This document shows, piece by piece, positions 1-18,322 of a stretch of DNA of 18,322 nucleotides. This DNA is from a virus. Positions within the stretch are counted from its first letter, which is position 1; each line of letters begins with the position of its first letter. Below the pieces are notes generated by a model. It did no database searches. It saw only the letters and a list, made by a program, of their open reading frames with translations, and had not been told where the DNA came from. Location of the stretch: UHGV virus genome UHGV-0162284. One strand, given 5' to 3'. The position numbers were made by a program, and so were the translations under genes.

Positions 1-49
1 AACGCCCCCGCTGACACTCTGACCAATTGCTGATGGAGCACAAAACCTG

Positions 50-1108
50 ATGAAGAAGAATACCCGCTTTGCTTTTAACGCTTACCTGCAGCAACTGGCG
101 CGTCTGAACGGTGTGGCAGTTGAAGAACTGTCCAGCAAGTTCACCGTAGAGCCGTCCGTGCAGCAGACATTGGAAGACCAGATCCAGCAGTCCGCCGCTT
201 TCCTGACGCTGATTAACGTCACGCCAGTGACTGAGCAGTCCGGTCAGCTGCTGGGGTTGGGAGTTGGCAGCACCATTGCCGGAACCACTGATACCACCGC
301 GAAAGAGCGTGAACCTGTCGATCCGACGCTGATGGTCGATGTGGAATATAAATGCGAGCAGACCAACTTTGACACGGTACTGACCTACGCGAAGCTGGAC
401 CTGTGGGCGAAGTTTCAGGATTTTCAGGTGCGTATCCGTGACGCCATCGTGAAACGTCAGGCACTGGACCGCATCATGATCGGCTTTAACGGCGTGAAGC
501 GTGCGAAAACCTCCAACCGTAGCGAAAACCCGTTACTGCAGGATGTGAATAAAGGCTGGCTGCAGAAAATCCGTGAGGATGCACCGGATCACGTCATGGG
601 CAGCACCACCACGGGCGGTGAAACCACACCGGGTGCGGTGAAAGTCGGGAAAGGTGGCGAATATGCCAACCTGGACGCCGTGGTGATGGATGCCGTTAAT
701 GAGCTTATCGACGTGGTCTATCAGGACGATGACGATCTGGTGGTGATTTGCGGTCGTGAACTGCTGTCTGACAAGTATTTCCCGCTGGTCAACAAAGAGC
801 AGGAAAACAGTGAAAAACTGGCTGCCGATATGATCATCAGTCAGAAACGCATGGGTGGCCTGCAGGCCGTGCGTGCGCCGTTCTTCCCGCCGAATGCGCT
901 GCTGATCACCCGTCTGGATAACCTGTCCATCTACTGGCAGGAAGACACCCGCCGCCGTTCAGTTATCGACAACCCGAAACGTGACCGGATTGAAAACTTT
1001 GAATCCGTTAACGAAGCCTATGTGGTTGAGGACTACCGCTGCGCCGCACTGGTGGAAAACATCCAGATTGGTGATTTCAGCGCCGCCGCAGCCGAAACCG
1101 GAGCGTAA
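50..1108 (+). CDS. N: Major capsid protein (P2 gpN family)
   Basis: 352-aa ORF; N-terminus and internal blocks (KFTVEPSV, KGGEYANLDA, LAADMIISQKR, DFS near C-terminus) match P2 gpN as remembered; position directly upstream of M. Confidence 0.93.
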   Translation: MKKNTRFAFNAYLQQLARLNGVAVEELSSKFTVEPSVQQTLEDQIQQSAAFLTLINVTPVTEQSGQLLGLGVGSTIAGTTDTTAKEREPVDPTLMVDVEYKCEQTNFDTVLTYAKLDLWAKFQDFQVRIRDAIVKRQALDRIMIGFNGVKRAKTSNRSENPLLQDVNKGWLQKIREDAPDHVMGSTTTGGETTPGAVKVGKGGEYANLDAVVMDAVNELIDVVYQDDDDLVVICGRELLSDKYFPLVNKEQENSEKLAADMIISQKRMGGLQAVRAPFFPPNALLITRLDNLSIYWQEDTRRRSVIDNPKRDRIENFESVNEAYVVEDYRCAALVENIQIGDFSAAAAETGA

Positions 1109-1111
1109 TCC

Positions 1112-1762
1112 ATGAGCCTGAGTCCCGCACGGCAGCATCGCCTGCGCGTTCAGGCTGAACAGGCCGCCCGTGAGGGCGGCAGTGTTCGCCACGCATCGGG
1201 CTATGACCTGATGCTGCTGCAACTGGCGGAAGACCGCCGCCGTCTCAAGGGCGTTCAGTCCACGGTCAAAAAAGCGGAAATCAAGGTGGAGCTGCTGCCG
1301 AAGTACGCCGCCTGGGCGGAGGGCGTCCTGGCTGCCGGAGGAGCTCAACAGGATGACGTGCTGATGTACGTGATGCTGTGGCGCATTGATGCCGGAGATT
1401 ATGCCGGGGCGCTGGAGATCGGGCGTCATGCCCTGCGTCATGGCTGGGTGATGCCGCTGGGTAACCGCAACGTGCAGACCGTGCTGGCAGAGGAAATGGC
1501 AGATGCAGCGCAGAGCGCAATGCTTGCCGCCACCGACTTTGATGCCGATCTGTTGCTGCAGACGCTGGAGCTGACAGACGGTCTGGATATGCCGGACCAG
1601 TCACGGGCGCGTCTGCATAAAGCGATTGGCGCTGTCCTGAGTGAAAGCAATCCGGCTTCCGCCCTTAATCATCTCAACCATGCGTTACAGCTCGATCCCC
1701 GCTGTGGCGTGAAAAAAGACAAACAGCAGCTGGAGCGCAGACTGCGCAATGACAGCCGCTGA
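1112..1762 (+). CDS. M: Terminase small/endonuclease subunit (P2 gpM family)
   Basis: 216-aa ORF starting 4 nt after N; motifs DDVLMYVMLWRIDAGDYAGALEI and LQLDPRCGVKK resemble P2 gpM; synteny N-M-L. Confidence 0.88.
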   Translation: MSLSPARQHRLRVQAEQAAREGGSVRHASGYDLMLLQLAEDRRRLKGVQSTVKKAEIKVELLPKYAAWAEGVLAAGGAQQDDVLMYVMLWRIDAGDYAGALEIGRHALRHGWVMPLGNRNVQTVLAEEMADAAQSAMLAATDFDADLLLQTLELTDGLDMPDQSRARLHKAIGAVLSESNPASALNHLNHALQLDPRCGVKKDKQQLERRLRNDSR

Positions 1763-1858
1763 CAGAACGTGCCCCCGCGCACGGGCGGCACGGGGTGGCG
1801 AAAGGCACTGCCACATCAAAATCCCGTCCACCGCCCTCTATTTCAGGAGAAAGCAGCA

Positions 1859-2322
1859 TGAAGTTTGTTGCGCCAGAACAGGCACCGGAACAGGCGGAAA
1901 TCATCAGAAATACGCCGTTCTGGCCTGATGTGGACCTGTCGGAGTTTCGCTGTGTCATGCGCACTGACGGCACGGTGACGCAGCCGCGTTTAAAGCAGGT
2001 TGCGCTGTCGGCAATTTCGGAGGTCAACGCAGAGCTGTATGAGTTTCGCAGACGTCAGCAGATGCTGGGATATGCCTCGCTGGCAGAGGTTCCGGCGGAA
2101 CAGCTGGACGGCAAAAGTGAGCGCATTCATCACTATTTCAACGCGGTTTACTGCTGGGCACGCGCCATGCTCAACGAGCGTTATCAGGACTATGACGCCA
2201 CGGCATCCGGTGTGAAGCGGGGCGAGGAACTGGCGGAAGCAAGCGGTGATTTGTGGCGTGACGCCCGCTGGGCCATCAGCCGGGTGCAGGATGCGCCGCA
2301 CTGCACAGTGGAGCTTATCTGA
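1859..2322 (+). CDS. L: Head completion/stabilisation protein (P2 gpL family)
   Basis: Track ORF 1795..2322; preferred start is ATG 1859 (MKFVAPEQ...) behind an AGGAGA Shine-Dalgarno; NAELYEFR, DLWRDARWAI and C-terminal HCTV motifs match gpL. Confidence 0.88.
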
Positions 2323-2525
2323 TGAAAGTGCGTGCGCATCAGTATGACACGGTGGACGCGCTTTGCTGGCGTCATTACGGGCGCACGCAGGGTGTCACGG
2401 AGCAGGTACTGAAGGCAAATCCGGGGCTTGCCGAATACGGCCCCTTTTTACCTCACGGGCTGCAGGTGGAGCTGCCGGACATTCCGACAACCACCACCGT
2501 GCAGACCGTCCAGCTATGGGACTGA
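2322..2525 (+). CDS. X: Tail protein X (P2 gpX family)
   Basis: 67-aa ORF whose start overlaps the L stop (ATGA); DTVDALCWRHYGRTQGV...ANPGLAE...LPHGLQVELPD matches P2 gpX nearly collinearly. Confidence 0.9.
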   Translation: MKVRAHQYDTVDALCWRHYGRTQGVTEQVLKANPGLAEYGPFLPHGLQVELPDIPTTTTVQTVQLWD

Positions 2526-2528
2526 ATT

Positions 2529-2744
2529 ATGACGCTTGAGCGAATCAGCGCCTTTATCACGTATTGCATCGCCGTCGTGCTGGCCTGGCTGGGCGATTTG
2601 TCCATCAAGGATGCCTCAACGCTGGGCGGCCTGATGATTGGTGTACTGATGCTGGCTATCAACTGGTACTACAAACACAAAGCCTACCAGCTTCTGCGCG
2701 ACGGGCAGATTTCGCGGGAGGACTATGAATCCATCAATCGTTAA
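2529..2744 (+). CDS. Small holin, probably pinholin-type (two hydrophobic segments, charged C-terminus)
   Basis: 71-aa ORF immediately upstream of and overlapping the endolysin; two hydrophobic stretches (AFITYCIAVVLAWLG and GGLMIGVLMLAINWY) then a charged tail; not obviously the P2 gpY sequence. Confidence 0.6.
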   Translation: MTLERISAFITYCIAVVLAWLGDLSIKDASTLGGLMIGVLMLAINWYYKHKAYQLLRDGQISREDYESINR

Positions 2745-3237
2745 ACGCTGCCTTGTCGGGGCCGTGCTGGCTATTGCTGCCACGCTGCCGGGTTTTCAGC
2801 AGCTTCACACCTCCGTGGAGGGGCTGAAACTGATTGCTGATTACGAAGGCTGTCGTCTGCAGCCGTATCAGTGTAGCGCGGGTGTCTGGACCGACGGCAT
2901 TGGTAATACGTCGGGCGTCATTCCCGGCAAAACCATTACGGAGCGACAGGCAGCAGAAGGGCTGATCTCCAACGTGCTGCGTGTGGAGCGGGCGCTGGAA
3001 AGGTGTGTGAAGCAACAGCCGCCGCAGAAGGTGTATGACGCTGCGGTGTCGTTTGCCTTCAACGTGGGAACGGGCAATGCCTGCAGTTCCACACTGGTGA
3101 AATTACTCAATCAGCGGCGCTGGGCGGATGCGTGCCGACAGTTGCCGCGCTGGGTTTATGTGAAAGGTGTTTTTAATCAGGGGCTGGATAACCGCCGTGC
3201 GCGGGAGATGGCCTGGTGCTTACAGGGAGCAAACTGA
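2725..3237 (+). CDS. SAR endolysin, T4-lysozyme-like (GH24) muramidase
   Basis: 170-aa ORF with GGAGGA RBS; weakly hydrophobic Ala/Gly-rich N-terminal segment (CLVGAVLAIAATL) typical of signal-anchor-release domains; E41...T56 catalytic-region motif (ADYEGCRLQPYQCSAGVWTDGIGNT) resembling P21 R / P1 Lyz; Cys at 9, 43 and 50. Confidence 0.82.
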   Translation: MNPSIVKRCLVGAVLAIAATLPGFQQLHTSVEGLKLIADYEGCRLQPYQCSAGVWTDGIGNTSGVIPGKTITERQAAEGLISNVLRVERALERCVKQQPPQKVYDAAVSFAFNVGTGNACSSTLVKLLNQRRWADACRQLPRWVYVKGVFNQGLDNRRAREMAWCLQGAN

Positions 3238-3238
3238 A

Positions 3239-3616
3239 ATGAAAAAGAAAGTAATCAGCGGGCTGTTTCTGATGTTATGGATGGCGCTGTTGATCGCAGC
3301 AATGGTGTATCCACAGGGGATTTTTCCGGTACTGGCAGCGTCCGGTGTCTGGGTAGCCTGTCTGCTGACATGGGCGGTAATTCCGGTAGCACTGGCTGCG
3401 TTAATTAAGAACGGCCCGCTCTGGCAGGAGTTGAGGGCATCTTTGCTAAAGACCATTACCCGAAAAGAAAACGTATTTATCAGCTGGGTGATGCGATTGC
3501 TGATTGTCGTAAGTTTCGCCTGGACGGGGTGGGCTATTACCCTGGTCTTTTATCTGCTGACCGTTATTGCCTTCTGGATGATCCGTAATCAGATTGCGCA
3601 ACAGGTAGCAGCATGA
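3239..3616 (+). CDS. lysA: LysA-like membrane protein (lysis timing accessory)
   Basis: Track ORF 3167..3616; preferred ATG 3239 (MKKKVISG) two nt after the endolysin stop; 125 aa with about four hydrophobic helices; position matches P2 lysA. Confidence 0.65.
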   Translation: MKKKVISGLFLMLWMALLIAAMVYPQGIFPVLAASGVWVACLLTWAVIPVALAALIKNGPLWQELRASLLKTITRKENVFISWVMRLLIVVSFAWTGWAITLVFYLLTVIAFWMIRNQIAQQVAA

Positions 3617-4041
3617 ACCGGTTGCTGCTGGTTGTGCTGGCGTTATTACTGGCGGCGCTGCGCTGGCAGACGTGGCGGCTGGCTGATGCCAGCCAGACCA
3701 TCAGCACGCAGGCAGACGAGCTTCGGAGCAAAAGCCAGGCACTGGCAAAGAGCAACAGCCAGCTTATCAGCCTGTCCATTCTGACTGAAACCAATAACCG
3801 GGAGCAGGCGCGGCTCTATGCCGAAGCAGAACAGACCAGTGTACTGCTGAGACAACGACAACACCGGATTGAGGAACTGAAACGTGAGAACGAGGATTTA
3901 CGCCGCTGGGCTGATACTCCTTTGCCTGCTGACATTATCCGGCTGCGGGAACGCCCCACACTCACCGGAGGTGCAGCTTACCGTCAGTGGTTGTCCGCGA
4001 GTGACGCCGTGTCGGCTGGGGCAGGCAGCGCCGCGCACTAA
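3613..4041 (+). CDS. lysB: LysB, Rz-like inner-membrane spanin subunit
   Basis: 142-aa ORF overlapping the lysA stop; N-terminal TM segment (LLLVVLALLLAAL) then a coiled-coil-like charged region (EELKRENEDLRRW); position matches P2 lysB. Confidence 0.7.
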   Translation: MNRLLLVVLALLLAALRWQTWRLADASQTISTQADELRSKSQALAKSNSQLISLSILTETNNREQARLYAEAEQTSVLLRQRQHRIEELKRENEDLRRWADTPLPADIIRLRERPTLTGGAAYRQWLSASDAVSAGAGSAAH

Positions 4042-4174
4042 CGGTGACCTGAACGCGTTGCTGGATGAAACGGAGGCCGCCTGGGCGGTCTGTGCAGACA
4101 AAGTGGACATGATTATTGCGTGTCAGGAGCGAAACAGTGAACAAACCACAATCCCTGCGCCACGCCCTCAATAA
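3884..4174 (+). CDS. lysC: LysC, Rz1-like outer-membrane lipoprotein spanin subunit (starts inside lysB in another frame)
   Basis: GTG 3884 preceded by GAGGAA; signal peptide ending in lipobox L-S-G-C (AAGLILLCLLTLSGC); Pro-rich mature part; begins inside lysB and runs past its end, the overlapped spanin architecture of P2. Confidence 0.6.
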   Translation: MRTRIYAAGLILLCLLTLSGCGNAPHSPEVQLTVSGCPRVTPCRLGQAAPRTNGDLNALLDETEAAWAVCADKVDMIIACQERNSEQTTIPAPRPQ

Positions 4175-4568
4175 AGCGGTGCCTTATGTCCGCAATAACC
4201 CGGACAAACTGCATCTGTTTGTGGATAACGGTTCGCTGGTTGCCACGGGGGCCGGCTCCATGTCATGGGAGTACCGCTATACCCTGAACGTGGTGATAGA
4301 GGATTTCAGCGGCGACCAGAATCTGCTGATGGCCCCGGTTTTACTGTGGCTTCGGGATAACCAGCCCGATGCCATCAATAACCCGGCGTTACGGGAAAAG
4401 CTATTCACCTTTGATGTGGATATTTTGCGCAACGATGTCTGTGATATCAGCCTTAATCTGCAACTGACGGAACGTGTGCTGGTCAGCACTGACGGCAGTG
4501 TGTCGAGCGTTGAAGCTGTAGCAGAACCCGATGAACCTGAAGAAATGTGGACGGTGAAACGTGGCTGA
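4137..4568 (+). CDS. R: Tail completion protein (P2 gpR family)
   Basis: Track ORF 4116..4568 (TTG); preferred GTG 4137 with AGGAG 7 nt upstream; NKPQSLRHAL...NPDKLHLFVDNGS...RYTLNVVIEDFSGD...LLWLRDNQPD aligns with P2 gpR. Confidence 0.85.
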   Translation: MNKPQSLRHALNKAVPYVRNNPDKLHLFVDNGSLVATGAGSMSWEYRYTLNVVIEDFSGDQNLLMAPVLLWLRDNQPDAINNPALREKLFTFDVDILRNDVCDISLNLQLTERVLVSTDGSVSSVEAVAEPDEPEEMWTVKRG

Positions 4569-5007
4569 ACTGCAGAAGGTGGACGACTGGCTGAGTGCCT
4601 TGCTGGCGAATCTGGAACCAGCCTCGAGAAGCCGCATGATGCGCCAGCTGGCGCAGGAACTTCGCCGGACACAGCAGCAGAATATCAGGATGCAGCGCAA
4701 CCCTGACGGCAGCAGCTATGAACCGCGACGGGTAACAGCACGCAGTAAAAAAGGCCGTATCAAACGTCAGATGTTTACAAAGCTGCGCACCACAAAATAC
4801 CTGAAAACTGCCGCCAGCGCTGATTCTGCCAGCGTACAGTTTGAAGGTAAGGTGCAGCGTATTGCCCGCGTTCATCACTACGGCTTACGTGATCGCGTCA
4901 GTCGCAAAGGACCTGAGGTCCGTTACGCAGAGCGTCGCCTTCTGGGTGTAAATGATGATGTTGAGGCAATGACCCGCGACATGATTCTGCAATGGCTGGC
5001 GGGGTGA
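4561..5007 (+). CDS. S: Tail completion protein (P2 gpS family)
   Basis: 148-aa ORF overlapping the R stop; MMRQLAQELRRTQQQNIRMQRNPDGS...QFEGKVQRIARVHHYGLRD resembles P2 gpS. Confidence 0.85.
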   Translation: MAELQKVDDWLSALLANLEPASRSRMMRQLAQELRRTQQQNIRMQRNPDGSSYEPRRVTARSKKGRIKRQMFTKLRTTKYLKTAASADSASVQFEGKVQRIARVHHYGLRDRVSRKGPEVRYAERRLLGVNDDVEAMTRDMILQWLAG

Positions 5008-5011
5008 TCTT

Positions 5012-5029
5012 TGTATCAGCACTGATACA
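5012..5029 (+). promoter_or_regulatory. Candidate Ogr-dependent late-promoter element (TGT-N12-ACA dyad) for the V-W-J-I-H operon
   Basis: Perfect palindrome TTGTATCAG-CA-CTGATACAA containing TGT-N12-ACA in the 68-bp S-V gap; P2 late promoters carry this dyad upstream of the -35 region. Dyad centre is only ~56 bp from the V ATG, so the leader would be very short. Confidence 0.5.
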
Positions 5030-5075
5030 AGTTGCAGCACTGCCGGCTTTCTTCCCCTGATGGCAACCTTTCCCT

Positions 5076-5654
5076 ATGAACGCACAATTAACCGAAATCA
5101 TGCGCCTTATCACCAACCTGATCCGCACAGGTGTAGTCACCGAAGTGGACCGGGAAAACTGGCTTTGCCGGGTGAAAACGGGCGATCTTGAAACCAACTG
5201 GATCAGCTGGCTGACGCTGCGTGCCGGGAATGCCCGCACATGGTGGCGACCATCGGAAGGTGAACAGGTGGTGCTGCTGAGTCTGGGCGGCAATCTTGAA
5301 ACCGCCTTTGCGTTGCCCGCTGTCTATTCGAATCAGTTCGCTCCACCGTCGACGTCGGCGGACGCCTGCGTGACAGAACATCCTGACGGTGGCTGGTTTG
5401 AATACGAACCAGCCACCGGGCGCTGGTATGTCAGGGGCATCAAATCAATGGTCATTGAGGCCGCTGACAACATCACCATGAAAACCACTGAGTTTGTACT
5501 GGAGGCTGACCGCACGCGCATTAACAGCGAAGTGGTGATCAATGGTGGCGTTACCCAGGGCGGCGGAGCGATAAGTTCTAACGGGATCGTGGTTGATGCG
5601 CATCAGCATACAGGCGTCCTGAAAGGCGGCGATACAACCGGAGGCCCGGTATGA
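5076..5654 (+). CDS. V: Baseplate spike/assembly protein (P2 gpV family)
   Basis: 192 aa; N-terminal region (GVVTEVDRENWLCRVKTGDLETNWISWL...) and Gly-rich C-terminus (HQHTGVLKGGDTTGGPV) match gpV-type spikes. Confidence 0.9.
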   Translation: MNAQLTEIMRLITNLIRTGVVTEVDRENWLCRVKTGDLETNWISWLTLRAGNARTWWRPSEGEQVVLLSLGGNLETAFALPAVYSNQFAPPSTSADACVTEHPDGGWFEYEPATGRWYVRGIKSMVIEAADNITMKTTEFVLEADRTRINSEVVINGGVTQGGGAISSNGIVVDAHQHTGVLKGGDTTGGPV

Positions 5655-6010
5655 CGCTTTATATCGGGATGAACAATACCAGCGGTAAAGCCATTACTGA
5701 TATTGACCATCTGCGTCAGTCGGTGCGGGACATTCTACTGACACCGCAGGGTAGCCGCATTGCCCGTCGTGAATATGGTTCCCTGCTGTCGACACTGATA
5801 GACCAGCCACAAAATCCGGCATTACGCCTGCAGGTCATGTCGGCAGTGTATGTGGCGCTGAGTCGCTGGGAGCCACGGCTGACGCTGGATTCCATCACCA
5901 TCAACAGCAATTTTGACGGTTCAATGGTGGTGGAGCTGACCGGGCGGCGTAATAACGGTGTGCCTGTTTCCCTTTCCGTATCAACAGGAGCAGAGAATGG
6001 CAGTGATTGA
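5651..6010 (+). CDS. W: Baseplate wedge protein (P2 gpW, gp25-like)
   Basis: 119 aa overlapping the V stop; DIDHLRQSVRDILLTPQGSRIARREYGS is the gpW/GPW_gp25 signature. Confidence 0.9.
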   Translation: MTLYIGMNNTSGKAITDIDHLRQSVRDILLTPQGSRIARREYGSLLSTLIDQPQNPALRLQVMSAVYVALSRWEPRLTLDSITINSNFDGSMVVELTGRRNNGVPVSLSVSTGAENGSD

Positions 6011-6905
6011 CCTTTCGCAGTTGCCTGCGCCGCAGATTGTGGATGTGCCGGACTTTGAGACGCTGCTTGCCGAACGCAAGGCAGAATTTGTGGCGCTTCA
6101 TCCGAAAGATGAGCAGGAAGCAGTGATCCGCACTCTGGAACTGGAATCTGAACCCGTCACCAAATTGCTGCAGGAGAACGCTTACCGTGAGTTGCTTCTG
6201 CGCCAGCGCATTAACGAAGCCGCGCAGGCTGTGATGGTGGCTTACGCGATGGGCAGCGATCTTGACCAGCTCGCTGCCAACTACAACGTGAAACGCCTGA
6301 CGGTGACGCCTGCTGATAATGACGCTGTGCCGCCCGTTGCAGCTGTGATGGAAAGCGATGAAGCGTTACGCCTGCGTGTGCCTGCAGCCTTTGAAGGGCT
6401 TTCAGTTGCGGGGCCAACTGCAGCTTATGAATTTCATGCCCGAAGCGCCGACGGTCGGGTGGCGGATGCCAGTGCAACCAGCCCGGCACCTGCAGAGGTG
6501 GTGCTGACTGTCCTTAGCCGCGAAGGCGATGGAACTGCAGAAAAAGACCTGCTGGACGTGGTGGAAAAAGCTCTGAACAGTGAGAACGTCCGCCCGGTGG
6601 CTGACCGTCTTACGGTTCGCAGCGCAGAAATCATCCCGTATCGCGTGGAAGCCACCATTTTTCTCTATCCTGGACCGGAAGCAGAGCCGGTAATGGCAGC
6701 GGCAAAAGCCAGCCTGCAGAAGTACATCGCCAGTCAGACGCGTCTTGGTCGGGATATTCGCCGTAGCGCCATCTTTGCCGCCCTGCATGTTGAGGGTGTG
6801 CAGCGTGTGGAGCTGGCTTCTCCGCTGGCGGATGTGGTCCTGAACAAAACACAGGCGGCATCATGTACGCAGTGGAGCGTAACCAACGGAGGAACGGATG
6901 AATAG
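5997..6905 (+). CDS. J: Baseplate assembly protein (P2 gpJ family)
   Basis: Track ORF 5958..6905; preferred ATG 5997 (MAVIDLSQLPAP) behind CAGGAG; long collinear similarity to P2 gpJ (FEGLSVAG, HARSADGRVAD, RLGRDIRRSAIFAALHVEGVQRVELASPLAD). Confidence 0.92.
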   Translation: MAVIDLSQLPAPQIVDVPDFETLLAERKAEFVALHPKDEQEAVIRTLELESEPVTKLLQENAYRELLLRQRINEAAQAVMVAYAMGSDLDQLAANYNVKRLTVTPADNDAVPPVAAVMESDEALRLRVPAAFEGLSVAGPTAAYEFHARSADGRVADASATSPAPAEVVLTVLSREGDGTAEKDLLDVVEKALNSENVRPVADRLTVRSAEIIPYRVEATIFLYPGPEAEPVMAAAKASLQKYIASQTRLGRDIRRSAIFAALHVEGVQRVELASPLADVVLNKTQAASCTQWSVTNGGTDE

Positions 6906-7503
6906 TCTGCTGCCACCGGGTTCAACACCACTGGAGCGCCGACTGGCGCAAACCTGCAGCGGGATTTCTGATCTGCAGGTGCCGCTGCGTGACTTGTGGA
7001 ATCCGGCAACCTGTCCGGTCAGTTTCCTGCCTTATCTCGCCTGGGCGTTCTCTGTAGATCGCTGGGACGAGGGCTGGACAGAAAGCGTCAAACGCCAGGT
7101 GGTGAAGGATGCTTTTTATATTCATCAACATAAAGGGACCACCAGTGCCGTGCGGCGGGTGGTGGAGCCGTTCGGCTTTCTGATCCGCATTATTGAGTGG
7201 TGGCAGACCGGAGAGGCACCGGGCACGTTTCGCCTGGATATCGGCGTGCAGGACCAGGGCATCACTGAAGATACCTATCTGGAACTTGAGCGGCTGATAA
7301 GCGATGCCAAACCATGTAGCCGTCACATGATCGGCATGTCCATCAATCTGCAGACCAGCGGCCCGCATTGGGTGGGAGCCGCCAGCTATCTTGGCGAAGA
7401 AATCACGATCTATCCGTATATCAACGAAACGATTATTTCCGGTGGCACCGCGCATGAAGGCGGGGCGGTCCATGTTATTGACACAATGAGAGTGAATCCA
7501 TGA
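6898..7503 (+). CDS. I: Baseplate/tail protein (P2 gpI family)
   Basis: 201 aa; ELWNP..TCP...LPYLAWAFSVDRWDE and GTFRLDIGV motifs match P2 gpI; overlaps the J stop and the H start. Confidence 0.9.
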   Translation: MNSLLPPGSTPLERRLAQTCSGISDLQVPLRDLWNPATCPVSFLPYLAWAFSVDRWDEGWTESVKRQVVKDAFYIHQHKGTTSAVRRVVEPFGFLIRIIEWWQTGEAPGTFRLDIGVQDQGITEDTYLELERLISDAKPCSRHMIGMSINLQTSGPHWVGAASYLGEEITIYPYINETIISGGTAHEGGAVHVIDTMRVNP

Positions 7504-9182
7504 GCACAAAATTTTATACCCTGCTGACGGATATTGGCGCGGCGAAACTTGCCAGCGCCGCCGCGCTCGGTGTGCCGCTAAAAATTACCCATATGGCGGT
7601 GGGCGATGGCGGCGGAGTATTGCCAACGCCGGACGCAAAGCAGACGGCACTGGTAAATGAGAAACGCCGGGCTGCGCTGAATATGCTTTATATCGACCCG
7701 CAGAACAGCAGCCAGATTATTGCTGAACAGGTGATCCCTGAAAACGAGGGCGGTTGGTGGATACGTGAAGTGGGCCTGTTTGATGAGTCCGGGGCATTGA
7801 TTGCCGTGGGCAACTGCCCGGAAAGCTATAAGCCGCAACTGGCTGAAGGCAGCGGGCGCACCCAGACCGTGCGCATGGTGCTGATTACCAGCAGTACGGA
7901 CAATATCACCCTGAAAATCGACCCTGCCGTTGTGCTGGCAACCCGCAAGTATGTCGATGACAAGGCACTGGAGCTGAAGGTGTACGTGGATGACCAGATG
8001 GCAAAACATCTTGCCGCACTGGACCCGCATTCGCAGTATGCACCCAAAGAAAGTCCGACGTTTACCGGAACCCCCAAAGCGCCAACGCCAGCGGCGGGGA
8101 ATAATACCACGCAGCTTGCGACCACCGCATTTGTTCAGGCGGCACTGACGGCTCTTATTAATGGTGCGCCAGCCACGCTTGACACGCTAAAAGAAATAGC
8201 CGTAGCCATTAACAATGATCCGAAATTCAGTACCACCATTAACAATGCGCTGGCACTGAAAGCGCCGCTGTCGAGTCCGGCACTCACCGGAACGCCAACA
8301 GCCCCCACGGCGGCGCAGTCGGTCAACAATACACAGATTGCCACTACGGCTTTTGTGAAATCGGCGATTGCGGCAATGGTGGGTTCTGCACCTGCGGCAC
8401 TGGATACACTGAACGAACTAGCGGCGGCGCTGGGGAATGACCCGAACTTTGCCACGACAATGCTTAATGCACTGGCAGGTAAACAACCGCTGGACAATAC
8501 GCTGACTAATTTGAGTGGAAAGGATGTTGCTGGTCTTCTCGCATACCTTGGTTTGGGAGAAGGTTCATTTGGGTTCAGAAATCTGGTTGCCTTCACAACG
8601 GCTGGAGTAACAAACTGGACTGTTCCTGAAGAGTTGCGCAAAGGAAGAAAATGTTACGTCAAAGTTATTGGTGGCGGTGCGTCAGGAGGGATAGGTTCAA
8701 CAACCGCTTCAGCCGTTACATGTGGCGGAGGAGGTGGTGGGGGCGGAGTTGCTGAGGGGCTGGTAGATTTAACTGGTATAAACAGTGTTTCGATTACGGT
8801 TGGTGCCGGTGGTGCGCCTGTGTCTGGTATTTCTGTAAACGGTAAAAATGGTGGCTCGAGCAGTTTCGGGACTTACATGTCAGCTTCCGGAGGCTATAGC
8901 GGAGGCCAGCCTTCCGGAGGGTTAGGCGCAGTTGGTGTCGGGGGAACAATTAATACATCGCTTGGGCCAGGTTCTCCAGGTTCCATTGCTTCTGCCGCAT
9001 CGGGAGCTGGTAATGGTGGTTCTGGTGGTGGCCCCGGAGGAGCAGGTTCATTCAGAGATACAGCTAACGGAAAAGCGGTATCAGCAGTTGGGCCTGGAGG
9101 TGGCGGTGCTGGATTATGTCCTAATTCATCAACGGGTCAGTCGGGTGCCGGAGCAGATGGCGCAGTTTATATTTACTGGTGA
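7500..9182 (+). CDS. H: Tail fibre protein (P2 gpH family): conserved N-terminal shaft fused, in the present orientation, to a glycine-rich C-terminal tip
   Basis: 560 aa; N-terminus (MSTKFYTLLTDIGAAKLASAA...MAVGDGGG...ESYKPQLAEGSGR) and NDPNFATTMLNALAGKQP match P2 gpH; similarity ends at LGLGEGS, where the crossover site lies; the ~190-aa C-terminus is Gly/Ser-rich with a GGGGGGGG run. Confidence 0.9.
   Translation: MSTKFYTLLTDIGAAKLASAAALGVPLKITHMAVGDGGGVLPTPDAKQTALVNEKRRAALNMLYIDPQNSSQIIAEQVIPENEGGWWIREVGLFDESGALIAVGNCPESYKPQLAEGSGRTQTVRMVLITSSTDNITLKIDPAVVLATRKYVDDKALELKVYVDDQMAKHLAALDPHSQYAPKESPTFTGTPKAPTPAAGNNTTQLATTAFVQAALTALINGAPATLDTLKEIAVAINNDPKFSTTINNALALKAPLSSPALTGTPTAPTAAQSVNNTQIATTAFVKSAIAAMVGSAPAALDTLNELAAALGNDPNFATTMLNALAGKQPLDNTLTNLSGKDVAGLLAYLGLGEGSFGFRNLVAFTTAGVTNWTVPEELRKGRKCYVKVIGGGASGGIGSTTASAVTCGGGGGGGGVAEGLVDLTGINSVSITVGAGGAPVSGISVNGKNGGSSSFGTYMSASGGYSGGQPSGGLGAVGVGGTINTSLGPGSPGSIASAASGAGNGGSGGGPGGAGSFRDTANGKAVSAVGPGGGGAGLCPNSSTGQSGAGADGAVYIYW
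8536..8561 (+). repeat. Left recombination site of the invertible segment (gix/hix-like 26-bp imperfect palindrome)
   Basis: TTCTCGCATACC-TT-GGTTTGGGAGAA inside H (codes ...AYLGLGE); matches the reverse complement of 10336..10361 at 19 of 26 positions, with the same central TT. Confidence 0.65.
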
Positions 9183-9189
9183 GGTTCAT

Positions 9190-9360
9190 ATGTGGGCAAG
9201 AATTGAAGAAAATAAAGTAGAAGAGATAACGGAAATTAATCCTGAAGGAAGATTCCATCCATCATTAATATGGAAAGAATGCCCTGCTGACACACAGCAG
9301 GGGGATTTATATATTGATGGTGAGTTTATTGTGCAGTCTCCGGCAGTTCAGGCCAGATAA
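9190..9360 (+). CDS. Small hypothetical protein (57 aa) coupled to H; candidate minimal chaperone/accessory for the Gly-rich tip, or a remnant
   Basis: ATG 9190 lies 8 nt after the H stop behind GGTGAGG; clearly AT-richer than the flanks by eye; the track's 142-aa ORF 8932..9360 is an in-frame extension overlapping H and is not favoured. No family recognised by eye. Confidence 0.3.
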   Translation: MWARIEENKVEEITEINPEGRFHPSLIWKECPADTQQGDLYIDGEFIVQSPAVQAR

Positions 9361-9934
9361 CATCCGGCGCGGTGCTGGTATCTGTTGCCGTCACCGCGTC
9401 AATGTAATCCAGCACAGCGTTAAGTCTGGTTGTTTCTGCCTGCGTCAGTTTACGTCCGGCCTGCAATTTCAGTTGAATCAGACTGATGGAAGCCATTGCT
9501 GCATCAATCAGTGACTGGCGCTGTGCTTCTGCCGCTTCTACTGCGGCACCGTGTTGTGCCTCAGTATCTGTCACCCATTTTTCACCATCCCATTTATCGT
9601 GTGGCGTTAACGGGGCGATAGTGGTTGTATTTTCGGGATAGTCGCCTAGTGCTGTGATTTCTTTGGCATCTCCCGTTTCGGTGTTATAGACGATTTCACC
9701 GCGATGGTCTGACACATATTCCCATGATTTTAAATCCACAGAACGGCAAATTGTATAACCAGCCTTAGATGTAACAGGAGCGTCTAAACAGGAATATGCT
9801 GGAATACCGACACCCACTGCAAGATATTCAGTTGATGCAGAAATATATTCCCGCGTCTCACCATCATAGTTATAGACGGTAATATTCCCCGCCTTCGTGG
9901 CAATAAACTCGCTATTTAATACGGCGTTATCCAT
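9326..9934 (-). CDS. Tail fibre assembly chaperone (Tfa / Mu U / P2 gpG-like), paired with the alternative fibre tip
   Basis: 202 aa on the minus strand; C-terminal region (LIQLKLQAGRKLTQAE...RLNAVLDYIDAV...APDVIWPELP) is typical of Caudovirales tail-fibre assembly proteins; its start overlaps the stop of the upstream minus-strand cassette (TAATG). Confidence 0.78.
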   Translation of the reverse strand: MDNAVLNSEFIATKAGNITVYNYDGETREYISASTEYLAVGVGIPAYSCLDAPVTSKAGYTICRSVDLKSWEYVSDHRGEIVYNTETGDAKEITALGDYPENTTTIAPLTPHDKWDGEKWVTDTEAQHGAAVEAAEAQRQSLIDAAMASISLIQLKLQAGRKLTQAETTRLNAVLDYIDAVTATDTSTAPDVIWPELPETAQ

Positions 9935-10389
9935 TATGCAGCCCTCACGATAAAGTTAAATGCAATATTTCGTGGACGGGTTTCACTCCCGCCATATGAT
10001 GATGTAAATCCCGAATATGCCCGGTGTCCCGCATCCGTCGTATTAGCCCAGGAAGGACCGCTAGAAGTATAGATGACCCCATTGTAATCATGGCCGTGTG
10101 CCTCAATGCTCCCGTCCTGCGCAGACAGGAGAGTCCGTCCTGAATCAATTCCTCTTCCATCATCCCACCCACGAATGAATTCGCCGCGTAAATCTGGCAA
10201 TTTATTTGTCGGATAAACTTTTGCCAGTTCCGGATACTCTTCGGCAGAAAAAGCTGCACCGTTGCATTTCAGCCAGCCTGTTGGCGGTGTGACTGAAGGC
10301 CACGGAACAGGTACGCCAACAGGCAATGCTGAGCCTTCTCCTAAACCAACGTTTAAGAAAATGCAGATGTAACGGCTAACTGGCATCAT
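9934..10389 (-). CDS. Alternative tail-fibre C-terminal cassette (Sv'-like, tail-collar-type receptor-binding region); promoterless until inversion fuses it to H
   Basis: Minus-strand ORF carries GLGEGS at residues 15-20, the same junction peptide as H at the left site; downstream PVPWP...GWLKCNGAAFS..YPELAKVYP...LPDLRGEFIRGWDDGRG matches the phage tail-collar pattern. The first 14 codons of the track ORF are probably not translated in vivo. Confidence 0.72.
   Translation of the reverse strand: MMPVSRYICIFLNVGLGEGSALPVGVPVPWPSVTPPTGWLKCNGAAFSAEEYPELAKVYPTNKLPDLRGEFIRGWDDGRGIDSGRTLLSAQDGSIEAHGHDYNGVIYTSSGPSWANTTDAGHRAYSGFTSSYGGSETRPRNIAFNFIVRAA
10336..10361 (-). repeat. Right recombination site of the invertible segment (gix/hix-like)
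   Basis: Plus strand TTCTCCTAAACCAACGTTTAAGAAAA; its reverse complement TTTTCTTAAACG-TT-GGTTTAGGAGAA aligns with the left site; lies ~50 bp upstream of the invertase start. Confidence 0.65.
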
Positions 10390-10410
10390 CTCCGGTTTTT
10401 ATTCAGGGGG

Positions 10411-10983
10411 ATGATCATGCTTATTGGCTATGTACGCGTGTCAACAAATGACCAGAACACCGATTTGCAACGTAATGCACTGAACTGCGCGGGATGTGAG
10501 CGGATTTTTGAGGATAAAATCAGTGGCACTAAGTCCGACAGACCGGGGCTGAAAAAACTGCTCAGGACACTATCGGCAGGAGACACGCTGGTTGTCTGGA
10601 AGCTGGACAGGTTGGGGCGCAGTATGCGGCATCTTGTTACGCTGATAGAAGAGTTACGCCAGCGTGGCGTGAATTTCCGAAGCCTGACTGACAGTATTGA
10701 TACCAGCACCCCAATGGGCCGTTTCTTTTTTCATGTCATGGGGGCTCTGGCTGAAATGGAACGCGAACTGATAGTTGAACGTACCAGGGCGGGGCTGGCT
10801 GCAGCTCGTGTTAAAGGCAGAGTAGGTGGACGCCGTCCTAAGTTGACCAGCGAACAGTGGGCACAGATTGGGCGTTTACTCGAGGCTGGAGAATCAAGAC
10901 AGCGTATTGCACTGATTTTTGATGTAGGCGTTTCTACCATTTATAGAAAATTTCTGGCCAATAAGAGCATTGAATCCCCCTGA
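10411..10983 (+). CDS. Serine recombinase, DNA invertase (Hin/Gin/Cin/Pin family)
   Basis: 190 aa; N-terminal catalytic motif IGYVRVSTNDQ with the active-site Ser, then GDTLVVWKLDRLGRS, and a C-terminal HTH (QRIALIFDVGVSTIYRKF); length and layout are those of Hin/Gin. True start may be ATG 10417. Confidence 0.95.
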   Translation: MIMLIGYVRVSTNDQNTDLQRNALNCAGCERIFEDKISGTKSDRPGLKKLLRTLSAGDTLVVWKLDRLGRSMRHLVTLIEELRQRGVNFRSLTDSIDTSTPMGRFFFHVMGALAEMERELIVERTRAGLAAARVKGRVGGRRPKLTSEQWAQIGRLLEAGESRQRIALIFDVGVSTIYRKFLANKSIESP

Positions 10984-11031
10984 ATCAGCATTATTTTGAT
11001 TATCCCTGCAAGTAGACAAATACCGTCATTT

Positions 11032-11049
11032 TGTGTGAATAACGGTACA
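11032..11049 (+). promoter_or_regulatory. Candidate Ogr-dependent late-promoter element (TGT-N12-ACA) for the FI-FII-E-T-U-D operon
   Basis: TGT GTGAATAACGGT ACA in the 142-bp gap upstream of FI, centred ~85 bp before the FI ATG; equivalent position to P2 P_F. Confidence 0.45.
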
Positions 11050-11125
11050 ACTGCGCTTAGCTGTTTGTCAGGCACAATCACTTCAACATAGGGCGAAGCC
11101 TAATCCAATCAGGAGGTTCGCCACT

Positions 11126-12298
11126 ATGGCTCAGGATTACCACCACGGGGTGCGCGTTGTTGAAGTCAACGAAGGCACCCGATCCATTACCACGGTGAGC
11201 ACCGCCATCGTGGGTATGGTCTGCACGGGCGATGATGCCGATGCAAAAATGTTTCCTCTTAATAAACCCGTGCTGATCACTGATGTGCTGACTGCCAGCG
11301 GTAAAGCGGGTGAGTCCGGTACTCTGGCCCGTTCGCTGGATGCCATCGCTGACCAGGCAAAACCCGTGACCGTTGTTGTGCGTGTGCCGCAGGGTGAAAC
11401 GGAAGACGAAACCACGACCAATATCATCGGCGCTGTGACTGCTGAAGGTAAAAAAACAGGCATGAAAGCCCTGCTATCTGCCCAGTCACAGCTCGGCGTT
11501 AAACCGCGCATTCTCGGCGTGCCAGGTCACGATAACAAAGCCGTTGCGACTGAGTTGCTGAGCGTGGCGCAAAGCCTGCGTGGGTTTGCTTACCTGTCAG
11601 CGTATGGCTGCAAGACGGTACAGGAGGCGATCACTTACCGTGAAAACTTCAGCCAGCGCGAAGGAATGCTGATCTGGCCCGACTTTACTGGCTGGGACAC
11701 GGTGCTGAATGCCGAAGCAACGGCATATGCCACCGCCCGTGCGCTTGGTCTGCGCGCCAAAATTGATGAGCAGACTGGGTGGCACAAAAGCCTGTCCAAC
11801 GTGGGCGTGAACGGTGTCACCGGAATTTCTGCTGATGTGTTCTGGGATCTGCAGGACCCGGCAACAGATGCGGGACTGCTGAACCAGAACGACGTCACCA
11901 CGCTTGTGCGTAAAGACGGTTTCCGCTTCTGGGGTTCCCGCTGCCTGAGTGATGACCCGCTCTTTGCCTTCGAAAACTACACCCGCACGGCGCAGGTGCT
12001 GATGGACACGATGGCAGAAGCACACATGTGGGCGGTGGATAAACCGCTTAACCCGTCGCTGGCCCGCGACATTATCGAAGGTATCCGCGCCAAAATGCGC
12101 AACCTGGTCAGTCAGGGCTATCTCATTGGTGGTGATTGCTGGCTGGACGAGTCGGTGAACGACAAAGACACGCTTAAAGCCGGAAAACTCACCATCGACT
12201 ACGACTACACGCCAGTGCCGCCACTTGAAAATCTGATGCTGCGCCAGCGCATCACCGATCAGTACCTGGTGAATTTCGCCAGCCAGGTCAGCGCGTAA
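11126..12298 (+). CDS. FI: Contractile tail sheath protein (P2 gpFI family)
   Basis: 390 aa, strong AGGAGG RBS; N-terminus [21 protein letters not shown] and length typical of P2 FI sheath. Confidence 0.95.
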
Positions 12299-12307
12299 GG
12301 GGACAAC

Positions 12308-12823
12308 ATGGCTTTACCACGCAAATTAAAACATCTGAACTTGTTTAACGACGGGAACAACTGGCAGGGGATCGTTGAGTCGCTGACGCTGCCGAAATTC
12401 ACCCGCAAATATGAGAAGTATCGCGGCGGCGGTATGCCGGGGGCGGTGGATGTGGATCTGGGACTGGATGACAGTGCACTGGATACAGAATTTTCCATTG
12501 GTGGTACTGAACTGCTGCTGTTTAAGCAGATGGGCAAATCCACGGTGGATGGCATCCAGTTGCGCTTTACCGGCTCTATCCAGCGTGACGATACCGGAGA
12601 AGTGCAGGCCGTGGAGCTTGTGGTGCGTGGACGTCACAAAGAAGTGGATTCCGGCGAGTGGAAGACGGGCGAAAGCAACACCACCAAAGTGACCAGTACC
12701 AACAGCTACGCGAAGCTGACCATCAATGGTGAGGTGCTCTATGAAGTGGACCTTATCAACATGGTGGAAATTGTGGACGGTGTGGACCTGATGGAAGCGC
12801 ACCGCAACGCCCTCGGCCTCTGA
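12308..12823 (+). CDS. FII: Tail tube protein (P2 gpFII family)
   Basis: 171 aa immediately after FI; MALPRKLKHLNLFNDGNNWQG... is the FII-type tube N-terminus. Confidence 0.93.
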   Translation: MALPRKLKHLNLFNDGNNWQGIVESLTLPKFTRKYEKYRGGGMPGAVDVDLGLDDSALDTEFSIGGTELLLFKQMGKSTVDGIQLRFTGSIQRDDTGEVQAVELVVRGRHKEVDSGEWKTGESNTTKVTSTNSYAKLTINGEVLYEVDLINMVEIVDGVDLMEAHRNALGL

Positions 12824-12877
12824 TATATCTGAACGGCGCGGGATACCGCGCCAGAACCCAATTTACAGGACAGCAAA

Positions 12878-13180
12878 ATGAGCGATAAACAGACTGAAAA
12901 GACCATTCAACTGGATACCCCCATCATGCGCGGTAAAACAGAAATTACCGAAATTGTGTTGCGTAAACCGCAGTCTGGTGCGCTGCGCGGCACACGCCTG
13001 CAGGCCATTATGGATATGGATGTGAACGCGATGATGACCGTGATCCCCCGCATCTCCAGTCCGGCACTGACTGCACAGGAAATCGCAGAGATGGACCCGG
13101 CAGATCTCACAGCCATGTCGGTTGAGGTTGTCACTTTTTTGTTGAAGAAGTCGGTGCTTGCCGGTTTACCGACAGCCTGA
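12878..13180 (+). CDS. E: Tail assembly chaperone gpE (zero-frame product)
   Basis: 100-aa ORF between FII and T; contains the slippery heptamer T-TTT-TTG (13135..13141) in zero frame close to its 3' end, as in P2 E. Confidence 0.85.
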   Translation: MSDKQTEKTIQLDTPIMRGKTEITEIVLRKPQSGALRGTRLQAIMDMDVNAMMTVIPRISSPALTAQEIAEMDPADLTAMSVEVVTFLLKKSVLAGLPTA

Positions 13181-13314
13181 CGGTTGACGATCTGGTGGCA
13201 GATATCGCCACCATTTTTCACTGGCCGCCATCCGTTACTGACGTTATGCCGCTGACCGAAGTGCTGGAATGGCGGTATAAAGCGATTCAGAGATGCGGGG
13301 CCAACGATGAGTGA
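12878..13314 (+). CDS. E': gpE+E' tail assembly chaperone, predicted -1 programmed frameshift product (shift at 13135..13141)
   Basis: After a -1 slip on T-TTT-TTG the -1 frame stays open for 57 more codons (VEEVGACRFTDSLTVDDLVADIATIFHWPP...) and stops at TGA 13312..13314, overlapping the T start (ATG 13307). Mirrors the P2 E/E' and lambda G/GT arrangement. Confidence 0.6.
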
Positions 13315-16300
13315 TAACAACCTGCGCCTGCAGGTCATTCTTAATGCGGTTGACAAACTCACCCGCCCATTCCGTGCTGCACAGGCCAGTTCGAAAGAGC
13401 TGGCTGGCGCAATCAGAAACTCCCGTGACGCATTAAAGCAACTCAATCAGGCGGGTAACAGCCTGGAAAAATTTCGCAAGCTGCAGGCTGATAACAAGAA
13501 GTTAGGCGACAGGCTGAACTATGCCAGACAGAAGGCTAATTTGCTTAGCTCTGAGCTGGAGGCGATGGAGCAACCATCACAAAGGCATCTTGTGGCTTTA
13601 GGTCGGCAAACGCTGGCAGTCCAACGCCTGGAAGAACAACAAAAATATTTGCAGAAGCAAACGGCGCTTGTGCGTGCTGAACTGTACCGGGCGGGAATTT
13701 CTGCGAAAGATGATGCGGGAGCAACTGCCCGTTTAGCCCGTGAAACATCACGTTATAACCAGGAACTTTCGAAACAGGAGGCGCGGCTGAAGCGACTGGG
13801 GGAAGCTCAGCGCAGGATGAATGCAGCGCGTGCCAGTTATGCCCGTTCGCTGGAGGTGCGTGATCGTATTGCAGGTGCCGGAGCCACCACCACGGCTGCA
13901 GGGCTGGCAATGGGCGCACCAGTGATGGCGGCAGTAAAAAGCTATACCAGCATGGAAGATGCCATGAAAGGTGTGGCAAAGCAGGTCAATGGTCTGCGTG
14001 ACGATAATGGCAACCGCACTGCACGTTTTTATGAAATGCAGGATGCCATCAAGGCTGCCAGCGAACAGTTGCCGATGGAAAACGGTGCGGTGGATTTCGC
14101 TGCACTGGTTGAAGGTGGGGCGCGCATGAACGTCGCAAACCCTGACGACAGCTGGGAGGACCAGAAACGTGACCTGCTGGCCTTCGCCAGTACGGCAGCA
14201 AAGGCGGCAACAGCCTTTGAGCTGCCAGCGGATGAACTGTCAGAAAGTCTGGGGAAAATCGCCCAGCTCTACAAAATCCCTACCCGCAATATTGAACAGC
14301 TCGGTGATGCGCTGAACTATCTGGATGATAACGCCATGTCGAAAGGGGCGGACATCATTGATGTGATGCAACGTCTGGGCGGTGTGGCTGACCGTCTGGA
14401 TTATCGTAAAGCGGCGGCGCTGGGTTCCACCTTCCTGACACTGGGCGCTGCGCCGGAGGTTGCAGCCAGTGCAGCAAACGCGATGGTGCGTGAATTGTCC
14501 ATTGCCACCATGCAGAGCAAGAGTTTCTTTGAAGGGATGAATCTGCTGAAACTCAATCCTGAAGTGATTGAAAAGCAGATGACGAAGGATGCGATGGGAA
14601 CTATCCAGCGTGTGCTGGAGAAGGTGAACGCACTGCCGCAGGACAAGCGTCTGTCTGCCATGACCATGTTGTTTGGTAAAGAGTTTGGCGATGACGCGGC
14701 GAAACTGGCAAACAACCTTCCGGAACTGCAGCGCCAGCTAAAACTGACTGCGGGCAATGATGCGCTCGGCTCCATGCAGAAAGAATCCGACATCAACAAA
14801 GACTCACTTTCTGCTCAGTGGTTGCTGGTCAAAACCGGAGCACAGAACACCTTCAGCAGCCTGGGCGAAACGCTGCGCCAGCCGCTGATGGATATTCTGT
14901 ACACGGTGAAAAGCGTCACGGGGGCGTTGCGTCGCTGGGTGGAAGCTAACCCGGAACTGACGGGCACTCTGATGAAAGTAGCCGCAGTGGTGGCTGCCGT
15001 TACCGTGGGCCTCGGCACCTTAGCGGTGGCGCTGGCTGCAGTGCTGGGGCCGCTGGCAGTCATCCGTCTGGGACTCTCTGTGCTGGGTATCAAAACGTTA
15101 CCTTCCGTTACGGCAGCAGTAACACGAACCAGCAGCGCGTTGTCCTGGCTGGCAGGCGCACCACTGGCAGTGCTGCGACGCGGGCTTGCTTCATCGGGTA
15201 ACGCAGCGGGTTTACTTACTGCGCCGTTGTCGTCTTTGCGCCGTACGGCATCACTGACGGGAAATGTCCTGAAAACTGTAGCAGGTGCGCCGGTTGCACT
15301 ATTGCGGTCTGGATTATCCGGTTTACGTGCTGTTGCTGTGATGTTTATGAATCCTCTGGCGGTACTGCGCGGTGGACTGGCCGCCGCAGGCGCGGTGCTT
15401 CGTGTGCTTGCATCTGGTCCGCTGGCGATGCTGCGCGTTGCCCTGTATGCCATATCTGGTCTGTTAGGTGCTCTGCTCAGTCCGATAGGTCTTGTGGTTA
15501 CTGCACTGGCGGGCGTGGCGCTGGTTGTCTGGAAATACTGGCAACCCATCACCGCATTTCTCGCTGGTGTGGTGGAAGGATTCAAAGCGGCGGCAGGTCC
15601 CATCAGTGCAGCATTCGAACCACTTAAGCCTGTGTTTCAGTGGATTGGCGACAAAGTGCAGGCGTTGTGGGGCTGGTTTACTGATCTGCTGACGCCCGTT
15701 AAGTCGACCTCTGCCGAACTGCAGAGCGCAGCGGCAATGGGGCGACGATTCGGGGAGGCACTGGCGGAAGGGCTGAATATGGTCATGCATCCGCTGGACT
15801 CCCTGAAATCCGGCGTTTCCTGGTTGCTGGAGAAACTCGGCATTGTCAGTAAAGAGGCTGCAAAGGCGAAACTGCCGGAAAGCGTGACGCGTCAGCAACC
15901 TGCGACGGTGAATGCAGACGGTAAAGTGATGATGCCATCGGGTGGTTTTCCGTCATGGGGATATGGCTTTGCGGGGATGTATGACAGCGGCGGCTATATC
16001 CCGCGCGGGCAGTTTGGCATCGTCGGTGAAAACGGGCCGGAAATTGTTAACGGCCCGGCAAATGTGACCAGCCGGAGAAATACAGCTGCACTGGCTGCCG
16101 TTGTTGCCGGAATGATGGGCGTTGCTGCCGCGCCTGCAGAGCTTCCACCGTTGCATCCTTTGGCGCTTCCCGCGAAAGGCGGCGAAGCGATGGTGAGTCG
16201 TGCAGCCACTGTGCCGCCCGTTCACCGGATTGAGGCACCGACGCAGATCATCATTCAGACGCAGCCAGGACAAAGTGCGCAGGATATTGCGCGGGAGGTG

Positions 16301-16384
16301 GCACGCCAGCTTGATGAACGTGAACGCAGGCTGAAGGCAAAAGCTAGAAGTAACTACAGCGATCAGGGGGGATACGACGCATGA
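13307..16384 (+). CDS. T: Tail tape measure protein (P2 gpT family)
   Basis: 1025 aa; coiled-coil N-terminal region, central degenerate hydrophobic repeats (PLAVLRRGLASSGNAAGLL / PLAVLRGGLAAAGAVLRVL ...); position after E/E'. Confidence 0.92.
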   Translation: MSDNNLRLQVILNAVDKLTRPFRAAQASSKELAGAIRNSRDALKQLNQAGNSLEKFRKLQADNKKLGDRLNYARQKANLLSSELEAMEQPSQRHLVALGRQTLAVQRLEEQQKYLQKQTALVRAELYRAGISAKDDAGATARLARETSRYNQELSKQEARLKRLGEAQRRMNAARASYARSLEVRDRIAGAGATTTAAGLAMGAPVMAAVKSYTSMEDAMKGVAKQVNGLRDDNGNRTARFYEMQDAIKAASEQLPMENGAVDFAALVEGGARMNVANPDDSWEDQKRDLLAFASTAAKAATAFELPADELSESLGKIAQLYKIPTRNIEQLGDALNYLDDNAMSKGADIIDVMQRLGGVADRLDYRKAAALGSTFLTLGAAPEVAASAANAMVRELSIATMQSKSFFEGMNLLKLNPEVIEKQMTKDAMGTIQRVLEKVNALPQDKRLSAMTMLFGKEFGDDAAKLANNLPELQRQLKLTAGNDALGSMQKESDINKDSLSAQWLLVKTGAQNTFSSLGETLRQPLMDILYTVKSVTGALRRWVEANPELTGTLMKVAAVVAAVTVGLGTLAVALAAVLGPLAVIRLGLSVLGIKTLPSVTAAVTRTSSALSWLAGAPLAVLRRGLASSGNAAGLLTAPLSSLRRTASLTGNVLKTVAGAPVALLRSGLSGLRAVAVMFMNPLAVLRGGLAAAGAVLRVLASGPLAMLRVALYAISGLLGALLSPIGLVVTALAGVALVVWKYWQPITAFLAGVVEGFKAAAGPISAAFEPLKPVFQWIGDKVQALWGWFTDLLTPVKSTSAELQSAAAMGRRFGEALAEGLNMVMHPLDSLKSGVSWLLEKLGIVSKEAAKAKLPESVTRQQPATVNADGKVMMPSGGFPSWGYGFAGMYDSGGYIPRGQFGIVGENGPEIVNGPANVTSRRNTAALAAVVAGMMGVAAAPAELPPLHPLALPAKGGEAMVSRAATVPPVHRIEAPTQIIIQTQPGQSAQDIAREVARQLDERERRLKAKARSNYSDQGGYDA

Positions 16385-16866
16385 TGATGGTGCTGGGATT
16401 GTACGTGTTTATGCTGCGCACCGTACCGTATCAGGAGCTGCAGTATCAACGCAGCTGGCGACATGCGGCAAACAGTCGGGTAAACCGTCGTCCGTCCACG
16501 CAGTTTCTGGGACCGGACAACGACATGCTGACGCTTTCTGGTGTTCTTATGCCGGAGATAACGGGCGGCAGGCTGTCGTTGCTGGCTCTGGAGCAGATGG
16601 CAGAACAGGGAAAAGCATGGCCCCTGATTGAAGGCAGCGGCACGATTTACGGCATGTATGTGATTGAGGGACTGAATCTGACTAAAACGGAGTTTTTCCG
16701 CGACGGTATGCCGCGCCGGATTGAGTTCACCCTGTCGCTCAAACGGGTGGATGAATCCCTGTCCGATATGTTCGGTGATCTCAGTACGCAACTGAATAAT
16801 CTGCAGGACACGGCAACATCTGCCTTAAGTGATATCAGTAAAACGGTGGGAGGGCTGCTGTCGTGA
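16381..16866 (+). CDS. U: Tail protein (P2 gpU family)
   Basis: 161 aa overlapping the T stop (ATGA); DMLTLSGVLMPEITGG...GTIYGMYVIEGLNLT matches gpU. Confidence 0.9.
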   Translation: MMMVLGLYVFMLRTVPYQELQYQRSWRHAANSRVNRRPSTQFLGPDNDMLTLSGVLMPEITGGRLSLLALEQMAEQGKAWPLIEGSGTIYGMYVIEGLNLTKTEFFRDGMPRRIEFTLSLKRVDESLSDMFGDLSTQLNNLQDTATSALSDISKTVGGLLS

Positions 16867-17963
16867 ATTTCAGCTCTGAACTGCTTAACAAAGGCAACAA
16901 AACTCCCGCATTCAGCATCAGTATTGAGGGCAGGGATATCACCACTGTGCTGGATAACCGCCTGATGAGTTTGACTCTGACGGACAATCGGGGCTTTGAA
17001 GCGGACCAGCTTGATCTGGAGCTGGACGACGCCGACGGAAAAATCGTGCTGCCGCGCCGTGGTGCGGTCATTACGCTGGCGCTGGGCTGGAAGGGGCAGC
17101 CGCTTTTCCCTAAAGGGGCATTCACGGTGGACGAGATTGAACACACTGGCGCACCGGACCGCCTGACTATCCGGGCGCGAAGTGCTGATTTTCGGGAAAC
17201 GCTGAATACCCGTCGTGAAAAGTCGTGGCACAAGACCACCGTCGGGGAAGTGGTGAAGGAAATAGCCGCGCGGCACAAGCTGAAGATGGCACTGGGTAAA
17301 GACCTGTCAGATAAACCCGTGGAACATATAGACCAGACTAATGAGAGTGACGGCAGTTTTCTGATGCGGCTGGCGCGCCAGTACGGTGCTATTGCGTCGG
17401 TGAAAAATGGCAATCTGTTATTCATCCGGCAGGGACAGGGCAAAAGCGCCAGCGGTAAACCTCTGCCGGTGATCACTATCACACGCAAGGACGGCGACAG
17501 TCACCGATTTACCCTGGCTGATCGCGGTGCCTACACGGGCGTAATTGCCAGCTGGTTGCATACCCGCGAACCCGCGAAGAAAGAAAGCACCACGGTGAAG
17601 CGTAAGCGCAGGACCGCAAAGCAGAAGAAAGAGCCGGAAGCGAAGCAGGGCGATTACCTGGTGGGTACGGATGAAAACGTGCTGGTACTTAATCGCACTT
17701 ATGCCAACCGGAGCAACGCCGAACGAGCGGCGAAAATGCAGTGGGAACGCCTGCAACGCGGTGTTGCGTCATTCTCGCTACAACTGGCGGAAGGGCGGGC
17801 AGATCTCTACACGGAAATGCCAGTGAAAGTCAGTGGCTTTAAACAGCCGATAGATGATGCGGAATGGACCATTACGACTCTGACGCATACCGTCAGCCCG
17901 GATAACGGTTTTACGACCAGTCTGGAGCTTGAAGTGAGGATTGATGATTTCGAAATGGAATGA
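16863..17963 (+). CDS. D: Tail protein D (P2 gpD late control gene D family)
   Basis: 366 aa, GTG start overlapping the U stop; N-terminus (LLNKGNKTPAFSISIEGRDIT...LTLTDNRGFEADQLDLELDD) and the lysine-rich internal segment are typical of gpD. Confidence 0.9.
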   Translation: MNFSSELLNKGNKTPAFSISIEGRDITTVLDNRLMSLTLTDNRGFEADQLDLELDDADGKIVLPRRGAVITLALGWKGQPLFPKGAFTVDEIEHTGAPDRLTIRARSADFRETLNTRREKSWHKTTVGEVVKEIAARHKLKMALGKDLSDKPVEHIDQTNESDGSFLMRLARQYGAIASVKNGNLLFIRQGQGKSASGKPLPVITITRKDGDSHRFTLADRGAYTGVIASWLHTREPAKKESTTVKRKRRTAKQKKEPEAKQGDYLVGTDENVLVLNRTYANRSNAERAAKMQWERLQRGVASFSLQLAEGRADLYTEMPVKVSGFKQPIDDAEWTITTLTHTVSPDNGFTTSLELEVRIDDFEME

Positions 17964-18053
17964 TTCTTCGCAATGGAGAACTTTTAAGTTTGCAAAATGG
18001 AATAATGCGGTATCATTATTGTGAATTTAGCAAAAATGGGGAGAACTCGAAAA

Positions 18054-18272
18054 ATGATGATTTGCCCACTGTGTGGAAGTGCCGCCCATACTCGCAGCAG
18101 TTTTCAGGTATCTTCATTGACCAAAGAGCGTTACAACCAGTGCCAGAACATTAACTGCAGCCATACTTTTGTTACCCATGAAACTTTTGTTCGTTCGATT
18201 GCAACGCCAAAAGAGTCAAATCCGGTTCAGCCGCATCCAATGAAATCAGGACAGGTGGCGCTCTCTCTTTGA
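18054..18272 (+). CDS. ogr: Late-gene transcriptional activator Ogr (zinc-finger)
   Basis: Track ORF 18021..18272; preferred ATG 18054 gives 72 aa (MMICPLCGSAAHTRSS...KERYNQCQNINCSHTF...) with the exact C-X2-C-X22-C-X4-C spacing and length of P2 Ogr; located after D as in P2. Confidence 0.88.
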   Translation: MMICPLCGSAAHTRSSFQVSSLTKERYNQCQNINCSHTFVTHETFVRSIATPKESNPVQPHPMKSGQVALSL

Positions 18273-18322
18273 CGCTGCCGCCATTTTGTCGCCATCGTTA
18301 AAAAACAGTGCTTCTAACATCA

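Follow-up and report, generated by a model that had tools for sequence, protein, structure and literature searches.

The window, a stretch of 18,322 nucleotides from UHGV virus genome UHGV-0162284 given as one strand, contains a run of five genes that together form a lysis cassette. These genes, which all lie on the plus strand, as do the features located below, encode a 71-aa holin (2529..2744), a 170-aa endolysin (2725..3237), a 125-aa multi-pass membrane protein that occupies the position of lysA (3239..3616), the 142-aa i-spanin LysB (3613..4041), and the 96-aa o-spanin LysC (3884..4174). The cassette resides in a late operon, with tail gene X on one side and tail gene R on the other, and is carried by approximately 19% of complete E. 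coli genomes.

Profile searches place the first protein in the HP1 holin family, with a score of 36.7 bits against PF16080 (E 4.3e-9; gathering cut-off 28.8) and a match to the phrog_20 holin at E 1.9e-26; its RefSeq name is likewise 'HP1 family phage holin'. An earlier reading of the DNA made without database searches (hereafter the sequence-only reading) had described a two-helix holin of 71 residues, and hydropathy analysis agrees, revealing hydrophobic segments at residues 6-22 (TMD1, ISAFITYCIAVVLAWLG, 2544..2594) and 30-48 (TMD2, 2616..2672). The charged sequence KHK occurs right after TMD2, as expected for a small class II holin, and the predicted topology would place a short loop in the periplasm and the charged C-terminus in the cytoplasm. 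TMD2 carries a small-xxx-small zipper, S30-G34-G38, which is kept in the form [SA]30-[GA]34-[GA]38 in all eight of the holin family members aligned. Comparison with the S21-family holin EssD by hhalign (probability 50%, E 1.6e-4) brings TMD2 into register, such that G34 and G38 match EssD S44 and G48 while EssD G40 is placed opposite a gap. A distant relationship to the S21 family is plausible from this alignment, although the zipper constitutes weak evidence because such motifs are common in TMDs, and the score against the S21 holin profile PF04971 (23.2 bits) lies below its cut-off of 26. S21 itself employs a dual start and has a TMD1 rich in Gly, Ala, and Ser. The holin described here lacks a Met-Lys-x-Met motif and has just one start codon, and its TMD1 (KD16 2.28, 31% Gly/Ala/Ser/Thr) is not obviously SAR-like (SAR, signal-anchor-release), unlike the Gly/Ala/Ser-rich TMD1 of EssD.

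The sequence-only reading had also proposed that this protein is a pinholin, a call whose support comes from homology only: the protein exceeds the PF16080 gathering score, and the family prototype, HP1 Hol, has been identified in experiments as a pinholin that acts alongside a SAR endolysin, being lethal, non-lytic, and required for lysis, with no leakage of β-galactosidase (PMC7312051). The presence of a SAR endolysin does not in itself prove that the holin is a pinholin, because such endolysins also work with large-hole holins or with no holin, as illustrated by P1 Lyz, which cooperates both with the pinholin LydD and with two canonical holins, LydA and LydC (PMC9025707), and by the SAR endolysin of Mu, which functions without a holin (PMC9239132). 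It is therefore conceivable, if somewhat unlikely, that a SAR endolysin is coupled at this locus to a conventional class II holin that forms large holes. Such a holin would accord with a TMD1 that is not weakly hydrophobic like that of S21 and with the sub-threshold PF04971 score and the 50% hhalign probability, and the HP1 evidence for small holes is confined to the failure of the 520-kDa β-galactosidase to leak, from a holin whose reported topology is unusual (PMC7312051). Nevertheless, the prototype does act as a pinholin, and TMD2 of the present holin is zipper-like and in register with the S21 family. Moreover, the pairing is strict, in that the endolysin adjoining the holin has a Cys-bearing N-terminal segment in 9/9 cassettes examined, and relative to P2 the two genes are exchanged as one module, replacing Y and K together while lysB and lysC remain homologous. 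We favor the assignment as a probable pinholin.

The reading frame of the endolysin (2725..3237) overlaps the 3′ end of the holin gene by 20 nt, and its Shine-Dalgarno sequence, GGGAGGA (2716..2722), lies inside that same 3′ end; a G-rich element is found at this place in relatives. Among Fels-2 and phages of Klebsiella, Yersinia, and Erwinia, the third-base changes in codons 7-16 are synonymous, and because these codons vary while the amino acids are kept, the ATG at 2725 represents the real start. A start at GTG 2764, as used in ON470620, was rejected, since the codons upstream of it are under purifying selection and the ATG is served by a strong Shine-Dalgarno sequence.

The encoded protein is a GH24 lysozyme (PF00959, E 4.6e-40) whose best PDB sequence matches are two entries for P1 Lyz, 1XJT (E 2e-26) and 1XJU (E 5e-25). 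These are the active and inactive forms, respectively, of the enzyme that is the class I SAR endolysin prototype. The segment EGCR..PY.C.AGVWTDGIGNT aligns residue for residue between the endolysin and P1 Lyz, and it contains a catalytic and regulatory motif, E41-G-C43-x6-C50-x5-T56 (2845..2892), in which E41, C43, C50, and T56 fall on P1 E42, C44, C51, and T57. The equivalence of C43 and C50 to P1 C44 and C51, which the sequence-only reading had based on spacing, is thus borne out by alignment, and Cys9, Glu41, Cys43, and Cys50 are all found at the positions it named. Its description of C43 and C50 as flanking E41 is incorrect, however, as both residues are C-terminal to E41 and C50 is the triad cysteine. 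Cysteines that flank the Glu are the basis of the caging model for Lyz103, which differs from the P1 type. The triad of the present enzyme, E41-x8-C50-x5-T56, has the Glu-8x-Cys-5x-Thr form of the E-8-D/C-5-T triad described in the literature (PMC4640515; PMC3556154), and a MAFFT alignment that includes P7 and P1 Lyz and HP1 Lys reveals E41, G42, C43, C50, T56, C137, and C165 to be invariant. An AlphaFold model of the protein (pLDDT 94 overall, 94-97 for residues 11-30) was compared with known structures using Foldseek, yielding a TM score of 0.86 over 173 columns for active 1XJT and of 0.57 for inactive 1XJU. Residues 11-30 are packed onto the body of the model, which suggests that the N-terminal segment would form part of an active-like fold.

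The N-terminus begins with a short region that resembles a SAR domain, in which K7 and R8 precede a weakly hydrophobic core, C9-F24 (CLVGAVLAIAATLPGF, 2743..2796). This arrangement, with 2-3 basic residues ahead of an uncharged, weakly hydrophobic stretch in which Gly, Ala, Ser, and Thr are abundant, is among the criteria quoted for SAR domains, for which release by S21 68 is the definitive test (PMC9239132). The core comprises 16 residues with a KD value of 2.11 and a Gly/Ala/Ser/Thr share of 44%, compared with 44% for P1, 56% for HP1, and only 19-25% for the genuine TMDs found in LysA and LysB. The sequence-only reading had called residues 9-21 (CLVGAVLAIAATL) rich in both Ala and Gly; with 4 Ala, 1 Gly, and 1 Thr, the segment is indeed Ala-rich, but the Gly part of that description does not hold. 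The uncharged stretch extends over residues 9-31, and the hydrophobic core is short, at 13-16 residues here and 14 uncharged residues in EtG, Midge, and RCIP0057. In length this core is nearer to the h-region of a signal peptide than to a normal TMD. A lipoprotein signal was also considered and rejected, as no lipobox precedes Cys9 (IVKRC).

Seven cysteines are present in the endolysin, at positions 9, 43, 50, 94, 120, 137, and 165, and all of them are kept in seven P2-like relatives with 62-91% identity, which indicates that these features are not due to chance. Cys9 (codon TGC, 2749..2751) would supply the SAR-domain thiol as the counterpart of P1 Lyz Cys13. Its codon varies synonymously between TGC and TGT among relatives, and the residue is invariant, as is C43, its prospective partner, in the alignment of P2-like relatives. 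The distance from the N-terminal Cys to the catalytic Glu is 32 residues here, 29 in P1, and 36 in HP1. For a broader survey, family diversity was sampled from a protein library clustered at 50% identity, and 16/16 full-length SAR-type relatives of less than 60% identity carry a Cys where the hydrophobic segment begins, at a distance of 29-32 residues from the Glu that follows (36 in HP1). Three exceptional SAR-type relatives without an N-terminal Cys, two of which have six cysteines, look like gene calls truncated at the 5′ end. Given the P1 Lyz entry 1XJT as best PDB match, the conserved N-terminal Cys, and the predicted fold, the conclusion that the protein is a P1 Lyz-type SAR endolysin, reached also in the sequence-only reading, is strongly supported.

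In P1 Lyz, the disulfide bond reportedly switches from C44-C51 to C13-C44 upon activation. Residue equivalence suggests that the present endolysin would be activated by an analogous isomerization, in which C9-C43 replaces C43-C50. Alternatively, the enzyme might be governed by topology and refolding alone, as is R21, which has an E-D-T triad and no SAR Cys, with the cysteines of the present enzyme being structural or vestigial. SAR endolysins are not the sole carriers of the C43/C50 pair, which also occurs in approximately 20 of 64 soluble relatives that have no N-terminal extension and could not use such a switch. When linkage of the pair to the SAR Cys was examined with a Fisher test (16/3/1/1, p = 0.35), the test had no power; the search neighborhood is almost entirely P1-type. 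We nonetheless regard control by refolding only as distinctly unlikely, considering that both cysteines are found in 19 of 21 SAR-like relatives, with every full-length one adding the SAR Cys, and that this Cys is invariant despite synonymous codon changes. In addition, C50 is the residue at the Asp/Cys site of the triad, where the corresponding Cys of P1 is blocked by a disulfide until activation (PMC3556154).

Highly improbable is the proposal that the N-terminal segment is a cleaved Sec signal peptide, leaving a soluble periplasmic lysozyme restrained solely by cell energization or the C43-C50 disulfide: the short core, a conserved A-x-A motif (A16-I17-A18), the signal peptide that SignalP predicts for HP1 Lys (PMC7312051), and the precedent of T4 RI, long deemed a SAR protein and then proved to be cleaved (PMC8385771), could all be cited in its favor, but the motif sits midway along the hydrophobic core rather than at its periplasmic end, the number of cysteines is odd (seven) as in P1 Lyz, the model folds residues 11-30 into the body, matching the crystal structure of uncleaved, active P1 Lyz, and a disposable peptide would not be expected to keep an invariant Cys 29-32 residues from the active site across clusters of less than 50% identity.

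Downstream of the endolysin, the protein in the lysA position (3239..3616) belongs to the DNZ54_00345 family (NF038378, E 8.4e-37; phrog_162, E 5.6e-43) and appears by eye to have approximately four TMDs. The sequence-only reading had called the gene lysA. Its product has a multi-pass hydrophobic profile and is encoded at the lysA position, and its similarity to P2 LysA is marginal (BLASTP E 1e-3 over 35 aa), as is that to the LysA homolog of Midge (E 6e-4 over 29 aa). The protein is a candidate regulator that probably tunes the timing of lysis. Open reading frames of 296 aa that fuse the endolysin to this protein are present in public data, and a programmed frameshift was considered as their source; because they exhibit at least three different junctions, this explanation was dropped.

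LysB (3613..4041) is an Rz-like i-spanin with an N-terminal TMD (TIGR03495, E 7.6e-50; phrog_89) that shares 33% identity with P2 LysB over 75 aa. LysC (3884..4174) is an Rz1-like o-spanin lipoprotein (NF038368, E 1.2e-36, profile positions 2-85 covering residues 5-88; PF23793) with 45% identity to P2 LysC. It initiates at GTG 3884, has the sequence GAGGA 8 nt upstream of this codon, and bears the lipobox LSGC with Cys21. Rather than being embedded in another gene, as the sequence-only reading had it, lysC extends 133 nt beyond the lysB stop codon and also overlaps the start of gpR. The pair constitutes a two-component spanin of the P2 LysB/LysC type; within the overlapped class, P2 serves as the type example (PMC6139136).

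Taken as a whole, the sequence-only reading is upheld in essence, and the region quite likely represents the lysis cassette of a P2-like prophage (Peduoviridae) resembling Fels-2, and would operate as follows, by analogy with P1 Lyz, HP1 Hol/Lys, and S21/R21. The 170-aa endolysin would be exported by Sec and, its weakly hydrophobic signal-anchor remaining uncleaved, would be tethered to the inner membrane in an N-in/C-out orientation, with K7 and R8 in the cytoplasm and C9-F24 in the bilayer. In this state it would be inactive, as the triad Cys50 would be locked in a disulfide with Cys43, and Cys9, at the cytoplasmic edge of the bilayer, would be beyond the reach of the periplasmic Dsb system. 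The HP1-family class II holin would build up and, at a set time, depolarize the membrane, most likely via small 'pinholes', whereupon the SAR segment would exit the bilayer and refold onto the catalytic domain. Attack by Cys9 on the C43-C50 disulfide would then generate C9-C43 and free Cys50, permitting the active lysozyme to degrade the murein, after which LysB and LysC, as i-spanin and o-spanin, would disrupt the outer membrane. The multi-TMD protein in the lysA position would probably tune the timing of these events.

The unusually short membrane segment and the location of the regulatory Cys at the cytoplasmic K-R boundary might also be read as signs that Fels-2/PsP3-type enzymes form a sub-type of their own among class I SAR endolysins, with release controlled differently from that of P1 Lyz, possibly by the lysA-position protein. 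If so, the DNZ54_00345-family protein could be a dedicated regulator, akin to a 'releasin', rather than a P2-type antiholin. We consider this sub-type proposal improbable.

The discovery value of the cassette is small, since the paradigm of pinholin and SAR endolysin has already been established through phage 21, P1, and HP1, and the practical value of this analysis lies in annotation. The RefSeq label for the endolysin is merely 'lysozyme', PHROG 162 tags the lysA-position membrane protein as 'endolysin', and some phage records start the endolysin 11-13 codons late, thereby deleting the SAR segment and Cys9. For antibacterial use, it is relevant that the N-terminal segment and three cysteines probably control endolysin activity, and that the gene, in its full-length form, will probably be toxic to E. 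coli.

Related loci were compared by tblastn of a phage collection and by examination of nine loci; a search with the holin alignment recovered 80 loci, all with 100% identical holins. Like the present cassette, the P2 lysis genes (Y-K-lysA-lysB-lysC) occupy this position in the late operon and include overlapped spanin genes, with lysB (33%) and lysC (45%) being homologous. They differ in that Y, a holin of 93 aa, has another sequence, K is a soluble endolysin that lacks an N-terminal hydrophobic segment and shows no similarity to the one here, and the similarity in lysA is marginal. Lambdoid phage 21 (S21/R21) and DLP12 (EssD/RrrD), each combining a pinholin with a class II SAR endolysin, share with the present system 71-aa class II holins whose TMD2 small-residue zippers are in register, and the architecture of a GH24 SAR endolysin (3HDE and 4ZPU, TM 0.74-0.79), although the holin here fails the PF04971 cut-off.

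The resemblance to P1 Lyz encompasses the GH24 fold, the E-8-C-5-T triad with its adjacent regulatory Cys, a Cys in the SAR segment, and a total of seven cysteines (13, 44, 51, 91, 118, 150, and 178 in P1), the last two of which align with C137 and C165; the endolysin model also superposes on active Lyz, N-terminal segment included. The two proteins are 35-37% identical. Moreover, the SAR core has 16 residues here as opposed to approximately 24 uncharged core residues in P1, Cys9 follows directly after K7 R8, the 11-residue insertion after FNVG is lacking, and the middle cysteines (C94/C120 vs. P1 C91/C118) fall in different alignment columns. Gene order is distinct as well: P1 lyz is unlinked from the main holin and followed by the pinholin gene lydD (PMC9025707). 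Haemophilus phage HP1, which is also P2-like (Peduoviridae), has a holin of family PF16080 without a dual-start antiholin, encoded immediately upstream of and overlapping the gene for a P1-type endolysin with seven cysteines and a SAR Cys. Its holin and endolysin are 26% and 34% identical to those described here, its cassette follows the tail tube gene, and it has neither a lysA-position gene nor a recognized lysC.

The closest counterparts are found in Fels-2 (STM2716/STM2715), Klebsiella phage KP12, and Escherichia phages Cartapus and Midge, which share the order X-hol-lys-(lysA)-lysB-lysC-R. No experimental tests of these four cassettes were found in the searchable literature. KP12.peg.319, which is near-identical to the endolysin, has been described in print as resembling P1 Lyz and carrying a conserved SAR domain (PMC9902359). 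Depositions of related P2-like phages carry the annotation 'SAR endolysin / class II holin'; for Midge, the CPT annotation is 'holin class II / SAR endolysin / putative antiholin / i-spanin / o-spanin'. The Fels-2 holin and endolysin are 80% and 91% identical to those in the window, with the endolysin start annotated 11 codons late and the lysA-position gene split, and KP12 exhibits 96.6% nucleotide identity. The four differ from the present cassette only allelically, and the system is an already known one, the usual lysis genes of a P2-like prophage that is very common in E. coli.

The 18.3-kb window corresponds to the late region of a P2-like prophage (Peduoviridae), with its morphogenesis and lysis genes. 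In it, N (capsid; 50-1108), M (1112-1762), L (to 2322) and X (2322-2525) are followed by a holin gene (2529-2744), an endolysin gene (2725-3237), a membrane protein gene in the lysA position (3239-3616), lysB (3613-4041), lysC (3884-4174) and, from ~4137 onwards, R, S, V, W, J, I, H, sheath, tube, tape measure, U and D. Over its 1.9 kb, the lysis block matches one E. coli chromosome at 99.9% identity; of 5426 complete E. coli genomes, 1038 carry it at high identity, mostly 95-99%, and it shares 96-97% identity with Klebsiella and Escherichia P2-like phages, KP12, 4LV2017, Cartapus and vB_EcoM-813R9 among them. The window also holds a tail-fibre switching region (7500-10983). Tail fibre gene H (7500-9182) and a serine recombinase gene (10411-10983; Resolvase and HTH_7) bound it on the plus strand, and the minus strand between them carries a Collar-domain fibre C-terminal exon (9934-10389) as well as a gene for tail-fibre assembly (9326-9934). 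A 14-nt inverted repeat (8711-8724 / 10364-10377) is a candidate for the inversion sites.

The endolysin is a GH24 lysozyme (PF00959, E 4.6e-40) for which a PDB sequence search returned two P1 Lyz structures as the best matches (E 2e-26 and 5e-25), ranked above R21, RrrD and soluble lysozymes. Its EGCR..PY.C.AGVWTDGIGNT block aligns with P1 Lyz without gaps, and residues E41, G42, C43, C50, T56, C137 and C165 are invariant in a MAFFT alignment with P7/P1 Lyz and Lys of the Haemophilus phage HP1. These invariant columns equate C43 with P1 C44 and C50 with P1 C51, a correspondence that the sequence-only reading had proposed and that both the alignment and the PDB match bear out. All the figures in that reading check out, the positions of Glu41, Cys43 and Cys50 among them, but it had the two cysteines flanking Glu41; both are in fact downstream of it. 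In the described catalytic triad, E-8x-D/C-5x-T (PMC4640515, PMC3556154), C50 is the Asp/Cys residue.

The endolysin contains seven cysteines, as do P1 Lyz and HP1 Lys, a number that would fit three disulfides and one free thiol. In a 2005 paper on P1 Lyz, the inhibitory bond is reportedly C44-C51, which after release is said to be attacked by Cys13 of the signal-anchor-release (SAR) segment, yielding C13-C44 and free C51. The last pair, C137 and C165, aligns to P1 C150 and C178. The middle pair, Cys94 (3004-3006) and Cys120 (3082-3084), is kept in all P2-like relatives and is offset from the pairs of P1 (a few residues from C91/C118, on both sides) and HP1, which suggests that C94/C120 may be a structural disulfide repositioned in a coordinated way.

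Relatives of the endolysin were drawn from a library clustered at 50% and joined by P7/P1 Lyz and HP1 Lys; the 105 with <60% identity, these two included, were mapped onto the endolysin. A SAR-like N-terminus is present in 21 of these; 19 of the 21 have equivalents of both C43 and C50, and 16 of the 19 carry a further cysteine at the start of the hydrophobic segment, 29-32 residues upstream of the catalytic Glu (36 in HP1). In the other three, the N-terminus is devoid of basic residues and looks truncated, and these look like mis-called starts; two of them have six cysteines rather than the usual seven, as would be expected. All seven cysteines are kept in seven P2-like phages at 62-91% identity. 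The EGC..C pair (EGC-x6-C) also occurs in ~20 of 64 soluble GH24 relatives that have no N-terminal extension, which fits the suggested descent of soluble Cys-triad enzymes from P1-like SAR enzymes (PMC3556154); another 20 have the catalytic cysteine alone. The pair by itself is thus non-diagnostic, and the defining signature is the pair together with the SAR-borne cysteine.

The 170-aa endolysin begins at an ATG inside the last 20 nt of the holin gene, preceded by GGGAGGA, and its N-terminus reads MNPSIVKR-CLVGAVLAIAATLPGF-QQLHTSV. Public records sometimes put the start at codon 12 or 14; in Fels-2 (NC_010463, locus L085 2397-2906) and vB_EcoM-813R9 (ON470620, locus L002 1965-2438) it is 11-13 codons late, with loss of K7, R8, C9 and half of the SAR segment. 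Among Salmonella, Klebsiella, Yersinia and Erwinia phages, K7-R8-C9-L-V-G-A is unchanged despite synonymous third-position variation (AAA/AAG, CGC/CGT, TGC/TGT, CTT/CTG, GGG/GGC), and the codons upstream of the late-called starts are therefore translated.

In this N-terminal segment, K7 and R8 precede a 16-residue core that is 44% Gly/Ala/Ser/Thr, compared with 44% in P1, 56% in HP1, and 19-25% in the transmembrane helices of LysA and LysB of the same cassette. Judged by sequence alone, the segment could also be a cleaved signal peptide: its core is short, comprising only 14 uncharged residues in EtG and Midge, it contains an A-x-A motif, and T4 RI offers a cautionary precedent (PMC8385771). 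However, the motif lies mid-core rather than at the end of the hydrophobic core, and the odd cysteine count also speaks against cleavage. Moreover, clusters less than 50% identical keep the N-terminal cysteine at a constant spacing from the active site, which would be very difficult to explain if the segment were a signal peptide that is discarded. An AlphaFold model built from a 50-sequence alignment (mean pLDDT 94) likewise argues against cleavage, as it packs residues 11-30 (pLDDT 94-97) against the body of the enzyme. Foldseek matched this model first to active P1 Lyz (1XJT; TM 0.86 over 173 aligned columns, including the N-terminal segment), with secreted inactive 1XJU at a TM of only 0.57; the same likeness to P1 Lyz has been published for the near-identical KP12.peg.319 (PMC9902359). 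We conclude that the protein is very probably a class I SAR endolysin.

The upstream holin is 71 aa long, as the sequence-only reading had it, and residues 6-22 and 30-48 form its hydrophobic segments. It passes the threshold of the HP1 holin family PF16080 (36.7 bits; gathering score 28.8) and falls narrowly below that of the S21 family PF04971 (23.2 bits; gathering score 26); its RefSeq name is 'HP1 family phage holin'. Eight family members, compared as a profile with the sequence of EssD, the S21-family holin of DLP12, gave a probability of 50% (E 1.6e-4) in an alignment through both transmembrane domains (TMDs), with N45, Y47, K49 and K51 aligned and G34 and G38 placed on S44 and G48 of the EssD zipper G40-S44-G48, whose G40 falls in a gap; [SA]30-[GA]34-[GA]38 is present in all eight. 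Experiments on the family prototype, HP1 Hol, showed it to be lethal and non-lytic in E. coli, to cause no beta-galactosidase leakage and to be needed for lysis in Haemophilus; its partner is a Sec-dependent SAR endolysin (PMC7312051). An adjoining endolysin with a Cys-bearing N-terminal segment was found in all nine cassettes examined (the window, Fels-2, ST13-OXA48phi12.1, YenM_56.17, EtG, Midge, RCIP0057, HP1 and P7), and in P7 the neighbouring lydD encodes a proven pinholin (PMC9025707). These features moderately favour a pinholin. A firm call is tempered by four points: the hydrophobicity of TMD1 is ordinary, whereas TMD1 of S21 is SAR-like; a dual-start antiholin is absent; the HP1 experiments are limited; and SAR endolysins also work with no holin at all (PMC9239132) or with one that makes large holes (PMC9025707).

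Downstream, LysB (TIGR03495) and LysC (NF038368; lipobox LSGC with Cys21) constitute a P2-type overlapped two-component spanin. The lysC gene opens with GTG at 3884 (GAGGA 8 nt upstream), 158 nt ahead of the lysB stop at 4041, and ends 133 nt beyond that stop; lysC is accordingly not embedded, as had been supposed and as in lambda, but overlapped as in P2 (PMC6139136). At its 3' end, 38 nt are shared with tail gene R, whose GTG start is at 4137. With the start that RefSeq gives lysC (window 3926; locus L001 4627-4875), the signal peptide loses its n-region.

The gene in the lysA position encodes a hydrophobic, multi-TMD protein of 125 aa (NCBIfam DNZ54_00345) with only marginal similarity to P2 LysA, and is probably a dispensable timing regulator; PHROG 162 labels it 'endolysin'. 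This gene varies among otherwise syntenic cassettes: ST13-OXA48phi12.1 and YenM_56.17 lack it, Fels-2 has it split into two small ORFs, and Midge and EtG carry a 143-aa P2-LysA-like protein in its place. Public assemblies contain many ORFs of 277-296 aa (e.g. P0006, P0010, P0012) that join endolysin residues 1 to ~160 to a LysA-like membrane protein via 1-nt indels within window 3195-3241. A programmed fusion was rejected, given at least three different junctions; some of these ORFs come from complete genomes. The prophage has been sampled very heavily, and the fusions look like assembly errors or frameshifts that arose independently.

The sequence-only reading of this cassette is correct and describes something already known, as the same cassette appears in the records of other phages: the Fels-2 endolysin is annotated 'similar to P1 Lyz', Midge and RCIP0057 carry the labels 'SAR endolysin' and 'holin class II', and the published description of KP12 is of a P1-like enzyme whose SAR domain is conserved (PMC9902359). 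In P2, holin Y (93 aa) and soluble K both lack similarity to the window's holin and endolysin, whereas lysB and lysC are still homologous, the holin and endolysin having been swapped together. Every element of the cassette has a characterised or annotated counterpart in P1 Lyz, HP1 Hol/Lys, S21/R21 or P2 LysB/LysC.

Follow-up and report, generated by a model that had tools for sequence, protein, structure and literature searches.

A probable Din-family host-range inversion switch in the tail-fibre locus of an Escherichia coli P2-like prophage

Organization of the tail-fibre locus

We analyzed an 18,322-nucleotide window of virus genome UHGV-0162284, which corresponds to the cluster of late genes in a P2-like (Peduoviridae) prophage of E. 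coli and is 99.9% identical to strain SCU-306. The prophage has the full set of P2 late genes from N to ogr, kept in the P2 order (N M L X Y K .. R S V W J I H .. FI FII E T U D ogr), with the P2-family domains Phage_cap_P2, Phage_GPL, Phage_tail_X, P2_Phage_GpR, Tail_P2_I, Phage_tube, Phage_P2_GpU, Phage_GPD, and Ogr_Delta found in that order. In the P2 reference, H is followed by G, a terminator, fun(Z), pF, and FI, and an invertase is absent. The canonical H-G arrangement is absent from this prophage, in which a segment and an invertase gene replace the 3' half of H, G, and fun(Z), with the invertase gene filling the fun(Z) slot between G and the F-operon promoter. Upstream of FI, we read from the sequence a TGT-N12-ACA element (11032..11049, plus strand) that aligns with the P2 region containing the annotated activator-binding site and is probably the Ogr-dependent late promoter of the F operon.

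The constant 5' part of H (Hc; amino acids 1-349, 7500..8547, plus strand) carries the Pfam Phage_tail_fib N-terminal domain (8.5e-65) and is 54% identical to P2 H over amino acids 1-332, with the likeness stopping just ahead of the left crossover site. Now fused to H is a glycine-rich variable tip, tip 1 (8562..9182, plus strand; Pfam Gly_rich_2, 4.7e-10, amino acids 366-560 of H), which shares 94.5% nucleotide identity with the stfP-fused tip of an e14-like element in strain S56. A 56-amino-acid ORF lies directly 3' of the H stop codon (9190..9360, plus strand). This ORF had no match in Pfam, PHROGs, or NCBIfam, is kept beside a Gly_rich_2 tip in Yersinia phage MLG42, and is also found in Pseudomonas phage Amjad_SA; it probably serves as the partner of the glycine-rich tip.

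The remaining cassettes of the segment lie on the minus strand. The first is a TfaE-like, G-type tail-fibre assembly protein (9326..9934; Pfam Caudo_TAP, 3.5e-32; phrog_105, 3e-96), which has 86% amino acid identity to K-12 TfaE and only weak C-terminal similarity to P2 G. An earlier note on this DNA described the segment as standing in place of gene G, which is correct for position only, since this G-type Caudo_TAP protein sits inside the segment, paired with the collar tip. That tip, tip 2, is a now silent, StfE-like collar-domain cassette (9934..10335; Pfam Collar, 1.1e-14) with 61% amino acid identity to K-12 stfE. A short leader (10362..10389, minus strand) with its ATG outside the segment opens a predicted minus-strand ORF (10389-9934), and the leader and ATG of K-12 stfE are arranged likewise. 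After in silico inversion between 8548 and 10349, the 560-amino-acid H becomes an in-frame H' of 487 amino acids whose stop codon coincides with the start of the assembly gene. The in-frame swap of the tip anticipated in the earlier note is thereby reproduced, and both junction peptides that it listed are present as stated (AYLGLGEGSF for H, NVGLGEGSAL for the minus-strand ORF).

Crossover sites, invertase, and candidate enhancer

The segment is bounded by a left 26-bp pix/gix-like crossover site, TTCTCGCATACCTTGGTTTGGGAGAA (8536-8561; central TT at 8548-8549), and a right 26-bp site, TTCTCCTAAACCAACGTTTAAGAAAA (10336-10361; central AA at 10348-10349), and spans 1802 bp from centre to centre (8548..10349). 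Coordinates, inverted orientation, and central TT had been proposed correctly for these sites, but their identity in inverted orientation measures 20/26 (six positions differ) and not 19/26. They form two inverted imperfect dyads with a common 2-bp core, as expected of Din-family sites, and the inverted repeat reaches 32 nucleotides (8536-8567 and 10330-10361) at 78% identity. The two sites were the sole matches in the window to the gix/cix/pix pattern TTNTCNNAAACCNNGGTTTNNGANAA with at most three mismatches; the chance expectation for such matches was 0.01, and none of 200 shuffles gave two. Each site fits the pattern at 17 of 18 specified positions, equal to or above functional cix and gix sites. 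As a positive control, the same pattern, run on reference loci at a threshold of at least 15 of 18 positions, returned exactly two sites per locus: the cixL and cixR crossover points as annotated in P1, the two ends of the Mu G segment, and the repeats published for e14. The left site contains the published e14 repeat TTGGTTTGGGAGAAGG exactly (8548-8563; PMC12529663), and the right site matches the e14 repeat CCTTCTCCCAAACCAA at 15 of 16 positions. Position 15 of the right site, beside the centre, is G and not C, likewise in e14 and in other P2-like right sites.

The gene following the segment, 55 bp from the inverted repeat, encodes a Pin/Gin-family serine DNA invertase (10417..10983, plus strand) of 188 amino acids from the RefSeq start or 190 amino acids from 10411, the start used in the earlier note, whose assignment of 10411..10983 to the Gin/Hin type agrees with our comparisons. 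We detected Resolvase (1.7e-52, amino acids 5-137) and HTH_7 (4.9e-15, amino acids 140-181) domains and a match to the phrog_125 DNA invertase (5.7e-99). Against the Mu Gin structure 3UJ3, the protein scored 307.7 bits (2e-91) over 183 amino acids, versus 120 bits for gamma-delta resolvase and 103 bits for Tn3 resolvase. Identity was 85.6% to PinE, 83.8% to the Fels-2 invertase, and 78% to Cin. The protein groups with invertases and not with resolvases; its ORF is uninterrupted, and the end-to-end alignment to Gin takes in the GYVRVS and KLDRLGRS motifs.

The 5' end of the invertase gene contains a region homologous to the P1 cin recombinational enhancer (10435..10506; 56 of 72 positions identical), which the P1 record places at cin nucleotides 19-90. 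We regard 10435-10506 as a candidate enhancer on this homology; because the region lies inside strongly conserved coding sequence, its DNA conservation is not independent evidence. Candidate Fis cores are centred near 10445/10446 and 10494 (gene nucleotides 29/30 and 78), and their two G-N13-C 15-mers are kept in four to five of five invertase genes; the cores have G/C-rich centres or, in one register, are without Y-R steps. The proximal candidate core is about 97 bp from the centre of the right site, which fits the corresponding distance of roughly 100 bp in hin (PMC3798978). When the invertase is aligned to 1HCR, the DNA-binding domain of Hin, QISRLLE and QIGRLLE are paired, and the helix-1 motif QI(S/G)RLLE keeps its Q, R, and L. 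By chain numbering, we take these residues to be Gln151, Arg154, and Leu155 of Hin. Those three Hin residues contact Fis (PMC3798978), and their counterparts thus appear to be present in the invertase. Inversion at this locus would presumably depend on Fis and the enhancer.

Inversion in related prophages and comparison with known systems

The sister isolates SWYHX138.33gt and SWYHX138.261ft, from horse faeces, contain a prophage that is about 95% identical to the window across this locus. Between the two isolates, the flanks are colinear and 99.95% identical, and the segment is identical at 1848 of 1848 positions yet inverted. The breakpoints project onto the window at 8545-8567 and 10330-10352. 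A polymorphic base in the inner half-sites travels with the segment, and the SWYHX138 exchange is therefore confined to 8 bp around the central TT. These observations show that a homologous segment inverts naturally at these sites and bear out the earlier proposal of an invertible host-range segment of about 1.8 kb. Among other genomes, we found the present left junction in 7 and the right junction of the in silico inverted form in 14; CEA212U is an inverted isomer at 96-98% identity. SCU-306, the one near-identical genome, is oriented like the window. The invertase and switch are probably active in this particular strain.

Invertase-driven tail-fibre switching is a textbook system, known from Mu, P1, and e14. 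Comparison of sequences identifies the module described here as a variant of the P segment of e14, which is inverted by PinE, PinQ, or PinR at the same crossover repeats and has a length of 1797 bp (PMC12529663), compared with 1802 bp here. In K-12, e14 (stfP-tfaP-tfaE-stfE-pinE) has the same order of tip, assembly gene, assembly gene, tip, and invertase, and the e14-like element of S56 matches the present locus in its glycine-rich tip, small ORF, and TfaE, with 94.5% nucleotide identity. The constant part differs, being a P2-type H in a complete P2-like prophage here and stfP of a defective element in e14, and the glycine-rich tip and 56-amino-acid ORF stand here instead of the K-12 StfP tip and tfaP.

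Mu (G segment and Gin) and P1 (C segment and Cin) belong to the same mechanism class, with a constant Sc, alternative Sv and Sv' tips, and U and U' assembly genes. Both share 26-bp sites with this locus, and both carry an enhancer near the start of the invertase gene, of which the homologous region here is the candidate counterpart; they have different phage backbones, unrelated tips, and segments of 3-4.2 kb. In P1, cin precedes the segment, whereas the invertase gene follows it here. Fels-2, a Salmonella P2-like phage (Felsduovirus), has an identical layout (J, I, H, G-like, G-like on the minus strand, H-like on the minus strand, DNA invertase, FI) with two pattern-matching sites at corresponding places; it differs in its tip cassettes, in a distance of about 2.7 kb between sites, and in a central dinucleotide of TC/GA versus TT/AA here.

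The earlier note treated the switch as a graft into a P2-like locus; we do not regard it as an unusual one: the J-I-H-segment-invertase-FI layout occurs in Fels-2 and in many deposited P2-like phages, and inversion in P2-like prophages of E. coli has been published. In enteropathogenic E. coli (EPEC) E2348/69, both orientations of P2-like prophage segments coexist in culture, as demonstrated by paired-end sequencing (Goldberg et al. 2014; PMC4272514). By layout, one EPEC locus is a simple two-repeat switch like the present one, and the other has three repeats and four variants (PMC4272514), compared with two sites only here. This type of switch is already known, including in P2-like phages.

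The proposed switch, its alternatives, and its meaning

We consider it highly probable (about 90%) that the locus is a Din-family (Gin/Cin/Pin/Hin) site-specific host-range inversion switch in the tail-fibre region of a P2-like prophage. Counting against this reading are the six positions at which the sites differ, the G at position 15 of the right site, the makeup of the candidate Fis cores, the orientation shared with SCU-306, and the failure to find a sigma-70-like promoter for the invertase. In our model, invertase dimers would bind both 26-bp sites and, together with host Fis bound to the enhancer in the 5' end of the invertase gene, would form an invertasome. Cutting at the central TT and rotation of subunits by 180 degrees would flip the 1802-bp segment. 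The present orientation would specify constant H with the glycine-rich tip, followed by the 56-amino-acid ORF, and the inverted orientation constant H with the collar-domain tip, a 487-amino-acid fibre, followed at once by the TfaE-like assembly protein. Given two alternative fibre tips, which we infer to recognize different receptors, a lysogen population would release particles with two receptor specificities.

One alternative is that this copy is a frozen relic with sites, cassettes, and invertase in place that no longer flips, for instance through loss of invertase expression or of the enhancer, leaving the glycine-rich tip only. Precedents include Yersinia phage MLG42, which retains a silent Gly_rich_2 cassette and small ORF without an invertase, and the S56 e14-like element, whose recombinase is frameshifted. 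We also found no consensus sigma-70-like promoter ahead of the invertase gene (10362-10416), and the shared orientation of SCU-306 would suit a relic. We nevertheless regard a relic as quite improbable considering the intact invertase ORF with its end-to-end alignment to Gin, the 17/18 fit of both sites, and the flipping of a prophage about 95% identical between sister isolates. Moreover, these sites are open to Pin-type invertases acting in trans (PMC12529663), so that e14, Qin, or Rac invertases of the host could flip the segment. Inversion by RecA-dependent homologous recombination between short repeats, with the inverted repeat incidental, deserves almost no credence. The arms do share a 32-nucleotide stretch, but at 78% identity this is a poor RecA substrate; the repeats fit a 26-bp pattern that picks out experimentally defined cix and gix sites and published e14 repeats, the locus has its own invertase gene at a distance of 55 bp, and the sister-isolate exchange is confined to 8 bp around the site centre.

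The segment might also serve the lysogenic host besides or instead of the phage, with a free tip protein from the 10389 ORF masking outer-membrane receptors and blocking other phages. This protein would be StfE-like now; in the inverted state, it would consist of the leader and the glycine-rich tip and be the counterpart of StfE2. In e14, flipping of the P segment is reported to produce StfE2, a protein that blocks the adsorption of T2 (PMC12529663), and the segment here is a variant of that P segment (same repeats; TfaE, 86%; PinE, 85.6%) whose minus-strand ORF has its ATG outside the segment, as in K-12 stfE. We consider such a host service unlikely, however. Mu and Fels-2 also have annotated ORFs that extend beyond the site on the silent side (a GeneMark prediction and a probable pseudogene), with no function flagged for the extension, and because of these like extensions, the open frame on the minus strand may be fortuitous. 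The region near 10390-10450 yielded no leftward promoter, the K-12 StfP tip is unlike the tip here, and with the full P2 late-gene set from N to ogr, a host-range role is sufficient. A similarly unlikely reading is that, besides switching host range, the segment acts as an invertase-controlled, prophage-encoded defence like StfE2, with a free tip protein that changes with orientation; separately, the conserved 56-amino-acid ORF could encode a minimal assembly factor, so far undescribed, that serves adhesin tips rich in glycine.

Identifying the host-range switch is useful for annotation of these genes, which in RefSeq are labelled only "phage tail protein," "hypothetical protein," and "recombinase family protein" and whose silent cassette is frequently unannotated in flipped isomers. 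The prophage probably makes particles of two receptor specificities, and Pin-type invertases encoded elsewhere in the host could invert the segment in trans. The tip and invertase module, nearly unchanged between P2-like and e14-like elements, illustrates the transfer of host-range modules across unrelated phage backbones.

Fibre cassettes and crossover sites at the tail-fibre locus

Because its ORFs stand in P2 order and positions 7500-11100 are 99.9% identical to the Escherichia coli SCU-306 chromosome, we assign the window to the late region of a P2-like prophage from E. coli. The order runs from the P2 capsid (Phage_cap_P2), small terminase, gpL, gpX, holin, lysozyme, gpR, and gpS, through gpV, gpW, gpJ, gpI (Tail_P2_I), tail fibre, sheath, and tube, to gpE, tape measure, gpU, gpD, and Ogr. 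The tail-fibre gene H (7500-9182, plus strand) encodes a 560-aa protein with a P2-type N-terminal fibre domain and a C-terminal Gly_rich_2 domain. Its product shares 54% identity with P2 H as far as residue 332, and the likeness ends about 15 codons before the left crossover site (8536-8561; TTCTCGCATACCTTGGTTTGGGAGAA). On the minus strand, a Caudo_TAP assembly protein gene (9326-9934) lies inside the segment and is followed by a collar-domain tip (9934-10389) whose reading frame runs across the right crossover site (10336-10361; TTCTCCTAAACCAACGTTTAAGAAAA). NCBIfam returned a specific equivalog for none of the five proteins searched.

An earlier note had predicted that inversion would swap the fibre tip in frame through a shared junction peptide. 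We found this peptide, GLGEGS, encoded by H at the left site and by the collar-tip frame at the right site, and exchange at the site centres in silico produced a 487-aa fibre in frame, with the assembly protein gene beginning at the fibre stop codon. The note had also placed the two sites correctly and recognized their common central TT, while its count of 19 of 26 identical positions in inverted orientation becomes 20 of 26; the inverted repeat reaches 32 nt in total.

The pattern TTNTCNNAAACCNNGGTTTNNGANAA for gix/cix/pix-type sites was tried on independently annotated loci with a threshold of at least 15 of the 18 specified positions. Exactly two matches were obtained in each: in P1, with centres at the crossover points annotated as cixL and cixR; in Mu, with centres at both G-segment boundaries; in the K-12 e14 element, on the published repeats; and in Fels-2, at the expected positions. 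Both 26-bp sites of the window align to this pattern at 17 of 18 positions, equal to or above the cix and gix sites. With up to three mismatches allowed they are the sole matches in the window (0.01 expected), and none of 200 shuffles yielded two matches. A third site, as in the three-repeat multi-inversion EPEC locus, was sought across the window at 15/18 or better, and none was found.

A 56-aa ORF (9190-9360, plus strand) starts 8 nt past the H stop codon, after a good Shine-Dalgarno sequence, GGTGAGG. No family for it was found in Pfam, PHROG, or NCBIfam, and RefSeq lists a longer version of 67 aa as hypothetical. Its sequence (MWARIE..RFHPSL.W.EC) is kept directly after a Gly_rich_2 tip in Yersinia phage MLG42, and Pseudomonas phage Amjad_SA has the ORF as well. 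Its product may work as a partner of the glycine-rich tip and may help fibre tips of this type to assemble. In the P2-like Yersinia phage vB_YpM_MLG42 (PP599993.1, 9756-16893), the small ORF and a glycine-rich cassette that is silent persist opposite H-G, but no invertase gene precedes the sheath gene; the locus resembles a frozen remnant of this switch.

The invertase and its candidate enhancer

The invertase gene (10411 or 10417 to 10983) encodes Resolvase and HTH_7 domains with the catalytic motifs GYVRVS and KLDRLGRS intact. Its best solved relative is Mu Gin (307.7 bits, E = 2e-91, over 183 residues), compared with 120 bits for gamma-delta resolvase and 103 bits for Tn3 resolvase, which places the protein with the invertases, as first proposed, and not with the resolvases. 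K-12 PinE is 85.6% identical to the window's protein, the Fels-2 invertase 83.8%, and P1 Cin 78%. When the protein is aligned to the DNA-binding domain of Hin, QISRLLE falls opposite QIGRLLE, and the Q, R, and L of this motif, which correspond to Hin Gln151, Arg154, and Leu155, are kept. In the Hin invertasome they contact Fis (PMC3798978).

According to the P1 annotation, the Cin enhancer occupies nucleotides 19-90 of cin, and its counterpart in the window is 10435-10506, identical at 56 of 72 positions. Two G-N13-C 15-mers, with centres at gene nucleotides 29 and 78, are kept in four to five of five aligned invertase genes. If the first is moved by one base, the two are spaced 48 bp apart and Y-R steps fall where they are described in Fis sites (PMC4784862). 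The register of the Fis cores is ambiguous (first centre at 29 or 30), and we claim no exact Fis sites. From the proximal candidate core to the centre of the right site the distance is about 97 bp, in agreement with roughly 100 bp for hin (PMC3798978). Because protein conservation is highest in the part encoded by 10435-10506, we infer the enhancer position from homology and regard the Fis sites as candidates.

A promoter scan gave no convincing candidate for the invertase, with counts at shuffle level. Between the invertase stop codon and FI lies a TGT-N12-ACA element (11032-11049), in a stretch that aligns to the P2 pF region holding an annotated activator-binding site. This element is likely an Ogr-dependent late promoter, which would place the invertase last in the V-operon region.

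Segment orientation in E. coli genomes

The present and the in silico inverted junctions were searched against 5,426 complete E. coli genomes. We detected the present left junction in 7 genomes (at a coverage of at least 80%), the inverted left junction in 28, and the inverted right junction, where the invertase adjoins the glycine-rich tip, in 14.

The decisive case of inversion comes from two horse-faeces isolates, SWYHX138.33gt and SWYHX138.261ft, in a homologous prophage that shares about 95% identity with the window over this locus. The flanks of the two isolates are colinear and 99.95% identical to each other, and the segments are identical at 1848 of 1848 positions in opposite orientation. 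A single base distinguishes their inner half-sites (GGTTTGGGAGAA versus GGTTTGAGAGAA); this polymorphic base travels with the segment, whereas the outer half-sites keep their positions, and the exchange therefore took place within the 8 bp TTGGTTTG around the central TT. Comparison of the window with a flipped isomer set breakpoints at 8545-8567 and 10330-10352. Strain CEA212U also carries an inverted isomer, 96-98% identical, and it and the SWYHX138 pair are real inversion isomers.

The best match to the inverted left junction (97%), in strain MSB1_4I, was rejected as an isomer. MSB1_4I (NZ_LR898874.1) has the same collar tip and TfaE-like gene at 97-98% nucleotide identity in the expressed position, and its silent cassette consists of a gp53-like tip and a 146-aa assembly protein. 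Because this partner cassette differs, the pairing reflects cassettes shuffled and reassorted between segments and not inversion.

The SWYHX138 isolates also harbour a second P2-like prophage with a Pin-type segment (NZ_CP091836 and NZ_CP091839, 15500-23500), whose content differs between them. This segment is 99.4% identical to that of the first prophage in 261ft, but merely 88-96% identical and in part rearranged in 33gt. The co-resident prophages could have exchanged cassettes or undergone gene conversion, or the differences could be an assembly artefact.

RefSeq annotation of the flipped isomers omits the silent glycine-rich cassette and has a 115-aa "hypothetical protein" in an alternative frame (locus positions 3088-3435, minus strand). 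The GGN-rich coding sequence (8932-9360, plus strand) leaves such a frame open, and the 115-aa protein is probably an annotation artefact.

Kinship with the e14 P segment and other known switches

The segment belongs with the e14 P segment, of which it is a variant. An exact copy of the repeat published for e14, TTGGTTTGGGAGAAGG (PMC12529663), lies at 8548-8563, and the partner matches at 15 of 16 positions. The segments measure 1802 bp in the window and 1797 bp in e14, and identity to K-12 e14 is 86% for TfaE, 85.6% for PinE, and 61% for the StfE tip. Strain S56 has an e14-like element in which the glycine-rich tip, the small ORF, and TfaE all recur at 94.5% nucleotide identity, with the tip fused to stfP.

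As in K-12 e14 stfE, the ATG of the collar-tip ORF stands outside the invertible segment, in a leader at 10362-10389 (minus strand). Inversion would fuse this leader with the glycine-rich tip into a counterpart of the StfE2 chimera. Since inversion of the e14 P segment is reported to create StfE2, which blocks T2 adsorption (PMC12529663), the shared position of the ATG would by analogy be in keeping with a StfE2-like, prophage-encoded defence role for the minus-strand ORF. We consider this role quite improbable. Against it, the Mu and Fels-2 records also annotate frames that extend beyond the silent-side site, and the promoter scan showed no convincing promoter for the ORF, again with counts at shuffle level.

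Because of the e14 kinship and a G+C content of 0.44-0.52 in the segment and invertase, below the 0.55-0.59 of the P2 backbone, the description of the module as "grafted" is fair. In P2 the order is H, G, terminator, fun(Z), F promoter, and FI, and in the window the module takes the place of the 3' half of H, G, and fun(Z). The proposal that it stands in place of gene G holds by position only, since the segment itself contains a G-type assembly protein. With that exception of wording, the interpretation in the earlier note is supported and its observation confirmed.

Fels-2 has the identical J-I-H-segment-invertase-FI layout, and Cartapus, 500465-1, KP12, and pro483 are among the phages with annotated tail-fibre, assembly, and DNA-invertase genes at the locus. 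A 2024 preprint describes invertases and inverted neighbours at the same P2 hotspot (10.1101/2024.10.15.618418), and Goldberg et al. found both orientations to coexist in EPEC P2-like prophages (PMC4272514). The finding is an ordinary one, of a kind already known, as is essentially this member of it.

Follow-up and report, generated by a model that had tools for sequence, protein, structure and literature searches.

We found that the C-terminal end of the tail fibre H in a P2-type coliphage is, by sequence and predicted fold, a member of Pfam family PF21722 and of the glycine-rich tips of the Pam3 gp24 type. Quite likely, this tip forms the end of the fibre that binds the receptor and a 56-residue protein encoded just downstream helps it to fold; the tip would be expressed in one of two states controlled by an invertase. 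Sequence comparisons and structural models directly document the family of the tip, its model fold, the gene pairing, the anatomy of the cassette and a natural inversion. The window, i.e., the whole stretch of DNA that was analysed (18,322 nucleotides of UHGV virus genome UHGV-0162284), contains in its open reading frame map, from left to right on the + strand, P2-type tail genes for the baseplate (V/W/J/I), fibre H, the invertible cassette, the invertase, sheath FI, tube FII and the tape measure. Features of the fibre locus are as follows.

7500..9182, + strand: H, tail fibre of 560 aa (open reading frame)
7500..8547, + strand: constant part of H (residues 1 to ~350), baseplate-attachment domain and shaft (Pfam, PHROG)
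8536..8561, no strand: left 26-bp crossover site, TTCTCGCATACC-TT-GGTTTGGGAGAA (inverted repeat)
8562..9182, + strand: variable tip now joined to H, predicted TNF-like beta-sandwich and polyglycine domain, H residues 355-560
9190..9360, + strand: 56-aa gene, MWARIEENKVEEITEINPEGRFHPSLIWKECPADTQQGDLYIDGEFIVQSPAVQAR, proposed chaperone of the glycine-rich tip; homologue of the gp25 N-terminal domain
9326..9934, - strand: Tfa, ordinary Mu U'-like tail fibre assembly protein for the alternative tip (Pfam, PHROG)
9934..10389, - strand: alternative, now silent tip, Mu S/S' type (Pfam PF07484 Collar, E=1.1e-14)
10336..10361, no strand: right 26-bp crossover site, TTCTCCTAAACC-AA-CGTTTAAGAAAA, with a core dinucleotide that is inverted compared with the left site (inverted repeat)
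10411..10983, + strand: serine invertase, Pin/Gin/Cin/Hin family (Pfam Resolvase, E=1.7e-52; HTH_7, E=4.9e-15)

The first 150 residues of H correspond to Pfam PF12571 (Phage_tail_fib, E=8.5e-65), and residues 1-356 match PHROG tail-fibre families. The E. coli SCU-306 chromosome matches positions 8400-9400 of the window at 99.9% identity; there, RefSeq labels H as 'phage tail protein' and the small gene after H as 'hypothetical protein'. A preliminary description had pictured the end of H, after the crossover, as dominated by Gly, Ser and Ala, and the counts agree: 62 of the 206 residues between 355 and 560 are Gly (30.1%), Ser accounts for 12.6% and Ala for 10.7% (53% for the three together), compared with 6.8% Gly in residues 1-354. 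All motifs quoted in that description were found in H (VIGGGASGGIGS, CGGGGGGGGVAEG, SASGGYSGGQPSGGLGAVGVGG, SGAGNGGSGGGPGGAGS, GPGGGGAGL and GADGAVYIYW). The glycine-rich region starts at the invertase crossover site; the two alternative H proteins have ...GLGEGS in common and differ from residue 357 on.

The tip had also been thought to be encoded by a compositionally distinct stretch, which was borne out at third codon positions but is no peculiarity of the tip. GC3 is 0.33 for H residues 355-560, versus 0.58 for residues 1-354 and 0.62, 0.58 and 0.65 for the backbone genes I, J and FI; the remainder of the cassette shares the low values (56-aa ORF, 0.30; alternative tip, 0.41; Tfa, 0.41; invertase, 0.50). 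Total GC is nearly equal (0.53 in the glycine-rich tip versus 0.55) because Gly codons are GC-rich. Low GC3 across the entire cassette therefore points to the cassette as a unit, and not the glycine-rich tip alone, as foreign to the backbone.

A Pfam search of the region around residues 355 to 560, proposed earlier as a check, returned a glycine-rich family: H residues 366-560 align with profile positions 1-225 of the 226 in PF21722 (Gly_rich_2) at 45 bits (E=1.7e-11), above the curated gathering cut-off of 24.3 bits. Pfam detected no Collar and no Phage_fiber_2 domain in the tip, while the alternative on the opposite strand is of Collar type, in agreement with the suggestion that the present tip is unlike those of P2 and Mu. 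In PHROGs, the tip falls in tail families (best, phrog_863, E=1.6e-27). None of the five cassette proteins is covered by an NCBIfam model. We identified 114 homologues of the tip in a large protein database, almost all with PF21722, including every one with a precomputed domain; they are named 'hypothetical' or 'glycine-rich domain-containing protein' and come mostly from E. coli, with others from Citrobacter, Enterobacter, Pseudomonas and Caballeronia. High-identity matches were all uncharacterised E. coli prophage proteins, and characterised relatives share ~25-30% identity; no tip of known receptor specificity matched at full length and high identity, and it is such a match that would have made the region ordinary. 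One candidate from the representative search, P0177, was discarded as a false positive: in this 376-aa protein, FQSLIWVACPTG occurs ten times in alternating frames, which suggests a translated array of DNA repeats. The PHROG family that includes the glycine-rich tip bears the label 'tail fiber assembly'.

A single-sequence phmmer search of PDB with the tip gave no match. When a profile of 68 tip homologues was used, cyanophage Pam3 tail fibre gp24 was recovered (7ypx_A and 7yfw_a, E=7e-8), with an alignment extending to the C-terminal residue of both proteins, followed by mycobacteriophage Bxb1 gp33, the 'tail wing brush' (9D93, E=2e-4). The AF2 monomer model of the tip, built from the 68-homologue alignment, is compact (pLDDT 93.7, pTM 0.89, about eleven strands) and has the three-dimensional fold of Pam3 gp24; DSSP assigned its Gly motifs to neither helix nor strand, an outcome compatible with an extended polyglycine/PPII conformation. 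The earlier view that the tip is neither beta-helical nor collar-type was correct. The top Foldseek match in PDB was again Pam3 gp24 (7ypx_A, E=7e-7, TM 0.66) and the second was Bxb1 gp33; E values for the ALK/LTK glycine-rich domain were 0.02-0.3. A structural comparison gave the following values.

Pam3 gp24: 21.2; 197; 29%
Bxb1 gp33: 16.4; 166; 31%
Bxb1 gp29 spike: 11.3; 151; 19%
ALK glycine-rich domains (four chains): ≈9; ≈120; 19-23%

Provided that the structures used to train the AF2 weights all predate the Pam3, Bxb1 and ALK entries matched, the agreement is not template recall. Pfam PF12810, the ALK/LTK glycine-rich domain, gave no match to the tip at E≤1. Unlike the H tip, a T-even gp38 adhesin is a protein of its own that is attached to the distal fibre, and no relationship of the tip to S16 gp38 was detected.

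In Pam3 gp24, strands of a TNF-like sandwich extend into six loops with twelve glycine-rich motifs; the motifs stack into a hydrogen-bonded lattice whose stems are conserved and whose distal tip, hypervariable in sequence, was proposed to bind the receptor, and the authors pointed to a likeness with S16 gp38 and the ALK ectodomain (PMC9608196). Pam3 gp24, Bxb1 gp33 and gp29, and S16 gp38 have been classed together as PPII-helix bundles (PMC13243192). The H tip has the pattern described for gp24, i.e., conserved Gly stems with variable stretches between them (PMC9608196): Gly columns in the tip alignment are conserved (mean entropy of 1.0 bit versus 2.2 for other residues), and the most variable runs (398-408, 441-447, 495-505, 517-525 and 539-547) all lie between Gly motifs. 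On this basis, we infer that the tip binds its receptor via the variable turns. LPS recognition was reported for a Klebsiella phage fibre of this fold, with host-range mutations in the glycine-rich domain (PMC12671077). That fibre is too distant for its LPS receptor to be transferred to the H tip.

The tip is one half of an invertible segment. Inverted 26-bp sites within the fibre gene delimit this segment, and the serine invertase lies next to it. The sites contain TTGGTTTGGGAGAAGG, the repeat of the e14 P segment (PMC12529663), and orthologues of the invertase are named 'recombinase family protein' or pinE in RefSeq. Two opposed tips were present, each with an assembly gene: Gly_rich_2 and the 56-aa gene on the + strand, and Collar and Caudo_TAP on the - strand. 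The Tfa of the second pair is assigned to Pfam PF02413 (Caudo_TAP, E=3.5e-32) and to phrog_105 (tail fiber assembly, E=3e-96), and, with the cassette oriented as it is here, runs antisense to the late operon. Upon inversion, the part of the alternative tip from 10347 down to 9937 would join H; in silico, this placed H residues 1-356 in frame with the Collar tip in an open reading frame that reads ...LGLGEGSALPVGVPVPW....

Both states were observed in E. coli. The glycine-rich tip is on H in SWYHX138.261ft, and the Collar tip (the expressed one) is on H in SWYHX138.33gt, the two strains being sister isolates from the same horse-faeces series. In their prophages, the proteins J, I, Tfa, invertase, sheath and tube have identical accessions. 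A 1853-bp segment is 99.95% identical in reverse orientation between them, the flanks are collinear (99.96%), and the inversion breakpoints map to the homologous 26-bp sites. Such a clean inversion between sister strains indicates that the switch works in nature.

Among complete E. coli genomes, 54 of 5426 had the 'on' arrangement in close relatives of the cassette, and the predicted 'off' junction was contiguous in at least 19 E. coli genomes. The idea of an exchangeable, imported module gained support from an e14-like prophage element with a Mu-type baseplate, in which positions 8537-9994 of the window are found at 96.7% identity and the similarity begins exactly at the left site. Judging from this shared segment, the cassette moves between unrelated prophages. 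The tip and small ORF occurred as a pair in only 2 of 50,697 cultured phage records, Yersinia phage MLG42 and Pseudomonas phage Amjad_SA; the low-complexity filter of tblastn may hide tip matches, and the small ORF, which is not of low complexity, yielded the same two records. In MLG42 the pair is silent and has no invertase, and in Amjad_SA everything is annotated as 'hypothetical'.

The gene that accompanies the tip, which was absent from the preliminary description, is a 56-codon ORF that begins seven nucleotides past the H stop codon, after the Shine-Dalgarno-like sequence GGTGAGG. Its orthologues have 54-57 residues and occur in Yersinia phage MLG42, Citrobacter, Leminorella, Budvicia, Intestinirhabdus, Pseudocitrobacter, Trabulsiella and Edwardsiella. 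Non-synonymous differences among them amount to ~0.2 per site and synonymous sites are near or at saturation; by this measure the ORF is evidently a real gene under purifying selection. It is 'hypothetical' in RefSeq and was left unannotated in MLG42.

The small gene accompanies the glycine-rich tip in different genomic contexts. A Mu-like prophage of Leminorella, which lacks both invertase and Tfa, ends with a Gly_rich_2 fibre and, behind it, the small gene. In Budvicia, a P2-like prophage has the small gene where gene G would normally be, after an H of P2 type whose tip is Gly_rich_2. When the small ORF was the only bait and each species was represented by one genome, nine loci were found, and in every one a Gly_rich_2 ORF on the same strand stops a few nucleotides before the small ORF. 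Adjacency is not absolute: a deacetylase-domain gene lies between fibre and small ORF in Pseudomonas phage Amjad_SA.

The 56-aa protein had no match in Pfam, NCBIfam or PHROGs; against PDB, single-sequence phmmer found no match and an eight-sequence profile gave chance matches only. An exhaustive HMM search detected 689 relatives, and among the matches listed the alignment almost always runs through the N-terminal ~50 residues of the relative. Of 147 relatives sampled, 110 exceed 100 residues and just 20 have 70 residues or fewer. C-terminal domains of the longer proteins include Phage_tail_APC (16), DUF4376 (17) and Caudo_TAP (3); the Pseudomonas and Stutzerimonas relatives, of 129-187 residues, contain Phage_tail_APC or DUF4376. 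The family profile of the 56-aa protein matched the Pam3 fibre chaperone gp25 (7ypx_a, E=3.7e-9), and its AF2 model has five strands (pLDDT 88.7). Residues 1-55 of gp25 form a beta-sandwich on the side of the TNF-like/glycine-rich module (PMC9608196). Residues 64-162 are a helical trimerisation domain that the Pam3 authors deemed necessary for fibre assembly. As far as sequence comparison can tell, the 56-aa protein is the fibre-binding domain of the gp25 type alone, a domain homologue and not a full family member. Since it does not have the helical trimerisation domain, its action cannot be identical to that of gp25. A separate idea, that it is a truncated copy of the neighbouring Tfa, was ruled out by hhalign, which found no relationship between the two proteins (probability 2%).

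We infer that the 56-aa protein has chaperone activity. In the Gly-on state, Tfa is antisense to the late operon, and by analogy with Mu G the 56-aa protein would therefore be the only assembly factor encoded in cis. A stronger proposal would make this single domain of 56 residues, which has no trimerisation module, a complete and sufficient assembly factor for the polyglycine tip, and we put its chances slightly below even.

Some Tfa proteins, such as those of Mu and P2, are reported to stay on fibres. The 56-aa protein could likewise be a permanent accessory subunit of the mature tip that shapes or shields its receptor-binding face, a reading favoured also by the presence of the fibre-binding domain without the release or trimerisation machinery of gp25 and by the stable conservation of the short form in several enterobacterial genera. 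However, the interface of the homologous domain in Pam3 is small (~550 Å2) and the Pam3 authors argue that the chaperone is released, and we regard a retained subunit as rather unlikely.

A role of the tip outside the fibre had been raised as a speculative alternative. It could act in the host, for example by masking receptors against other phages in the manner of e14 StfE2, the P-segment inversion product that was reported to inhibit T2 adsorption (PMC12529663), and the same cassette is indeed present in e14-like cryptic elements. Yet the domain of StfE2 is different and not glycine-rich (PMC12529663), the tip considered here sits in frame on the shaft of a P2-type fibre, with fibre and surrounding tail gene set both complete, and its structural relatives are virion tail proteins; a non-fibre role is thus very improbable. 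A PADLOC search gave no match for a defence system, and a role of that kind was dropped. Least credible of all is an unstructured low-complexity Gly/Ser/Ala linker or decaying remnant: although the 30% Gly, the poly-G runs, the empty single-sequence PDB search and the missing NCBIfam model would suit it, the end-to-end match to PF21722, homology to the solved gp24 and Bxb1 gp33, and the confident, compact AF2 model led to its rejection. On the same evidence, the preliminary label of low complexity was overstated.

The receptor-binding tip with a dedicated small chaperone, which we favour, would operate as follows. The last ~200 residues of H would form a TNF-like beta-sandwich whose strands extend into stacked polyglycine/PPII-like segments, in which variable turns set between conserved Gly stems contact the host receptor. 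During folding, the 56-aa protein would bind the side of the tip module. Tip and mini-chaperone would constitute one half of the cassette, and the Mu-type Collar tip with its standard Tfa the other. Recombination between the 26-bp sites by the serine invertase would allow a lysogen population to release phage with either tip and, consequently, with either host range.

A tractable E. coli prophage with a working invertase offers a natural on/off control of a polyglycine tip. The putative chaperone is also small enough to travel with the tip. In this setting, experiments can address directly which receptor is used, what the variable turns do and how little chaperone is needed, and the compact module may be of use for host-range engineering of P2-like phages and R-type tailocins. 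If the 56-aa protein is sufficient, the invertase would toggle between two structurally unrelated tip-and-chaperone systems, beyond two receptor specificities; this protein would be the smallest known tail-fibre chaperone, and tip plus chaperone would be a portable cassette of ~0.8 kb for retargeting P2-type phages and tailocins. In addition, the database annotation of the 56-aa gene (RefSeq, MLG42) and the PHROG label of the tip can be corrected.

Solved glycine-rich fibre tips include those of a cyanophage and a mycobacteriophage (Pam3, 7YPX/7YFW; Bxb1, 9D93). In a non-exhaustive search of the open-access literature, we found no paper on glycine-rich tips in P2-group coliphages or on a single-domain chaperone, and nothing on PF21722/Gly_rich_2. 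Compared to Pam3 gp24/gp25 (PDB 7YPX, 7YFW; PMC9608196), in which the tip follows a short helical bundle, the H tip is on a long P2-type shaft. Pam3 gp25 has 162 residues including the helical trimerisation domain, whereas the putative chaperone described here has 56 residues and no such domain. Moreover, Pam3 is a cyanophage; in the E. coli phage, the tip/chaperone pair is in an invertible cassette beside a second tip. Bxb1 gp33 and the gp29 tail spike subdomain (9D93) are siphovirus tail-tip decorations, in contrast to the myovirus side-fibre tip reported here, and Bxb1 has no invertase switch and no evidence of a small chaperone. The glycine-rich domain of ALK/LTK (PDB 7LRZ, 7LS0, 7NX0; PF12810), a metazoan cytokine receptor, is related in fold, but the H tip is not a member of that family. 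According to the literature, T-even gp38 adhesins (S16 gp38, 6F45; T2; PP01) use a polyglycine lattice with variable turns for receptor recognition.

The switch is of the standard Pin/Gin type and the tip family is known. As in Mu G, P1 C and e14 P, a serine invertase is adjacent, 26-bp inverted sites lie in the fibre gene and two tip-plus-assembly-gene pairs are opposed; the crossover core is identical to that of the e14 repeat. What is new, a minor novelty, is a P2-type coliphage fibre cassette that sets such a tip opposite a structurally unrelated one, together with a single-domain putative chaperone. In the classical Mu G, P1 C and e14 P systems, both halves are related Collar-type tips with Caudo_TAP chaperones, whereas one half of the present cassette consists of a glycine-rich tip of unrelated structure and a mini-chaperone that is likewise unrelated.

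RefSeq annotates the small gene that follows the fibre gene H, a proposed chaperone gene for the glycine-rich (Gly_rich_2) tip of H, as a 67-aa protein (WP_074014618.1) whose start lies within H (window 9157-9360; locus L001 3758-3961). From the sequence, a 56-aa product is more likely, because all orthologues begin with MWARIE... and a Shine-Dalgarno-like GGTGAGG is present upstream of the ATG at 9190. Two features of the window involve this gene and the shaft of H:

Window 9326-9360 (35 nt): convergent overlap of the 3' ends of the 56-aa gene (+) and the tail fibre assembly gene, Tfa (-)
Window 8049-8489: two tandem copies of a unit of ~74 residues in the H shaft, seen in translation

Comparable overlaps of ~30 nt were observed in Yersinia phage MLG42 and in Citrobacter. 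Given these overlaps and the 35 nt found here, the halves of the invertible cassette abut tail to tail without a spacer. The unit of the H shaft follows the pattern ...TGTP.APT.A....N.TQ.ATTAFV......GAPA.LDTL.E.A.A..NDP.F.TT..NALA.K.PL. Past the tail genes, at the window's right end (17850-18322), GC content drops to 0.43-0.45; this stretch may mark the boundary of the late operon or represent a further imported gene.

The representative search with the profile of the small ORF also matched a database protein of 376 aa (P0177), in which FQSLIWVACPTG occurs ten times, interleaved with the same repeat in other reading frames. This match was rejected as a false positive; the protein resembles a translated DNA repeat array (CRISPR-like).

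The fibre of the e14-like element in E. coli CH4804 (locus L002, 3723-4646) has two separate entries in RefSeq, a 'stfP' pseudogene and a 'glycine-rich domain-containing protein'. A single uninterrupted reading frame of 308 codons, identified by six-frame analysis, spans both entries, so the fibre is probably a short StfP-Gly fusion, intact but mis-annotated. Within the Collar-type tip, ~140 bp (window 9995-10135) had no detectable nucleotide match to this element, and the remaining cassette sequence was 83-97% identical between the P2-like and e14-like forms. The alternative tip is thus locally mosaic in this patch.

Relatives of the glycine-rich tip and of the small ORF were detected in two phages:

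Yersinia phage vB_YpM_MLG42 (PP599993.1), L003 3989-4793, between genes G and FI: silent inverted glycine-rich tip and an unannotated 55-aa ORF
Pseudomonas phage Amjad_SA (OP917824.1), L018 1463-4180: Gly_rich_2 fibre, a 419-aa protein and a 59-aa chaperone homologue

MLG42 is a cultured, L-413C-like plague phage. No invertase was present beside the inverted tip and 55-aa ORF at its locus, and the pair looks to be what is left of an invertible segment that has become frozen. In Amjad_SA, the 419-aa protein is encoded between the fibre and the chaperone homologue and contains a polysaccharide deacetylase domain (PF01522, E=1.9e-8), which hints at a fibre-associated enzyme that modifies surface glycans.

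Follow-up and report, generated by a model that had tools for sequence, protein, structure and literature searches.

How did two similar stretches come to lie side by side in a tail-fibre gene, directly upstream of a DNA-inversion site, and what might they do there? The gene, H, lies in the window, the whole 18,322-nucleotide stretch of viral DNA that was analysed (UHGV-0162284), which represents the late region of a P2-like Escherichia coli prophage. An initial annotation had described a tandem duplication of 74 amino acids (aa) in the fibre shaft and had proposed that such repeats set fibre length and can mediate recombination between fibre genes. H shows the traits of a P2-type (Peduoviridae) tail fibre: a PF12571 N terminus, a place after the baseplate genes J and I (the open reading frame [ORF] before it, 6898-7503, encodes PF09684 Tail_P2_I, a P2 I-type baseplate protein), and synteny with P2. 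A whole-protein scan found no Pfam family in the stretch between the PF12571 and PF21722 domains. The constant part of H, repeats included, is present in 1355 of 5426 complete E. coli genomes. The gene is laid out as follows:

7500-9182, plus strand: tail-fibre gene H, 560 aa, in the currently expressed orientation (ORF and translation; PHROG tail-fibre families, E down to 1e-165)
7500-7949, plus strand: N-terminal baseplate-attachment domain of the P2 type, H residues 1-150 (Pfam PF12571 Phage_tail_fib, E = 8.5e-65)
8052-8273, plus strand: module 1, H residues 185-258, orthologous to 'repeated element b1' of P1 S
8274-8495, plus strand: module 2, H residues 259-332, orthologous both to 'repeated element b2' of P1 S and to the one module present in P2 H
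8496-8535, plus strand: linker of 40 nt from module 2 to the crossover site, NTLTNLSGKDVAG
8562-9182, plus strand: variable C-terminal tip now in frame, glycine-rich (Pfam PF21722 Gly_rich_2, H residues 366-560, E = 4.7e-10)

At the protein level, the tandem repeat is clear. The two peptides singled out in the initial annotation lie at H residues 185-257 and 259-331 (73 residues each), and counting the linking Ser258 the period is 74 aa, or 222 nt. The modules do fall in the span that had been given for them, 8053-8496, although it is off by one base; in codon register they occupy 8052-8273 and 8274-8495. They are collinear and align without a gap, with 44 of 73 residues identical (60%, or 59% over 74 columns), which bears out the reported similarity while making its figure of about 55% slightly low. 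The BLOSUM62 local score of module 1 against module 2 was 225, compared with 35.7 +/- 6.7 and a maximum of 70 in 2000 composition-preserving shuffles (z = 28). When the H protein was plotted against itself, an offset of 74 gave by far the strongest diagonal (103 versus 59 for the runner-up, which lies in the glycine-rich tip), and internal similarity, whose absence would have spoken against a repeat, was evident. Because the score exceeds the shuffles by z = 28 and offset 74 is dominant, we regard the repeat as real and not as an effect of composition.

The repeat between the modules is visible only at this level. Their DNA is about 62% identical; third codon positions are equal in 26 of 73 cases (36%) and are saturated, the same codon is used at just 17 of the 44 conserved residues, and the longest exact run common to both modules is 8 nt. 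Tandem Repeats Finder reported no repeat at 8052-8495, and a DNA repeat search at the modules returned nothing beyond one 16-nt pair with a spacing of 222. The low DNA identity and the saturated third positions argue that the duplication is old.

Where does an old pair of this kind come from? A search of phage genomes with module 1 returned gene S of P1, P7, and SJ46 at 78-80% identity, and module 2 matched the P1-like phages JL22 and SJ46 at 83%. We took the prior description of this repeat from the annotation of P1 in GenBank AF234172 (after locus PP1RP, M81956), where a 'repeated element b1' of 223 nt and a 'repeated element b2' of 222 nt are marked in Sc, the constant portion of gene S, upstream of the Cin crossover site cixR. 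At the aa level, window module 1 shares 78% of its residues with P1 b1, and window module 2 shares 84% with P1 b2 and 81% with the lone module of P2 H, whereas identity is 59% between the two window modules and 68% between P1 b1 and b2. Nucleotide identities follow the same pattern (module 1-b1, 71%; module 2-b2, 70%; module 1-module 2, 61%). The pair in H thus has the characters of the b1/b2-type module of P1 S, namely a tandem period of 222 nt (74 aa), copies that are each nearer to the P1 counterpart than to the neighbouring copy, and a position within the constant part of the gene, immediately before an invertase site. Since each window copy is closer to its P1 counterpart than to its neighbour, the duplication is older than the split between the P1 S and H lineages. 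The repeat is no local duplication of the H gene, but an old pair orthologous to P1 S b1/b2. It is the b1/b2 repeat already known from P1-type fibre genes, here in the fibre of a very common P2-like prophage.

Comparison with the two reference genes shows how much of the surroundings is shared. In P1 S as in window H, the constant part of the fibre gene contains two 222-nt modules in tandem, and downstream of them comes a Cin-type crossover site whose ACCTTGGTTT core is the same in both. P1 S differs in its N-terminal region and in the 'a0/a1' repeats that precede the pair, whereas window H has the P2-type PF12571; moreover, about 150 nt separate b2 from cixR in P1, compared with the 40-nt linker in the window. 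P2 H (NP_046775) shares with window H the N-terminal domain family, the gene order I-H-assembly gene, the b2-type module mentioned above, and a YLGL motif kept downstream. Unlike window H, it has one module only (about residues 256-329), placed after two copies of an unrelated repeat (…LSSATNSTSETLAATPKAVK…), and it has neither an invertase nor an invertible segment. Despite the lack of an invertase, residues 380-390 of P2 H (L081) read …IEYLGLQE… at the place of the crossover site; the counterpart is …LAYLGLGE… in the window and …IQYLGLRE… in P1. This stretch of P2 H looks like either a relic or a conserved junction motif. H in the window is a mosaic that joins an attachment domain of the P2 type to a b1-b2 shaft segment of the P1 type, a crossover site, and a tip that can be switched.

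The switch itself occupies the region downstream of the repeats:

8536-8561, plus strand: left 26-bp crossover site, TTCTCGCATACC TT GGTTTGGGAGAA, inside the codons for LLAYLGLGE; aligns with P1 cixR
8536-8567 and 10330-10361: inverted repeat that contains both crossover sites
9326-9934, minus strand: tail-fibre assembly protein for the alternative tip (Pfam PF02413 Caudo_TAP, E = 3.5e-32)
9934-10389, minus strand: alternative C-terminal tip with a collar domain (Pfam PF07484 Collar, E = 1.1e-14)
10336-10361, minus strand: right 26-bp crossover site, reverse complement TTTTCTTAAACG TT GGTTTAGGAGAA
10411-10983, plus strand: serine DNA invertase, 190 aa (PF00239 Resolvase, E = 1.7e-52; PF02796 HTH_7, E = 4.9e-15)

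The end of the second copy had been placed about 40 bp before the crossover site, and the coordinates agree: the last base of module 2 is 8495 and the first of the 26-bp site is 8536. Several traits of a Din-family switch (Cin/Gin/Pin/Hin) are found here, i.e., an invertase with a resolvase domain and a C-terminal HTH, two inverted 26-bp sites that have the same central dinucleotide and of which one lies inside the fibre ORF, and an alternative tip and assembly gene on the opposite strand, with both orientations occurring. With Cin/cix of P1 the window has in common a serine invertase of 190 aa, inverted 26-bp sites within the fibre ORF, and two sets of tip and assembly gene that lie in opposite directions. 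The same likeness extends to Gin/gix of Mu and Pin of e14. What sets the window apart from these switches is that one of its tips is glycine-rich and is followed by a 56-aa ORF without a family match, not by a Caudo_TAP chaperone. This ORF (MWARIEENKVEEITEINPEGRFHPSLIWKECPADTQQGDLYIDGEFIVQSPAVQAR; 9190-9360, plus strand) lies directly 3' of the glycine-rich tip, where a tail-fibre assembly gene is expected; it had no match in Pfam or PHROG, and it may be a partner or chaperone of that tip. The tip (H residues 366-560; 8595-9179, plus strand) has runs such as CGGGGGGGGV and is not collar-type or gp53-like.

Several observations locate the point of exchange. The annotated crossover of P1 cixR falls in its central TT, which is aligned with the central TT of the window site, and inversion would join the collar-domain tip to the constant part of H. 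The translation of this alternative tip ('...GLGEGSALPVGVPVPWP...') matches the C termini of the relatives P0002, L001, and L040, and among IMG/VR relatives the assembly gene is found pointing either way with respect to H. Homology to relatives extends no further than 8561, a position within the crossover site, and on this ground we ruled out the repeats as a boundary of cassette exchange. In relatives the same constant part is joined to many different tips, and the proteins are 444-581 aa long. Of 24 truncated metagenomic contigs, 13 break off at residues 351-358, i.e., at the crossover site. In these IMG/VR contigs (L003, L009, L023, L044-L046, L048, L052, L053, L062, L065, L072, and L080) the end lies ~1053-1074 nt after the H start; contig ends at the 26-bp site are the pattern expected if both orientations of the segment are present in the sequenced population.

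Comparison of repeat number among relatives showed that two copies dominate and that one- and three-copy genes are rare. Of 120 homologous protein clusters, 108 have two copies, 12 have three, and none has one; among 80 IMG/VR loci whose N-terminal domains are 97-99% identical, the corresponding counts are 78, 1, and 1. A census of complete E. coli genomes by megablast coverage, which did not discriminate three-copy genes, found that 40/40 top matches span the 444 nt in two overlapping pieces, corresponding to two copies. The one-copy form also occurs in two complete chromosomes. In strain JML285, the one-copy H is an intact coding sequence (CDS) of 391 aa in a prophage that is otherwise syntenic, which argues that the fibre tolerates gain or loss of a whole module. 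The three-copy proteins are of two kinds. In five (P0001-P0005) all three copies stand in tandem within the constant part, and in seven (P0006-P0012) a diverged third copy follows the crossover site and belongs to the variable part. In the latter, which are 543 aa long, the extra b-type module occupies residues 361-434 and is 54% identical to either window copy. Because this third module lies inside the variable part, the two states of the switch would differ in module number.

Are the rare variants assembled from the two existing copies? The middle copy of P0001 is a chimera that matches module 2 as far as ALDTL and module 1 from there on; that of P0002 and L001 likewise passes from module 2 (the N-terminal part) to module 1, with the switch at ATTAFV; and that of P0003 is a near-exact second module 1. 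The single copy of L068 is a chimera in the opposite order, module 1 up to NDPNF and then module 2. DNA tracks show a single clean switch in each of the two loci, around module nt 75-78 in L001 and at nt 160-174 in L068, and the chimera junctions fall in short conserved patches. Such chimeric modules, with several independent junctions, are the expected products of in-register unequal exchange at microhomologies of 5-13 nt, although the variants could in principle come from exchange between different prophages instead. The proposal that the repeats can mediate recombination therefore stands in a narrow sense, in that rare one- and three-copy relatives carry in-register chimeras of copies 1 and 2. 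A broader sense is opposed by exact identity of no more than 8 nt, by the retention of two copies in 108/120 clusters and 78/80 loci, and by a mosaic boundary that lies at the crossover site. That gain and loss of modules are rare fits with copies that lack long DNA identity.

Beyond these relatives, the module is widespread. A module profile built from both window copies and searched against 1.84 billion representative proteins matched 40,578 proteins at E <= 1e-3, 13,467 at E <= 1e-10, and 1,644 at E <= 1e-30. Among the best 150 matches, a single protein holds up to 11 near-full-length modules, and the commonest spacing of successive modules is exactly 74 residues (45 cases). Many proteins repeat just the first ~30 module positions (SPxxTGxPxAPT…NxTQIATTAFV), so the module is composite. 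Matching phage proteins are annotated as tail fibre, side tail fibre, or minor tail protein, and they include lambda Stf, S of P1/P7/SJ46, and proteins of Burkholderia phage BcepMu and of many mycobacteriophages and Gordonia phages. Lambda Stf (orf-401/orf-314) and the minor tail or collar fibre proteins of mycobacteriophages contain the module or its C-terminal half (…APxALDTLxELAxALGNDPNFATT…) at 52-72% identity; unlike window H, they have another architecture, usually with one copy or a sub-motif, and no invertase context.

Pfam and NCBIfam scans of whole H and of the shaft alone returned no module family, only chance matches below the cut-off, and the precomputed Pfam labels on relatives at the module position (PF14749, Acyl-CoA_ox_N) were likewise set aside as below-threshold chance matches. 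Our proposed family assignment draws on our own profile and on the P1 annotation, with no Pfam or NCBIfam model behind it. On the breadth of the profile matches, the module is among the commonest building blocks of tail fibres.

Could the number of modules set fibre length, as had been proposed? Modular copy-number variation that is exact in phase makes it plausible that repeat number contributes to fibre length. From the position of the modules in the protein, the fibre annotations, and the tolerated gain or loss of whole modules, we infer that they form part of a trimeric rod that would space the tip from the baseplate. AlphaFold2 (AF2) monomer models of residues 150-370 (single-sequence) and of residues 175-345 (19-row alignment) reached a pLDDT of only 40-41. 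At this level (about 40) the models are unreliable, and they agree solely in giving each module a non-helical first third and, after it, three short helices. By sequence, PDB 9d93 ("tail collar fibers, gp4") matches module positions 23-71, and PDB 9k09 ("tail fiber protein") matches positions 1-30 twice; a literature search found no paper for 9d93. A weak match to 6v8i (80alpha FibU) was dropped as a structural guide, as density ends at residue 123, before the matching region.

We consider it highly probable that H carries an ancient b1/b2 pair of shaft modules that is inherited or transferred as a unit and is subject to rare exchange at microhomologies. On this explanation, residues 185-332 would be two copies of a 74-residue tail-fibre shaft module, the same pair as b1/b2 of P1 S, and the duplication would have taken place before the P1 S and P2-type H lineages split. 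Since then the pair and the invertase crossover site downstream of it would have been inherited, or moved horizontally, as one unit. The modules, with the baseplate-attachment domain on their N-terminal side and the switchable receptor-binding tip on the other, would contribute to the trimeric rod suggested above. Their shared phase and conserved motifs would permit rare in-register unequal exchange at very short microhomologies, from which viable one- and three-copy genes may arise, and the two-copy state would be stable because the DNA of the copies has diverged too far for homologous recombination to be frequent.

Three other accounts of the repeat deserve consideration. We give practically no credence to the idea that the similarity reflects a low-complexity composition rich in Ala, Thr, and Pro, without true homology; BLAST did mask the first 14 residues, but shuffles that preserve composition scored at most 70 against the observed 225, the 44 identical columns are aligned without a gap, and specific motifs are conserved in thousands of proteins. 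A recent duplication within this prophage lineage, acting as a current hotspot of homologous recombination, would account for copies that are exactly tandem and in phase and for the existence of copy-number variants. It is nevertheless very improbable, given a DNA identity of 62% (36% at third positions), a longest exact run of 8 nt, an identity matrix that places each copy nearer to a module of P1 or P2 than to the adjacent copy, and the retention of two copies in about 98% of the sampled relatives.

The remaining account dispenses with duplication in place and supposes that recombination between different one-module fibre genes joined the two modules. The module is indeed widespread and shuffled among unrelated phages, P2 H has only a b2-type copy, located after a different repeat, and in-register exchanges between modules do occur. 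Against these points, P1 S has the same b1-b2 order beside its crossover site, which suggests that the pair arose once, before both lineages, and exact 74-aa tandem arrays are the commonest arrangement, as duplication in place would give. We therefore judge such a joining to be unlikely, and we favour the ancient, jointly inherited b1/b2 pair.

What does the pair mean for fibres of this kind? The repeat is genuine, but it is an ordinary feature of a known kind, and the biology is as expected, repeated shaft modules and mosaic tail-fibre genes being a long-established theme. Mildly new are the chimeric one- and three-copy variants and the finding that so common a module has no curated family; with more than 40,000 representative proteins containing it and no Pfam or NCBIfam model, there is value here for annotation. 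The module boundaries (SPxxTG … KxPL), together with the tolerated one-, two-, and three-copy forms, offer natural in-phase splice points, useful for annotation and for the engineering of chimeric P2, P1, or tailocin fibres. More speculatively, and with the balance of probability clearly against it, gain and loss of b-type modules in register, via microhomology-mediated unequal exchange, might be a regular means of tuning fibre length in P2-like prophages; length could then match the depth of the host O-antigen or capsule, and copy number could vary along with the type of receptor-binding tip. Genes of the P0006 type hint at such tuning, as a third module in the invertible part would give each state of the switch a different shaft length.

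Follow-up and report, generated by a model that had tools for sequence, protein, structure and literature searches.

A collar-type fibre tip and its assembly protein as the very probable off half of a two-state switch of the tail fibre in a P2-like prophage of E. coli

Organisation of the switch

The DNA analysed here (UHGV virus genome UHGV-0162284, 18,322 nucleotides, the whole of which is called the window below) spans the late genes of a P2-like prophage of E. coli. It carries a minus-strand cassette that encodes an alternative C-terminus for the tail fibre and, next to it, a tail fibre assembly protein (Tfa), and this cassette is very probably the 'off' half of a two-state tail-fibre switch. 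A first-pass annotation of the sequence had proposed an alternative fibre tip with a tail-collar signature, paired with a Tfa. Most of that proposal holds. The cassette does lie in an invertible segment, with two 26-bp sites and an adjoining serine invertase, and the matches of its two products to the collar and Tfa families are both significant, so that the proposal survives the refuting test that the first-pass annotation had set for itself. The cassette is an orthologue of e14 stfE-tfaE, set in P2-type surroundings. Though correct, the finding is an ordinary one, the mechanism and the module both being known already. Invertase-driven swapping of fibre C-termini is textbook knowledge for Mu, P1 and e14.

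The mechanism that we propose is as follows. The constant 5' part of the fibre gene (7500-8549) would be joined to one or other of two alternative 3' cassettes, which face each other inside the segment of about 1.8 kb. The neighbouring serine invertase would bring the inverted 26-bp sites together, Fis probably being bound at the time to an enhancer in the invertase's own gene, cut at the central TT/AA dinucleotide, and so flip the segment. In the present orientation the fibre would end in a glycine-rich tip, followed by a 56-aa open reading frame (ORF). After the flip, the same promoter and the same N-terminus would be read via the residues GLGEGS into a 131-aa collar tip, to give a 487-aa fibre, and the coupled 202-aa Tfa, read next, would fold or cap that tip. 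A lysogen population would then release two types of particle, differing in adsorption specificity. On this reading the prophage can display either of two unrelated tips on its fibre. Such bet-hedging has been familiar since Mu, P1 and e14, and P2-like prophages of E. coli are already among the documented cases.

Genomic context and the constant part of the fibre

The 2.7 kb from 8300 to 11000 were searched, and match the chromosome of E. coli SCU-306 with 99.9% identity, so that the same sequence is present and annotated in RefSeq. The RefSeq gene list for SCU-306 runs through baseplate V, W, J and I, the fibre gene, a tail fibre assembly protein, a 'phage tail protein', a recombinase, the sheath, the tube, E/E' and the tape measure. 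The gene order is V-W-J-I-H...FI-FII-E-T, the same as in P2.

The tail fibre gene (7500..9182, plus strand) is P2 H-like and in its present form encodes 560 aa, annotated in RefSeq as 'phage tail protein', with matches to PF12571 and PF21722. The first of these is the N-terminal domain (E=8.5e-65). The constant part, which is 356 aa long counting GLGEGS, is 53% identical to P2 H. The plus-strand fibre has ...LAYLGLGEGSFGFRN, and the six residues GLGEGS are common to both reading frames, as the first-pass annotation had said of the junction. Both tips share GLGEGS because the recombination site itself encodes it.

The collar-type tip and its assembly protein

The alternative fibre C-terminus (9934..10349, minus strand) consists of the GLGEGS junction and the 131-aa collar-type tip. 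The minus-strand ORF that contains it (9934-10389) translates as MMPVSRYICIFLNVGLGEGSALPVGVPVPWPSVTPPTGWLKCNGAAFSAEEYPELAKVYP...IVRAA and includes ...GLGEGSALPVGVPVPWPSVTPPTGWLKCNGAAF..., exactly as first quoted. The tip matches the Pfam family Collar (PF07484) with E=1.1e-14 and 54.5 bits, well over the gathering score of 24 bits, which confirms the collar domain claimed for it, and its PHROG match is to tail collar fiber (1.9e-72). The 202-aa ORF (9326..9934, minus strand) is likewise the Tfa that it was said to be, matching Caudo_TAP (PF02413; E=3.5e-32, residues 78-199) and PHROG 105, tail fiber assembly (E=3e-96). Its start does overlap the stop of the tip: base 9934 is common to the two ORFs, in the sequence TAATG, where the Tfa ATG overlaps the tip stop codon, and because of this overlap we take tip and Tfa to be translationally coupled. 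A PDB sequence search with the Tfa gave no match.

For the collar tip, the best match among solved structures is the receptor-binding tip of T4 gp37, 2XGF (E=3.4e-15). The alignment begins at the first residue past GLGEGS and spans the AHxH motif and the C-terminal strand, with AHGH of the collar tip aligned to AHSH of gp37, and NIAFNFIVRAA to NIAFNYIVRLA. The collar tip has a single HxH. An alignment of alleles displays a conserved collar and a conserved C-terminal strand, with a hypervariable insert between them. This insert is about 45 aa long here; two other E. coli alleles have 60-75 aa, and lambda has about 170 aa. The plan of the tip is that of lambda Stf and T4 gp37, namely a conserved collar, a short hypervariable insert, and a C-terminal strand running back to the collar. 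By analogy with gp37, the hypervariable insert should hold the receptor specificity, and if it is the specificity region, then the crossover site would fall exactly at the domain boundary. The single-sequence AlphaFold2 model of the collar tip (pLDDT 36.3) was too poor for use.

On sequence comparison, the relatives of the cassette are e14 StfE/TfaE, lambda Stf/Tfa and T4 gp37. Lambda Stf (orf-314) carries PF07484, as here, with 44% identity across the collar and an identical NIAFNYIVR at the C-terminus. Lambda Tfa and the Tfa of the window share 37% identity. Lambda Stf and T4 gp37 (2XGF) are like the collar tip in having a collar, then a needle region with metal-binding HxH motifs, and then a C-terminal strand. 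They differ from it in the length of the insert, which is about 45 aa with one HxH in the collar tip, whereas in lambda and gp37 it is about 170 aa with many. In addition, lambda and T4 do not switch their tips by inversion. A compact collar tip with a variable insert of this size, together with its Tfa, makes an exchangeable module for host-range engineering of P2-type phages and tailocins.

The collar pattern had also been described as one seen in the Mu S and P1 S tips, and here the first-pass annotation was mistaken. Homology to the Mu and P1 tips was rejected: Mu S, Mu S', P1 Sv' and P2 H are all without PF07484, and none of them gives a BLASTP match to the collar tip at E<=1e-3. The Pfam domains of Mu S are Gp34_trimer and Phage_fiber_2, and those of Mu S' and P1 Sv' are gp37_C. 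The chaperones of Mu and P1 belong to PF02413, the same Pfam family as Tfa, though Mu U, Mu U' and P2 G have no BLASTP match to it.

The glycine-rich tip and the small ORF

The fibre at present ends in a glycine-rich tip of 204 aa (8568-9182, plus strand), which matches Gly_rich_2 (PF21722; E=4.7e-10, residues 366-560). The tips of the two orientations had been called structurally different, and at the level of Pfam families this is so, Gly_rich_2 and Collar being unrelated. We infer that the two states differ in receptor or host; the stronger proposal, that they serve 'very different receptors or hosts', is plausible. A PDB sequence search with the glycine-rich tip gave no match, and its single-sequence AlphaFold2 model (pLDDT 43.8) was too poor for use. 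By analogy, it may form a polyglycine lattice like that of S16 gp38 or Pam3 gp24 (PMC9608196). The tip has runs such as GGGGGGGG. Relatives of it are found in only two phage records of the INPHARED collection.

Directly 3' of the glycine-rich tip is a small ORF of 56 aa (9190..9360, plus strand), which RefSeq annotates as 67 aa, starting from 9157. The 56-aa ORF has no Pfam or PHROG match. It is kept beside glycine-rich fibre genes in Yersinia phage MLG42 (74%, E=1e-16) and in Pseudomonas phage Amjad_SA (49%, E=2e-11), and because it is kept in this position it is probably a real, uncharacterised tip-specific helper; the sequence comparison makes it likely that this helper is the assembly factor of the glycine-rich cassette. 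The glycine-rich tip and the conserved small ORF would be an unstudied adhesin/helper pair. The small ORF stands where a normal Tfa would be, and for its last 11 or so codons it runs over the 3' end of the Tfa gene that converges on it.

A terminator scan picked out a G+C-rich hairpin (perfect over 8 bp; 9282..9302, both strands) between the convergent cassettes, with a folding energy of -15 kcal/mol and z=-4.1. On the plus strand it is within the small ORF, and on the minus strand it lies 24 nt past the Tfa stop. It may act as a terminator of the fibre operon, the minus strand giving the clearest case, and may block transcription from entering the antisense cassette. Its U-tracts are weak.

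Crossover sites and invertase

The left crossover site (8536..8561) reads TTCTCGCATACC TT GGTTTGGGAGAA, with its core TT at 8548-8549. The right site (10336..10361) has the reverse complement TTTTCTTAAACG TT GGTTTAGGAGAA, with the core appearing as AA at 10348-10349 on the plus strand. When the left site is compared with the reverse complement of the right site, 20 of the 26 positions are identical: the core is the same, the right half-sites are nearly identical and the left half-sites differ. Position 10349, which the first-pass annotation had given as the end of the tip, is at the central dinucleotide of the right site. The 22-nt motif shared by the two sites occurs exactly twice in the 18.3-kb window, once on each strand, against 0.00 occurrences expected from shuffles, and a third crossover site, as would make a shufflon-like multi-state switch, was looked for in the window and not found. 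The right site can be aligned with the site beside e14 pinE and with the Mu gix site. The sites are inverted with respect to each other and bound the segment of about 1.8 kb.

Directly outside the segment, and adjoining the right site, is the gene for a 188-aa serine DNA invertase of the Pin/Cin/Gin group (10417..10983, plus strand). It matches Resolvase (PF00239; E=1.7e-52) and HTH_7 (PF02796; E=4.9e-15), and its identity is 86% with e14 PinE, 78% with P1 Cin and 74% with Mu Gin. Its catalytic serine is within the motif YVRVSTNDQ. The start is placed at 10417 (MLIGY...) by alignment with gin, cin and pinE and by RefSeq, the ORF being open from the ATG at 10411 (MIMLIGY...). In NCBIfam, the fibre, the collar tip, the Tfa and the small ORF have no match, and the invertase matches only recombinase models, far below their cut-offs.

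Gin, Cin and Hin depend on a recombinational enhancer that binds Fis and acts in cis, from within the 5' part of the invertase gene. The invertase gene of the window contains a stretch (10435..10506, plus strand; nt 19-90 of the gene) whose homologue in P1 cin is annotated as a Fis-dependent enhancer, with 56 of 72 nt identical as compared with 39 of the following 60, a comparison that is confounded by the region being coding. A Fis-like 15-mer at nt 71-85 of the gene is shared with pinE, gin and cin, and is also within coding sequence. Because the stretch is coding, its homology counts as consistent with a candidate enhancer and not as independent evidence for one, and the switch is presumed to be Fis-dependent.

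Natural occurrence of both states

When the segment 8550-10347 is flipped in silico, the constant 356 residues come into frame with the collar tip to give a 487-aa fibre, and the Tfa follows. The flipped junction exists in nature. In E. coli MSB1_4I it is found as one unbroken match with 98% identity, and the annotation there gives a 487-aa 'phage tail-collar fiber domain-containing protein', with a tail fibre assembly protein after it. The tip of this fibre differs from that of the window at one residue (136 of 137 identical), and its Tfa has 97% identity. In a set of 5,426 complete E. coli genomes, this cassette pair occurs nine times in the orientation of the window and seven times flipped.

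Horse faeces yielded two sister isolates, SWYHX138.261ft and SWYHX138.33gt, which carry an element 94% identical to that of the window. Over 5,749 bp the two isolates are identical, except for 1,834 bp that are an exact reverse complement, and the breakpoints are inside both sites, downstream of the central TT. Inversion in vivo thus holds for a homologous element that is 94% identical, as distinct from this exact copy, which presumably inverts in the same way. Inversion has been published for e14 and for P2-like prophages (PMC4272514, PMC12529663), and in P2-like EPEC prophages the fibre C-terminus inverts, with coexisting orientations shown by sequencing (PMC4272514).

These observations also bear on whether the off cassette might be the leftover of an ancestral switch, no longer inverting, never expressed and heading to decay. 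The arrangement does seem to have become frozen in the related phage MLG42, which has a glycine-rich cassette and no annotated invertase as far as the sheath gene, and a difference between the left half-sites of the two crossover sites would fit a switch that has been lost. However, both ORFs of the off cassette are intact and are 97-99% identical to copies that are expressed elsewhere, the invertase is full length and has its catalytic serine and its HTH, the crossover sites keep identical cores, and both orientations are present among closely related genomes, the sister isolates included. We therefore regard a decaying leftover as highly improbable, and prefer the reading of the cassette as the off half of a two-state switch.

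Expression of the off cassette

In its present position the cassette is preceded by a short leader, MMPVSRYICIFLN (10350..10389, minus strand), which is outside the segment and appears both in the ORF list and in RefSeq, within the CDS WP_170969044.1. The leader supplies its own ATG, in frame and 40 nt outside the segment, to whichever cassette is lying there, and so creates a 151-aa stub ORF analogous to e14 stfE, whose product StfE begins MPFACYFFIFINVGLGEGS. The 151-aa 'phage tail protein' of the annotation is the C-terminal cassette of a fibre and not a free-standing gene, and the annotation should be corrected. The off cassette is presumably silent, though having an ATG of its own it could be translated at a low level.

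A more radical suggestion would be that the 151-aa stub (from its own ATG at 10389 or 10386, plus the collar tip) and the Tfa are expressed in the lysogen and serve the host, for example by hiding a surface receptor from other phages. The in-frame ATG outside the segment, as in e14 stfE, and the annotation of the stub as a CDS in RefSeq are both compatible with this, and e14 stub chimeras expressed from plasmids reportedly alter the adsorption of T2: according to a 2025 paper, over-expressed chimeric StfE2 of e14 blocked T2 adsorption (PMC12529663). In the same paper, however, native StfE, which is a collar-type stub like this one, was 'not effective', and it was over-expression that gave the effects (PMC12529663). 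A promoter scan of the window found no promoter-like site reading into the stub, the matches being at background level (4, against 3.2 expected). The spacing of the ribosome binding site is also poor, with GGAG abutting the first ATG and only 3 nt from the second, and a fibre tip without its trimerising shaft would be unlikely to fold as it does in the virion. A host function for the stub is thus very unlikely. It is also very unlikely that the switch doubles as an inversion-controlled device for superinfection exclusion or defence against phages, by analogy with what has been claimed for StfE2 of e14. If it did, the lysogen would produce the tip as a free fragment able to cover a surface receptor, this fragment being the collar tip with Tfa in the present orientation and the glycine-rich tip after the flip. 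We return to the two-state fibre switch for the comparisons that follow.

Comparison with known switches

The closest system is the invertible P segment of e14, an element of E. coli K-12 (stfP-tfaP / stfE-tfaE, with PinE). It has the same layout, with a constant 5' part of the fibre gene, two convergent cassettes each of tip plus chaperone, and the invertase just outside; it also has the same crossover motif, TTGGTTTGGGAGAAGG, and its segment is about 1.8 kb long, as here. StfE of e14 carries PF07484 like the collar tip, and is 62% identical to it overall and nearly identical across the collar and across the first 80 or so residues, whereas the central receptor-facing insert differs. TfaE is 86% identical to Tfa. 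The two elements differ in their surroundings, e14 being a defective lambdoid remnant while the window has a complete P2-type tail module, and in the partner cassette, which in e14 is a gp53-like StfP with TfaP and here is the glycine-rich tip with the 56-aa ORF.

The G segment of Mu (S/U, S'/U', Gin) and the C segment of P1 (Sv/U, Sv'/U', Cin) share the switching logic, the family of the invertase and the architecture of the sites, and the position of the candidate enhancer inside the invertase gene appears to match. Their segments are longer, at 3 kb and 4.2 kb respectively. The prophages of EPEC E2348/69 and carotovoricin Er likewise have tail modules of P2 type, where the C-termini of the fibre are exchanged by an invertase. 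Among such P2-like prophages and tailocins the content of the cassettes varies from element to element, and some have three sites and four states, whereas the window has two sites only.

The same collar and Tfa cassette is found in the 'on' position in MSB1_4I (locus 5288-6129) and in SF-468, together with a different off cassette, consisting of a gp53-like tip and a 146-aa Tfa, as in StfP/TfaP of e14. Cassettes have evidently been shuffled between P2-like prophages and e14-like elements. In the P2-like Yersinia phage vB_YpM_MLG42 (locus 3600-4115), a glycine-rich cassette lies opposed to the fibre gene, and between it and the sheath gene no invertase is annotated, an arrangement that looks like the frozen remnant of a switch. 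Finally, the leader MMPVSRYICIFLN of the window resembles the stfE leader of e14, MPFACYFFIFIN (e14 locus 4618-4656), and the start ATGATGCC is kept in both elements, between the crossover site and the start codon of the invertase.
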